DNA of 35,819 nt from positions 1 through 35,819 of IMG/VR virus record IMGVR_UViG_3300027896_000019; one strand, given 5' to 3'. The notes under the pieces are model-generated. The model was given only the letters and a program-made list of their open reading frames with translations. It was not told the DNA's origin and ran no database searches. Below are positions 1 to 35,819 of the stretch, one piece after another. Within the stretch, counting starts at the first letter, position 1; every line of letters begins with the position of its first letter. The translations under genes were made by a program, and so were the position numbers. Origin of the DNA: a virus (lineage: Duplodnaviria; Heunggongvirae; Uroviricota; Caudoviricetes).

Positions 1-68
1 TTTCTGACTATAGCAGAACCAACCATTCCTGTAGAACCTAAAACTAATATTTTTGAATCAATATTCAT
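1..68 (-). CDS. fcl: GDP-L-fucose synthase, N-terminal fragment (truncated by window edge; not in ORF track)
   Basis: Manual translation from ATG at 68 after GGAGG: [22 protein letters not shown], a Rossmann GxxGxVGSAIVR motif typical of Fcl/WcaG; lies directly after gmd. Confidence 0.8.
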
Positions 69-1102
69 CTATTATCCTCCAACTTCAAATCAGCATCCAT
101 CATTAAATTAACTAAATCTTCAAATGTTGTTTTTGGACTCCAACCAAGTATTGACTTTGCCTTACTAGAATCACCTAGTAAAATATCAACCTCAAGTGGT
201 CTGAAAAACCTTTTATCAACTTCAACAACTTTTTTGTTGTTCCTAGCATTAATCCCAATCTCGTCAACTCCACTTCCTTGCCATTCGATATTTATATCTA
301 CATATTTAAATGCCTTCTCAACAAATTCTCTAATGGTATGCGTTTCACCTGTTGCCAGTACATAATCATCAGCACTATCTTGTTGTAACATCATATACAT
401 TCCTTCAACAAAATCTCTAGCAAATCCAAAATCTCTTTGCGCATCTAAATTACCCAAAGTTAAAATAGATTGTTTGCCAAAATATATTCTGGAAACAGCC
501 TGTGTAATTTTTCTACACACAAATGTTGGTAATCTTCTAGGACTTGTATGATTAAACAATATTCCATTACATGCAAACATATTATATGCTTCTCTATAGT
601 TAACTGTTGCCCAATATGCGTATAATTTTGCTATTGCATATGGGCTTCTAGGAGTAAATGGAGTGTTCTCATTTTGTGGTTGTGTTCCTTCTAACCCACC
701 AAATAATTCACTTGTAGACGCTTGGTAATATTTTGTTTGTATCTGTGTATCTTTGATAGCATCTAACAATCTAATCGCTCCTAAAGCAACAGTATTACCA
801 GTAAACTCTGGTAATTCAAATGACACCATAACATGACTTTGAGCAGATAGATTATATATTTCATCAGGTTTAACCTTATTTAATATTCTATTAATACTAT
901 TTGCATCTGTCATATCACCATAATGTAAATGTAAAGTTTTATATCCAATATTAGGATTTTCATATAAGTGGTCAATTCTATCTGTATTAAATGAGCTAGA
1001 CTTCCTTATTAATCCATGAACATCATAACCTTTATCTAATAATAATTCAGTTAAATAACTACCATCTTGTCCTGTTATTCCTGTTATAAGTGCTTTTTTC
1101 AT
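65..1102 (-). CDS. gmd: GDP-mannose 4,6-dehydratase
   Basis: [68 protein letters not shown]. Start moved to ATG 1102 (SD GGGTGA); ORF track start 1114. Confidence 0.97.
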
Positions 1103-1106
1103 ATAA

Positions 1107-1676
1107 TCACCCATTTGTATTTATATAGTCCCAATTCCAATGCTCCATTTGAGCAACAATTACATCTTCTGGTACATAACCATCGTCATAACTAATTAAA
1201 TAATTTTCATTAATTTCTTTAATCTTTTCAAGTATATCTGATTCAAGTACTTGATATTTTTGATATAATGCACTATTATTATTCCACATTCTTCTATCAT
1301 CAATTAATAAAGTATGTGTTTTAATTTTATGTTGTTTAATAATATTAAGTTCGTCAATCACAGGACACATTTTATCGCCAAATAATGTTGTATTATCGCT
1401 GAAATGTGCATCTAACCAAAAACATATATTTTGGTTTATATCCTTAATTATATCCCAAAGTATTTTCGAACTATCACCTAATATAATTTCTACTGTTTCG
1501 TTATGTTTAAATTTTGCCTTACAATGTTCATAATATCTTGGAGTGATTTCAATTGATATTATTTTTTTAAAGCCTGATTCCAATGCATGTTCGATTCCTC
1601 TACCTAAATAACTACCTGTTTCCACGAACACATTATTATTATTATAATTATTAAAGATATTTTTAACACCTGACAT
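1107..1676 (-). CDS. Class I SAM-dependent methyltransferase (putative sugar O-methyltransferase)
   Basis: [12 protein letters not shown] motif [27 protein letters not shown]; SD AAAGGAG. Confidence 0.75.
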
Positions 1677-1693
1677 TAATTCTCCTTTAATTG

Positions 1694-2278
1694 CTATTGT
1701 TTTTTAATTATAGCCAATGATGCACAAACTTCATCTAATTTTATTTTATTGTCTGTAACAAATTCATCTACTGCAATCGTAACTTCATTAATTATACCAT
1801 AATCATGTATCAACATATATCCATTATGCACTAACTTGTTATAAAAATATTCCATTGCCAACCATGTTGTATGTCCAGTATCTACATCTATATGCACTAA
1901 ACTATAGTTAATTTTTTTATTTTTTATATGTTTTAATGTTTCTGTAGGAAACACACCTTTGTAAAATTTAACATTAAAATACTCTTTTAGGTAATTTTTA
2001 ACATCATCTATGTTACTTATATAATTATCTTCTCTGTATGCAACATTACTTTTTTCTAATACTGTACCTTCGAATGTATCAAATAAATGTAAAACCTTAT
2101 CATTTTTTTTAAGTTCACAAATAATTTTAGCAGAAGCACCTTTCCATACACCAACCTCAACAATATCACCATTTAGTTCTTTAATTTCATTTAAAATATT
2201 ATATAGTTTGCTTGCTTCAAAAAAATTTAATCCATAACAAACTTCTGACTGTATTTTAGAATATAGCTTATTAAACAT
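1694..2278 (-). CDS. TylF/MycF/NovP-family O-methyltransferase
   Basis: GDIVEVGVWKGAS, LHLFDTFEG, FYKGVFP, LVHIDVD, LIHDY; SD AAGGAG. Confidence 0.88.
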   Translation of the reverse strand: MFNKLYSKIQSEVCYGLNFFEASKLYNILNEIKELNGDIVEVGVWKGASAKIICELKKNDKVLHLFDTFEGTVLEKSNVAYREDNYISNIDDVKNYLKEYFNVKFYKGVFPTETLKHIKNKKINYSLVHIDVDTGHTTWLAMEYFYNKLVHNGYMLIHDYGIINEVTIAVDEFVTDNKIKLDEVCASLAIIKKQ

Positions 2279-2292
2279 AATTATATCTCCTT

Positions 2293-2916
2293 TTATTTTC
2301 TTATAAATAATGAGTTACCACATTGTAAATAGTTGTAAATATTTTCATTTAACACTTCTACAAAACCAATTTCAGACATAAATTGTTTAAATTCACCATA
2401 TAATGTCAATCCCTCATAAAACTCAACAAGTGAATACTCTGCAAAAATAGCTTTAGTTGTATGCAAAATTTTATCAGCATGTTTCAAAACTTTATGTTCA
2501 TTACCTTGTAAATCTAACCACATAAAATCAATTCTATCAATATTAAAATCTTCAACAAATTTATTAATAGTAATTGTTTGAACAACTTCTTCTCTATCAA
2601 ATGTGCATGTTGGAAACATCGTTAAATGTTCTTTTGGTTTTAATAATGAACTTGACTGATTGGAATATCCATCACTTATATATATTGTTTTTTCCCCTAT
2701 AGTATCATCTAATGCTAAATTATAAGTATGAATGTTTGGTATAGCACATGTACTCTCTGATAACAATTTATATATATGCGATACTGGTTCAAATGAGTAT
2801 ATCGTAGAGTTTTGAAATAATTTAGAAAAGTCTATTGAATCATTTCCATTAAATGCTCCTGCATCTAAAATTACAGCATCATCACTAATATATTGTTTTA
2901 AAATATTTTTGTCCAT
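2293..2916 (-). CDS. FkbM-family methyltransferase
   Basis: VILDAGAFNG, YSFEP, NLAL, VQTITINKF, IDFMWLDLQGNE, GNSLF at C-terminus. Confidence 0.88.
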   Translation of the reverse strand: MDKNILKQYISDDAVILDAGAFNGNDSIDFSKLFQNSTIYSFEPVSHIYKLLSESTCAIPNIHTYNLALDDTIGEKTIYISDGYSNQSSSLLKPKEHLTMFPTCTFDREEVVQTITINKFVEDFNIDRIDFMWLDLQGNEHKVLKHADKILHTTKAIFAEYSLVEFYEGLTLYGEFKQFMSEIGFVEVLNENIYNYLQCGNSLFIRK

Positions 2917-3613
2917 TTATCGTTAACCTTTCTTCTATTGGTAAATACATTCTTCTAGAATAAGTTTCTCTATCTTGGTTAAAGTTTTTAAAATTTGCTT
3001 CATCAAATTCATCTTGTTTTCTTTTTCCAGAAACATAATGTTTATGTTGAAATATTACTCCATCTGTATCTCTATCATCTTTCAATAATCCAAGTTCATT
3101 TAAGTTATGATAGGCTTCATTATCAGAAAAACAATGTGTATATTCTGGATGAAATACAATCTTATTTAATTTTTTTAAACAATAATAAGTCATACAGGCT
3201 AAAGTAATACATAAACATCCAACTTTAGAATATTTATTTTGATAACCATCATCTAAAAATACTGCTCCATTCCAATCTATAAATTTGTTTTCTACCCATT
3301 CATCCCAAAATACATTATCTGGTGGATAAAAATCATCTGATAATAAAATCAATATATCTGAATCATTGGCTTCTAAACTTGTTGTTAATTTAGATATTGC
3401 ATAATTATAACCTTTGCGCTCATTATCATATATAATATATCCATTGGCATCATTGAACATTGTATAATCAATTAATTCTTCATCATTAATTTGTGTAATT
3501 ATTAAATGAAGGGACACTCTTTCTGGATGTTTACAATGTTTTAACCATTCTTTATATGTATTCATAAACATTTCTGGTCTAATTGTTGCACCTAAAATTA
3601 AAATGTTTTTCAA
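2885..3613 (-). CDS. GT-A fold (GT2-like) glycosyltransferase
   Basis: ILILLSDDFYPP (DxD-like), YTHCFSDNE, FQHKHY; TTG start with SD GAGGTG. Confidence 0.65.
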   Translation of the reverse strand: MKNILILGATIRPEMFMNTYKEWLKHCKHPERVSLHLIITQINDEELIDYTMFNDANGYIIYDNERKGYNYAISKLTTSLEANDSDILILLSDDFYPPDNVFWDEWVENKFIDWNGAVFLDDGYQNKYSKVGCLCITLACMTYYCLKKLNKIVFHPEYTHCFSDNEAYHNLNELGLLKDDRDTDGVIFQHKHYVSGKRKQDEFDEANFKNFNQDRETYSRRMYLPIEERLTINGQKYFKTIY

Positions 3614-3625
3614 TTATACACCTCA

Positions 3626-4639
3626 TTATATTCCAAGATTAATAATTTCATCTATAATTACTCTTGCTCTTATATCATAATTATGATTCCTTACAACAAA
3701 GTCTCTTGCAATCTTTGCTTTTTGTCTACGATGTTCATCATTCATATTTAAAATTTCTTCAACCATTAATTCTGCTTCATTTGAATTTTTTGCATGATAC
3801 ATATGCTCTCCGAAAATTTCATATTGTGCAGGTTGATAATGTGCTAACATTAAACTCTCGTGACTACAAGCAATAGTTTCATATGGACGCATAGAACAAT
3901 GAGTGTTACTGTTAACAGGCACATTCATTCCAAGCATACATTTACTAGAGTTTGTAACAACTGGTAGCCATTCATAAGGAAGTTCAGCATAACCATCTTT
4001 TGTCCAATAATTATTTGGATAATTTTTTAGATTAACAGGTCTAGTTTCATCCATCCACCAAATGCCATAAATCATCATATCGTATTTTTGCTTTTCTAAT
4101 AAATTCATAACAAACCATTTAGTTTCATCGTATCTATTAGAGTAATTTCTAGCGACTAAGCTAATATCATGTGTAAACGCTTGTTCTTTTGGAACAGGTT
4201 TATGAAAATCAGCATTACATCCAAACAGCAAATTACCACATTTTATATTTCTTAATTTGAAACTAGATAACTTTTCACCCATTGTAGTCCATAGAAAATC
4301 ACAATTAGCACTCATATATTCACCTATTTGTGGTGTGCAATCAGCTTCTATATCCCAACAATGAAATTGAATTCCTTTATGTATAAATAAAGTATATAAT
4401 AAATTAATGGGTAAATTGCTATACCCCTCAGTAAATATTACAGTTGGTTTAAAGGTTTCAACTCTATCCATAATTAACTTAATATGTTGTTCCAAAGGTT
4501 TATCCCATATTGCACAACACTCATTATCTAAAAATGAAGTTTTACAACCAAGATTATCAAAACCAGATTTTAAACCATATTTAATCAAAGGGGTTTGTGA
4601 TAAAAATAATACTCTTATATCCTTATAGTCCTTAATCAT
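3626..4639 (-). CDS. CgeB-like (GT-B) glycosyltransferase
   Basis: FGCNADFHKP, HDISLVARNY, SMRPYETIAC, ARDFVVRNHNYDIRA pattern of CgeB/DUF3880-type proteins; SD GAGGT. Confidence 0.75.
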   Translation of the reverse strand: MIKDYKDIRVLFLSQTPLIKYGLKSGFDNLGCKTSFLDNECCAIWDKPLEQHIKLIMDRVETFKPTVIFTEGYSNLPINLLYTLFIHKGIQFHCWDIEADCTPQIGEYMSANCDFLWTTMGEKLSSFKLRNIKCGNLLFGCNADFHKPVPKEQAFTHDISLVARNYSNRYDETKWFVMNLLEKQKYDMMIYGIWWMDETRPVNLKNYPNNYWTKDGYAELPYEWLPVVTNSSKCMLGMNVPVNSNTHCSMRPYETIACSHESLMLAHYQPAQYEIFGEHMYHAKNSNEAELMVEEILNMNDEHRRQKAKIARDFVVRNHNYDIRARVIIDEIINLGI

Positions 4640-4647
4640 AATCTACC

Positions 4648-5640
4648 TCAAATTTTGATATTATTTTTTACTGCAAACTTATCAATTGCTTGTTCAATCA
4701 CATCAACACGACTATACCAACTATTCTGACTTGCTATGTTTTTACATTTATTAATAATTTCTATATCATCTTTACATCTTAATGCCCTATAAACATTATT
4801 AATAAATTCAATATGATTTCTACTTGCATAAACAGCATCAGGGTATATCGTAGCTTCTGGTATATCTGTTGCAACGGTTATTTTGCCGTGTGACATAGCT
4901 TCGTAGTTTTTTATTGGATTACTATAATCCGCTACTTGGCAACGCTTAAAAGGAAGGATATTAACGTCACAGTGATGATAGTATGCCTGTAAATCTTTAT
5001 AAGATTTTTTGCCAATATATACAATGTCTTTTGGTGCTTTGGATAACCCCCATCCTATTCCTACAACGGCTAAAGTGAATTTTGAGGCTAGTTTCTCAAC
5101 TAATTCAATATCACACCAACTGCCTGACAAAGCCCCAGAAAACAATAAAATTGGACGTTTTAAGCCTATGAATTCTTGGGGAACTTGATAAGCCTGATTA
5201 CCCAACTCTGGGAAACATGCATTTCTACACATATGTATATTAGGATGTTGGTTTTTTCTTAAATCATATAAAGGTTGTGAGGTTGTAAGTAGAATATCCG
5301 CTTTTTCCACCATTAGATGTTCATCAGATGCATTTTCTTCAAAATTATCTAATGAATCATAGATGTGAATTTTGTAATTAAGTTCGTTTAATTCTTTATG
5401 TTTATGTGACCATGAAGTAAATGCTATATCAATTTTAGGAACTCTTTTTTTAAATAAATCCCAATTATGATAAAGAGTAAAATTGTCATTTAGTCTTTCT
5501 CTATTACAATGAATATTAAATGATTTATTTATCCAATATACATGATAGCCACGTTGACTAAATATATCCATTAAATGATGTGGACGTTGTTTTAACGCAA
5601 AATCATAGTCAATTGTATTAAAATATGCTATAGATTTCAT
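4648..5640 (-). CDS. GT4-family glycosyltransferase (TuaH-like)
   Basis: QRPHHL, IYDSLDNF, ADILLTTS, LLFSGAL, CDVNILPF, NPIKNYEAMSHGKITVAT. Start moved to ATG 5640 (SD AAGGGG); ORF-track start 5709 falls inside a promoter. Confidence 0.85.
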   Translation of the reverse strand: MKSIAYFNTIDYDFALKQRPHHLMDIFSQRGYHVYWINKSFNIHCNRERLNDNFTLYHNWDLFKKRVPKIDIAFTSWSHKHKELNELNYKIHIYDSLDNFEENASDEHLMVEKADILLTTSQPLYDLRKNQHPNIHMCRNACFPELGNQAYQVPQEFIGLKRPILLFSGALSGSWCDIELVEKLASKFTLAVVGIGWGLSKAPKDIVYIGKKSYKDLQAYYHHCDVNILPFKRCQVADYSNPIKNYEAMSHGKITVATDIPEATIYPDAVYASRNHIEFINNVYRALRCKDDIEIINKCKNIASQNSWYSRVDVIEQAIDKFAVKNNIKI

Positions 5641-5660
5641 TGATACCCCTTTTTTGGCTA

Positions 5661-5700
5661 AAAAAAATAATAGGGATATATTATCTATATCCCTATTATT
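5661..5700 (-). terminator. 15-bp perfect inverted repeat with U-tract (terminator and/or operator)
   Basis: aataatagggatata (5666-5680) / tatatccctattatt (5686-5700), 5-nt loop, followed by a T run on the minus strand. Confidence 0.7.
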
Positions 5701-5729
5701 ATAATACATCTATATATTAATATTGTCAA
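5701..5729 (-). promoter_or_regulatory. sigmaA-like promoter upstream of the glycosylation island
   Basis: TTGACA (5724-5729), 17 bp, TATTAT (5701-5706). Confidence 0.65.
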
Positions 5730-5741
5730 TATAATTTCAAT

Positions 5742-6506
5742 TTATGCAGGAACAACAATAAACTCCCACATGTTACCATCTGACCTTCTAGGGTCAAGAC
5801 CTTGTAAGTCTAGTTTAAATGTCGAAGCACTCTTGTAACTTCCACCAATTTCATAGGTAGGCATTACTTTCATTTTGTAGCAAGTAAGCTGTGCATATGC
5901 TTCAATTGTAGAATTGGTAGCGTCTGCATCACTATAAATTGGGAATTGAATTGTGCAAGAACAAGCTTCTGCAAAATCGTTTGTTTGAACAGTTAAAATT
6001 TCAGTTGTAGGAGTAGTAGCAACCTTATATGCAGGATATACTTTTGTTCCTGCTAATGCTACGTTAAAACTTAATTCAGTAACACCACCAACTGTTTGAG
6101 CAAAAAATTCAGAAGCACTAGGTGTAGCAGTTCCTAAATCTAAACCATTAATTTCAATACTTCCTGCAACAGCTAAATGAGGTAGAGTAATTGTATTAGT
6201 AACTGCACCTACTGTATAAGGAGTACCAAAATAATAATATTCTGATGCTGAAATTGTTTTAGCTCCACCTGATGTAATTATAAGTTGGTCAAAATCCCAT
6301 TGTGCATCAGTCATAGCAATTGCAATAGATTTCTTTGTATCAATTCTTGCTAGATTATAAAAACTCCAACCACCATTGATTTCTAAGGAATCTCCACCCA
6401 AAGTTATTGAACCCTGACTAGCAGTCGCAACATGCAAGTTTCTACTTGCTGTTCTAATTAATGCTTTTGGAGCATCAACGATAAAGCCTTTTCCTGTAAA
6501 AGCCAT
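5742..6506 (-). CDS. Putative major tail (tube) protein
   Basis: 254 aa, beta-rich, follows neck/terminator genes, very strong SD (AAAGGAGG). Assignment mainly by synteny. Confidence 0.6.
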   Translation of the reverse strand: MAFTGKGFIVDAPKALIRTASRNLHVATASQGSITLGGDSLEINGGWSFYNLARIDTKKSIAIAMTDAQWDFDQLIITSGGAKTISASEYYYFGTPYTVGAVTNTITLPHLAVAGSIEINGLDLGTATPSASEFFAQTVGGVTELSFNVALAGTKVYPAYKVATTPTTEILTVQTNDFAEACSCTIQFPIYSDADATNSTIEAYAQLTCYKMKVMPTYEIGGSYKSASTFKLDLQGLDPRRSDGNMWEFIVVPA

Positions 6507-6576
6507 TTATAGTTCCTCCTTTAATATTTTTTTATTTATTTAAGTCTAAATAAGACTAGTAAATGATAGAATTGAA

Positions 6577-7026
6577 CTACTTATAGATTTTTTTAAATTC
6601 AAACCTTTGTGCTATTCTTCTATAATTTGTAGAATTAGAAATGAGTTCATAACAACTTATAAAATATAATTTGTTTGAATTAACATATTTTTTATGTAAA
6701 AGTTGTTGTATTCTATCAGTTATTTGAAAACATTTTGATTGAAAACCTGATTGAACATCTTTATTTTTTGGAACATATACTTCAATAATGATGGGAGTCC
6801 ATTTCACAAAGTCATTTTCTGTATCACTTTGCATTGCATTTCTCATTAATATTCTACAGCATCCATCATTTGTGAATTTATCACTTATAAATGTTTGTAG
6901 AAAATATTTGTCTAATAAGACACCAAAGTTGTTTTTCTCTGTAATTGGAATATCCATTAATGACTTTAAAGCATCATCATTTACTAATACTTTATAAATT
7001 GAAGCTATGTCTAAAGCTAGGCTCAT
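6577..7026 (-). CDS. Putative tail terminator/completion protein
   Basis: 149 aa just before the tail tube; IIIEVYVP and ITDRIQQLL pattern. Confidence 0.5.
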   Translation of the reverse strand: MSLALDIASIYKVLVNDDALKSLMDIPITEKNNFGVLLDKYFLQTFISDKFTNDGCCRILMRNAMQSDTENDFVKWTPIIIEVYVPKNKDVQSGFQSKCFQITDRIQQLLHKKYVNSNKLYFISCYELISNSTNYRRIAQRFEFKKIYK

Positions 7027-7038
7027 AATATCACCAAC

Positions 7039-7650
7039 TTACTTTTTTTTAACAACCTTTATATATTTAGAAAAATTAATTTTATTTACTGCTAATGTAA
7101 TAGCATCATTAAAATCTTTTTCTATTAATTGTTCAGAGTTGTAGAAAATTTTAGTAAAAAATGGGTGTCCTTTTTGTCTAAACGCAGTAATTTCTTCTGT
7201 ATGCTCTGCTTGACTTTCTTCCCACCATCCATAATCAATATTATAAACATTTTTACCTTCTCTACCATATACCTTCATACCATCTCTATCCTCAGCATGA
7301 TAATATTGAGATGATAAATAATCAGAAATCCAAGGATTATTGAAAGTATCTGCTTCTGTACCCATACCAAATTCAATTATCATAGCTTTATAAATTGTAT
7401 CATCAGATTGGTCTAAAACACCGATTTTACGCATTAAATCCAAACCTTTACTAACTGCTTTAAAGTTTAATGCTTCAATAATATCTCTTCTCCATTCTGG
7501 TTTACCAACAGAATCAATAGTTCCACTGGATGGTATGGTTGAAATTTCATATATCATATAAGCAACAAACTTATTTGATAATTTATCTAACTCTATTTCT
7601 AAATATTTTTTAAGGTCACTTATTAACTTTTGAGTATCAAATTCAATCAT
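7039..7650 (-). CDS. Putative neck/tail completion protein
   Basis: Synteny; IIEFGMGT and RQKGHPFF resemble HK97 gp10-like motifs. Start ATG 7650 (SD GGTGA). Confidence 0.45.
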   Translation of the reverse strand: MIEFDTQKLISDLKKYLEIELDKLSNKFVAYMIYEISTIPSSGTIDSVGKPEWRRDIIEALNFKAVSKGLDLMRKIGVLDQSDDTIYKAMIIEFGMGTEADTFNNPWISDYLSSQYYHAEDRDGMKVYGREGKNVYNIDYGWWEESQAEHTEEITAFRQKGHPFFTKIFYNSEQLIEKDFNDAITLAVNKINFSKYIKVVKKK

Positions 7651-8302
7651 GTTTATCACCATCTATAATTTTACAATATAACATAAGTACTCCATCTACA
7701 TTAGTACAATTTAATTGAGAATAATCTATATCATAAATCATATATTGTGAACCATAATAATTAAATTCATCTGTAACCATTAAATTTTTAGTATCATCGT
7801 TATATTGGACTCCAACTAGGATAGTTTGACTTGCTTCAATACCAATAGTACCTTCATTTTGCATCCAAGCCCTTGCATTTACTCTACTAACAAACCCATA
7901 AGTATTTAATGAAATATCAATAAAACTAGCAGGAGTTGAAGCTATACCATCAGCGTCTAATTCAGCATATGTCCATCGTTGAAAATCTAAACTAACTGTA
8001 CATAATTGAATTTGAGTTTTATTACAATTAATAGCTCTAAAAGGAAACCAATTAACTAAATATATATGATTTTGAGTATCAGTAACATAGTCACCTTTTT
8101 TCAAGTCTATAGACTTAGAACATGTAAATAGCTTTGATGTATCACTTAAACCTTTCATATTAGATTTAAAATCTAAATCTTCTATTAATGCTTTACACAA
8201 TATAGGTGTAGCAGAAGTAAAATTAATTGTACAATCTTCTCCTAGAGATAATAATATATCATCGAAATCTTGTTCTAAATAAGAGGGTACATAAAAGTCC
8301 AT
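7643..8302 (-). CDS. Putative head closure/adaptor protein
   Basis: Synteny in the head-tail joining block; beta-rich, KKGDYV. Confidence 0.45.
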   Translation of the reverse strand: MDFYVPSYLEQDFDDILLSLGEDCTINFTSATPILCKALIEDLDFKSNMKGLSDTSKLFTCSKSIDLKKGDYVTDTQNHIYLVNWFPFRAINCNKTQIQLCTVSLDFQRWTYAELDADGIASTPASFIDISLNTYGFVSRVNARAWMQNEGTIGIEASQTILVGVQYNDDTKNLMVTDEFNYYGSQYMIYDIDYSQLNCTNVDGVLMLYCKIIDGDKHD

Positions 8303-8304
8303 TG

Positions 8305-8595
8305 TTATTCCCTCCTTTTTAAAAAGTCAAAAAACTTTAAATCAGGTTTTTTGACTTTAGTACAATTGTTTTCGTCTGTTCTGATATTATCTGGCAATCT
8401 CTCTATACTGCCAGCTAAATTAAATATATATTTTTTGACATCATTATATTCTAATTTATTATTGGCTAAATCTTCGATTTGATATAATAAACTTAAAGTC
8501 TTTTGACTAAGTAGATGGCAATATTCACTGATAGTAAATTCTTCTACACCTATTATTTCAAGGTCTTTGTTTTTATATTTAATTTCTATACGCAA
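8305..8595 (-). CDS. Hypothetical protein, morphogenesis module
   Basis: 96 aa ORF tightly packed in the operon; SD GGTGG. Confidence 0.6.
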   Translation of the reverse strand: MRIEIKYKNKDLEIIGVEEFTISEYCHLLSQKTLSLLYQIEDLANNKLEYNDVKKYIFNLAGSIERLPDNIRTDENNCTKVKKPDLKFFDFLKRRE

Positions 8596-8606
8596 AATTA
8601 CACCAC

Positions 8607-9074
8607 CTATCCACTATAATCAAATGATAAACCAGTTTTTGTAATTGAGTTTATTTCTGTCATATTCGAATACTCAGTCATTTTATGGAATAAATCTGTT
8701 AATTGATTTTCTCTATCTTGAATTATTTGAGTTAAAAATTCGAATGGCTTATACGCATACGCAACACTTAAAGCGTTGGTAGTATAACTAACTAATGTAT
8801 TCCAATAATTCCTAACACATTGAAAAAACTCAATTTCAGACGCAGTAATAACATAATTTGTCTGCAATATATCTAAAGTAGTATTGACTGTAGGAGTAGC
8901 ACCGTCAACATACTCACTATCCCAAGACACAGCTCTGCCAGTATCACTAAATAATCGTTGGCATCCAGAGATACAAAAATTTAAATAATCATCATCAGTA
9001 AACACAATAGGTGTTCTTTGATTGCGTACATTTTTCACCAATTGTTCTTTTAAGTCTAAAAGAGATGTTGACAT
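8607..9074 (-). CDS. Putative head-tail connector/adaptor
   Basis: 155 aa helical protein at the usual adaptor position; SD AAAGGTG. Confidence 0.5.
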   Translation of the reverse strand: MSTSLLDLKEQLVKNVRNQRTPIVFTDDDYLNFCISGCQRLFSDTGRAVSWDSEYVDGATPTVNTTLDILQTNYVITASEIEFFQCVRNYWNTLVSYTTNALSVAYAYKPFEFLTQIIQDRENQLTDLFHKMTEYSNMTEINSITKTGLSFDYSG

Positions 9075-9094
9075 TTAAATCACACCTTTATATT

Positions 9095-9520
9095 TTATTT
9101 AATATCATTTATTAAAATTTCTCTACCACAAAATTCACTTAAAAATTTTAATTTAGCTCCACTTAATTCGTTAGCAATACTTGTTGCAACAAAATAAATA
9201 AAACTTATAGTATGTGGTTCAGTAATTTCTCCAAGTTCTTTTTTCATCTTTAAAAAATTACCTCTTAAAATAGCAAATATTTGTTCTTCGTCTACAATAT
9301 TGGGATTTTTTTCAATAAATCCTAAATTGATATTTACATCTGCATTATCAATAACAAGCATACCTCTTTTAAGTAATGAACAAGTAGTATCTAAATAATA
9401 CACATCATCTTCTTCTACGATTGTAAATGAACCAGATTTAATATTTTGTTCACGAATAGGATTTATTAATTTAATACCAATATCAAATTTATTTTTATTA
9501 AAAAGTTTTACTTTTGCCAT
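9095..9520 (-). CDS. Hypothetical head-associated protein
   Basis: First gene after the capsid gene; SD GGAGG. Confidence 0.6.
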   Translation of the reverse strand: MAKVKLFNKNKFDIGIKLINPIREQNIKSGSFTIVEEDDVYYLDTTCSLLKRGMLVIDNADVNINLGFIEKNPNIVDEEQIFAILRGNFLKMKKELGEITEPHTISFIYFVATSIANELSGAKLKFLSEFCGREILINDIK

Positions 9521-9537
9521 CCTTATAACCTCCGTTG

Positions 9538-9567
9538 AAAAGTAAAAGGGGATAGTAATCTATCCCC
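9538..9567 (-). terminator. Intrinsic terminator after major capsid gene
   Basis: ggggatag (9548-9555) / ctatcccc (9560-9567) followed by TTTTACTTTT on the minus strand. Confidence 0.75.
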
Positions 9568-9580
9568 AATTTTATTTATA

Positions 9581-10567
9581 TTAAAGTGCAGTATCTTCAT
9601 AAACACCAAGGTAAGCATTATCACCAAAGATAACAGCAGTACCAAAGTATTTGCGTAGATTAACTTCCATTGTGTTATCGTTGATGTTTGTAGCATCCAT
9701 AGATTCTACATCACCTTCCATAACAACTTTTAATGGTGATTCTGCGCCCTGTGGAACAATGTATAACAAATCTTGTCTCAAAACAGGAGTTGTATTGCTT
9801 CCTCTTAGGAATGGATTATCTAATTTCGATACACTAGCACCTTTGTAAGCACCAATATATCCATTTTTATTAAATTCATCCATAATGCTGTTAGAGAACA
9901 TTTTTGTAGAAGTATAAGTTGTGAAACCAGTAGCTTCTGCAAGTTTGGAAACTATGTTAATATCACCCAATAAAGCAACATTACCATATCTCTGCATTGA
10001 CCTAATCATAGGGTCTAAAGTAGCTGTAACAATACCAGAACCACTTGCATAATTAGGACTTGAATATCCACTAAATGAAGCATATAAAGTAGCTTCAATC
10101 AATGCAACAATTTTTCTTTCCATTTCATTTGATGCATCAGTAATACATTCATCAAAATTAACTTTGCCACTTGCAAGTTCATATAAGTTAACATATGGTC
10201 TTGCAGATACCTCTACTGTATCAACAGTTTGATAAGCGTTCATGATTCTGCTTCTTTGAGTTGTTCCATTTTTAGCCTGTACAAAAGCTTCAATACCTGC
10301 TTTTTTTACTTTAAATAAAGCCTTTTCCCCAATACCAACTCTTTTTGTATCAGCAAATAAATCAATATAATTAGTGTTTGTATTGATTATGTTATTAACT
10401 ACAAATGCAAGTAACTGTGAAATCTCATATCTATTATTAGGAGATGGATTTTTAGCCAACTCTTTAATTGCACTTCTTGCTTCTAAAACTTCAATTTCAC
10501 TCTCTTTAATTTGATTTAGGTGTAAAGCAGAAAATACTTCTACAGCCTTATCAGTTCTTAATGCCAT
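9581..10567 (-). CDS. Major capsid protein (SPbeta-like head module)
   Basis: 328 aa, AAGGAGG SD, followed by a terminator, after portal-scaffold-decoration genes. Confidence 0.8.
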   Translation of the reverse strand: MALRTDKAVEVFSALHLNQIKESEIEVLEARSAIKELAKNPSPNNRYEISQLLAFVVNNIINTNTNYIDLFADTKRVGIGEKALFKVKKAGIEAFVQAKNGTTQRSRIMNAYQTVDTVEVSARPYVNLYELASGKVNFDECITDASNEMERKIVALIEATLYASFSGYSSPNYASGSGIVTATLDPMIRSMQRYGNVALLGDINIVSKLAEATGFTTYTSTKMFSNSIMDEFNKNGYIGAYKGASVSKLDNPFLRGSNTTPVLRQDLLYIVPQGAESPLKVVMEGDVESMDATNINDNTMEVNLRKYFGTAVIFGDNAYLGVYEDTAL

Positions 10568-10598
10568 TTTATTGTCCTCCTTATATTATATTATTTTA

Positions 10599-11033
10599 TT
10601 AGTCTAATACGATGCATTTATAAACAGTTTCGCCCCATTTAGTAGGCTTTTCGATAATTTGATATTTCTGATTAGGTGAACTTGAAGTTGCAGTAATCTT
10701 ACCAGTAGTTCCAACGTCAACAATATCACCAACCGCAGGTGTTCCAACAACTTTATCAGTTACGAAAATTTCACCCTGTAATAGTCTTTTAATTCTTAAA
10801 TATTTTCCTGCTGATACAGTAAAGTCCAAATCATTAATCATTTGTTCGTCAACAGTATCAATTACGTTTTCTACGAAATATGGAATTTGCGAATTAACAT
10901 TAGGTGTTGCACAAGTACCTGCTGACCAACTAACCACTTGAACAAACATTCCATTATGAATCGCAGTTTCACCAGTTTTAAGAACTAAATTTCCAATATA
11001 TTCGTTATTTCCTTTTGCTACATAACCAGCCAT
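10599..11033 (-). CDS. Putative capsid decoration/cement protein
   Basis: 144 aa beta-rich protein between scaffold and capsid genes; AAGGAGG SD. Confidence 0.55.
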   Translation of the reverse strand: MAGYVAKGNNEYIGNLVLKTGETAIHNGMFVQVVSWSAGTCATPNVNSQIPYFVENVIDTVDEQMINDLDFTVSAGKYLRIKRLLQGEIFVTDKVVGTPAVGDIVDVGTTGKITATSSSPNQKYQIIEKPTKWGETVYKCIVLD

Positions 11034-11060
11034 TTATTTGTCCTCCTTATTATTAAATAT

Positions 11061-12623
11061 TTATTTATACATTGTTATGTATTTACTAATTACGTCTGAA
11101 CCATGTAAATCCATTGTGTCTAGCACTCTTGATGCTGTTATCATAGAATCTTTAGGTTCAACCTTTTTTGTTTCTGCTTTTTCTAAAGCATATTCAACTA
11201 CTTTCGCTTGAAGAGTTAATTCATCAAGATTACAAATAGCTTCTGCGATTTCTGTTGAATCCAAAATTGCATCACTCAATAATTTAGAATATTTATCTCT
11301 TAAATTATTTTGTTTTTCAATTTTTTCATTTTCTGCTTTTTCTAAATTAATTTTATCCATTTCTGCTTTGAGTTCTGCTAATTCTGCTAATTCTGAATCT
11401 TTTAAAACAACAGTTTCTGAAAGTGTGTTAACCTTTTCAGTTAACTCATTAATTAATGTTTCTTTTTCAGCAATGATGTTATTTAGTTCAGTGATAATAG
11501 TTTCATCAGAACTCTGCACTTCATTAACCTCTGATTCTTCTACACTACATGTTGCTTTTTTCTTACTTTCTTCAACATCTGCCTTCATCTTTGTTTTACA
11601 AACTGCACATTCATCAGAACCACAATCACATTCTGATTCTTCAACTGCATTAGTTGATTCGTCTACACTTACCTCATTAACACTCATGTCTTCTGAAAAT
11701 GGAGATTCCATTGAATCTGATGAATTACTTTCTGGGTCTGGCTCTACAACTTCTGGTGGAGTTACAGGCATATAATTTTTAGTAACTTTATATAATTCAC
11801 TTATAGTTACATCTGATTCGCCAACTGTGTAATCAATCCTGAAATAATCTCCACTTGTATAATCTTGTAGTACCATGTAATTAACACCAAAATCAGTGCA
11901 ACACATACAGCAAACTTCCTCACCATAAGTTTCGCAAATTTTGTTATAAACTTTCATTCTCACCTGAGTAATATCAAGTTCAGAATTTTCAAAATGAAAT
12001 AAAGTTTTTTCAAAAAATTCTTCAATTGGTTTAATGTTCACTTTGTCACCACCTATATCAATATTTAATGCTTCTGCTATTAATAATCTAGCTGTAGATT
12101 TTTTTTCAGCAGGAGTTGTTACTATGCAATCACCAAATAGTCTATTATCTTGATGTGCATTTATAGTTCTTTCTTTTTCTGTAAAACTGTCATACTCACC
12201 AACAACCACTTCAACACTAAAAAACAATGATTTTTCTTGAAATAATTCTAATATTGCACTACATACTTTTTGATACCTTTTGAAAACTTTAACAACACCA
12301 TATAATTCTATTTCATTTTCTTCTGTCTCTAATTCATAAAAATCAACAAAACTTCCAACTTGTTGAGTAGCAAAGCTACCATCACGTTTTAAAGCGTGAC
12401 CTAGATTTTTATATTTTCCATTTTCTAGTTTGTCTCTTTCACAAACTAAAGGTATGCCAATATAAAACTCTTTATTTTCAACTATTTCATGAATAAAATC
12501 AGGAAGAAATTTAGCACCATTTAGATTAGTATTACTAGTTATCAAAAGGACATTCATAGTCATGTATATGTCATTAGAATCATTTAACTCAATAATGTTG
12601 GCTTGTATTTTTTCAATACTCAT
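11061..12623 (-). CDS. Prohead protease/scaffold protein
   Basis: N-terminal protease-like domain (NLNG..F, GIPL, FFSVEV), acidic linker, C-terminal coiled coil. Start ATG 12623 (SD GGTGA). Confidence 0.7.
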   Translation of the reverse strand: MSIEKIQANIIELNDSNDIYMTMNVLLITSNTNLNGAKFLPDFIHEIVENKEFYIGIPLVCERDKLENGKYKNLGHALKRDGSFATQQVGSFVDFYELETEENEIELYGVVKVFKRYQKVCSAILELFQEKSLFFSVEVVVGEYDSFTEKERTINAHQDNRLFGDCIVTTPAEKKSTARLLIAEALNIDIGGDKVNIKPIEEFFEKTLFHFENSELDITQVRMKVYNKICETYGEEVCCMCCTDFGVNYMVLQDYTSGDYFRIDYTVGESDVTISELYKVTKNYMPVTPPEVVEPDPESNSSDSMESPFSEDMSVNEVSVDESTNAVEESECDCGSDECAVCKTKMKADVEESKKKATCSVEESEVNEVQSSDETIITELNNIIAEKETLINELTEKVNTLSETVVLKDSELAELAELKAEMDKINLEKAENEKIEKQNNLRDKYSKLLSDAILDSTEIAEAICNLDELTLQAKVVEYALEKAETKKVEPKDSMITASRVLDTMDLHGSDVISKYITMYK

Positions 12624-12637
12624 TAATATCACCTACC

Positions 12638-14131
12638 TTATTGATTAGAAGGTTTGGGATTTTTACCAGTTGCACTTTTATTCTTATCTGTAGTCGCATT
12701 AGGATTTGGCGGTCTACCTCCTTTGTTGTCTGTAGGCGGTGGAGTGTTACCAGATGATGTATGTGTATTAGTTGGTGGTGCAAACACAGTAGCAAAATCA
12801 CGACTAGATTCATCTAATCGTCTTTCATACTCTTGTTCAACATCCAAACCATGTTCTTCTAATAAAGTTGTACTACTAATACATCCCTGTTGCCATAATT
12901 GAAATGCTTCTTCTTTGATTTTATCGTCACCAATTAAATCAACTTCATTAAAAACAAAAGTTGGTATTTTATTACTTCCAACTCTCCATATTTCAGCCAA
13001 TCTTCTATTATATTTCTTCATCATTTCACAAAAGTTATTTTGATTTTGCTTAATGCGTTCTGATGCTGTTCTAACAGATATATTAGCTTGTGCAAATGAA
13101 CTACCATCACTTTCGCCTGTCACAATAACAGGACTTATTCCACCACTTGATAAAATTTGACTATTTACTTCTGTATATTTAGATTTATCAAATAAATTTT
13201 GGTTTTCAACAGCAATAAATTTTGCATCAACAAAATGTGATGTTACTGCTAAAGGGAATTTATTTAATGCATCTTGAAATATCTTTGCCGTAGCATTTAA
13301 TTGTGCCTGATTTGGCTTAGGTAACAATTCATCATGACCTAACTTAGCATGTAAAAAACCTTTTGCACCAATATTCATTTGATTATCTTCATAAAATGAT
13401 ATTAATTCTTTTTTTGCTAAAGGTTTAAGGCATGAAGTCACCATTGGAATAGCGTATTTCTGCCACATTGGCTTAGGCTCTTGTAGAACAAATGTATTAA
13501 CAGGATTTAATTGTATCCATGCTGATGCATTTCCGCCTTGAAGTGCCTGAGTTATTTCAGGAGGATAACCTTTATATTTTTCCAATAAACTATCAAGGAA
13601 ATCTTCTTTTACATTTAATACCTGTCTACGATTAAGTTCTGCTACATTAAAATCAATAACAGGTTCACCATTAACCATTACTGTTGAAATTCTACAACGA
13701 TGTGGTGGTAGCGTTAATATACTTCCATCTGGCATAAAATATATAAAACAATTTGCAAACAAATACATTTCATAAAAAATGCTTCTAGCAATATCTAAAA
13801 AATTTATAGCTTCATAATAATCAAAATATTTTTGTTTAGCCTTTTCTGAAATGCCTTTTAATTTATATCCACATGAAAGTGAAAATGGTACTAAAACACG
13901 CTTAATAATTCCACTAAAAATACTATCAGCATCAACAAAATAATTAGATAGTTCATAAAGTTTAATAATATTTGTTTGTTTATCTTTTAATATTGCTTCA
14001 TAGTTATAATTTTTTAGTTCGCCTGTAAACGTATAATCTTTACTTTCATATGAAAATACCTGATTAAGTATATTAGTATTTAAATCTGCTCCAACCAATA
14101 TATCAGATGTATCTTTTTCTTTATTGCTCAA
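12638..14131 (-). CDS. Portal protein
   Basis: 497 aa between terminase and scaffold; C-terminal GGRPP low-complexity tail common in portals. Confidence 0.75.
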   Translation of the reverse strand: MSNKEKDTSDILVGADLNTNILNQVFSYESKDYTFTGELKNYNYEAILKDKQTNIIKLYELSNYFVDADSIFSGIIKRVLVPFSLSCGYKLKGISEKAKQKYFDYYEAINFLDIARSIFYEMYLFANCFIYFMPDGSILTLPPHRCRISTVMVNGEPVIDFNVAELNRRQVLNVKEDFLDSLLEKYKGYPPEITQALQGGNASAWIQLNPVNTFVLQEPKPMWQKYAIPMVTSCLKPLAKKELISFYEDNQMNIGAKGFLHAKLGHDELLPKPNQAQLNATAKIFQDALNKFPLAVTSHFVDAKFIAVENQNLFDKSKYTEVNSQILSSGGISPVIVTGESDGSSFAQANISVRTASERIKQNQNNFCEMMKKYNRRLAEIWRVGSNKIPTFVFNEVDLIGDDKIKEEAFQLWQQGCISSTTLLEEHGLDVEQEYERRLDESSRDFATVFAPPTNTHTSSGNTPPPTDNKGGRPPNPNATTDKNKSATGKNPKPSNQ

Positions 14132-14163
14132 TCTTTAACACCTCATTTCCATACATCATATTG

Positions 14164-15933
14164 CTACCAATTATAAGCAGTGCCAATGCAAAAATCACCT
14201 TGGTTTCTTTTATTATCCTTATTTTTTTCTTCTTGTGTAAGAATATATTCCATTGCCATTGCTAATGCTGTGTATCTGTCTTTATGTAAATAATTACTTT
14301 GTGTGTCATATTGAATATTCCCTGATGCTGTAATTTTAGGAATGATATTACCCATTTCATGTTGTAAGGCATCAGTTTCAATATATATTGCAGTTTCTTC
14401 TAATAAAAATTGAGATTTATTCTTAGCAGTTTCACTTTTTTCTTCTTGATTTAACTCTGATTCACGCCTTATGGTAGCACTAGAAACAGGTAACATTAAA
14501 CTCTGATTCTCTAAAAACATTCGTGTAGCAGTAGCCATCCTACCATTAAACTTATTATCTGCCCTGACTCCACGAATGATAGGCAATCCACTTCCTGCCG
14601 TTTTCTCAAATGTATCTAAAATAAAAGGAGGATATTCCTTATTATTTTCATCAACAAATGGTGCATTTAAAAGTGAAATAATACCTTCTCCTAAAGAGTT
14701 AACGTCAATAAGAACTTTTTCTATATTAGGAAACCTCACACACATTTTTCTAATTTCTGTTGCGAGAATTTCTAATTGTTGTCCATGAAATGAGCGAATA
14801 TTAACAAGATATTTTAGAAATGTACCATCAGACTTTTCAGACATTTTAATAATGCACATACATGTATTATCTGCATAGGTTGAACCTGATGTTGCAATAT
14901 CACAACTTAATATATATCTTGACTTACTACCCTTTGCTTGAATTAATTCAACAGGCTCTAACTTACGGCATGGTTCAGTAAGTTCATATGGGAAAAAACT
15001 ACCTTCTGTAGCTCCAATGAAACGACTGTTCCATTCCATTTCCCATGAAGTAATTGGCATTTGTTTCTTTTGTGCTTCAACAAATTGTTCATCAATTATT
15101 CCATATCTAATTCCAGTTTTGTAATTTAATGAACAAGCAAACTTTGAAGTATCTCCTTGTTTAATATCCTTTAGTGTTTCTTTAAATCTAGCAAAAAAAT
15201 CACATGATTTTAAATAGGCAGAAGTTGTTTGAATGAGTTTAGATTCAACATCTTCAAACTCAACTCCATCACCTTTAAACTTCCAAAATATATCACGTTT
15301 ATATTGTAATATTGGAAATAGTACAGATGTAATAACTTCACTCTTAACCCACGCTGATTCATCTATGTAAATTACCTTTTTACGAAGTCCTCGAATATTA
15401 GAACCATCAACATTCATTGCCAACGCTTCAATTGTTGAACCTGATTTGAAATTTACTACACCTATATCTTTTTGAATCCTAATTGGGAAATTGATTTCTC
15501 TGCTTATATTAGGATTGTCAGATGCTAACGCTTGTATGTATTTAATAGTTAATAAAGCCTGTCTAACAGTCTTAGAAACTATTAATATTTGATTATATGG
15601 ATATAATATAGCCAATGATATTAAAACTAAAGCCATTTTAAAAGTTTTACCCAGTGACCTTGCTTCAACATCATCAATCATATTGCAATTACCACAGGCT
15701 CTAACAATAACCTCTTGAAATGGAAATAAACTAATAGGCTTATTAGGAGTAGATAAATATTCTTGAATAAAAACATCTAAATGTGACCTATAATACCAAA
15801 TTTGTTTTTCCCATTCTTCTGTATTAGGTATTGCTTGTTGCCTTGCTACTTTATTACTAAGCGGATTGCTAGGGTCTAAATATTGTCCTGATTGTTTTGC
15901 AAATTTCTTTTTGGAGAAGTTCATATAAGCCAT
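14164..15933 (-). CDS. Terminase large subunit
   Basis: Walker A ARSLGKT, Walker B IYIDE, WEMEW..RF, nuclease acidic motifs SCDIA, IDVNSLG, KDRYTA. Confidence 0.9.
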   Translation of the reverse strand: MAYMNFSKKKFAKQSGQYLDPSNPLSNKVARQQAIPNTEEWEKQIWYYRSHLDVFIQEYLSTPNKPISLFPFQEVIVRACGNCNMIDDVEARSLGKTFKMALVLISLAILYPYNQILIVSKTVRQALLTIKYIQALASDNPNISREINFPIRIQKDIGVVNFKSGSTIEALAMNVDGSNIRGLRKKVIYIDESAWVKSEVITSVLFPILQYKRDIFWKFKGDGVEFEDVESKLIQTTSAYLKSCDFFARFKETLKDIKQGDTSKFACSLNYKTGIRYGIIDEQFVEAQKKQMPITSWEMEWNSRFIGATEGSFFPYELTEPCRKLEPVELIQAKGSKSRYILSCDIATSGSTYADNTCMCIIKMSEKSDGTFLKYLVNIRSFHGQQLEILATEIRKMCVRFPNIEKVLIDVNSLGEGIISLLNAPFVDENNKEYPPFILDTFEKTAGSGLPIIRGVRADNKFNGRMATATRMFLENQSLMLPVSSATIRRESELNQEEKSETAKNKSQFLLEETAIYIETDALQHEMGNIIPKITASGNIQYDTQSNYLHKDRYTALAMAMEYILTQEEKNKDNKRNQGDFCIGTAYNW

Positions 15934-16859
15934 TATATATCCTCTCCAATACTAGCAATAATCCACCTAAAATCATTTATAATTGCATCAATTTCATCTT
16001 TTTTAAATGTAATTTTTTTCTGTAAAAATCCAGTAGTTTCTAGTTTTTTCGTAAGTTCTCCAAAACTTCCTAAACCAATTGAATCATTTTCAGTTCTAGT
16101 CTTTTCTGCAAATTTAGCAGATTGAGATAATTGGTCGAAAATATCCTTAAAATCCTTATATCGTTTTTCTGCTCCAGTGTGACCTTCACACATATCAGAA
16201 AACGCTTTGTCCATCGCTAGACTGGCTTTACAAACTTTTTTAGCATAATCTATATAGGCAGAATTTTCAAGCTTAAAATCACGCTCTAAGCCTGCAAAAT
16301 ACGTTTCTAAATAATTTAATTCACCAACAGTATAAAACCCATGCCATATTGGACTATATTTTTTTTCACCATATTCTAACTCCAAAGACATTTCATTAAA
16401 AGGTAAATCATCGTCTTCTGGTATTTTACCAACCATTCCAATGTCTTCTCTTTCCTTAACTTCTCCAAATTCATCAATAAATTTATACCATTGGACACGA
16501 TTCATCATCCTAAAAAACCAATTAAATTGTTTCCCTGTTAAAATTTTAACTTTTTCATTTAAATCCCTATTGTCTCTATATTCACTACTTCTATTCAATT
16601 CTTCTTCTGCTTTAGGATAACACCATTCCCATAAATCATGTCTATATTCTCTACGATTATATTTACAATAATCTTTAACTCTATCAGCACTTGTACAGAA
16701 TTTTCTAACACATTCTTTACACCATGCATCATGATAAAATTCATGTTTCCAATCCTTATTTGAATAAAACATAGATATGGGAGTTTTTTTATTGCATTTA
16801 TGACATGTTTTTTTTAATTCATCTATTCTATCTAATTTACTAGCCAATTTATACACCAC
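15933..16859 (-). CDS. Probable terminase small subunit-like protein with N-terminal Zn finger
   Basis: CHKC...WCKEC; stop/start overlap (TAATG) with terminase large subunit. Confidence 0.5.
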   Translation of the reverse strand: MVYKLASKLDRIDELKKTCHKCNKKTPISMFYSNKDWKHEFYHDAWCKECVRKFCTSADRVKDYCKYNRREYRHDLWEWCYPKAEEELNRSSEYRDNRDLNEKVKILTGKQFNWFFRMMNRVQWYKFIDEFGEVKEREDIGMVGKIPEDDDLPFNEMSLELEYGEKKYSPIWHGFYTVGELNYLETYFAGLERDFKLENSAYIDYAKKVCKASLAMDKAFSDMCEGHTGAEKRYKDFKDIFDQLSQSAKFAEKTRTENDSIGLGSFGELTKKLETTGFLQKKITFKKDEIDAIINDFRWIIASIGEDI

Positions 16860-16876
16860 CTTTAATAACTAATTGG

Positions 16877-17359
16877 CTATTCACTATATCCATATTCATC
16901 TAGCATATCTTCCAGAGAATCATTAAGAACTCTGATATTTTTTTTCATACTTGATGCATAAGATTTGGTTAATTCAATTTGTCCATGATAATTACCAAGT
17001 TTATATTGAAGTGACATTTCCTCTAGCAATAACTCAATAGCATCTGGCATATCCATTTCTCTAACATGATTAATAATATTAACGATATAATCTATATGTT
17101 TTTGTTCCACTTGTTCACCAAACTGAAAGTTATTTTGACTTTCAACATCAGTCTTTAATGTTGAATTTTTATTTGAATTTATTGTTTCATGAATTGCAAA
17201 ATTTTCAACAGGACTTTGTACTATCCTATCCTCTAGTAATGTATAATAAGTATTAGCATCAACCTCTTTATTATTAATAAAAAATGTTTCACATAATTTA
17301 CCATTAATAAATTTATCAGTACGTCTAAATTCAGGGTAATTTTTTTCCATGCATATCAC
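16877..17359 (-). CDS. Hypothetical protein
   Basis: 160 aa in operon; SD AGGAG. Confidence 0.65.
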   Translation of the reverse strand: MICMEKNYPEFRRTDKFINGKLCETFFINNKEVDANTYYTLLEDRIVQSPVENFAIHETINSNKNSTLKTDVESQNNFQFGEQVEQKHIDYIVNIINHVREMDMPDAIELLLEEMSLQYKLGNYHGQIELTKSYASSMKKNIRVLNDSLEDMLDEYGYSE

Positions 17360-17361
17360 TC

Positions 17362-18306
17362 CTAAACTTTAGTATTTTGAATTAATACTAATTTACTTTT
17401 ATTATAATCAAACTTATTATTATCTAAAATTAAATAAACGAAACCTTGTGATTGAGGTTTACTCAAACTACCATCATGATTATATTCTGGAGACTCACAC
17501 AAACATCCGCTCTCATAGAATATACATTCTCCATACCTAGTTAACGCAGAAGCGTGTGTATGTGCTGTAACCAAACATTGAAAACGCAATCCTAATTGAT
17601 TAAAATAAGTAAATGCTTTTTCTGTAGTTTGTAATATGTTAGTTTTATAAGCCTTTGGATGGCTAAATATAACATCACCAATTTGAAGCCACCAATCACT
17701 ATTATAAACAATTTTAATTCGCTTATTCTTGTATATCTCTATTAAGGAATCATAATATATCTTTGATTTATTTTGATGGTCATATTTAAAAAAACCATTA
17801 TTAACAATTAAATCTAAGTTTGTTTCTGGCATTAATTGTAATAAATCATCTGATATTTTATCGCTTAAATAATTTATAAGCCTAACATTATGATTGCCTT
17901 TAATAAAATATACTTCTTTAGGTTTAATATATTCAATTGTATCAATTATCATTTTTCTAGCACCAATCATTTCATCAATGAAAGGTATTCTATATTTTTT
18001 TCTAAATTTGCTTAAACTTTGTGCATCTGTTTCATCTCCACCAAAAATCAATATATCTATCTTACCAACATAATCACTCAAAACTTCATGTGTTATGTTA
18101 AATGGATAATGTTGGTCTGATATAAATAGAATTTTAGTAATATCTTTTTTATATTCACCATCAATTTGACCTTGTTTATATAAAAATTGTTTTACAATGC
18201 ATCTACATTGTTCACCAGTTTTATTAAACATATCACCTATTTCATTCCAACTTAAATCAATATCACCATTTCTTTTTTGAATACCTAACTCAATTAATTT
18301 ATCCAT
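17362..18306 (-). CDS. Calcineurin-like metallophosphoesterase with N-terminal HTH-like segment
   Basis: ISDQH, GGDETD, KGNHN, FSH, AHTH motifs; LSWNEIGDMF at N-terminus. Confidence 0.85.
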   Translation of the reverse strand: MDKLIELGIQKRNGDIDLSWNEIGDMFNKTGEQCRCIVKQFLYKQGQIDGEYKKDITKILFISDQHYPFNITHEVLSDYVGKIDILIFGGDETDAQSLSKFRKKYRIPFIDEMIGARKMIIDTIEYIKPKEVYFIKGNHNVRLINYLSDKISDDLLQLMPETNLDLIVNNGFFKYDHQNKSKIYYDSLIEIYKNKRIKIVYNSDWWLQIGDVIFSHPKAYKTNILQTTEKAFTYFNQLGLRFQCLVTAHTHASALTRYGECIFYESGCLCESPEYNHDGSLSKPQSQGFVYLILDNNKFDYNKSKLVLIQNTKV

Positions 18307-18425
18307 TTTATCCGCTTATCCTTTGTGAAATTAATATTTACTAGACACATTTTTTGTCAACAATTAATTGCATTAATCATAATTTAAATTATATGTATAT
18401 TTGCTGTTTGTGTCTAAAATACAAT

Positions 18426-18614
18426 CTAAAAATCCAACTTATTCTTCACTTTAATACTAATTTCTTTTCCATTAAATTCTTCAAATACATCAAACTTAAA
18501 TTCAGTAATATTGTTTTTATCATCTGTTAGCTTAATACATTTATCATCTACCTCAATAACTGTACCACTTACACTAATATCAACAATTTGACTTCTCTTA
18601 ATTATTACTCCCAT
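18426..18614 (-). CDS. YonK-like small protein
   Basis: 62 aa ending FEEFNGKEISIKVK, recalled as similar to SPbeta YonK; matching genomic context. Confidence 0.55.
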   Translation of the reverse strand: MGVIIKRSQIVDISVSGTVIEVDDKCIKLTDDKNNITEFKFDVFEEFNGKEISIKVKNKLDF

Positions 18615-18642
18615 TTTAATTCCTCCGCTTATCCTTATTTAT

Positions 18643-19458
18643 TTATTCAAATAAATCTGCAAGTCCAGCCAACTGACTTCTAACAGTACTGCAAAGTTGA
18701 ACCACACCAAACAGCTTATTTCCCTTTAATGTTTCTGTTAATACTTCAATACCAGAATTTTTTTCAAATATAGTTTTATCTACTTGACGTTTATCACCAT
18801 CAAAAATAATAACTGTATTTTTACCACATCTGCTTATCAAAACTTCAATATGCTCTTTGGTTAAATTCTGACATTCTGAAACTAACAAAATACAATTGTC
18901 AAACGTCCTTCCTCTTATAAAACCTAAATGACATAATTCAATTTTATCTTGTAATAAAAATTGATTTAACGCCATTTCACCACCTAGAATATCTGCAATA
19001 GGCATTGCCCAAGGTTTTAACTTACTATTTTGGTCGCTAGGTAAATAACCAATAGGGTTACTGTCCTTAACTTCTACATTATTTCTAATATAAACTAATT
19101 TTCTATAATGATTTTTATTTATCGCTCCTAACGCCCAACATAATGCGATATAAGTTTTACCACTACCAAATTTACCAAAAACAGTTTTACATGATATTGC
19201 ATCATTATCCAATAAATCAAACCAACATTCTTGATAAATATTTAATGGCTTAATATCTGCATCAAAGCCAGAAGATATTTTTTTAGGTTTGACTTTATCA
19301 AATTTAGTTCCATTCCATCTAAGTTTATCTATTACATCACCTTCTGGGTTGAAAATTAATAGATACTGATTTTCTAATAACTCAATTTGATAATTGCCTT
19401 GATAAAATAATGCCAGATTTTCATCGTTTAAAGTGATTTCTTTTATACCATTGTACAT
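18643..19458 (-). CDS. phoH: PhoH-family ATPase
   Basis: GKFGSGKT, YIRNN, IGYLPSDQNSKLKPW, FIRGRTF, ECQNLT, LISRCG, IFDGD.RQVD. Confidence 0.9.
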   Translation of the reverse strand: MYNGIKEITLNDENLALFYQGNYQIELLENQYLLIFNPEGDVIDKLRWNGTKFDKVKPKKISSGFDADIKPLNIYQECWFDLLDNDAISCKTVFGKFGSGKTYIALCWALGAINKNHYRKLVYIRNNVEVKDSNPIGYLPSDQNSKLKPWAMPIADILGGEMALNQFLLQDKIELCHLGFIRGRTFDNCILLVSECQNLTKEHIEVLISRCGKNTVIIFDGDKRQVDKTIFEKNSGIEVLTETLKGNKLFGVVQLCSTVRSQLAGLADLFE

Positions 19459-19532
19459 TCAATCACTCCTAAGTAAATTATTTGCAAGTTCCTTACATAT
19501 AAGATTTTAAACTATACATAATTTTCATTTTT

Positions 19533-20666
19533 CTAATGAAATTCATTGAAGCACTTTCTACACCAACTACTGTATATCTTAATTGTATTTGTAAACATAA
19601 ACATACGATTGTTTTTAAGTTTAATTTCTCCACATTTTGAACATTTTTTATAAACACCCTTGCAAATATAAGTATAGTACCAATCATCATATAAGTCTTG
19701 ATATTTTTTGCAAATATTTTTTGAAATTCTCATTATTTTATTTTGAATATTAGAATATTGACATAATAAATTTTTTGCAATTTCATTGTAAGTATATCCT
19801 TGAAATAGCAAATTCAATATTTTATCATCATTAATTTTTAATGGAGTTTGTTTTAAAATATTTTTTAAGTCATATTTTAAACATCCTAAATCAGTCAACA
19901 GACTACCATTGCAATCTAACAATGCTGTAATATGTTTAGGATTTGTAAAGTCACATTTATCATAATCAATTTCTGTAGAATCCTTTAATGGTGCTTTAAA
20001 ATATATAGTTCCATTAATTTTGTCTTTGCTAATAATCTGGTCTGATTTTAATTCTTTTAATAATTTAACTAACTTTTTTTGACTTGTCTTGTTTAATTTA
20101 TTTGCTCTTAACATTTTGAGATTTTTACTAATTATTAATTTTAAATCTTCATATTCTCTAACAGGTTGAATGGTAGCAATATCATGCGAAGTAATTATTT
20201 GTTCAATAGGTTTTTTATAATTATAGCCATTATTTAATAAAAAACTTATTGAATTTGCATTTTCTAATTGTCCATAAGTCTTTTCCATTAATTCTTCAAT
20301 TGATAAATCTTTACCAAACTTATTTTCTAATTGTTGTCTAGTATAATAATTATATTCAGTCTTTTTAACCTTTTCAGCATCATCAGCAAATAGTATGTAG
20401 TTAGCCATAGATTCTAAAATTTTACATACATTATTGTCGCTACTTATGTAATCATTTTGATTTAAATTTACTTTAAATTTTTCATCAAAGTAAGTTTCAA
20501 AATATTGGTCAACATAATTATCATGTTCACCATTTTGAGTATAAAGTACTTTATTAGCGTTCTTAATTCTATCAGATTGACATAAGTTAAAGTCTAATTC
20601 ATTTAAAAATTCATATGCAGATTTGTTATTGATTTTACCTTTAAAATATTTTACTGGAAATGCCAT
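19533..20666 (-). CDS. Putative transcription regulator (sigma4/LuxR-like HTH plus C-terminal Zn ribbon)
   Basis: QGYTYNEIAKNL...IQNKIMRI HTH; KKCSKCGEIK...WCRKC. Confidence 0.5.
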   Translation of the reverse strand: MAFPVKYFKGKINNKSAYEFLNELDFNLCQSDRIKNANKVLYTQNGEHDNYVDQYFETYFDEKFKVNLNQNDYISSDNNVCKILESMANYILFADDAEKVKKTEYNYYTRQQLENKFGKDLSIEELMEKTYGQLENANSISFLLNNGYNYKKPIEQIITSHDIATIQPVREYEDLKLIISKNLKMLRANKLNKTSQKKLVKLLKELKSDQIISKDKINGTIYFKAPLKDSTEIDYDKCDFTNPKHITALLDCNGSLLTDLGCLKYDLKNILKQTPLKINDDKILNLLFQGYTYNEIAKNLLCQYSNIQNKIMRISKNICKKYQDLYDDWYYTYICKGVYKKCSKCGEIKLKNNRMFMFTNTIKIYSSWCRKCFNEFH

Positions 20667-20764
20667 ATGTTGTCCTCTTTAATTATTTAGTTTTTGCTAG
20701 GGTGTGCAGGTTCACCCTAGCATGTAGTAAGTTTTGCAATGAGATTAGTCTGTAAGCTAATCTT

Positions 20765-20793
20765 ATGTTAACACAGTATTTTAATATTGTCAA
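20765..20793 (-). promoter_or_regulatory. sigmaA-like promoter with extended -10
   Basis: TTGACA (20788-20793), 17 bp, TGn-TAACAT (20765-20770). Confidence 0.65.
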
Positions 20794-20821
20794 CATATAA
20801 TTTACAAAAATGTATGTATTT

Positions 20822-21619
20822 CTACAAAATTTTATATAAACTATCAAAATAACTTTTATCATAACTTCTTTGATTATATTGTTTATACATTGGTGTAGAT
20901 GTATTGGATTTTTTATATTGTTTTGGTTTTTCCTCGATTGGTTTTTCGCTTGATTTAATTATATTTTTTTTGATAATAAATTTGATTGCAGTAACTTTCC
21001 TACCAGTTTTTATTTCTTCAAACTCAAAAGAAATATCTGTCTTTTTTGCAAGTTCTTTTTGTGAAATTAAAATAACTTTTTGTTTAAAATTGCTATACAA
21101 ATCATATTTTTTTTCTAAAATATCTTGTAGATAATCTACAGTGTAAATAACATCTGCTTTTGTTTTAAATTCATTAGCCTTTAAAATTTCATATATTCTA
21201 ATAGCATATTTTGATTTAAGAGATAAAATATTTTTTAGATTATATTGTGTATACATTTCTTTCAATCCTAAAAAAAATGGTTTAGTACTAGACCTTAATT
21301 GTAATTCAAATCTTTTTGTTTTGAAATTATATGGTGCTTCTTTTAACCAATGGTATGGTTTCATTTGTATATCATCTGTAATTATAAATGATTTAGCATG
21401 TAGCTTCATAACAATATCAATTATCATTTTATAATTGGAATTACTAATTTGTAATAAGTTTGCTATTTCACTTATTGTAAAATAATAAATTTTAAAATCA
21501 TCATCCTCGGCTTTAACTAATGATGCCAAGGTTAAAATAATTTTTTGTTCAAATTCTGTCAATGAATATTTGGCTGTTACAAGTGAATTTGCTTTTCTCA
21601 CTAACAAATCTTTATTCAC
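20822..21619 (-). CDS. Plasmid replication initiator, Rep_3/RepB family
   Basis: ANSLVTAKYSLTEFEQKII, YTQYNLKNILSLKSKYAIRIYEIL, YSNFKQKVI, TGRKVTAIKF; GTG start with AAAGGAG SD. Confidence 0.9.
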   Translation of the reverse strand: MNKDLLVRKANSLVTAKYSLTEFEQKIILTLASLVKAEDDDFKIYYFTISEIANLLQISNSNYKMIIDIVMKLHAKSFIITDDIQMKPYHWLKEAPYNFKTKRFELQLRSSTKPFFLGLKEMYTQYNLKNILSLKSKYAIRIYEILKANEFKTKADVIYTVDYLQDILEKKYDLYSNFKQKVILISQKELAKKTDISFEFEEIKTGRKVTAIKFIIKKNIIKSSEKPIEEKPKQYKKSNTSTPMYKQYNQRSYDKSYFDSLYKIL

Positions 21620-21655
21620 GTTAAATCTCCTTTGTAATTTGTCATGATAAATCTT

Positions 21656-21684
21656 ATTTTATGTATTAGATATTACCTTGTCAA
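21656..21684 (-). promoter_or_regulatory. rep promoter overlapping first iteron
   Basis: TTGACA (21679-21684), 17 bp, TAAAAT (21656-21661). Confidence 0.75.
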
Positions 21685-21886
21685 TGTAAAAGTAATAGTT
21701 TCAATGTAAAAGTAATAATAACTCAATGTAAACGGAATAGTTCCTCAATGTAAAAGTAATATTATTCAATGTAAACGTAATATTTAAAATTTGAAACCCT
21801 TACTACTGTATGTCTGGACAACCTCCTGAAATTAGAAGTATTAAAGAAATAAGGAAAGAACGAATTGTTTCAATGTAAAAGTAATA
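21681..21886. repeat. Iteron array (six 17-bp direct repeats), putative plasmid origin
   Basis: TCAATGTAAA(A/C)G(T/G)AATA at 21681, 21701, 21723, 21745, 21766 (spacing 20-22 bp) and a lone copy at 21870. Confidence 0.9.
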
Positions 21887-22070
21887 GTTAGCATTATAAA
21901 TAACCCTACACAACATTCATATGTAAGGATTCAATGTTCACAAACATAGTAATATTTCACTCCTTTTTTGTAATAGTTCATATATCACAATCCTGTAAAT
22001 AGAGAAAAACACTAACCCGATATTCTTTGTTAGTATCTTGAAATATGACAGCAAAAATCACCACATTAAC

Positions 22071-22103
22071 AAAACGCTCAAATTTTAGTTTTGAGCGTTT
22101 TTT
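22071..22103. terminator. Bidirectional intrinsic terminator after recD2
   Basis: aaaacgctcaaa (22071-22082) / tttgagcgtttt (22090-22101), T runs on both strands. Confidence 0.8.
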
Positions 22104-22185
22104 ATGTTAGGTAATATGATTAGACCTTTTTATCGTTTAAACACGAAATAAGTACAATTTTGGAGCAAATTAGGGTATGTCTGAA

Positions 22186-24450
22186 CTATTTCTTCAACAA
22201 AACTTTCATTATGCCTGATAAGAATGTTTTTTTGACAGCAACACTATTATTCGCCAATGCCATATTACACGCTTTCTGTTGAATCACCATATATATTGTC
22301 TCGGACGCTCTGGTAATCATCGTGTATAGCAAATTTCGTTTAAGATTCATGTAATGGCTCATATCCATGCAACCTATCACAACATTGGCTTGTGAGCCTT
22401 GTGAACTGTGACAAGTTATCGCATACGCTAAATCAACATAGGCTAATTTTTTTGTAGAATATTTAATAATTTTATCACCATAATCAACATACATAGTTTG
22501 GGTGTCATTGTATATATGCTTAATTACTCCAAAATCACCGTTAAAAACTCCTAATTTATCTTCAATGGGTTCTAGCATATCATCATACCAAATCGCCCTA
22601 TAATCGTTTTTAGTGTGCCTTACCTTATCACCCAATCTAAACTTACACCGCTTAGTTTCAAATTCTGGTTTACAATCATCAGGAGGATTGGCTATTTGTT
22701 GTAAACAGTTATTTAAATATTGAACACCAGAATATCCCTTTTTCATAGGACTAATCACCAGAATATCTTCTAAGCTTGTATTCTCTATGCATTTTTTATA
22801 AAGCTTTAAAATTTTATCACAACAATCTTCCTTTGTGCTAAACCATGCTTTAAAGTCTTTATTCACTCCAATTTCTAAAGTTTCATCTTTGGATGAATAA
22901 AATTTCTCACCACTTCTCACTTGTGTAGCAACTGACAATATGCCAGAATCTAACGCTTGTCTAAATACAGTTTCAAGTTTAACAACAGGCAACATTTCAC
23001 TTGTTATTAAGTCTTGTAATATATTTCCAACACTGATTGATTCTAACTGTGCAGGGTCACCAACAATGACCACCTTACATCCATCAGGAATAGCAAATAA
23101 TAAGTGTCTAAACAGGAATATATCTATCATGGATGCTTCGTCAATCACAATTATATCCATTTCTTTTTGATTATCTTTTTTATAAAAAAATCCCATTGGA
23201 GTAGTAATTAAGGCTCTGTGAATTGTCATAGCGTTTCTACCAGTAGATTTAGCCAAAACTTTTGAAGCTTTAGCAGTAGGTGAAACAAGTAGTATATTTT
23301 GTGTAACATTCTCTAGCATTTTCAAACAACCATTCAACAATGTTGTCTTACCAGTTCCAGCATACCCAGTTAGTATGACTACATTATTGCTATTAACTCT
23401 ATAAAACAACTCCTTCTGTTCATCTGTATACTGAATATTTAACAGGGTTTCAAGGTGTTGGATTTCTTTTTGAATAGCATCATTTCTGTAAGGAGGTAAT
23501 GATACAACAGAGGATAAACGCTGTAATTCTAATGCAATATCAACCTCACAATTGTAAATATGAATCATGGATAACATATTATCCTTAACATAAAAAATCT
23601 CATTTTGTATAATATCATCAAAATCAGGAATGTAAGTATCTAATACTCTTTCAGCAGTTTCTTTAATTTCATACTTATCTGCCCATGTATTACCTAAGTT
23701 TTGTGACAATTCTAACGCATAGATTATTCCTGCAAATTTTCTTTGACTACAATTTGGTTCAAGTCCTATACTTGTGGCTATTTCATCAGCAGTTTTAAAT
23801 CCTATGCCTTTAATATCTCTATATAACACATAAGGGTCATTCATAACAGTTTTAATGGCTACCTCTGGAGATTTATATTGTTTTACAAGCTTTTTAATAA
23901 TACTGAATGATATTCCAAACTTACTTAATCCTGTTAACGCCTTAGCATAATTAATAAACTCTTTAGCCTTAATAATTAGATTATCATATTGCTTTTGTTG
24001 CATACCCTTAATTTTACTTTTAACAAAAGTTCCATCTAACAAAGACGAAATGGGTTTTGGATATACATCAGTTATCTTTTTAAACATTGAAGGTGATACA
24101 AGTTCTTCTAACAATGACCATTCATCATCTTTGGTAATCTCAACAGTGTGCAAAGCAACAAGCGTATAGTTGTCACCATAAGTTTTATGATAGCCTTTAG
24201 TAGCAGTAATTTTATACTCTTTACCTATCACTAATTCTGGCATAGTTCCTACAACTGTGATTTTTTCTAGCTTATATTTAACTTCATCAAAAATATCAGT
24301 ATTTTTTCTTGATTTTATATCATAGTCTTTACCCATGTTATAGCACATATAGATACCATAACTGGATTCATCTGAATAAAATCTTTTAGCATAAGGTTTG
24401 ATAGTTATATCAAAAACATCAGTATTCTTTAACTCTAGCCTTACAGACAT
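22186..24450 (-). CDS. recD2: ATP-dependent RecD2-like SF1B helicase
   Basis: N-terminal OB/HhH region (IKGIGFKTADEIA), TGYAGTGKTT, IDEASMID, VGDPAQL, FRQA, LAYAITCHSSQGS. Start ATG 24450 (SD GGAGG). Confidence 0.92.
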   Translation of the reverse strand: MSVRLELKNTDVFDITIKPYAKRFYSDESSYGIYMCYNMGKDYDIKSRKNTDIFDEVKYKLEKITVVGTMPELVIGKEYKITATKGYHKTYGDNYTLVALHTVEITKDDEWSLLEELVSPSMFKKITDVYPKPISSLLDGTFVKSKIKGMQQKQYDNLIIKAKEFINYAKALTGLSKFGISFSIIKKLVKQYKSPEVAIKTVMNDPYVLYRDIKGIGFKTADEIATSIGLEPNCSQRKFAGIIYALELSQNLGNTWADKYEIKETAERVLDTYIPDFDDIIQNEIFYVKDNMLSMIHIYNCEVDIALELQRLSSVVSLPPYRNDAIQKEIQHLETLLNIQYTDEQKELFYRVNSNNVVILTGYAGTGKTTLLNGCLKMLENVTQNILLVSPTAKASKVLAKSTGRNAMTIHRALITTPMGFFYKKDNQKEMDIIVIDEASMIDIFLFRHLLFAIPDGCKVVIVGDPAQLESISVGNILQDLITSEMLPVVKLETVFRQALDSGILSVATQVRSGEKFYSSKDETLEIGVNKDFKAWFSTKEDCCDKILKLYKKCIENTSLEDILVISPMKKGYSGVQYLNNCLQQIANPPDDCKPEFETKRCKFRLGDKVRHTKNDYRAIWYDDMLEPIEDKLGVFNGDFGVIKHIYNDTQTMYVDYGDKIIKYSTKKLAYVDLAYAITCHSSQGSQANVVIGCMDMSHYMNLKRNLLYTMITRASETIYMVIQQKACNMALANNSVAVKKTFLSGIMKVLLKK

Positions 24451-24506
24451 AAGGTATTCCTCCATTTTTTATTCATTATTTTGTATTCTACAATGTACAA
24501 ATTACA

Positions 24507-24644
24507 TTTCTAAAAGGTTATAAATATGCCTATCCTAGCAAGAAGTAAGTCTAAGGGTTAAATTTAGTCTCTTCCTTATAATAACGCACGCGCACGCATG
24601 TATATATCTTACAAAGAATAGGCATATTTATAACCTTTTAGAAA
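24507..24644. repeat. 27-bp perfect inverted repeat flanking an 84-bp core
   Basis: tttctaaaaggttataaatatgcctat (24507-24533) / ataggcatatttataaccttttagaaa (24618-24644). Confidence 0.92.
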
Positions 24645-24645
24645 A

Positions 24646-25371
24646 TCAATTTTCAATTGCAGTATAAATATTAGCTTTCTTATTTTTCCCTGATACGTCA
24701 TACTTAGCATGAATCGTAAATAAAAAACCAAACTCTTCCAGAGTTCGTATAATATTTCTAATCTCTCTATCTGATATATGTAAGTTATTAGACATTTCAA
24801 CATAACTCATACATAAATCCTTATTCTGTTTAATGTATAAATAAACTAATAATCCTAAATATTTCAACTTTTGATTTTTTAAAATTGATTCAATAGTTTT
24901 GATTAATATCCTTGTTGTATTGTAAGTATTAAAAAAAGTTCCTGTTAAATCATTATCTTCTTCATCTGCAATATTCCTATAAAAACCCTTTACTGGATAT
25001 TTGATTGAAAATTTCTTAGGAAAATTTATAACCTTTTCTTCCTCATACATCATCAACTCTGTTGATTTTTTGTTAAATAATACCATATGATTCTCTGTTC
25101 GAGTATATCCTGATAAATCCAATAAACCATTTTTCTTAATAATATAATCTACCGCTTTATTATCTCTGTTATAGCCTATAAACTCCTTTATATCCTGTTG
25201 ACTAACCAATTCAATACGATAGTATTCTGAGTAATATAAAAAGCTCACAAACGTATAATATGCAATGGTAAATGCATAGTGTGTTGTTGATTTATATTTA
25301 ATACGACCTAAATCATCAAAAATTTCATTTGGAATAAATATATAGCTGTCCTTTTTAAAGTTTAATTCCAT
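24646..25371 (-). CDS. Winged-helix DNA-binding protein, possible phage replication initiator
   Basis: YIFIPNEIF N-terminus; C-terminal MSYVEMSNNLHISDREIRNIIRTLEEFGFL wHTH. Confidence 0.55.
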   Translation of the reverse strand: MELNFKKDSYIFIPNEIFDDLGRIKYKSTTHYAFTIAYYTFVSFLYYSEYYRIELVSQQDIKEFIGYNRDNKAVDYIIKKNGLLDLSGYTRTENHMVLFNKKSTELMMYEEEKVINFPKKFSIKYPVKGFYRNIADEEDNDLTGTFFNTYNTTRILIKTIESILKNQKLKYLGLLVYLYIKQNKDLCMSYVEMSNNLHISDREIRNIIRTLEEFGFLFTIHAKYDVSGKNKKANIYTAIEN

Positions 25372-25487
25372 CTGCTATCCCCTACTGCTAATACTGTTGA
25401 AATAATAATATTGCTTTCGCCATAATATATATAAACACAACAAATACGACAAATACAATGAAATAAGCATAAAAAATTGAATTTATT

Positions 25488-25715
25488 TTAAACTCTTTCA
25501 AATCTAGCACCTCTATTTCCACATTCAAGTATTTTACTTATTGCTGAATCTAACCATACACTTTCAGAAAATATAATAAACTGTTCAAGTAACTGTTGAT
25601 ACTCATTTGACTCTGTTATACTGATGTTATAGTCAAATGTTTGACTATTTATTAATTTCATAATTGCAATTGCTTTCAATTGATTAACTGTGTATGAATT
25701 TTTATTATCAGACAT
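25488..25715 (-). CDS. Hypothetical protein
   Basis: 75 aa; SD AAAGGAG. Confidence 0.65.
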   Translation of the reverse strand: MSDNKNSYTVNQLKAIAIMKLINSQTFDYNISITESNEYQQLLEQFIIFSESVWLDSAISKILECGNRGARFERV

Positions 25716-25752
25716 TTAAATGTCTCCTTTGTATGTTATTATCGTCAAAATT

Positions 25753-25823
25753 ATACCTAGAATCAATTTAAATACTTTAAATGTCAAATTATATTGCCAA
25801 TATTTAAAATGGATTCTAGGTAT
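25753..25823. repeat. Intergenic inverted repeat (12-bp perfect, ~22-bp imperfect)
   Basis: atacctagaatc (25753-25764) / gattctaggtat (25812-25823), continued inward by tttaaata/tatttaaa. Confidence 0.75.
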
Positions 25824-25853
25824 GTTTTTGGAGCAAATAGAGCTATATGATAT

Positions 25854-26093
25854 TTATTCAATATATCCTAAATATTTAGCCAATAAATTCATGATATTTT
25901 TAGATTCAGATTTCTGTAATGCATTATGCATATAAACTCTTACTGTTCTAGGCTTTAGTCCTAATATTACTCTAATTTCTGCATAGGTATGTCCATCAGC
26001 TAACATGTTGAGTATTTGTATCTCTCTTGAAGTTAATTCAAACTTATTAACTGGAACATAATTAACTTTAATTGTTATATCTGTTGTAAGCAT
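25854..26093 (-). CDS. Stand-alone LuxR/GerE-type HTH regulator
   Basis: LTSREIQILNMLADGHTYAEIRVILGLKPRTVRVYMHNALQK; no receiver domain. Start ATG 26093 (SD GGAGG). Confidence 0.85.
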   Translation of the reverse strand: MLTTDITIKVNYVPVNKFELTSREIQILNMLADGHTYAEIRVILGLKPRTVRVYMHNALQKSESKNIMNLLAKYLGYIE

Positions 26094-26253
26094 TACCATA
26101 ACCTCCAAACATACCATTTTGTTCGTATAACACTTTCTAGTCTATCAATTTTTCTATTGTATATTGTGAACAAGTGTTCTGTTTTCCTTATTACCTTATG
26201 AATTCCAAATAAATTTCTTTTTAAAATTAAAATATGCATATTATCATCTCCAA

Positions 26254-26454
26254 TTAATCATGTTTACAAGCTAAATAAACTTTTAACAAAGTTCCAATTG
26301 TTGATTCAGAAAACTCTTCTTCTAAAATAAAATCCATATTAATTTCATAGAGTTTAAGTTTTTTATAACATACATTTTTTACTACTTCTAAAAATTCATT
26401 AGATTTTAAAACATTTAGCAATTCTACTGCGTTTTGGAGCTTTATTGTGTCCAT
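26254..26454 (-). CDS. Hypothetical protein
   Basis: 66 aa; SD AAGGGG. Confidence 0.6.
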   Translation of the reverse strand: MDTIKLQNAVELLNVLKSNEFLEVVKNVCYKKLKLYEINMDFILEEEFSESTIGTLLKVYLACKHD

Positions 26455-26469
26455 TTTTATCCCCTTATG

Positions 26470-26649
26470 TTAGTTTGAATTTTTATAATTATCCATTAAA
26501 AATTGTTGATTCATCAAAATTATTCCTGTAACTAAACTTTCAAAATCTTCATTACTGATACCATATTTTTCAATTAATAATGTTAATGCAATTGATACTT
26601 TTTCCATGTTAATTTCGTTATTTTCAATATCTTTATCAATTAATGTCAT
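26470..26649 (-). CDS. Hypothetical 59-aa protein (not in ORF track)
   Basis: SD AGGAGG then MTLIDKDIENNEINMEKVSIALTLL...YKNSN; fills the gap after the XRE gene. Confidence 0.7.
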   Translation of the reverse strand: MTLIDKDIENNEINMEKVSIALTLLIEKYGISNEDFESLVTGIILMNQQFLMDNYKNSN

Positions 26650-26650
26650 A

Positions 26651-26962
26651 TTAACCCTCCTGATATTGTTTTTCTAATAATTGCATAAACTTTTCCCCAT
26701 ATTTTGTTTGAATCTCATTTTTTTTAATTTTTAGTACAGATTGTATTATATGGTACTTATCAACATCATCTACAACTTTATTCAACAAATCTTCATTAAT
26801 ATTTAACATATTGCTCAAAGCAGATAGTTTATTCTTTCCTATTTTTCTAAACCCTCCTTCCCAAGTGCTGACTGTTTGTCTTGTTACTCCAAACTTATCA
26901 GCTATTTCTTGCTGTGTCATTTCTAAAATTTGTCTAGTATAATACAATCCTGTTATTGCCAT
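26651..26962 (-). CDS. XRE/Cro-CI family HTH regulator
   Basis: RQILEMTQQEIADKFGVTRQTVSTWEGG. Start ATG 26962 (SD GGGGG). Confidence 0.88.
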   Translation of the reverse strand: MAITGLYYTRQILEMTQQEIADKFGVTRQTVSTWEGGFRKIGKNKLSALSNMLNINEDLLNKVVDDVDKYHIIQSVLKIKKNEIQTKYGEKFMQLLEKQYQEG

Positions 26963-26972
26963 AATAACCCCC

Positions 26973-27038
26973 CTACTTTTCAATTTTTGCTGTTAACTTA
27001 ATGATTAATAAAACTAATAAAATTAAAACCTTTTTCAC
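26973..27038 (-). CDS. 21-aa hydrophobic/basic micro-ORF (not in ORF track)
   Basis: SD GAGGGGG, GTG start, MKKVLILLVLLIIKLTAKIEK*. Confidence 0.5.
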   Translation of the reverse strand: MKKVLILLVLLIIKLTAKIEK

Positions 27039-27072
27039 AATATCCCCCTCATAATTAAGCTTAATATCTAAC

Positions 27073-27101
27073 ATAATACTACAAACCGTACATAATGTAA
27101 A
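27073..27101 (-). promoter_or_regulatory. sigmaA-like promoter for micro-ORF/XRE operon
   Basis: TTTACA (27096-27101), 17 bp, TATTAT (27073-27078); near-palindrome TACATAATGTA (27089-27099) overlaps the -35. Confidence 0.6.
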
Positions 27102-27122
27102 CAAAATAAAAAAATAAACAAC

Positions 27123-27159
27123 AAAAAAAGGCATAAATTAGGATAAAGATGCCCTTTTT
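27123..27159 (-). terminator. Probable intrinsic terminator
   Basis: Minus strand AAAAAGGGCAT...ATGCCTTTTTTT; short stem, 14-nt loop. Confidence 0.5.
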
Positions 27160-27192
27160 GTGTAAAGCTTTTTGCTGTATGAAGTTAGTCTT

Positions 27193-27221
27193 ATGTTACA
27201 ATATTATGTTGTTTGTGTCAA
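27193..27221 (-). promoter_or_regulatory. sigmaA-like promoter
   Basis: TTGACA (27216-27221), 17 bp, TAACAT (27193-27198); TAACATAAGA is shared with the promoter at 20765. Confidence 0.55.
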
Positions 27222-27313
27222 TCAAAATCATCCCTATATACAAAAAAATATAATAACCATACTAAAAATACCGAACCTGTGATAGACATTATTACATAGG
27301 ACAATGGACTCAT
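27218..27313 (-). CDS. 31-aa single-pass membrane micro-ORF (not in ORF track)
   Basis: SD GGGGGT, MSPLSYVIMSITGSVFLVWLLYFFVYRDDFD*. Confidence 0.6.
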   Translation of the reverse strand: MSPLSYVIMSITGSVFLVWLLYFFVYRDDFD

Positions 27314-27331
27314 ATTATACCCCCATTACGC

Positions 27332-27408
27332 ACAAAAAGCCTTATGAAAGGCTGTTTGCGAATTGCTACCATATTTGAGAATACAAAAATAGATTGAACG
27401 ATTTTTGT
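27332..27408 (-). ncRNA. Candidate ~77-nt structured leader / small RNA
   Basis: After promoter 27415-27443: hairpin TACAAAAAT/ATTTTTGTA, then AGCCTT/AAGGCT hairpin followed by TTTTGTG. Confidence 0.5.
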
Positions 27409-27414
27409 AGCCTT

Positions 27415-27443
27415 ATACTATTACATAATATATATTTTGTCAA
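27415..27443 (-). promoter_or_regulatory. sigmaA-like promoter
   Basis: TTGACA (27438-27443), 17 bp, TAGTAT (27415-27420). Confidence 0.7.
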
Positions 27444-27472
27444 TACTAAAAACATCATTTATTCATCGTTTT

Positions 27473-27787
27473 TCAATCATTTTCATTGATTTTTGATACA
27501 TTTTCATTCATTTTCGATGGTTTTTGAATAATTTCAACGATTTCTCGTATTTTGTTCCATCCATCAAAATCATCATATTTTAACGAACCTCTGTTAATTT
27601 CATCATCACTCTCCATATATAATCTCCAATATGCTTTACATGTTTCGCACCAATATATAGACTTAATTAATAATCCATCTGTACAAACGTGCATAAACAT
27701 ATATGAACCTTTAGTAAACTTTCTATTACAACCCCAACATGAATGGTCTTTTCTAATTTTAGTATGCTTAATCCTGATAATTGCCAT
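27473..27787 (-). CDS. Hypothetical Zn-binding protein
   Basis: CWGC...CETC; SD GAGGT. Confidence 0.65.
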   Translation of the reverse strand: MAIIRIKHTKIRKDHSCWGCNRKFTKGSYMFMHVCTDGLLIKSIYWCETCKAYWRLYMESDDEINRGSLKYDDFDGWNKIREIVEIIQKPSKMNENVSKINEND

Positions 27788-27788
27788 A

Positions 27789-27980
27789 TCATACCTCTAT
27801 AGTTTCAGAAATAAAATTATCATAATATTGATTACATACAGCAACTTCAATTGTAGTTCTAGTGTTTCCATCTCTTAGATTTTCAGAAATTCTATGAACT
27901 TCATATTGTGTACCATTCACCAATATTATATCACCAATATCTAGTTCGCCTTTTTTGACATATAAATTTTCTGGAATCAT
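27789..27980 (-). CDS. Hypothetical protein
   Basis: 63 aa; SD AAGGAG. Confidence 0.65.
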   Translation of the reverse strand: MIPENLYVKKGELDIGDIILVNGTQYEVHRISENLRDGNTRTTIEVAVCNQYYDNFISETIEV

Positions 27981-28153
27981 GTTATTTTCTCCTTGTTTAT
28001 AATAGGGTAGTGTTGTTGTCTATCCTTATCCTCAACAGGCTCAATACTAATGTTATAGCACGTTACAGTAATGTGTTCCATTAGTTGTGTAATGAGTTGA
28101 TTCACATCACCTTCGAACACTAGTTCTAGTTTATATAGTGCAGGTTTTGACAT
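27977..28153 (-). CDS. Hypothetical protein
   Basis: Likely start MSKPALY (SD AGGGTG); ORF-track start 28192 overlaps the upstream gene. Confidence 0.55.
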   Translation of the reverse strand: MSKPALYKLELVFEGDVNQLITQLMEHITVTCYNISIEPVEDKDRQQHYPIINKEKIT

Positions 28154-28493
28154 TAGCATCACCCTTCCAGTTTTCGCCATACATATCTTCATAAAATAAC
28201 TTCCAGTAACAATTATTACACAACATTACATCAAAAGGTGCAATATCAGCATACTTTTTTGGTGGAATGATTAAATCATATTCCAATCTAAAATCTTTAT
28301 TACATTCCATACATTCATGATATTCAATTTTATTGGCATAATAAACTGGATTTTTTTCTACTTCAATCTCAATATCTTTAGCACAATTAGGACATTTCAT
28401 ATCATAACTATCTGCTCTATCTAAATGTCCATCAGGACATATTTCAGCAATATCTAATCCTACAAAACAATAAGGACAATAACAATCAATCAT
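28131..28493 (-). CDS. Hypothetical protein with two Zn ribbons
   Basis: CPYC...CPNC and CMEC...CNNC. Confidence 0.7.
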   Translation of the reverse strand: MIDCYCPYCFVGLDIAEICPDGHLDRADSYDMKCPNCAKDIEIEVEKNPVYYANKIEYHECMECNKDFRLEYDLIIPPKKYADIAPFDVMLCNNCYWKLFYEDMYGENWKGDANVKTCTI

Positions 28494-28647
28494 GTTTTTT
28501 CCTACTCTCTTCTAATAATTTTTCTGTTTCAATAACTAACATTGCAACTTCTTTTTCCAACCTTTGAATTTTCATTATTTCATTCATTAATAAATAAGTA
28601 AAAATACATGACGTTAATAATGATATTGCCATTATCAAATATCTCAC
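28486..28647 (-). CDS. 53-aa membrane-anchored coiled-coil protein (not in ORF track)
   Basis: SD GGAGG, GTG start, MRYLIMAISLLTSCIFTYLLMNEIMKIQRLEKEV... Confidence 0.55.
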   Translation of the reverse strand: MRYLIMAISLLTSCIFTYLLMNEIMKIQRLEKEVAMLVIETEKLLEESRKKHD

Positions 28648-28964
28648 ATCCATTCCTCCTTGATAACAAATATGTTATCATCAATATTTCCAGTGATAGA
28701 CTTTTGAACAATAGTAAGTTCATCACGATTTAAGTTAGGTTCATGATATGCAATTTCACATCTATGACCTCTACTATACTCAGTAGGTTCTAATAAGTTA
28801 TAAAAACTTTTATTAGTAAGTATCATTGCATCACTAGGGCTTTGTATTATTTTTATATTATAGTCACCTGATAATAAATTACTAACTATATTAAGAAACA
28901 TATCTTTTCTTGCTTTTTTATCAATATTTGATTTTAAAAATATATTAATTCTCATATTCATCAC
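28644..28964 (-). CDS. Hypothetical protein
   Basis: 106 aa, overlapping neighbours; SD AGGTGA. Confidence 0.6.
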   Translation of the reverse strand: MMNMRINIFLKSNIDKKARKDMFLNIVSNLLSGDYNIKIIQSPSDAMILTNKSFYNLLEPTEYSRGHRCEIAYHEPNLNRDELTIVQKSITGNIDDNIFVIKEEWM

Positions 28965-29206
28965 CTATTTGAAGTATTTTTTTTAACACTAGCTCTAAAT
29001 ATTTTTTTTAGCTCCTCAACATCAATAGTAATATATTGCCCATCTAATGGTATGGCTAAAGCATAATCAAATGATACTGGATTCATACCTATTTGGATTC
29101 CTGTTTCCTCATGTTGATAAATTTGTTTTGTAGTTTTATTATTTAAACTCATTAAATTATTCTCCTTTACGTTAATAATAAACTTTACGTTTTTTGTATG
29201 ATACAT
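28961..29206 (-). CDS. Hypothetical protein
   Basis: 81 aa in early operon. Confidence 0.55.
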   Translation of the reverse strand: MYHTKNVKFIINVKENNLMSLNNKTTKQIYQHEETGIQIGMNPVSFDYALAIPLDGQYITIDVEELKKIFRASVKKNTSNR

Positions 29207-29435
29207 TACCTATTTTGTAAATATTTTCACCTGTTTTAATTAAAAATTCATATTCTAATAATGAAGCAATTGCTACTTTAAAACCTCTCAAATCAATTTC
29301 TTGAATATCTTCTAACTTAGTCATCATATCCAAGTATATATCAAAAGTAAGTTCAAATTCTTCATCAACATCAAATAATTCCTTGCATGTTAAATATATA
29401 TTGTACATTTGATAACCCATTCTTCTTTTTTTCAT
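29172..29435 (-). CDS. Hypothetical protein
   Basis: 87 aa; SD GGGGG. Confidence 0.6.
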   Translation of the reverse strand: MKKRRMGYQMYNIYLTCKELFDVDEEFELTFDIYLDMMTKLEDIQEIDLRGFKVAIASLLEYEFLIKTGENIYKIGNVSYKKRKVYY

Positions 29436-29468
29436 TTGTAACCCCCCTATAATGTATATTAAATGTAA

Positions 29469-29639
29469 TTACTCTCTCAAATCACTTTCCTCAAAGTCTA
29501 ATAATAACGTAATAGCATAATTAAATCCAGAAATAAATGTAAGTTTATCCTTATCATTTTGAAATTCTTTTTTAACCCTTGCTTCATATTCTGCAATAAC
29601 CCTTCTCATTGGAAAGTTCATTAATTCATTTTTTGTCAT
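29469..29639 (-). CDS. Hypothetical protein
   Basis: Likely start MTKNE with SD AAGGAG. Confidence 0.55.
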   Translation of the reverse strand: MTKNELMNFPMRRVIAEYEARVKKEFQNDKDKLTFISGFNYAITLLLDFEESDLRE

Positions 29640-29841
29640 GTTCATTCTCCTTTTCATCGTATTCCATAGTCAAAGCATTTGTCCAACAAGCTTCGCAATC
29701 TGAATGTATTTTTCCAATTTCACAGATATTATTTAGTCCAACATTATGTGGACATAATGAACCAGATTCATTGGCATATGAAACTAAGTAATGAATTACT
29801 AATTGCCTATGTTCATGTACAAATTTATCTAATCCAAGCAT
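29626..29841 (-). CDS. Cys-rich microprotein, family A (paralogue of 34461-34643)
   Basis: CPHNVGL...C...DCEACW..ALT; SD GAGGT. Confidence 0.7.
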   Translation of the reverse strand: MLGLDKFVHEHRQLVIHYLVSYANESGSLCPHNVGLNNICEIGKIHSDCEACWTNALTMEYDEKENEHDKK

Positions 29842-30125
29842 AACACTTCAACCTCTTCCTTGTTATCTAGTTCTATTAAAGTCATGATGCAATAATTTGC
29901 TAAATCTTCTAGGCTATCAGCCATTGATTCATGAACAATGTTCATATCTGAATTAGTAGCCAGTTTTTTAATCCTGTTAAATTTATCTTGCATCCTTGTA
30001 ACAGCAGATATAACACCTAACTCTTGAAATGTCTTACCAAAGCTATCACCATACTCAGTATTCTTAGAAATATAAACATTGTTAAGCTTTTCACAAATCT
30101 GTTGATGCTTTTCATATTTTTTCAT
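29829..30125 (-). CDS. DUF1599 (nucleotide-modification-associated domain 1) protein
   Basis: KNTEYGDSF, TRMQDKFNRI, ESMADSLEDLANYCIM. Confidence 0.85.
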   Translation of the reverse strand: MKKYEKHQQICEKLNNVYISKNTEYGDSFGKTFQELGVISAVTRMQDKFNRIKKLATNSDMNIVHESMADSLEDLANYCIMTLIELDNKEEVEVLCLD

Positions 30126-30145
30126 TTAAATTCTCCTTTATATTT

Positions 30146-30355
30146 TTATGGTATTCCTAAAATTGTTTGATTAGTTACATCCATTGAATTCTGCCATGAT
30201 TGATTTAGACTATCATTTGAATTAAAATTATTAAATAAATTATTATCCTTTGTTTGTTGATAGTCAATAATCTCCATTACTAAAACTATTGGAACTATAA
30301 TAAATATAAATACTAATATAATAATTACATAAATGTTAGCTAGTATATCAAGCAT
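30146..30355 (-). CDS. Small membrane protein
   Basis: N-terminal hydrophobic helix ANIYVIIILVFIFIIVPIVLVM; SD GAGGAG. Confidence 0.6.
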   Translation of the reverse strand: MLDILANIYVIIILVFIFIIVPIVLVMEIIDYQQTKDNNLFNNFNSNDSLNQSWQNSMDVTNQTILGIP

Positions 30356-30641
30356 TAGAACTCTCCTCATGTTTTGATTTTAATATTAATCCATTATGGC
30401 ATTTGCCACAGCTTACCATAATAGATGTGCCTGTTGTGCTAACATTGCAATAAACATCAATCATTGAACTTGTTCTGTTGGCTGAAATATTACATAAATA
30501 ACCCTTACCATTACATGTTGGACATTTACATAGATTAACTTGATACGTTTCTTGCAACATTTTATACCTTTGTTGCAAAGCATAAATTTTATTTTCTATA
30601 GTTTGTAATTCATTGATAATTTGTTTATCATTCATCTTCAT
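30348..30641 (-). CDS. Coiled-coil plus Zn-finger protein
   Basis: CPTCNGKG...CGKCHNG (DnaJ-like CxxCxG repeats). Confidence 0.65.
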   Translation of the reverse strand: MKMNDKQIINELQTIENKIYALQQRYKMLQETYQVNLCKCPTCNGKGYLCNISANRTSSMIDVYCNVSTTGTSIMVSCGKCHNGLILKSKHEESSNA

Positions 30642-30798
30642 TTTTTATATCCTTGGCAAAACCACAACCAATTAACAGTTTAACATAGTTTAATTCAAAT
30701 TGTAATAATTCATTTTCCTTAGTTAACCTTTCATTTTCTCGCTCTAACTCACTAATCATATTGATATGAGTATCTATTAACTTCATAAAAGCATCCAT
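30628..30798 (-). CDS. Hypothetical coiled-coil protein
   Basis: Likely start MDAFMK with SD AAGGAG. Confidence 0.55.
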   Translation of the reverse strand: MDAFMKLIDTHINMISELERENERLTKENELLQFELNYVKLLIGCGFAKDIKNEDE

Positions 30799-30799
30799 A

Positions 30800-30970
30800 T
30801 TATATCTCCTTTTCGCATCCACAATCATTTTTTTCACATATCATACTAAGTCCACACAAACAATAAATTTTCATACTAGTATCAATATGATGTATGACAA
30901 AGGTGTCTTCTTTGCATAATGGACAGGTTTGTAATTTAAGCATAATTACAATTGCTTCTTCAAACGTCAT
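30800..30970 (-). CDS. Cys-rich microprotein, family B, 56 aa (not in ORF track)
   Basis: SD AAGGAG, MTFEEAIVIMLKLQTCPLCKEDTFVIHHIDTSMKIYCLCGLSMICEKNDCGCEKEI*. Confidence 0.7.
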   Translation of the reverse strand: MTFEEAIVIMLKLQTCPLCKEDTFVIHHIDTSMKIYCLCGLSMICEKNDCGCEKEI

Positions 30971-30991
30971 GCTGATTCTCCTTAAACTTTA

Positions 30992-31177
30992 TTAATCATT
31001 TTTTATCATTAAATATGCCAAATAGCTAAATTGACCAAATGCAAAGCTTAATGCAACAGTATATGGAATAGATGTTAAATAATTTGTAGCAATAAATCCA
31101 CATAGAAAAAATCCAACAGCATTAATACAAAATAATTTTAATACATCATTCAGATTCATTTTCATTTTCTCCATCAA
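30992..31177 (-). CDS. Small two-TM membrane protein
   Basis: Two hydrophobic segments; SD GGAG. Confidence 0.6.
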   Translation of the reverse strand: MMEKMKMNLNDVLKLFCINAVGFFLCGFIATNYLTSIPYTVALSFAFGQFSYLAYLMIKND

Positions 31178-31331
31178 TCATAATTTTACAATCTAAAAAA
31201 TCATTCAACATATATAAATTAATGTGATGAATAGTAGTAGTATTTGTTTCATCATTCTCCAATTCATCAACATACATGGTTAATATATCAATCTGTTTCC
31301 TTAGATAGTTGATAAATTCTATTTTCTCCAT
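31146..31331 (-). CDS. Hypothetical acidic protein
   Basis: 61 aa; SD AAGGGGG. Confidence 0.6.
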   Translation of the reverse strand: MEKIEFINYLRKQIDILTMYVDELENDETNTTTIHHINLYMLNDFLDCKIMIDGENENESE

Positions 31332-31347
31332 AATTATTCCCCCTTAT

Positions 31348-31755
31348 TTATTTAATAGATGCTAACATCTTCTGAGCCATTTCTATAGCTTCTTCTTTAG
31401 TTTTACAAACAATACCAATTGAATAAACCCATTTATCATATTCTTCATCATGCCAAATACGATGCCCAAAACACGAATTTAATGAGTAATAACCAAAGCA
31501 TGGTACATAATATTCTTCTCCAGCTTTAGGCTTCCATTTTCTAGGTATTTTTTGAATAGTATAATTACCTATTAGCACTCTTTGTAGTGTTTCAGATTCT
31601 TTAACAGGTAAAAAATCCTCTACACATTCATCATGACCTCTCCACATTAAACCATTATTGTTAAACTTATATACATTAAAATTCTGTTCCTTAATTAAGA
31701 ATTCTTCATCTAATTCTAAATCTAATAGTTCAGCAACTTTAGTAATATGATTCAT
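31348..31755 (-). CDS. Hypothetical phage protein
   Basis: WKPKAGEEYY and KTKEEAIEMAQKM patterns recalled from Firmicutes phage early proteins; stop/start overlap with upstream gene. Confidence 0.65.
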   Translation of the reverse strand: MNHITKVAELLDLELDEEFLIKEQNFNVYKFNNNGLMWRGHDECVEDFLPVKESETLQRVLIGNYTIQKIPRKWKPKAGEEYYVPCFGYYSLNSCFGHRIWHDEEYDKWVYSIGIVCKTKEEAIEMAQKMLASIK

Positions 31756-31973
31756 CAAACCATCATCCAATCTATAATTTTAATTGCTGGATTAGCCTTT
31801 AAACATAAATCATTATCATAAGCTTTATCATAGTATTCAATTTTAGTATTTATCTGAACAGTGTTCGTAATAATCTCAACAGCACCAGTGGGCAATTGAA
31901 TAGCAACAACTAATGCATTGCAATCATCCATATCATAATATTCATTTATAAATGCTTCTTTTCTAGTTCCCAT
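31755..31973 (-). CDS. Hypothetical phage protein
   Basis: Start MGTRK with SD AAGGAG; VAIQLPTGAVEIITN...KIEYYDKAYD. Confidence 0.65.
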   Translation of the reverse strand: MGTRKEAFINEYYDMDDCNALVVAIQLPTGAVEIITNTVQINTKIEYYDKAYDNDLCLKANPAIKIIDWMMV

Positions 31974-31995
31974 ATTAATTCTCCTTAGTGTTATA

Positions 31996-32169
31996 TTATT
32001 CACATTCTATCTCAAATTTCCAACATAATAAACAAAATCCGCAATCACATACTGCTTTTATATCTGTATCAAAGCGAGCATGTGCTATATGAAAAATTTC
32101 TGTTTCTCTATTGCATAGAGGGCATATTTTAATGAAGTTTAAAGTTTTAATTGATTCTTCATCATTCAT
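31996..32169 (-). CDS. Cys-rich microprotein, family B, 57 aa (not in ORF track)
   Basis: SD AAGGAG, MNDEESIKTLNFIKICPLCNRETEIFHIAHARFDTDIKAVCDCGFCLLCWKFEIECE*. Confidence 0.7.
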   Translation of the reverse strand: MNDEESIKTLNFIKICPLCNRETEIFHIAHARFDTDIKAVCDCGFCLLCWKFEIECE

Positions 32170-32467
32170 TCATATTCTCCTTAGTATATACAGTATCATT
32201 TACAGCATCATAATATTCTTGTTCATCTTCCTCTTCATCTTCATAAAATTCATCACCAAAAGCTTCTTGTAGGTTAGGAAGATTAATATCATCTAATGCA
32301 TCACTTTGATAACCATATAAATAATCTTTATATTCTTCTAATTGTTTACCAATATCCCAAGTCCATTCTCCATAACCTGTTTTAGTACAACCCCATTTAA
32401 TTTCCCTACCATTAATCTCTGTTGTAGCAGTAGCAGTCAATCCATCAATATCAATAATTATTCTCAT
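32162..32467 (-). CDS. Highly acidic small protein
   Basis: About 27 D/E versus 7 K/R by hand count; SD AGGAGG. Confidence 0.7.
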   Translation of the reverse strand: MRIIIDIDGLTATATTEINGREIKWGCTKTGYGEWTWDIGKQLEEYKDYLYGYQSDALDDINLPNLQEAFGDEFYEDEEEDEQEYYDAVNDTVYTKENMNE

Positions 32468-32477
32468 ATATTCCCTC

Positions 32478-32822
32478 CTAATCTGGCAAATATATTTTAA
32501 CTACTATACATTTTTTCCACTCATACTTATCAACTATATCACAAGCCATTTCTTCTTTAAGTTTATCTGGACAGCTTTCCCATTCATCAATATTATTATC
32601 AACTTCTTTGTCAACTAAATCGTCATAGTGCTTAGATTTAAAATATATTCTTTCGTCAGTATGCCAAACTTCATCAAGCCTAGCTTCTTGCCAACTACCC
32701 ATCCAATAGTTAAAATCTTCTCCACAACATACTTCATAATATACCATTGGATATATAGGAAGTTCAGGATTATTTTTAACTAATTCTAACAACTGATTAA
32801 TTTTTTCTTGATGATTATTCAT
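32478..32822 (-). CDS. Hypothetical phage protein
   Basis: 114 aa; NPELPIYPMV...YWMGSW; SD GGGGG. Confidence 0.65.
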   Translation of the reverse strand: MNNHQEKINQLLELVKNNPELPIYPMVYYEVCCGEDFNYWMGSWQEARLDEVWHTDERIYFKSKHYDDLVDKEVDNNIDEWESCPDKLKEEMACDIVDKYEWKKCIVVKIYLPD

Positions 32823-33043
32823 TCTATACCCCCTTTAATCGTCACATCACAAAAAGTACATTTCGCTGTTCTCTCTTCTAGTTCATAATCTATATCTAAA
32901 TCTTTTAATGCTTCTAAATAGCCTGTTATCATATATTCAATCTTATCATGATAACTGTCGCCAAACAGTAATATATGACCTGTTTCATTAGATAGCCTTG
33001 TAGCACCACAACAATCGCCATAATACGTTTCAACAAGTCTCAT
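32819..33043 (-). CDS. Hypothetical protein
   Basis: 74 aa; SD GGAGG; overlaps neighbours. Confidence 0.6.
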   Translation of the reverse strand: MRLVETYYGDCCGATRLSNETGHILLFGDSYHDKIEYMITGYLEALKDLDIDYELEERTAKCTFCDVTIKGGIE

Positions 33044-33222
33044 ATATCATCCTCCATTAATTCAATTCCACCATCCATGTATTCAATCAAATATGATAAA
33101 TCCATTCCCATTAATATTAGCTTAATTCCACCATCATCATTATTTTCTATATCATTTGATAATGTCAATATATCCTTAGAAATCATGCGTAGCCAAGCAA
33201 TAAACCATTCTTTGCCCATCAT
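33040..33222 (-). CDS. Hypothetical protein
   Basis: Likely start MMGKE after SD GGAGG. Confidence 0.55.
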   Translation of the reverse strand: MMGKEWFIAWLRMISKDILTLSNDIENNDDGGIKLILMGMDLSYLIEYMDGGIELMEDDI

Positions 33223-33232
33223 ATAACCTCCA

Positions 33233-33535
33233 TCAACGATATTCGTCCAACAACATCCAATCATCTGATAATAAATCTGTCTGTGATGCTAACCATGGAA
33301 CAACATTACCTTGTGCTGTTTTCATAGCAATATAAGCACCATATGGAACGTATTCACCAAACTCTTTTTTAGCAACATCAGTAACAGATTTATATGTGTT
33401 TTCTGGCACATAGTATATATACATATCTTTGCCATTCCAACCTTTTCTAGCAATCCTAATTCCTTTTTTCATTAATAATAATGCTGTGCCAAATGAGTAT
33501 AGTGGATTTTCAATAGCTCCATGTTCATTTGTCAT
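33233..33535 (-). CDS. DUF2829 protein (Tad2-like immune signal sponge)
   Basis: SFGTAL..MKKG.RIARKGWNGKDMYIY and IAMKTAQG..VPWLASQTDLLSDDW, the DUF2829 signature. Confidence 0.85.
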   Translation of the reverse strand: MTNEHGAIENPLYSFGTALLLMKKGIRIARKGWNGKDMYIYYVPENTYKSVTDVAKKEFGEYVPYGAYIAMKTAQGNVVPWLASQTDLLSDDWMLLDEYR

Positions 33536-33559
33536 GTTAAACCTCCTTAGTATTATTTA

Positions 33560-33832
33560 TCATATATCATACCAAAATTCAGTTCCATAGCCTACATAGT
33601 ATGTTTCTATTCCAATCATATTACCACATTTCAAACATTTATAATTTTTTGTATACTTTGGATTAGCGTTTATATGCAATGTCATTTGTAATTCAACATT
33701 ACCACATTCACACTTATATCCATTGCCATGCCTTATTACATTACCATATACAATTGAATATTCTTCACCTTCGCAATAGCAGTATTCATCTTCGTTTAGA
33801 CTTCTATGACACCTCATACAAAATGCTTTCAT
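33560..33832 (-). CDS. Hypothetical Zn-ribbon protein
   Basis: CMRC, CYC, CECG, CLKCG. Confidence 0.65.
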   Translation of the reverse strand: MKAFCMRCHRSLNEDEYCYCEGEEYSIVYGNVIRHGNGYKCECGNVELQMTLHINANPKYTKNYKCLKCGNMIGIETYYVGYGTEFWYDI

Positions 33833-34047
33833 ATAATCTCCTTATTAGTGCTTATATCAGTTTTTTGAAATTCTACTTGACATCTTTGTTCATCCAACAC
33901 AATAACCTTACCAACACCTACTATTTCAGCTTTACTTACTCTACCTATTTCCATACACTGTTCACCTTCATCAAACCATAATGTCAAATCTCCATCACCA
34001 TTATCAATTAACATATTAAGCGTATCTGCCAATTCATACACTGTCAT
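33829..34047 (-). CDS. Hypothetical protein
   Basis: MTVYELADTL...GDGDL.L; SD GGAGG. Confidence 0.6.
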   Translation of the reverse strand: MTVYELADTLNMLIDNGDGDLTLWFDEGEQCMEIGRVSKAEIVGVGKVIVLDEQRCQVEFQKTDISTNKEII

Positions 34048-34062
34048 ATAATACCTCCTACT

Positions 34063-34305
34063 TTATAATAATTCACTATCATATTGATGTTGTAAGTTAA
34101 TCCAAAAACTAGCATCAATATTTAATGAATATTGTAGATGGTTAGCAAACCCATCAGTAATAGGTTTAATACCATTTAATACTTGGTTTATATAAGCAAC
34201 TGATGAACCTGTTCTAATTGCTAAATATTCAACAGTCATATTTCTTTCCTTCATAACATCTCTTAGCGTATCTCCTGCATGTAATCTAATTTTTCTTTTA
34301 GCCAT
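34063..34305 (-). CDS. HigA/VapI-like XRE protein
   Basis: HAGDTLRD...MTVEYLA...INQVLNG..PIT...FWINLQHQYD; start MAKRK after AAGGAG. Confidence 0.8.
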   Translation of the reverse strand: MAKRKIRLHAGDTLRDVMKERNMTVEYLAIRTGSSVAYINQVLNGIKPITDGFANHLQYSLNIDASFWINLQHQYDSELL

Positions 34306-34468
34306 TATCATTCTCCTTAATAGTAACCATACCTAAAATATTTACTAATACAATCGCAACACACAAACCAAATCCAACATAATCATGAGTAGATAGAAAT
34401 AATAAAGCTCCAACAGATGATAACAAAGCTACAATAAACATTAACAATTGAACTAAATGTTTACCCAT
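34298..34468 (-). CDS. Small two-TM membrane protein
   Basis: Two hydrophobic segments; SD GAGGT. Confidence 0.6.
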   Translation of the reverse strand: MGKHLVQLLMFIVALLSSVGALLFLSTHDYVGFGLCVAIVLVNILGMVTIKENDNG

Positions 34469-34643
34469 CGTATACCTCATAATCTTTAGTTAGAGCAATA
34501 TCCCAACATACATAACAGTCTTTATTATCACAATTACTGATAAGTCCAACATGGTGTGGACAGCAATGTGTAGGTTCATGTTTACTTAACAAATACAATA
34601 GCATTATTTTATTTTCATTCCAAGCCTTGCATATACCTATCAT
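34461..34643 (-). CDS. Cys-rich microprotein, family A; first gene of early operon
   Basis: CPHHVGL...C..DCYVCW..ALT; SD AGGAG. Confidence 0.7.
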   Translation of the reverse strand: MIGICKAWNENKIMLLYLLSKHEPTHCCPHHVGLISNCDNKDCYVCWDIALTKDYEVYDG

Positions 34644-34687
34644 ATCTCTCTCCTAAATATTTGAATTTAACATCGAACTATAGTACT

Positions 34688-34716
34688 AGTATACATTTTA
34701 TGTAGCTTTATGTCAA
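34688..34716 (-). promoter_or_regulatory. sigmaA promoter P1 (early operon)
   Basis: TTGACA (34711-34716), 17 bp, TATACT (34688-34693). Confidence 0.8.
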
Positions 34717-34747
34717 TTTGAAATTTTAGAATACCCCTCATATATAT

Positions 34748-34774
34748 AACAAAACCCCAACATATTGAGGGGGC
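34748..34774 (-). terminator. Hairpin/terminator closing the P2 unit
   Basis: Minus strand GCCCCCTCAATATGTTGGGGTTTTGTT. Confidence 0.55.
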
Positions 34775-34856
34775 TAATTTGTAGGTTATTAGCATATCAA
34801 CATGTTAGGGCTTTATTATACACAATTCATACTATACAAAAGATAAAGGCAAACTT

Positions 34857-34885
34857 AGTATACTATGATTAATTAATTATGTCAA
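34857..34885 (-). promoter_or_regulatory. sigmaA promoter P2
   Basis: TTGACA (34880-34885), 17 bp, TATACT (34857-34862). Confidence 0.8.
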
Positions 34886-34888
34886 TAC

Positions 34889-34955
34889 AAAATCCTACTT
34901 GGTTGATTTTATTTCTACTGGGAAGAAGTATAGTCTAATCAACTAGTAGGATTTT
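34889..34955 (-). terminator. Long hairpin closing the P3 unit
   Basis: aaaatcctact (34889-34899) / agtaggatttt (34945-34955), extended inward by gttgatt/aatcaac. Confidence 0.6.
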
Positions 34956-34986
34956 ATATATAAGTATACGCTACTGAATTAATTAT

Positions 34987-35015
34987 ATTATACATGTTTA
35001 TTTTAATATTGTCAA
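34987..35015 (-). promoter_or_regulatory. sigmaA promoter P3 (perfect consensus)
   Basis: TTGACA (35010-35015), 17 bp, TATAAT (34987-34992). Confidence 0.85.
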
Positions 35016-35066
35016 TAGAGAATCTATTGATGTTCTGTTAATTATCTGCTGATTGTCTGTTAATAC

Positions 35067-35094
35067 AAAAAAAACATCTACTGATAGATGTTTT
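35067..35094 (-). terminator. Terminator closing the P4 unit
   Basis: aaaacatcta (35071-35080) / tagatgtttt (35085-35094) plus T run on the minus strand. Confidence 0.7.
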
Positions 35095-35135
35095 AATGTG
35101 TCTCAACAATAAATTAGTAAATCGTATGTGGTTAC

Positions 35136-35164
35136 ATTATATATTGTTTTATTATATTTGTAAA
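35136..35164 (-). promoter_or_regulatory. sigmaA promoter P4
   Basis: TTTACA (35159-35164), 17 bp, TATAAT (35136-35141). Confidence 0.7.
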
Positions 35165-35167
35165 TAG

Positions 35168-35195
35168 AAAAACTATATAAATTAATATATAGTTT
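35168..35195 (-). terminator. AT-rich hairpin closing the P5 unit
   Basis: aaactatata (35170-35179) / tatatagttt (35186-35195), followed by TTC on the minus strand. Confidence 0.45.
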
Positions 35196-35261
35196 ATCTA
35201 TAACAAAAATTAGAAAAGGAAAAAAATGAAACAAATACAACTCTCAAGCACCATTATATTC

Positions 35262-35290
35262 ATTATAAGTTTAATTTTTTATTTTGTCAA
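35262..35290 (-). promoter_or_regulatory. sigmaA promoter P5 (perfect consensus)
   Basis: TTGACA (35285-35290), 17 bp, TATAAT (35262-35267). Confidence 0.85.
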
Positions 35291-35598
35291 CCTATTTTGA
35301 TTATTGGTATTTATTTACATATTTAACATGTTATATGGCTAATTTGTAGCTTAATAGTTTTTTTTATTTACTCAATGTACGGTAGAAGTAAATAACTTGT
35401 CTGTAAATGAGTGTATATGAAATATATGGTTGTAACGTAGTCATATCAAGGGGTTCAGCGTTTGAGTATTAATATTTATATAATGCGTGAAACGCAGTAG
35501 AACCAAGGGTCACAGGGTTTTGACTTATTTATTATTAATTTATCTCGGTATTAAAGTGAATCTAACATGATGTAGGTTATTTGGCATAGCGATTAACT

Positions 35599-35725
35599 AT
35601 AGTGTGGAATTGTAGAGTAATTTGACATAGTGTAGGATTGTAGGAGTAATATCTTATAGTGTAGGAATCTAGGAGTATAGAATTCTATAAGAGAAATTCC
35701 TTATAGTGTAGAATACTGGGAGTGG
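35599..35725. repeat. Four imperfect ~22-bp direct repeats with a 14-bp palindrome
   Basis: ATAGTGT(A/G)G...(T)AG(G)AGT at 35599, 35627, 35656, 35703; TATAGAATTCTATA at 35676-35689. Confidence 0.75.
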
Positions 35726-35819
35726 ACTGTGGTTAGCAAGTTCTATATGGATTTTTTTCAACGTAAAGTTACCCCGTACCTAAAACATAGATGTATCAAC
35801 GCTTTTAACCTTTTTTAAT

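Follow-up and report, generated by a model that had tools for sequence, protein, structure and literature searches.

The question raised by this locus is why a tailed phage should carry a set of sugar genes directly behind its tail tube gene, and on what molecule their products act. The window, which is the whole 35,819-nt stretch of DNA analysed, belongs to a 99.8-kb contig, a fragment of an uncultured SPbeta-like siphophage from a freshwater metagenome. The phage is large and related to Bacillus phage SPbeta, and its host is probably clostridial. Every ORF of window positions 1-34.6k is carried by the minus strand, and genes for terminase, portal, YonB-type capsid and YomX/YomW/YomU proteins were found 5′ of the island. 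The contig stops at window position 1, cutting the 3′ end of the island; no PhageMin_Tail match was found on the contig, and the tape measure gene is in the missing part beyond its end. An earlier note had read the island as a complete virus-encoded glycan pathway, and this reading is partly supported by the present analysis. Completeness had to be given up, since the contig end truncates the island and further genes are suggested by its relatives. The concern that it might be chromosomal DNA at a prophage junction or a misassembly was removed: the tube-island junction was spanned at even depth by Logan contigs of the source run, and the same site was found in complete phage relatives.

The neighbour of the island was confirmed to be a tail tube gene. 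Its 254-aa product (5742..6506, minus strand) was assigned to the YomU/SPR type from a structure match, a Pfam label and a phrog. The best Foldseek matches of its AF2 model (pLDDT 77) were the SPR tail tube chains 8xkn, 8ygm and 9jgh (E about 1e-11, TM 0.67-0.70), and a profile search against the same chains gave E 0.03. The precomputed label PF27173 YomU_Tube was present on 58/58 tube homologues, and the gene also matched phrog_2729, a virion structural protein. Inspection of the intergenic region (5641..5741, minus strand) revealed a sigma-A-like promoter, TTGACA-17-TATTAT, at 5729-5701, followed immediately by a 15-bp perfect hairpin and T run at 5700-5666. This promoter-plus-hairpin pair is kept with compensatory changes in L004, L006, L007 and L011. 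The post-tube hairpin was found in every relative, and the promoter was restricted to the close island-bearing clade and L021. A sigma-A-like promoter of its own before the hairpin is a moron-like trait, which would permit expression from a prophage.

In order of transcription, the island encodes a GT4, a CgeB-like and a GT-A glycosyltransferase, an FkbM, a TylF and a third methyltransferase (MT3), Gmd and an Fcl stub. The claim of eight co-oriented genes stood as to orientation, all being on the minus strand, and was amended as to number, to seven whole genes and a 22-codon Fcl stub. The packing is as tight as had been stated (intergenic gaps of -32 to +17 nt), an SD-like motif was present at every start, and the enzyme identities, including the two missed by Pfam (GT-A and MT3), were borne out by profiles, structure models and motif alignments. 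The first member of a conserved pair is a GT4-type GT-B glycosyltransferase (4648..5640, minus strand), which matched Glyco_trans_1_4 at 1.8e-7 and Glycos_transf_1 at 2.9e-5, with a weak match to TuaH. Its ORF begins at 5709, and the start was taken as M24 at 5640, which has an SD and gives a 330-aa protein in agreement with the 330-aa homologues; relatives have homologues of 32-78% identity at the corresponding position. The second member is a CgeB-like GT-B glycosyltransferase of 337 aa (3626..4639, minus strand; PF13524, Glyco_trans_1_2, 4.7e-10). Only 23 homologue clusters were found for it among 5.8 billion proteins, their long contigs being mostly phage-sized; several were labelled 'spore maturation protein CgeB' and some carried YkvP_N. 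The profiles of neither pair member matched a solved structure. The 242-aa product of 2885..3613 (minus strand) has no Pfam family and is a predicted GT-A fold glycosyltransferase. Its AF2 model (pLDDT 92) gave Foldseek matches to chondroitin synthase, the WrtF fucosyltransferase, B4GalT7 and TarP/TarS (TarP, PDB 6h1j), and the DD at 93-94 was invariant. The protein has 341 representative clusters, with frequent fusions to GT2, TOD1, GT8 or cytidylyltransferase domains. The relatives of the CgeB-like, GT-A and MT3 proteins were mostly viral.

The FkbM-family SAM methyltransferase (2293..2916, minus strand; 207 aa) scored 4.5e-17 for PF05050 and 79 bits for TIGR01444, and belongs to the conserved core, with homologues in G001, L006, G002 and L033. 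The TylF-family, macrocin O-methyltransferase-like enzyme (1694..2278, minus strand; 194 aa) scored 4.4e-18 for PF05711 and 1.1e-9 for Methyltransf_24; among the relatives examined no homologue was found at the other loci, and the enzyme was seen in this island only. MT3 (1107..1676, minus strand; 189 aa) had no Pfam match. It was assigned as a class I SAM methyltransferase from a 10-residue motif and from the structural neighbours of its Atlas model, which were class I SAM, FkbM and rhamnosyl O-methyltransferases (TM 0.73-0.85; 0.8-0.85 for the class I SAM methyltransferase fold). MT3 lies directly upstream of Gmd wherever it was found (this window, L006/L036, G002 and L033) and is the sole methyltransferase travelling with Gmd. 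On the other hand, G001 has neither Gmd nor Fcl, yet counterparts of the three visible glycosyltransferases and of the FkbM enzyme all occur there, indicating that these four enzymes are not fucose-specific. GDP-mannose 4,6-dehydratase (Gmd; 65..1102, minus strand) was identified by PF16363 (1e-141), by the TIGR01472 equivalog (537.7 bits versus a cut-off of 415) and by alignment to solved Gmd (6e-131), in which the catalytic STSE and YxxxK motifs were aligned; its closest cellular relatives were from Clostridium spp. (66-68%). The GDP-L-fucose synthase (Fcl) stub (1..68, minus strand) covers the first 22 codons, 15/22 residues being identical to the N-terminus of the G002 Fcl, which itself matched E. 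coli GDP-fucose synthetase at 1e-81. Its start overlaps the gmd stop (ATGA), with GGAGG 7 nt upstream.

A search for the same synteny found the GT4 and CgeB-like pair immediately downstream of the tube gene in two complete genomes with terminal repeats (G001 and G002), in L006/L036, L011 and L033-35, and in L010, a prophage in a Bacillota MAG whose tube was missed by jackhmmer and identified from the Pfam label alone. The pair adjoins the tube gene even across widely diverged tube proteins. Downstream of it, 1 to about 17 other sugar genes precede the tail chaperone (YomO/YomN) and tape measure genes. Nine more distant lineages have the tube gene, two small ORFs and the tape measure gene with no island, and in G001 the island is followed by two small unnamed ORFs and a tape measure ORF of >2,200 aa (2,413 aa in L010). 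The expected order of tube, chaperones and tape measure was thus seen in relatives. The conserved core consists of the GT4, CgeB-like, GT-A and FkbM genes, joined to swappable cassettes: Gmd/Fcl/MT3 here, DegT, an acetyltransferase, GT-D and GT2 in G001, and up to 17-19 genes in G002 and L033, the latter with a TagF-like Glyphos_transf gene. Because the pair is kept after the tube gene and the rest varies, the island is genuine phage DNA and a hypervariable glycan locus in the tail operon. In G001 and L033 the last island gene overlaps or abuts the chaperone genes, no plus-strand terminator lies between them, and the only terminator-like hairpins are those behind the tube gene and immediately ahead of the tape measure gene; co-transcription of the island with essential late tail genes would therefore be expected. 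The absence of a similar system from deposited phages was upheld by tblastn against 50,697 phage records, which gave one weak match for the GT4 protein and none for the GT-A protein.

We estimate a probability of about one half for the reading in which a hypervariable glycan locus of an SPbeta-like tail operon, seen here in its 5′ part, has virion proteins as acceptor. Since the enzyme set at this site differs between related phages, it is probable that phages of this clade decorate their own virions with a glycan that varies. Host GDP-mannose would be converted to GDP-L-fucose by Gmd and Fcl, the conserved pair would start a short glycan on a cytoplasmic acceptor, and the GT-A enzyme, probably with further glycosyltransferases encoded past the contig end, would extend it. 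The three SAM methyltransferases would cap the glycan by O-methylation, MT3, always found with Gmd, being the best candidate for methylation of the 6-deoxyhexose. The most likely acceptor would be at least one protein of the virion (tail tube, capsid or fibres), synthesised simultaneously with the enzymes and in the same compartment as these, and the particle would leave the cell with a sugar coat differing from phage to phage. None of the island proteins showed a hydrophobic or membrane segment, and the island has no gene for a flippase, a polymerase or a priming transferase; the enzymes thus appear from their sequences to form a soluble system, for which no lipid carrier would be needed. In O-glycosylation of serine-rich-repeat adhesins in streptococci, a GtfA/GtfB pair is followed by GT-D/DUF1792 and GT-A enzymes. 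This system is the best model for a possible mode of action of the island, as it is likewise a stepwise cytoplasmic protein glycosylation without lipid carrier, started by a GT-B pair. Unlike it, the subject phage has no detectable serine-rich-repeat acceptor, the profiles of its pair match no solved structure, and the visible island lacks the GT-D-like enzymes found in relatives; to our knowledge, just one GT-D has been characterised, and its role is in the O-glycosylation of protein in the cytoplasm.

We know of experimental proof for a glycan coat on phage particles only from a few mycobacteriophages. The general idea of a coat made by phage enzymes thus has precedent in actinobacteriophages: virion glycosylation is described for Che8, Corndog and Myrna, and in mycobacteriophages the subunits of capsid and tail tube bear glycans (PMC12619734 and PMC13313380, both citing Freeman et al., 2023, Cell Host Microbe). 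According to these accounts, phage-encoded glycosyltransferases, some with methyltransferases, lie in or near the virion module there too and are thought or shown to glycosylate capsid or tube. In contrast, the subject host belongs to low-GC Bacillota (probably Clostridia) rather than Actinobacteria, and the subject cassette is far larger, has a predicted GDP-sugar synthesis of its own and lies in a locus that is hypervariable at a fixed site between tube and chaperone genes. The Ser/Thr-rich C-terminal acceptor extension of the mycobacteriophage kind was absent from the tube and capsid proteins, and no acceptor motif tracked the island independently of phylogeny, both of which count against the virion reading. 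The moron-like promoter, the cargo site, the recombinases and the loss of this island's 3′ end were counted on the same side.

The main and serious rival, possible but doubtful in our estimate, is lysogenic conversion, in which the enzymes work at the cytoplasmic face and modify either a precursor of the host envelope or an export-bound protein: lipid-carrier-linked wall teichoic acid or secondary cell-wall polymer, flagellin, S-layer protein, or mother-cell spore coat or crust. The altered surface glycan would block superinfecting phages or alter spores. Staphylococcus aureus TarP, a prophage-encoded soluble GT-A enzyme, modifies wall teichoic acid from the cytoplasmic side and is a model here, as a GT-A enzyme of a temperate Gram-positive phage that alters a surface glycopolymer; unlike the island, it is a single gene outside the tail operon, without nucleotide-sugar synthesis or methyltransferases. 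Lysogenic conversion is possible since a tyrosine recombinase gene was present in 4/4 phages checked, which points to a lifestyle as temperate phage or plasmid-prophage. It also agrees with the promoter heading the island just 5′ of the terminator-like hairpin, with TarP and TarS among the GT-A fold matches, with names from envelope chemistry (CgeB/YkvP, spore; the weak TuaH match, teichuronic acid; the TagF-like gene of L033) and with variable content between conserved flanks, which is the look of surface-antigen loci. Moreover, the stretch between tube and tape measure genes is a hot spot for general cargo in this group of phages: Geobacillus virus E3 carries PemK, an immunity gene and an integrase-like gene there, G006 carries LRR, amidase, NUDIX and Acb2/Tad1 genes, and L010 an integrase. 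However, the islands of relatives have no terminator of their own and run straight into the chaperone genes, 8-19 genes including nucleotide-sugar synthesis far exceed known seroconversion modules, cellular homologues of the conserved pair are almost absent outside contigs of phage size, and the genes include none for a transporter, a ligase or a lipid-carrier enzyme.

The unrelated cargo, which includes anti-defence genes, also suits action on another soluble target, such as a small molecule, a non-structural phage or host protein (e.g., to disarm a defence protein) or a drain on host GDP-mannose, with the tail operon as no more than a tolerated insertion site. We regard this as unlikely, because of the tight, repeated adjacency of pair and tube gene across widely diverged tube proteins and because a single enzymatic hit accounts less well than an exposed glycan for the size and variability of the pathway. 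Least probable is hypermodification of the phage genome, with (methyl)fucose-containing sugars on modified bases evading restriction. An Acb2/Tad1-type anti-defence gene adjoins the pair in G006, and glycosyltransferases of phages are known to attach glycans of diverse kinds to DNA (Pyle et al., 2024, cited in PMC12619734). Yet no thymidylate-synthase-type pyrimidine hydroxymethylase was found in the subject phage (G000) or three complete relatives, when the same search found the family in 10/14 control genomes; the genes lie in the tail operon rather than a replication or nucleotide module, and a multi-sugar, multi-methyl GDP-sugar pathway is without known precedent on DNA.

The virion reading was also compared with chlorovirus PBCV-1, which encodes its own GMD and GMER, cytoplasmic glycosyltransferases and sugar methyltransferases, and makes fucose-containing methylated capsid glycans without the host secretory machinery. 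Like the island, it has a virus-encoded GDP-mannose 4,6-dehydratase and GDP-fucose synthase; unlike the subject phage, it is a giant virus of eukaryotes whose glycans are N-linked and whose genes are scattered, with no common descent. PMC3602175 refers to GDP-L-fucose synthase genes in chloroviruses. Cyanophages, whose GDP-sugar genes such as GDP-L-fucose synthase are listed as auxiliary metabolic genes for cell wall synthesis or modification rather than as a packed tail-module operon (PMC10665884, PMC9602691), are likewise tailed phages with genes of GDP-sugar metabolism.

The contig carrying this DNA (G000) is a linear IMG/VR virus sequence of 99,819 bp, of which the window forms the first 35.8 kb, and CheckV estimated it to be 78% complete. 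All genes from position 1 to about 34.6 kb lie on the minus strand. They include a large terminase (14164-15933), a portal (12638-14131), a YonB-type capsid protein (9581-10567), several small head-tail genes and a tail tube (5742-6506). The capsid protein was 42% identical to GP17 of Geobacillus virus E3 and 25% identical to the proteins of SPbeta-group phages. The tube was assigned to the YomU/SPR type by an AlphaFold model and Foldseek. The best matches of the model (33 homologues) were the cryo-EM structures of the SPR tail tube, 8xkn, 8ygm and 9jgh (E about 1e-11, TM 0.67-0.70). PF27173 (YomU_Tube) is the precomputed database label on 58/58 tube homologues, and PF27364 is likewise a precomputed label on homologues. 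A phmmer search of PDB sequences with the tube protein gave no match, and the SPR tube was reached only by profile and fold search. The YomU/SPR tube fold, the YonB-type capsid and the order terminase-portal-capsid-tube are those of an SPbeta-like siphophage. The opposite contig end encodes, again on the minus strand, an endolysin and giant fibre-like proteins, of which one has galactose-binding-like domains. No tape-measure domain was found on G000, and therefore the tape measure and baseplate genes are placed in the missing stretch between the two contig ends.

The tube gene is followed by a 101-bp spacer, seven tightly packed minus-strand genes and the beginning of another. These genes encode a GT4-type glycosyltransferase (5640-4648), a CgeB-like Glyco_trans_1_2 protein (4639-3626), a 242-aa GT-A fold protein (3613-2885), an FkbM methyltransferase (2916-2293), a TylF methyltransferase (2278-1694), a 189-aa methyltransferase (MT3, 1676-1107) and Gmd (1102-65). 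The 242-aa and 189-aa proteins have no Pfam match, and the earlier note had guessed them to be a glycosyltransferase and a SAM methyltransferase; fold and motif evidence agreed with both guesses. The 242-aa family comprises 341 representative clusters, with frequent fusions to GT2, TOD1/MUCI70, GT8 or cytidylyltransferase domains. Its Asp-Asp pair is invariant, and the predicted model (pLDDT 92) adopts a GT-A fold with chondroitin synthase, the WrtF fucosyltransferase, B4GalT7 and TarP/TarS as structural neighbours. MT3 carries the SAM-binding motif of class I enzymes. In structural comparison, its Atlas model matched class I methyltransferases, among them FkbM-type and rhamnosyl O-methyltransferase-type proteins (TM 0.73-0.85). 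The GT4 and CgeB-like profiles did not match any solved structure.

Gmd scored 537.7 bits against TIGR01472, for which the equivalog cut-off is 415, and its catalytic residues (Thr/Glu and Tyr-x3-Lys) are present, since the motifs STSE and YAIAK align to solved Gmd. In place of the segment NHESPLRGETF of solved Gmd 7kf3, the phage enzyme (window 65-1102) has a different 11-residue stretch, although its catalytic motifs are intact. The fcl gene overlaps the gmd stop and leaves the contig at position 1 after 22 codons, 15/22 of which encode residues identical to the start of a 310-aa protein of the complete relative G002. That protein matched E. coli GDP-fucose synthetase at 1e-81. As no more than these 22 codons lie on the contig, the gene probably, though not certainly, encodes Fcl (GDP-4-keto-6-deoxymannose 3,5-epimerase/4-reductase) rather than a different reductase. 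When JGI metagenomes were scanned by exact match for the rest of the island, one contig was returned, L036 (Ga0209777_10010594), from a relative 84% identical over window 1-1670, and this contig stops at the same point as the window. Three contigs stop about 66 nt into fcl (window 1-68; L036 1-68; L006 17417-17497, ENA k141_928262). The Logan contig over window 1-598 is 622 nt long and so reaches at most 24 nt past the window's end. In the source run, further Logan contigs are interrupted within gmd, near 570-600 and 1080-1110, and the depth shifts between 20 and 31. This pattern suggests coexisting variants of the gmd-fcl cassette, or words shared with other organisms.

The same site was then compared among relatives. 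An IMG/VR pattern scan found relatives with the tube alignment and none with the CgeB-like protein alone. Two of the relatives, G001 (118 kb) and G002 (128 kb), are complete and have terminal repeats. In both, a tube homologue with 65-68% identity is followed by the GT4 gene, the CgeB-like gene and further sugar genes. Downstream of the G001 island lie two small ORFs and then a tape measure ORF longer than 2,200 aa. The tube-island-tail order is also kept in contigs L033-35 and in a prophage within a 474-kb contig of the Bacillota MAG GCA_051751405.1 (L010), where the genes after the island bear the Pfam labels YomO, YomN and PhageMin_Tail. Moreover, the tube-island junction of the window is bridged by independent Logan contigs of the source run at even depth. 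The earlier note had read the island as phage DNA within the tail module, and its order in complete relatives and in the prophage bears this out. A chromosomal junction or a misassembly was ruled out by these bridging contigs and by the presence of the same arrangement inside the two complete genomes. In nine more distant lineages, only two small ORFs separate the tube gene from the tape measure gene; the island is therefore an insertion at that place, precisely where the earlier note had put it, between the tube gene and the chaperone and tape measure genes that normally follow. In Geobacillus virus E3 (L002 21857-33537), about 9 kb of non-structural cargo, with an integrase-like gene, PemK-like genes and a putative immunity protein, lies between the tube-region homologue and the tape measure gene. 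The interval thus seems to be a general hot spot for insertions across the phage group.

The islands share a core and differ in cassettes. The core, which recurs across islands, consists of the GT4 (32-78% identity), CgeB-like (about 41-66%), GT-A (about 40%) and FkbM (37-67%) proteins. The MT3-Gmd-Fcl cassette was found in the window phage and in L006/L036. The G001 cassette instead encodes a DegT aminotransferase, a hexapeptide acyltransferase, GT-D, GT2 and an Anp1-like glycosyltransferase, with no Gmd. G002 has an island of 17-18 genes, including Gmd, a cytidylyltransferase, Fcl, an HMGL-like enzyme, a split transketolase, another epimerase and an HNH/AP2 endonuclease gene, which lies inside the island. 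The L033 island has about 19 genes, one of them for a TagF-like glycerophosphotransferase, and the L010 island has three glycosyltransferases only. MT3 lies directly upstream of Gmd in all four Gmd-bearing islands (4/4) and is missing from the Gmd-less G001; this gene neighbourhood makes it the foremost candidate for methylation of the deoxyhexose. The FkbM protein and the three glycosyltransferases in view, on the other hand, are not tied to fucose. An Anp1-like glycosyltransferase is the last island gene in both G001 and G002, and the present contig stops inside fcl, so that the window probably holds only part of its own island. The islands of G002 (L032 977-15025) and L033 (1-14936) reach 14-16 kb. 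Their HMGL-like enzyme, split transketolase, extra epimerases and cytidylyltransferase, together with the TagF-like protein, an NTP transferase and DUF2284 in L033, are hints of branched or phosphate-linked unusual sugars. In G006 (130 kb; L008 18065-20247), the GT4/CgeB-like pair is located 7 kb after the tube gene among other cargo, behind LRR, Amidase_3 and NUDIX genes. It is directly followed by a 74-aa gene with an Acb2/Tad1 hairpin domain, of the anti-CBASS/Thoeris sponge family.

The spacer behind the tube gene (window 5661-5729) contains a predicted sigma-A-like promoter, TTGACA-17-TATTAT, with 11/12 consensus matches; a perfect 15-bp hairpin and a T run come directly behind it, the hairpin at 5666-5700. 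Both elements are kept in four relatives, and the hairpin shows compensatory changes in the island-bearing ones. A hairpin behind the tube gene was seen in all relatives, and the promoter was confined to the close island-bearing clade plus a single lineage lacking the island. Transcription from it is predicted to begin at or within the hairpin's first arm, so transcripts from upstream and those from the spacer promoter may be treated differently. In G001 and L033, the far side of the island runs into the chaperone genes with no plus-strand terminator in between. The final island ORF overlaps or adjoins them, and the following terminator-like hairpin stands immediately ahead of the tape measure gene. 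Of the features of a moron, the island thus has its own promoter by consensus match and, in G001 and L033, no terminator of its own before the next phage gene. Without a terminator and with overlapping or adjoining genes, the island and the tail chaperone genes appear to be transcribed together, which argues for expression of the island during particle assembly, whatever else the promoter would allow. The sequencing runs holding the stretch comprised only the probable source run, a DNA metagenome, and there were no RNA runs among them.

No island protein contains a hydrophobic 19-residue window. Pfam and NCBIfam searches of the island gave no match to a priming phosphoglycosyltransferase, a flippase/polymerase or a transporter, and none was present among the annotated genes of the relatives' islands. 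With soluble enzymes and none of these functions, assembly of the glycan must take place directly on an acceptor in the cytoplasm. Our main reading, to which we give a probability of about one half, is glycosylation of virion proteins. It is favoured by the fixed place beside the tube gene, the apparent co-transcription with tail assembly genes, the mostly viral distribution of the CgeB-like, GT-A and MT3 families, and the precedent of actinobacteriophages, in which virion glycosylation is known (PMC12619734, PMC13313380). Stepwise O-glycosylation of proteins in the cytoplasm would serve as a working model, in which the GT-B pair would act before the GT-D and GT-A enzymes. Serine-rich-repeat adhesins of streptococci are O-glycosylated stepwise in the cytoplasm in this way, by a GT-B pair and then by GT-D and GT-A enzymes. 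This system comes closest as a model, and GT-D-like genes are present in several phage relatives; however, no collagen-like or serine-rich-repeat acceptor was found in the 99.8-kb contig. A 'T-T-P' loop in the tubes of close island-bearing phages was considered as an acceptor motif and dropped, because island-free tubes are Thr-rich there too and the signal follows phylogeny. Complex prediction of GT4, the CgeB-like protein and the tube, with an alignment for each, scored 0.00 and speaks neither for nor against binding.

The main rival to virion glycosylation is the remodelling of a host envelope glycopolymer or an exported glycoprotein from the cytoplasmic side, which we hold to be the less likely but still serious alternative. 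The sigma-A-like promoter predicted at the island head, the recombinase genes, the spore- and teichoic-acid-flavoured family names and the unrelated cargo in the tube-to-tape-measure interval of E3, G006 and L010 all point in this direction, whereas the membrane and priming genes required by a lipid-carrier locus of the Wzx/Wzy or ABC type are absent. DNA is an unlikely acceptor, given that the island genes stand outside the replication module and that PF00303, the thymidylate-synthase-type pyrimidine hydroxymethylase, was absent from the 78% complete G000 and from three complete relatives; the same search found it in 10/14 control genomes. The SPR-type tail tube is a known trigger of the abortive-infection NADase DSR2 (PMC11263360, PMC11087589, PMC11850899). 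Since the pair adjoins the tube gene, and in G006 an Acb2/Tad1-type gene, one might conceive of a virion 'serotype' locus, in which a fast-changing methylated glycan would coat the tail tube and perhaps other particle proteins, driven by host recognition; on freshly synthesised tube subunits it would mask the DSR2 trigger as a counter-defence. Such masking would amount to an anti-defence mechanism of a new class, but we regard this reading as a long shot.

To our knowledge, a few mycobacteriophages are the only phages for which glycosylation of the virion by the phage's own enzymes has been demonstrated. Glycans of actinobacteriophages are reported at the C-termini of capsid and tube subunits (PMC12619734), and the mycobacteriophage system uses a C-terminal Ser/Thr-rich acceptor extension. 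In contrast, the C-terminus of the tube here is a conserved strand (…WEFIVVPA) and that of the capsid protein reads …VYEDTAL, and neither protein contains an S/T-rich window (at least 10 in 20 residues). In tblastn searches of deposited phages, GT4 gave a single 24% match, to an unannotated gut phage fragment, and the GT-A protein gave none. Lacking both sequence similarity to deposited phages and a C-terminal Ser/Thr tail on tube or capsid, the island is, as judged by these comparisons, not a strict member of the mycobacteriophage glycosylation system. GDP-sugar genes have been described in cyanophages (PMC10665884) and, among other viruses, in chloroviruses (PMC3602175). In our literature search, no glycan island was described for SPbeta-like phages or for the tail modules of other Firmicutes phages. 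New here are the group of phages concerned, the supply of GDP-fucose by the phage itself, the conserved pair and, at one fixed site of the tail operon, a variability like that of O-antigen loci.

Confirmation here would carry virion glycosylation over to large temperate phages whose low-GC Gram-positive hosts are probably clostridia. The genetic form would be new as well, a fixed tail-operon site with 3 to about 19 sugar genes, in which a conserved initiating pair and exchangeable cassettes resemble a virus-borne bacterial O-antigen locus. Such a locus would give a handle on the forces that select phage-surface diversity (receptors, defence sensors, grazers or antibodies), on a virus-specific glycosyltransferase/methyltransferase family with no Pfam model or solved relative, and on the link between the SPR-type tube, which is known to trigger defence, and a mechanism that might mask it. 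If envelope remodelling is true instead, no larger glycan module for lysogenic conversion would be known from a Gram-positive phage.

The hosts are probably low-GC Gram-positive and clostridial. A genome-collection scan found no cultured host and only one distant tube homologue, in a Peptococcaceae MAG without an island; the habitat of the sole run with the sequence is freshwater, and the L010 prophage directs attention to Bacillota of the same habitats. The nearest relatives of Gmd are phage copies (92%, 72% and 71%), followed by Clostridium species at 66-68%. The GC content stays at 24-32% along the sequence, and the composition does not shift at the island. At the far end of the contig, a fibre-like protein of 1,611 aa (G000 90998-95833; L003 7999-12834) carries two NedA-like/F5-F8 type C galactose-binding-like domains, a sugar-binding module on what is probably the receptor-binding apparatus.

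Follow-up and report, generated by a model that had tools for sequence, protein, structure and literature searches.

The start of the leftward early operon of this phage is probably occupied by a cluster of four small RNA genes, non-coding and independent of one another, followed by the true promoter of the operon. The cluster lies on the minus strand at positions 34688–35290 of the window, by which we mean the whole stretch of DNA analysed (bases 1–35,819 of a 99,819-bp IMG/VR virus record with 29% GC and a CheckV completeness of 78%). Judged from the DNA sequence, four of its five promoters (P5, P4, P3 and P2, in that order) most likely yield just short hairpin-ended non-coding RNAs, and the fifth (P1) would drive the genes.

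All five promoters are of the sigma-A/sigma-70 type (TTGACA and TATAAT, 17 ± 1 bp apart), all point in the same direction and all have spacers of exactly 17 bp. Two of them, P5 (35262–35290, −35 box starting at 35290) and P3 (34987–35015, −35 start 35015), match the consensus TTGACA-17-TATAAT at 12/12 positions. The other three match at 11/12: P4 (35136–35164, −35 start 35164) reads TTTACA-17-TATAAT, while P2 (34857–34885, −35 start 34885) and P1 (34688–34716, −35 start 34716) both read TTGACA-17-TATACT. Sites that score at least 11/12 number 21 across both strands of the entire 99.8-kb genome. In 3,000 dinucleotide shuffles of a 700-bp region containing the array such sites averaged 0.076 and never exceeded 3, whereas the array has 5 (Poisson P∼2 × 10−8). 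A preliminary description of this DNA had listed five co-oriented, near-perfect promoters with 17-bp spacers and had stated that P1 alone reaches a gene, and we found both to be so. Transcription from P1 would enter a 38-nt leader (34640–34681, minus strand) with the Shine–Dalgarno (SD) sequence AGGAGAGAG and the ATG (34643) of the first early gene, which spans 34643–34461 on the minus strand and encodes 60 amino acids. Just upstream of the −35 box of P3 lie two direct 21-nt repeats (ATTAACAGAnnATCAnnAGAT; 35022–35064, minus strand) that are absent elsewhere in the genome and are a possible site for a regulator.

Each of the four upstream promoters is followed on the minus strand by a short stretch closed by a hairpin and a run of U. 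The predicted P5 RNA (∼90 nt, 35162–35255) has an unstructured 5′ part that includes a CU-rich stretch (35224–35210), then an AU-rich 10-bp hairpin (35195–35170, −7.5 kcal/mol) and a U-rich tract. The P4 RNA (∼65 nt, 35062–35129) would end in a hairpin with a 4-nt loop (35093–35072, −7.0 kcal/mol) followed by 8 U. The P3 RNA (∼95 nt, 34884–34980) is dominated by a long bulged hairpin of ∼22 bp (∼11+7+4 bp; 34952–34892, −16.5 kcal/mol) with the apical loop UCUUCCC. The P2 RNA (∼105 nt, 34745–34850) consists of a CU-rich 5′ tail, a very long hairpin of ∼24+6 bp (core 34811–34754, with A/U pairing extending to ∼34821–34745; −25.3 kcal/mol) and a U-rich tract. The lengths of 88, 63, 95 and 100 nt proposed in the preliminary description are thus close to ours. 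The same description correctly placed a CU-rich, anti-SD-like stretch in the P5 RNA and two hairpins that end close to the next −35 box; indeed, the U-tracts of the P5 and P3 hairpins overlap that box, the P3 tract running into the −35 box of P2. It was right that a hairpin closes each unit, since all four are present with a U-tract, but it understated the size of two of them: relative to shuffled sequences the P2 and P3 folds have z-scores of −6.9 (−6.93) and −4.8 (−4.77), compared with −2.85 for P5 and −1.4 for P4.

Terminator-shaped sites are also concentrated here beyond chance. We applied one uniform rule throughout the genome (a compact hairpin of −7 kcal/mol or lower with a U-rich tail), which returns 0.58 sites per kb on the array strand; the 520-bp array contains 4 hairpin-plus-U-tract sites where 0.28 are expected (P=2 × 10−4). 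A stricter scan that demands GC pairs flags the P2 site alone within the array. At about −7 kcal/mol each, the hairpins of P5 and P4 are weak, and much of the transcription may read through them. Promoter, RNA and terminator succeed one another in strict order four times and are then followed by P1. The earlier impression that this repetition is built rather than random is borne out by the clustering of promoters and terminators above chance and by their strict alternation.

The layout of a stand-alone small RNA gene, with its own promoter, its own terminator and no credible open reading frame (ORF), is found at P5, P4, P3 and P2 alike. No SD-led ORF follows any of these promoters on the transcribed strand, as had been claimed, and two ORFs deserve a footnote to that claim. 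A 45-residue ORF with a TTG start (35240–35103) crosses a terminator and a promoter, and we do not consider it credible. On the plus strand, a hydrophobic ORF of 24 residues (35227–35301) with an SD-like AAAGGA is wholly antisense to the P5 unit (promoter and RNA), and its status is doubtful. We detected no similarity among the four RNA bodies, or between them and anything elsewhere in the genome, so that they are not siblings of the LhrC type. A 15-nt match of the P2 tail to positions 45,172–45,186 of the record falls in intergenic TA-rich sequence, and we rejected it as a meaningful site.

The array stands at a turning point of the genome. The minus strand holds all genes from 65 to 34,643, plus-strand genes start near 37,470–38,900, and the gap of ∼2.8–4 kb between them is gene-poor, AT-rich and repeat-bearing. 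The array adjoins the gene-poor, AT-rich repeat region (35,300–37,450) and its promoters are directed away from it. Downstream, it precedes a HigA-like helix-turn-helix (HTH) gene by 0.4 kb and a Tad2-like gene (PF11195, E=9.5 × 10−25) by 1.2 kb.

The phage belongs to a lineage of large siphovirus-like phages that infect low-GC Gram-positive bacteria. We base this on three observations: its terminase is of the type found in SPbeta (YonF), Clostridium phage c-st and Lactococcus phage 949 (27–33% identity); the named homologues of a conserved 241-residue protein are from Bacillaceae; and a related 86-kb contig found in a GTDB scan is binned in a metagenome-assembled genome (MAG) of Clostridium sp., which is weak evidence of a host. 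A protein atlas search for the host gave viral clusters only. In low-GC Gram-positive bacteria, TTGACA/TATAAT is the housekeeping promoter type. A tyrosine-recombinase-fold protein is encoded by both this phage and its closest relative, and a temperate or plasmid-prophage lifestyle is therefore possible.

Direct relatives of the array are scarce. Neither megablast nor blastn of the region against INPHARED revealed a matching known phage, the first two flanking small early proteins led to no relatives in IMG/VR, and one such flanking protein, searched in a set of 5.8 billion proteins, matched only itself. The locus is also present in two contigs from other samples, and because these are 100% identical no covariation can be read for the RNAs. 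Among sequencing runs, a single DNA run contains the stretch, in all likelihood that of the freshwater metagenome from which it came, and no RNA run does.

The closest complete relative (G001) was found through its terminase (67% identical). Its genome is 128,062 bp long with direct terminal repeats, and its backbone, though not its early region, is syntenic with that of our phage. An analogous row is present in the variable early region of G001 (51,887–50,950, minus strand), consisting of five to seven promoter–RNA–terminator units. The promoters match the consensus at 12/12, 10/12, 10/12, 12/12 and 11/12 positions, with two weaker candidates in addition; 60–100 nt follow each promoter, and all seven candidate RNAs end in an A-tract, a hairpin and a U-tract. 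Under the uniform rule the row has 5 compact terminators versus 0.38 expected (P=5 × 10−5), and under the strict scan 13 terminator-like sites are found in 6 kb of G001 versus 2.2 expected. Importantly for the argument, plus-strand genes flank the row on both sides: ORFs of 216 and 115 residues end at 50,767, and a 329-residue RepA_N-like ORF, with iteron-like hairpins nearby, starts at 51,947. Because the row is antisense between plus-strand genes it cannot feed an operon and can make only short RNAs. This gene layout favours RNA genes over operon boosters more strongly than any other argument that we have. It excludes for G001 that the promoters simply feed an early operon, which for our phage is a possible rival.

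What recurs in G001 is the architecture alone; the RNA sequences differ. Global alignment of the two rows is no better than that of random or AT-rich control segments (z=1.2), and we accordingly rejected collinear orthology of their units. The P5 unit and G001 unit B2 do share the same flanks and loop, with a stem middle that differs by compensatory changes (z=5 versus shuffles). We do not claim these two as orthologues, because windows elsewhere in G001 score higher. Two more distant relatives (a 92-kb JGI contig, and the 86-kb contig from the Clostridium MAG, with a terminase of 54% identity) possess divergent regions that are AT-rich and free of genes, but neither has a dense row of consensus promoters. 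The promoter–RNA row is thus recurrent in the lineage, not universal. A pattern scan of IMG/VR for the P5-type terminator returned 15 stretches, of which G001 is the sole meaningful one, and homologues of the RepA_N-like neighbour gene of G001 occur in unrelated smaller phages that have no arrays.

How might such a cluster work? Host RNA polymerase would fire all five promoters once the DNA is inside the cell and, should the phage be temperate with its promoters unrepressed, might do so from the prophage too. Most transcripts from P5–P2 would stop at their own terminators and accumulate as stable hairpin RNAs, with read-through adding to transcription from P1. As to what the RNAs do, we hold with lower confidence that the most likely action would be base pairing with translation-initiation regions, as in the CU-rich and UCCC-loop small RNAs of Firmicutes. 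Pyrimidine-rich, C-containing single-stranded stretches are present in the P5 tail, the P2 tail and the P3 apical loop, and in units B2 and C of G001 (CUCCUU, CCUCCC). Their resemblance to the SD-pairing RNAs of Firmicutes is a likeness of style, for which we claim no enrichment.

Target prediction, which had been suggested as a check on the cluster, gave a divided answer. A blind duplex scan of the four RNAs against all 160 initiation regions of the phage gave nothing above shuffled controls when every target was admitted, and no phage target stands out for the P5, P4 or P2 RNA. The adjacent first early gene, which was asked about a priori, did give a signal for P3. The 5′ tail of the P3 RNA could pair with its start codon and first codons: 12 contiguous pairs, a 1-nt bulge and 4 more pairs run across the AUG and codons 2–5, with another three pairs extending to the SD. 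For the tail alone, the duplex has an energy of −18.9 kcal/mol, which 0.25–0.3% of dinucleotide shuffles equal (P∼0.003, or ∼0.01 given that four RNAs were tested), and the site ranks second or third best among non-self sites in 16,630 windows of the genome. We regard this predicted pairing, one match among several tests in TA-rich sequence, as suggestive. A duplex scan of the G001 units against neighbouring genes likewise gave nothing above shuffled controls, and G001 has no equivalent of the P3-type pairing.

More specific functions fared less well. Rfam, including its CRISPR-DR families, assigns no family to the rows of the window or of G001 (best matches E≥0.63, far below gathering scores). 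The four RNAs have no array-like matches in one candidate host-lineage Clostridium MAG (G010), that of the related phage contig, and they contain no ToxI-like tandem direct repeats (∼30–40 nt). We also considered an identity as VIPR vrRNAs and rejected it, since the RNAs lack alternating GGY/NN 5-nt repeats (10.64898/2026.04.26.720920). The preliminary description had read the stretch as a built cassette of phage small RNAs. The core of that reading is upheld by the clustering and strict alternation of promoters and terminators and by the row in G001 with no co-oriented gene downstream, whereas anti-defence roles as CRISPR-repeat mimics (Rfam and MAG searches) or as type III antitoxins (tandem-repeat search) found no support.

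Four other explanations must be weighed against stand-alone RNA genes. The array could be a stack of tandem early promoters in the style of T7 A1–A3 that loads host RNA polymerase onto the early operon, the short RNAs being by-products and the hairpins leaky attenuators, insulators against promoter occlusion, or RNase III or stability elements of a long leader. All five promoters are indeed co-oriented with the operon and directly upstream of it, the P5 and P4 hairpins are weak, and the long P2 and P3 stems resemble RNase III substrates. Nevertheless, a stack interrupted by four terminator-shaped sites in series would work against itself, and in G001 the same architecture has no co-oriented gene downstream. 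We consider this explanation unlikely, and we favour stand-alone RNA genes over operon-boosting promoters because the G001 row cannot feed an operon. If instead the DNA itself is the device and the RNAs are irrelevant, the array might be an RNA polymerase sink, an aid to DNA entry, or a source of negative supercoils that open an origin in the adjacent 2-kb AT-rich repeat region. The array borders that region and fires away from it, and the G001 row abuts the RepA_N-like initiator gene with its iteron-like hairpins. On the other hand, terminators that release polymerase fast are ill-suited to a sink, short untranslated RNAs make little torsional drag, and structured, non-random RNA bodies are unneeded for a sink, entry or origin role. 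We find a DNA-level device highly improbable.

The RNAs might instead be anti-defence decoys of host RNAs bound by defence proteins (CRISPR-repeat mimics of the Racr type, or antitoxin RNAs), expressed first and at the head of an anti-defence island. Racrs provide a precedent, being solitary hairpin RNAs with their own promoter near acr genes (PMC10651486). Strong private promoters, hairpin RNAs and a position upstream of the HigA-like and Tad2-like genes all fit. The P4 stem and 3′ end recall the Cas12a handle, and the P2 core a Cas13a handle, but these resemblances span ∼9 nt and are within chance. Moreover, the window array has no match to CRISPR-DR or any other Rfam family, the Clostridium MAG with the related phage contig has no array-like matches, and ToxI-type tandem repeats are missing from the RNAs. 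We judge a decoy function to be quite unlikely. Alternatively, the P5 unit might be the antisense half of a pair resembling a type I toxin–antitoxin system, in which the 24-residue hydrophobic peptide (35227–35301, plus strand) is the other half and the P5 RNA covers its SD and coding region. The AAAGGA is located 7 nt upstream of the ATG and is exactly complementary to the “anti-SD” stretch of the P5 RNA, and SPbeta-type prophages carry type I toxin–antitoxin pairs. Against this, the plus-strand promoter is weak (9/12) and has no clear terminator to go with it, the hydrophobic run is of ∼16 residues with no charged tail, and ORFs of this kind arise by chance in AT-rich DNA. The ORF also has no counterpart in G001, where the most similar unit, B2, has no plus-strand ORF. 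An antitoxin role for P5 is, in our estimation, very unlikely.

Knowledge of phage-encoded small RNAs is still patchy, above all for the phages of Gram-positive bacteria, and gene callers pass over such RNAs. That four to seven unrelated RNA mini-genes stand behind consensus promoters at the very start of an early anti-defence region, and that such a row recurs in G001 with other sequences, suggests a rapidly evolving set of RNA tools for taking over the host or countering its defences. A bolder and rather improbable extension of this idea is that a group of large phages of low-GC Gram-positive bacteria keeps a modular RNA arsenal, a cassette whose hairpin RNAs are unrelated, exchangeable and transcribed independently. 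These RNAs would appear before any other product of infection, and each would inactivate a different RNA-binding defence or regulator of the host (for example as a mimic of a CRISPR repeat or an antitoxin). Units would be gained and lost between relatives like anti-defence protein genes. Should the RNAs prove to accumulate, each would represent a new RNA family that comes equipped with its own strong promoter and terminator, and the cluster would be well suited to a search for targets. Otherwise, the locus would simply be an early promoter region of unusual elaboration.

Several known systems share features with this array. The early promoters A1, A2 and A3 of T7 are stacked and strong; no terminator separates them, and every one serves the early operon. 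Both arrangements place very strong, host-type promoters co-directionally at the start of the early region. Unlike T7, our phage has a terminator-shaped hairpin after each upstream promoter, so that transcription would not read on uninterrupted, and the row in G001 has no operon to serve. A second point of comparison is with short, terminator-ended phage RNAs that pair with the initiation region of a nearby gene, such as sar–ant of P22, c4–icd/ant of P1 and P7, and OOP–cII of lambda. The predicted pairing of the P3 tail with the start region of the first gene is similar. However, the P3 RNA is neither transcribed opposite its target nor part of the same leader, and the pairing is a prediction that is not conserved in G001. 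Racr RNA anti-CRISPRs, too, are short phage-encoded hairpin RNAs, each under a strong promoter of its own and located beside anti-defence genes. They are defined by likeness to a CRISPR repeat (PMC10651486), whereas we found none in a comparison that covered Rfam CRISPR-DR and one Clostridium MAG.

Two further parallels come from Listeria, one on the chromosome and one on a phage. In L. monocytogenes, LhrC1–4 are chromosomal small RNA siblings arranged head-to-tail under one regulator, and their CU-rich or UCCC motifs pair with SD regions. Our units are also head-to-tail, each with its own promoter and terminator, and also carry CU-rich or UCCC motifs in a single-stranded stretch and a terminator loop. 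In contrast to LhrC1–4, the four RNAs share no sequence, are phage-borne and stand behind consensus promoters. The Listeria phage CKA15 (P100-like, Herelleviridae) has three highly transcribed non-coding loci of unknown function within ∼500 bp, which have RNA-seq support and promoters but no ribosome-binding sites, canonical intrinsic terminators or UCCC motifs (PMC12282133). Compared by description, CKA15 and our phage are alike in being large phages of Firmicutes with adjacent promoter-bearing non-coding loci. They differ in that our array is predicted from sequence and has canonical terminators and one UCCC loop, whereas the CKA15 loci are backed by RNA-seq. Phage-encoded small RNA genes are already known, clustered in the case of CKA15, and the row described here, which resembles the LhrC genes in form, is a credible putative new example.

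The two promoters of the row that lie nearest to the genes, P1 and P2, share a variant −10 box, TATACT (minus strand, 34688-34700 and 34857-34866). In both promoters the box is embedded in a short palindrome (GTATAC, AGTATACT), and a 12-nt copy is found again at 35824-35835. This element is a possible operator, at which the HTH product of the third early gene (34063-34311, minus strand; phrog_1381, E 7e-12) would bind. That gene is a HigA-like HTH ‘antitoxin’ and has no neighbouring toxin gene. A Tad2-like gene (33233-33535, minus strand; PF11195, E 9.5e-25) follows 0.5 kb past it, and the early operon of this phage, G000, looks like an anti-defence island.

P3 has a possible control element of its own. 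Two direct 21-nt repeats (ATTAACAGAnnATCAnnAGAT) occupy 35022-35064 on the minus strand, in the gap that separates the P4 terminator from the P3 −35 box, and no further copies occur elsewhere in G000 or in its closest complete relative, G001. The pair is possibly the binding site of a P3-specific regulator.

Two features lie at the P5 end of the row. Just upstream of P5, at 35325-35357, the inner P2 hairpin sequence recurs in incomplete, degenerate form (19 of 21 nt identical), adjoined by AACATGTT; this copy may be the leftover of a decayed sixth unit. On the plus strand, a 24-aa hydrophobic ORF (35227-35301, starting MKQIQLSS and preceded by an SD-like AAAGGA) is positioned exactly opposite the P5 promoter and RNA, in antisense orientation. 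Its product could be a type I toxin-like peptide, or the ORF could have arisen by chance in AT-rich DNA.

Further repeats mark the DNA beyond the row. Two copies of a motif resembling ACCC(C)TTGnT...ACTnCG are present at 35431-35509, and a 29-bp repeat with the plus-strand core TATAGTGTAGGA is present in ∼2.8 to 4 copies in ORF-free DNA at 35598-35677, reaching about 35725. Both are candidate protein-binding, packaging or terminus sites. Past the window, G000 35,800-37,450 (1800-3450 in the local numbering of stretch L003) is very AT-rich, gene-free and populated by several repeat families; as one example, GTTTTAACCATGTAAAATAATC is present twice, the copies 396 bp apart. Related phages likewise have a 2-3 kb divergent region that is AT-rich and gene-free (5331-8036 of stretch L049). 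The G000 region is a candidate origin or genome end.

Two elements also lie in the neighbourhood of the analogous row of G001. Directly after the RepA_N-like gene of G001, a hairpin-forming repeat (TCATGAACTTTATGTTCATGA; L021 5029-5096, G001 ∼53,030-53,095) is present in three overlapping copies, which look like origin iterons. Downstream of the last unit, a minus-strand GGGTATAAT box (L021 2850-2866), similar to the extended −10 motif GGTATAAT, may represent a second promoter class.

Outside the window, G000 encodes a tyrosine-recombinase-fold protein (57,066-57,932, plus strand; PF00589, E 1e-34) that is conserved in G001. Its possible identities are integrase, dimer resolvase and MrpR-like repressor, and it is relevant to the possible silencing of the row's promoters in a lysogen.
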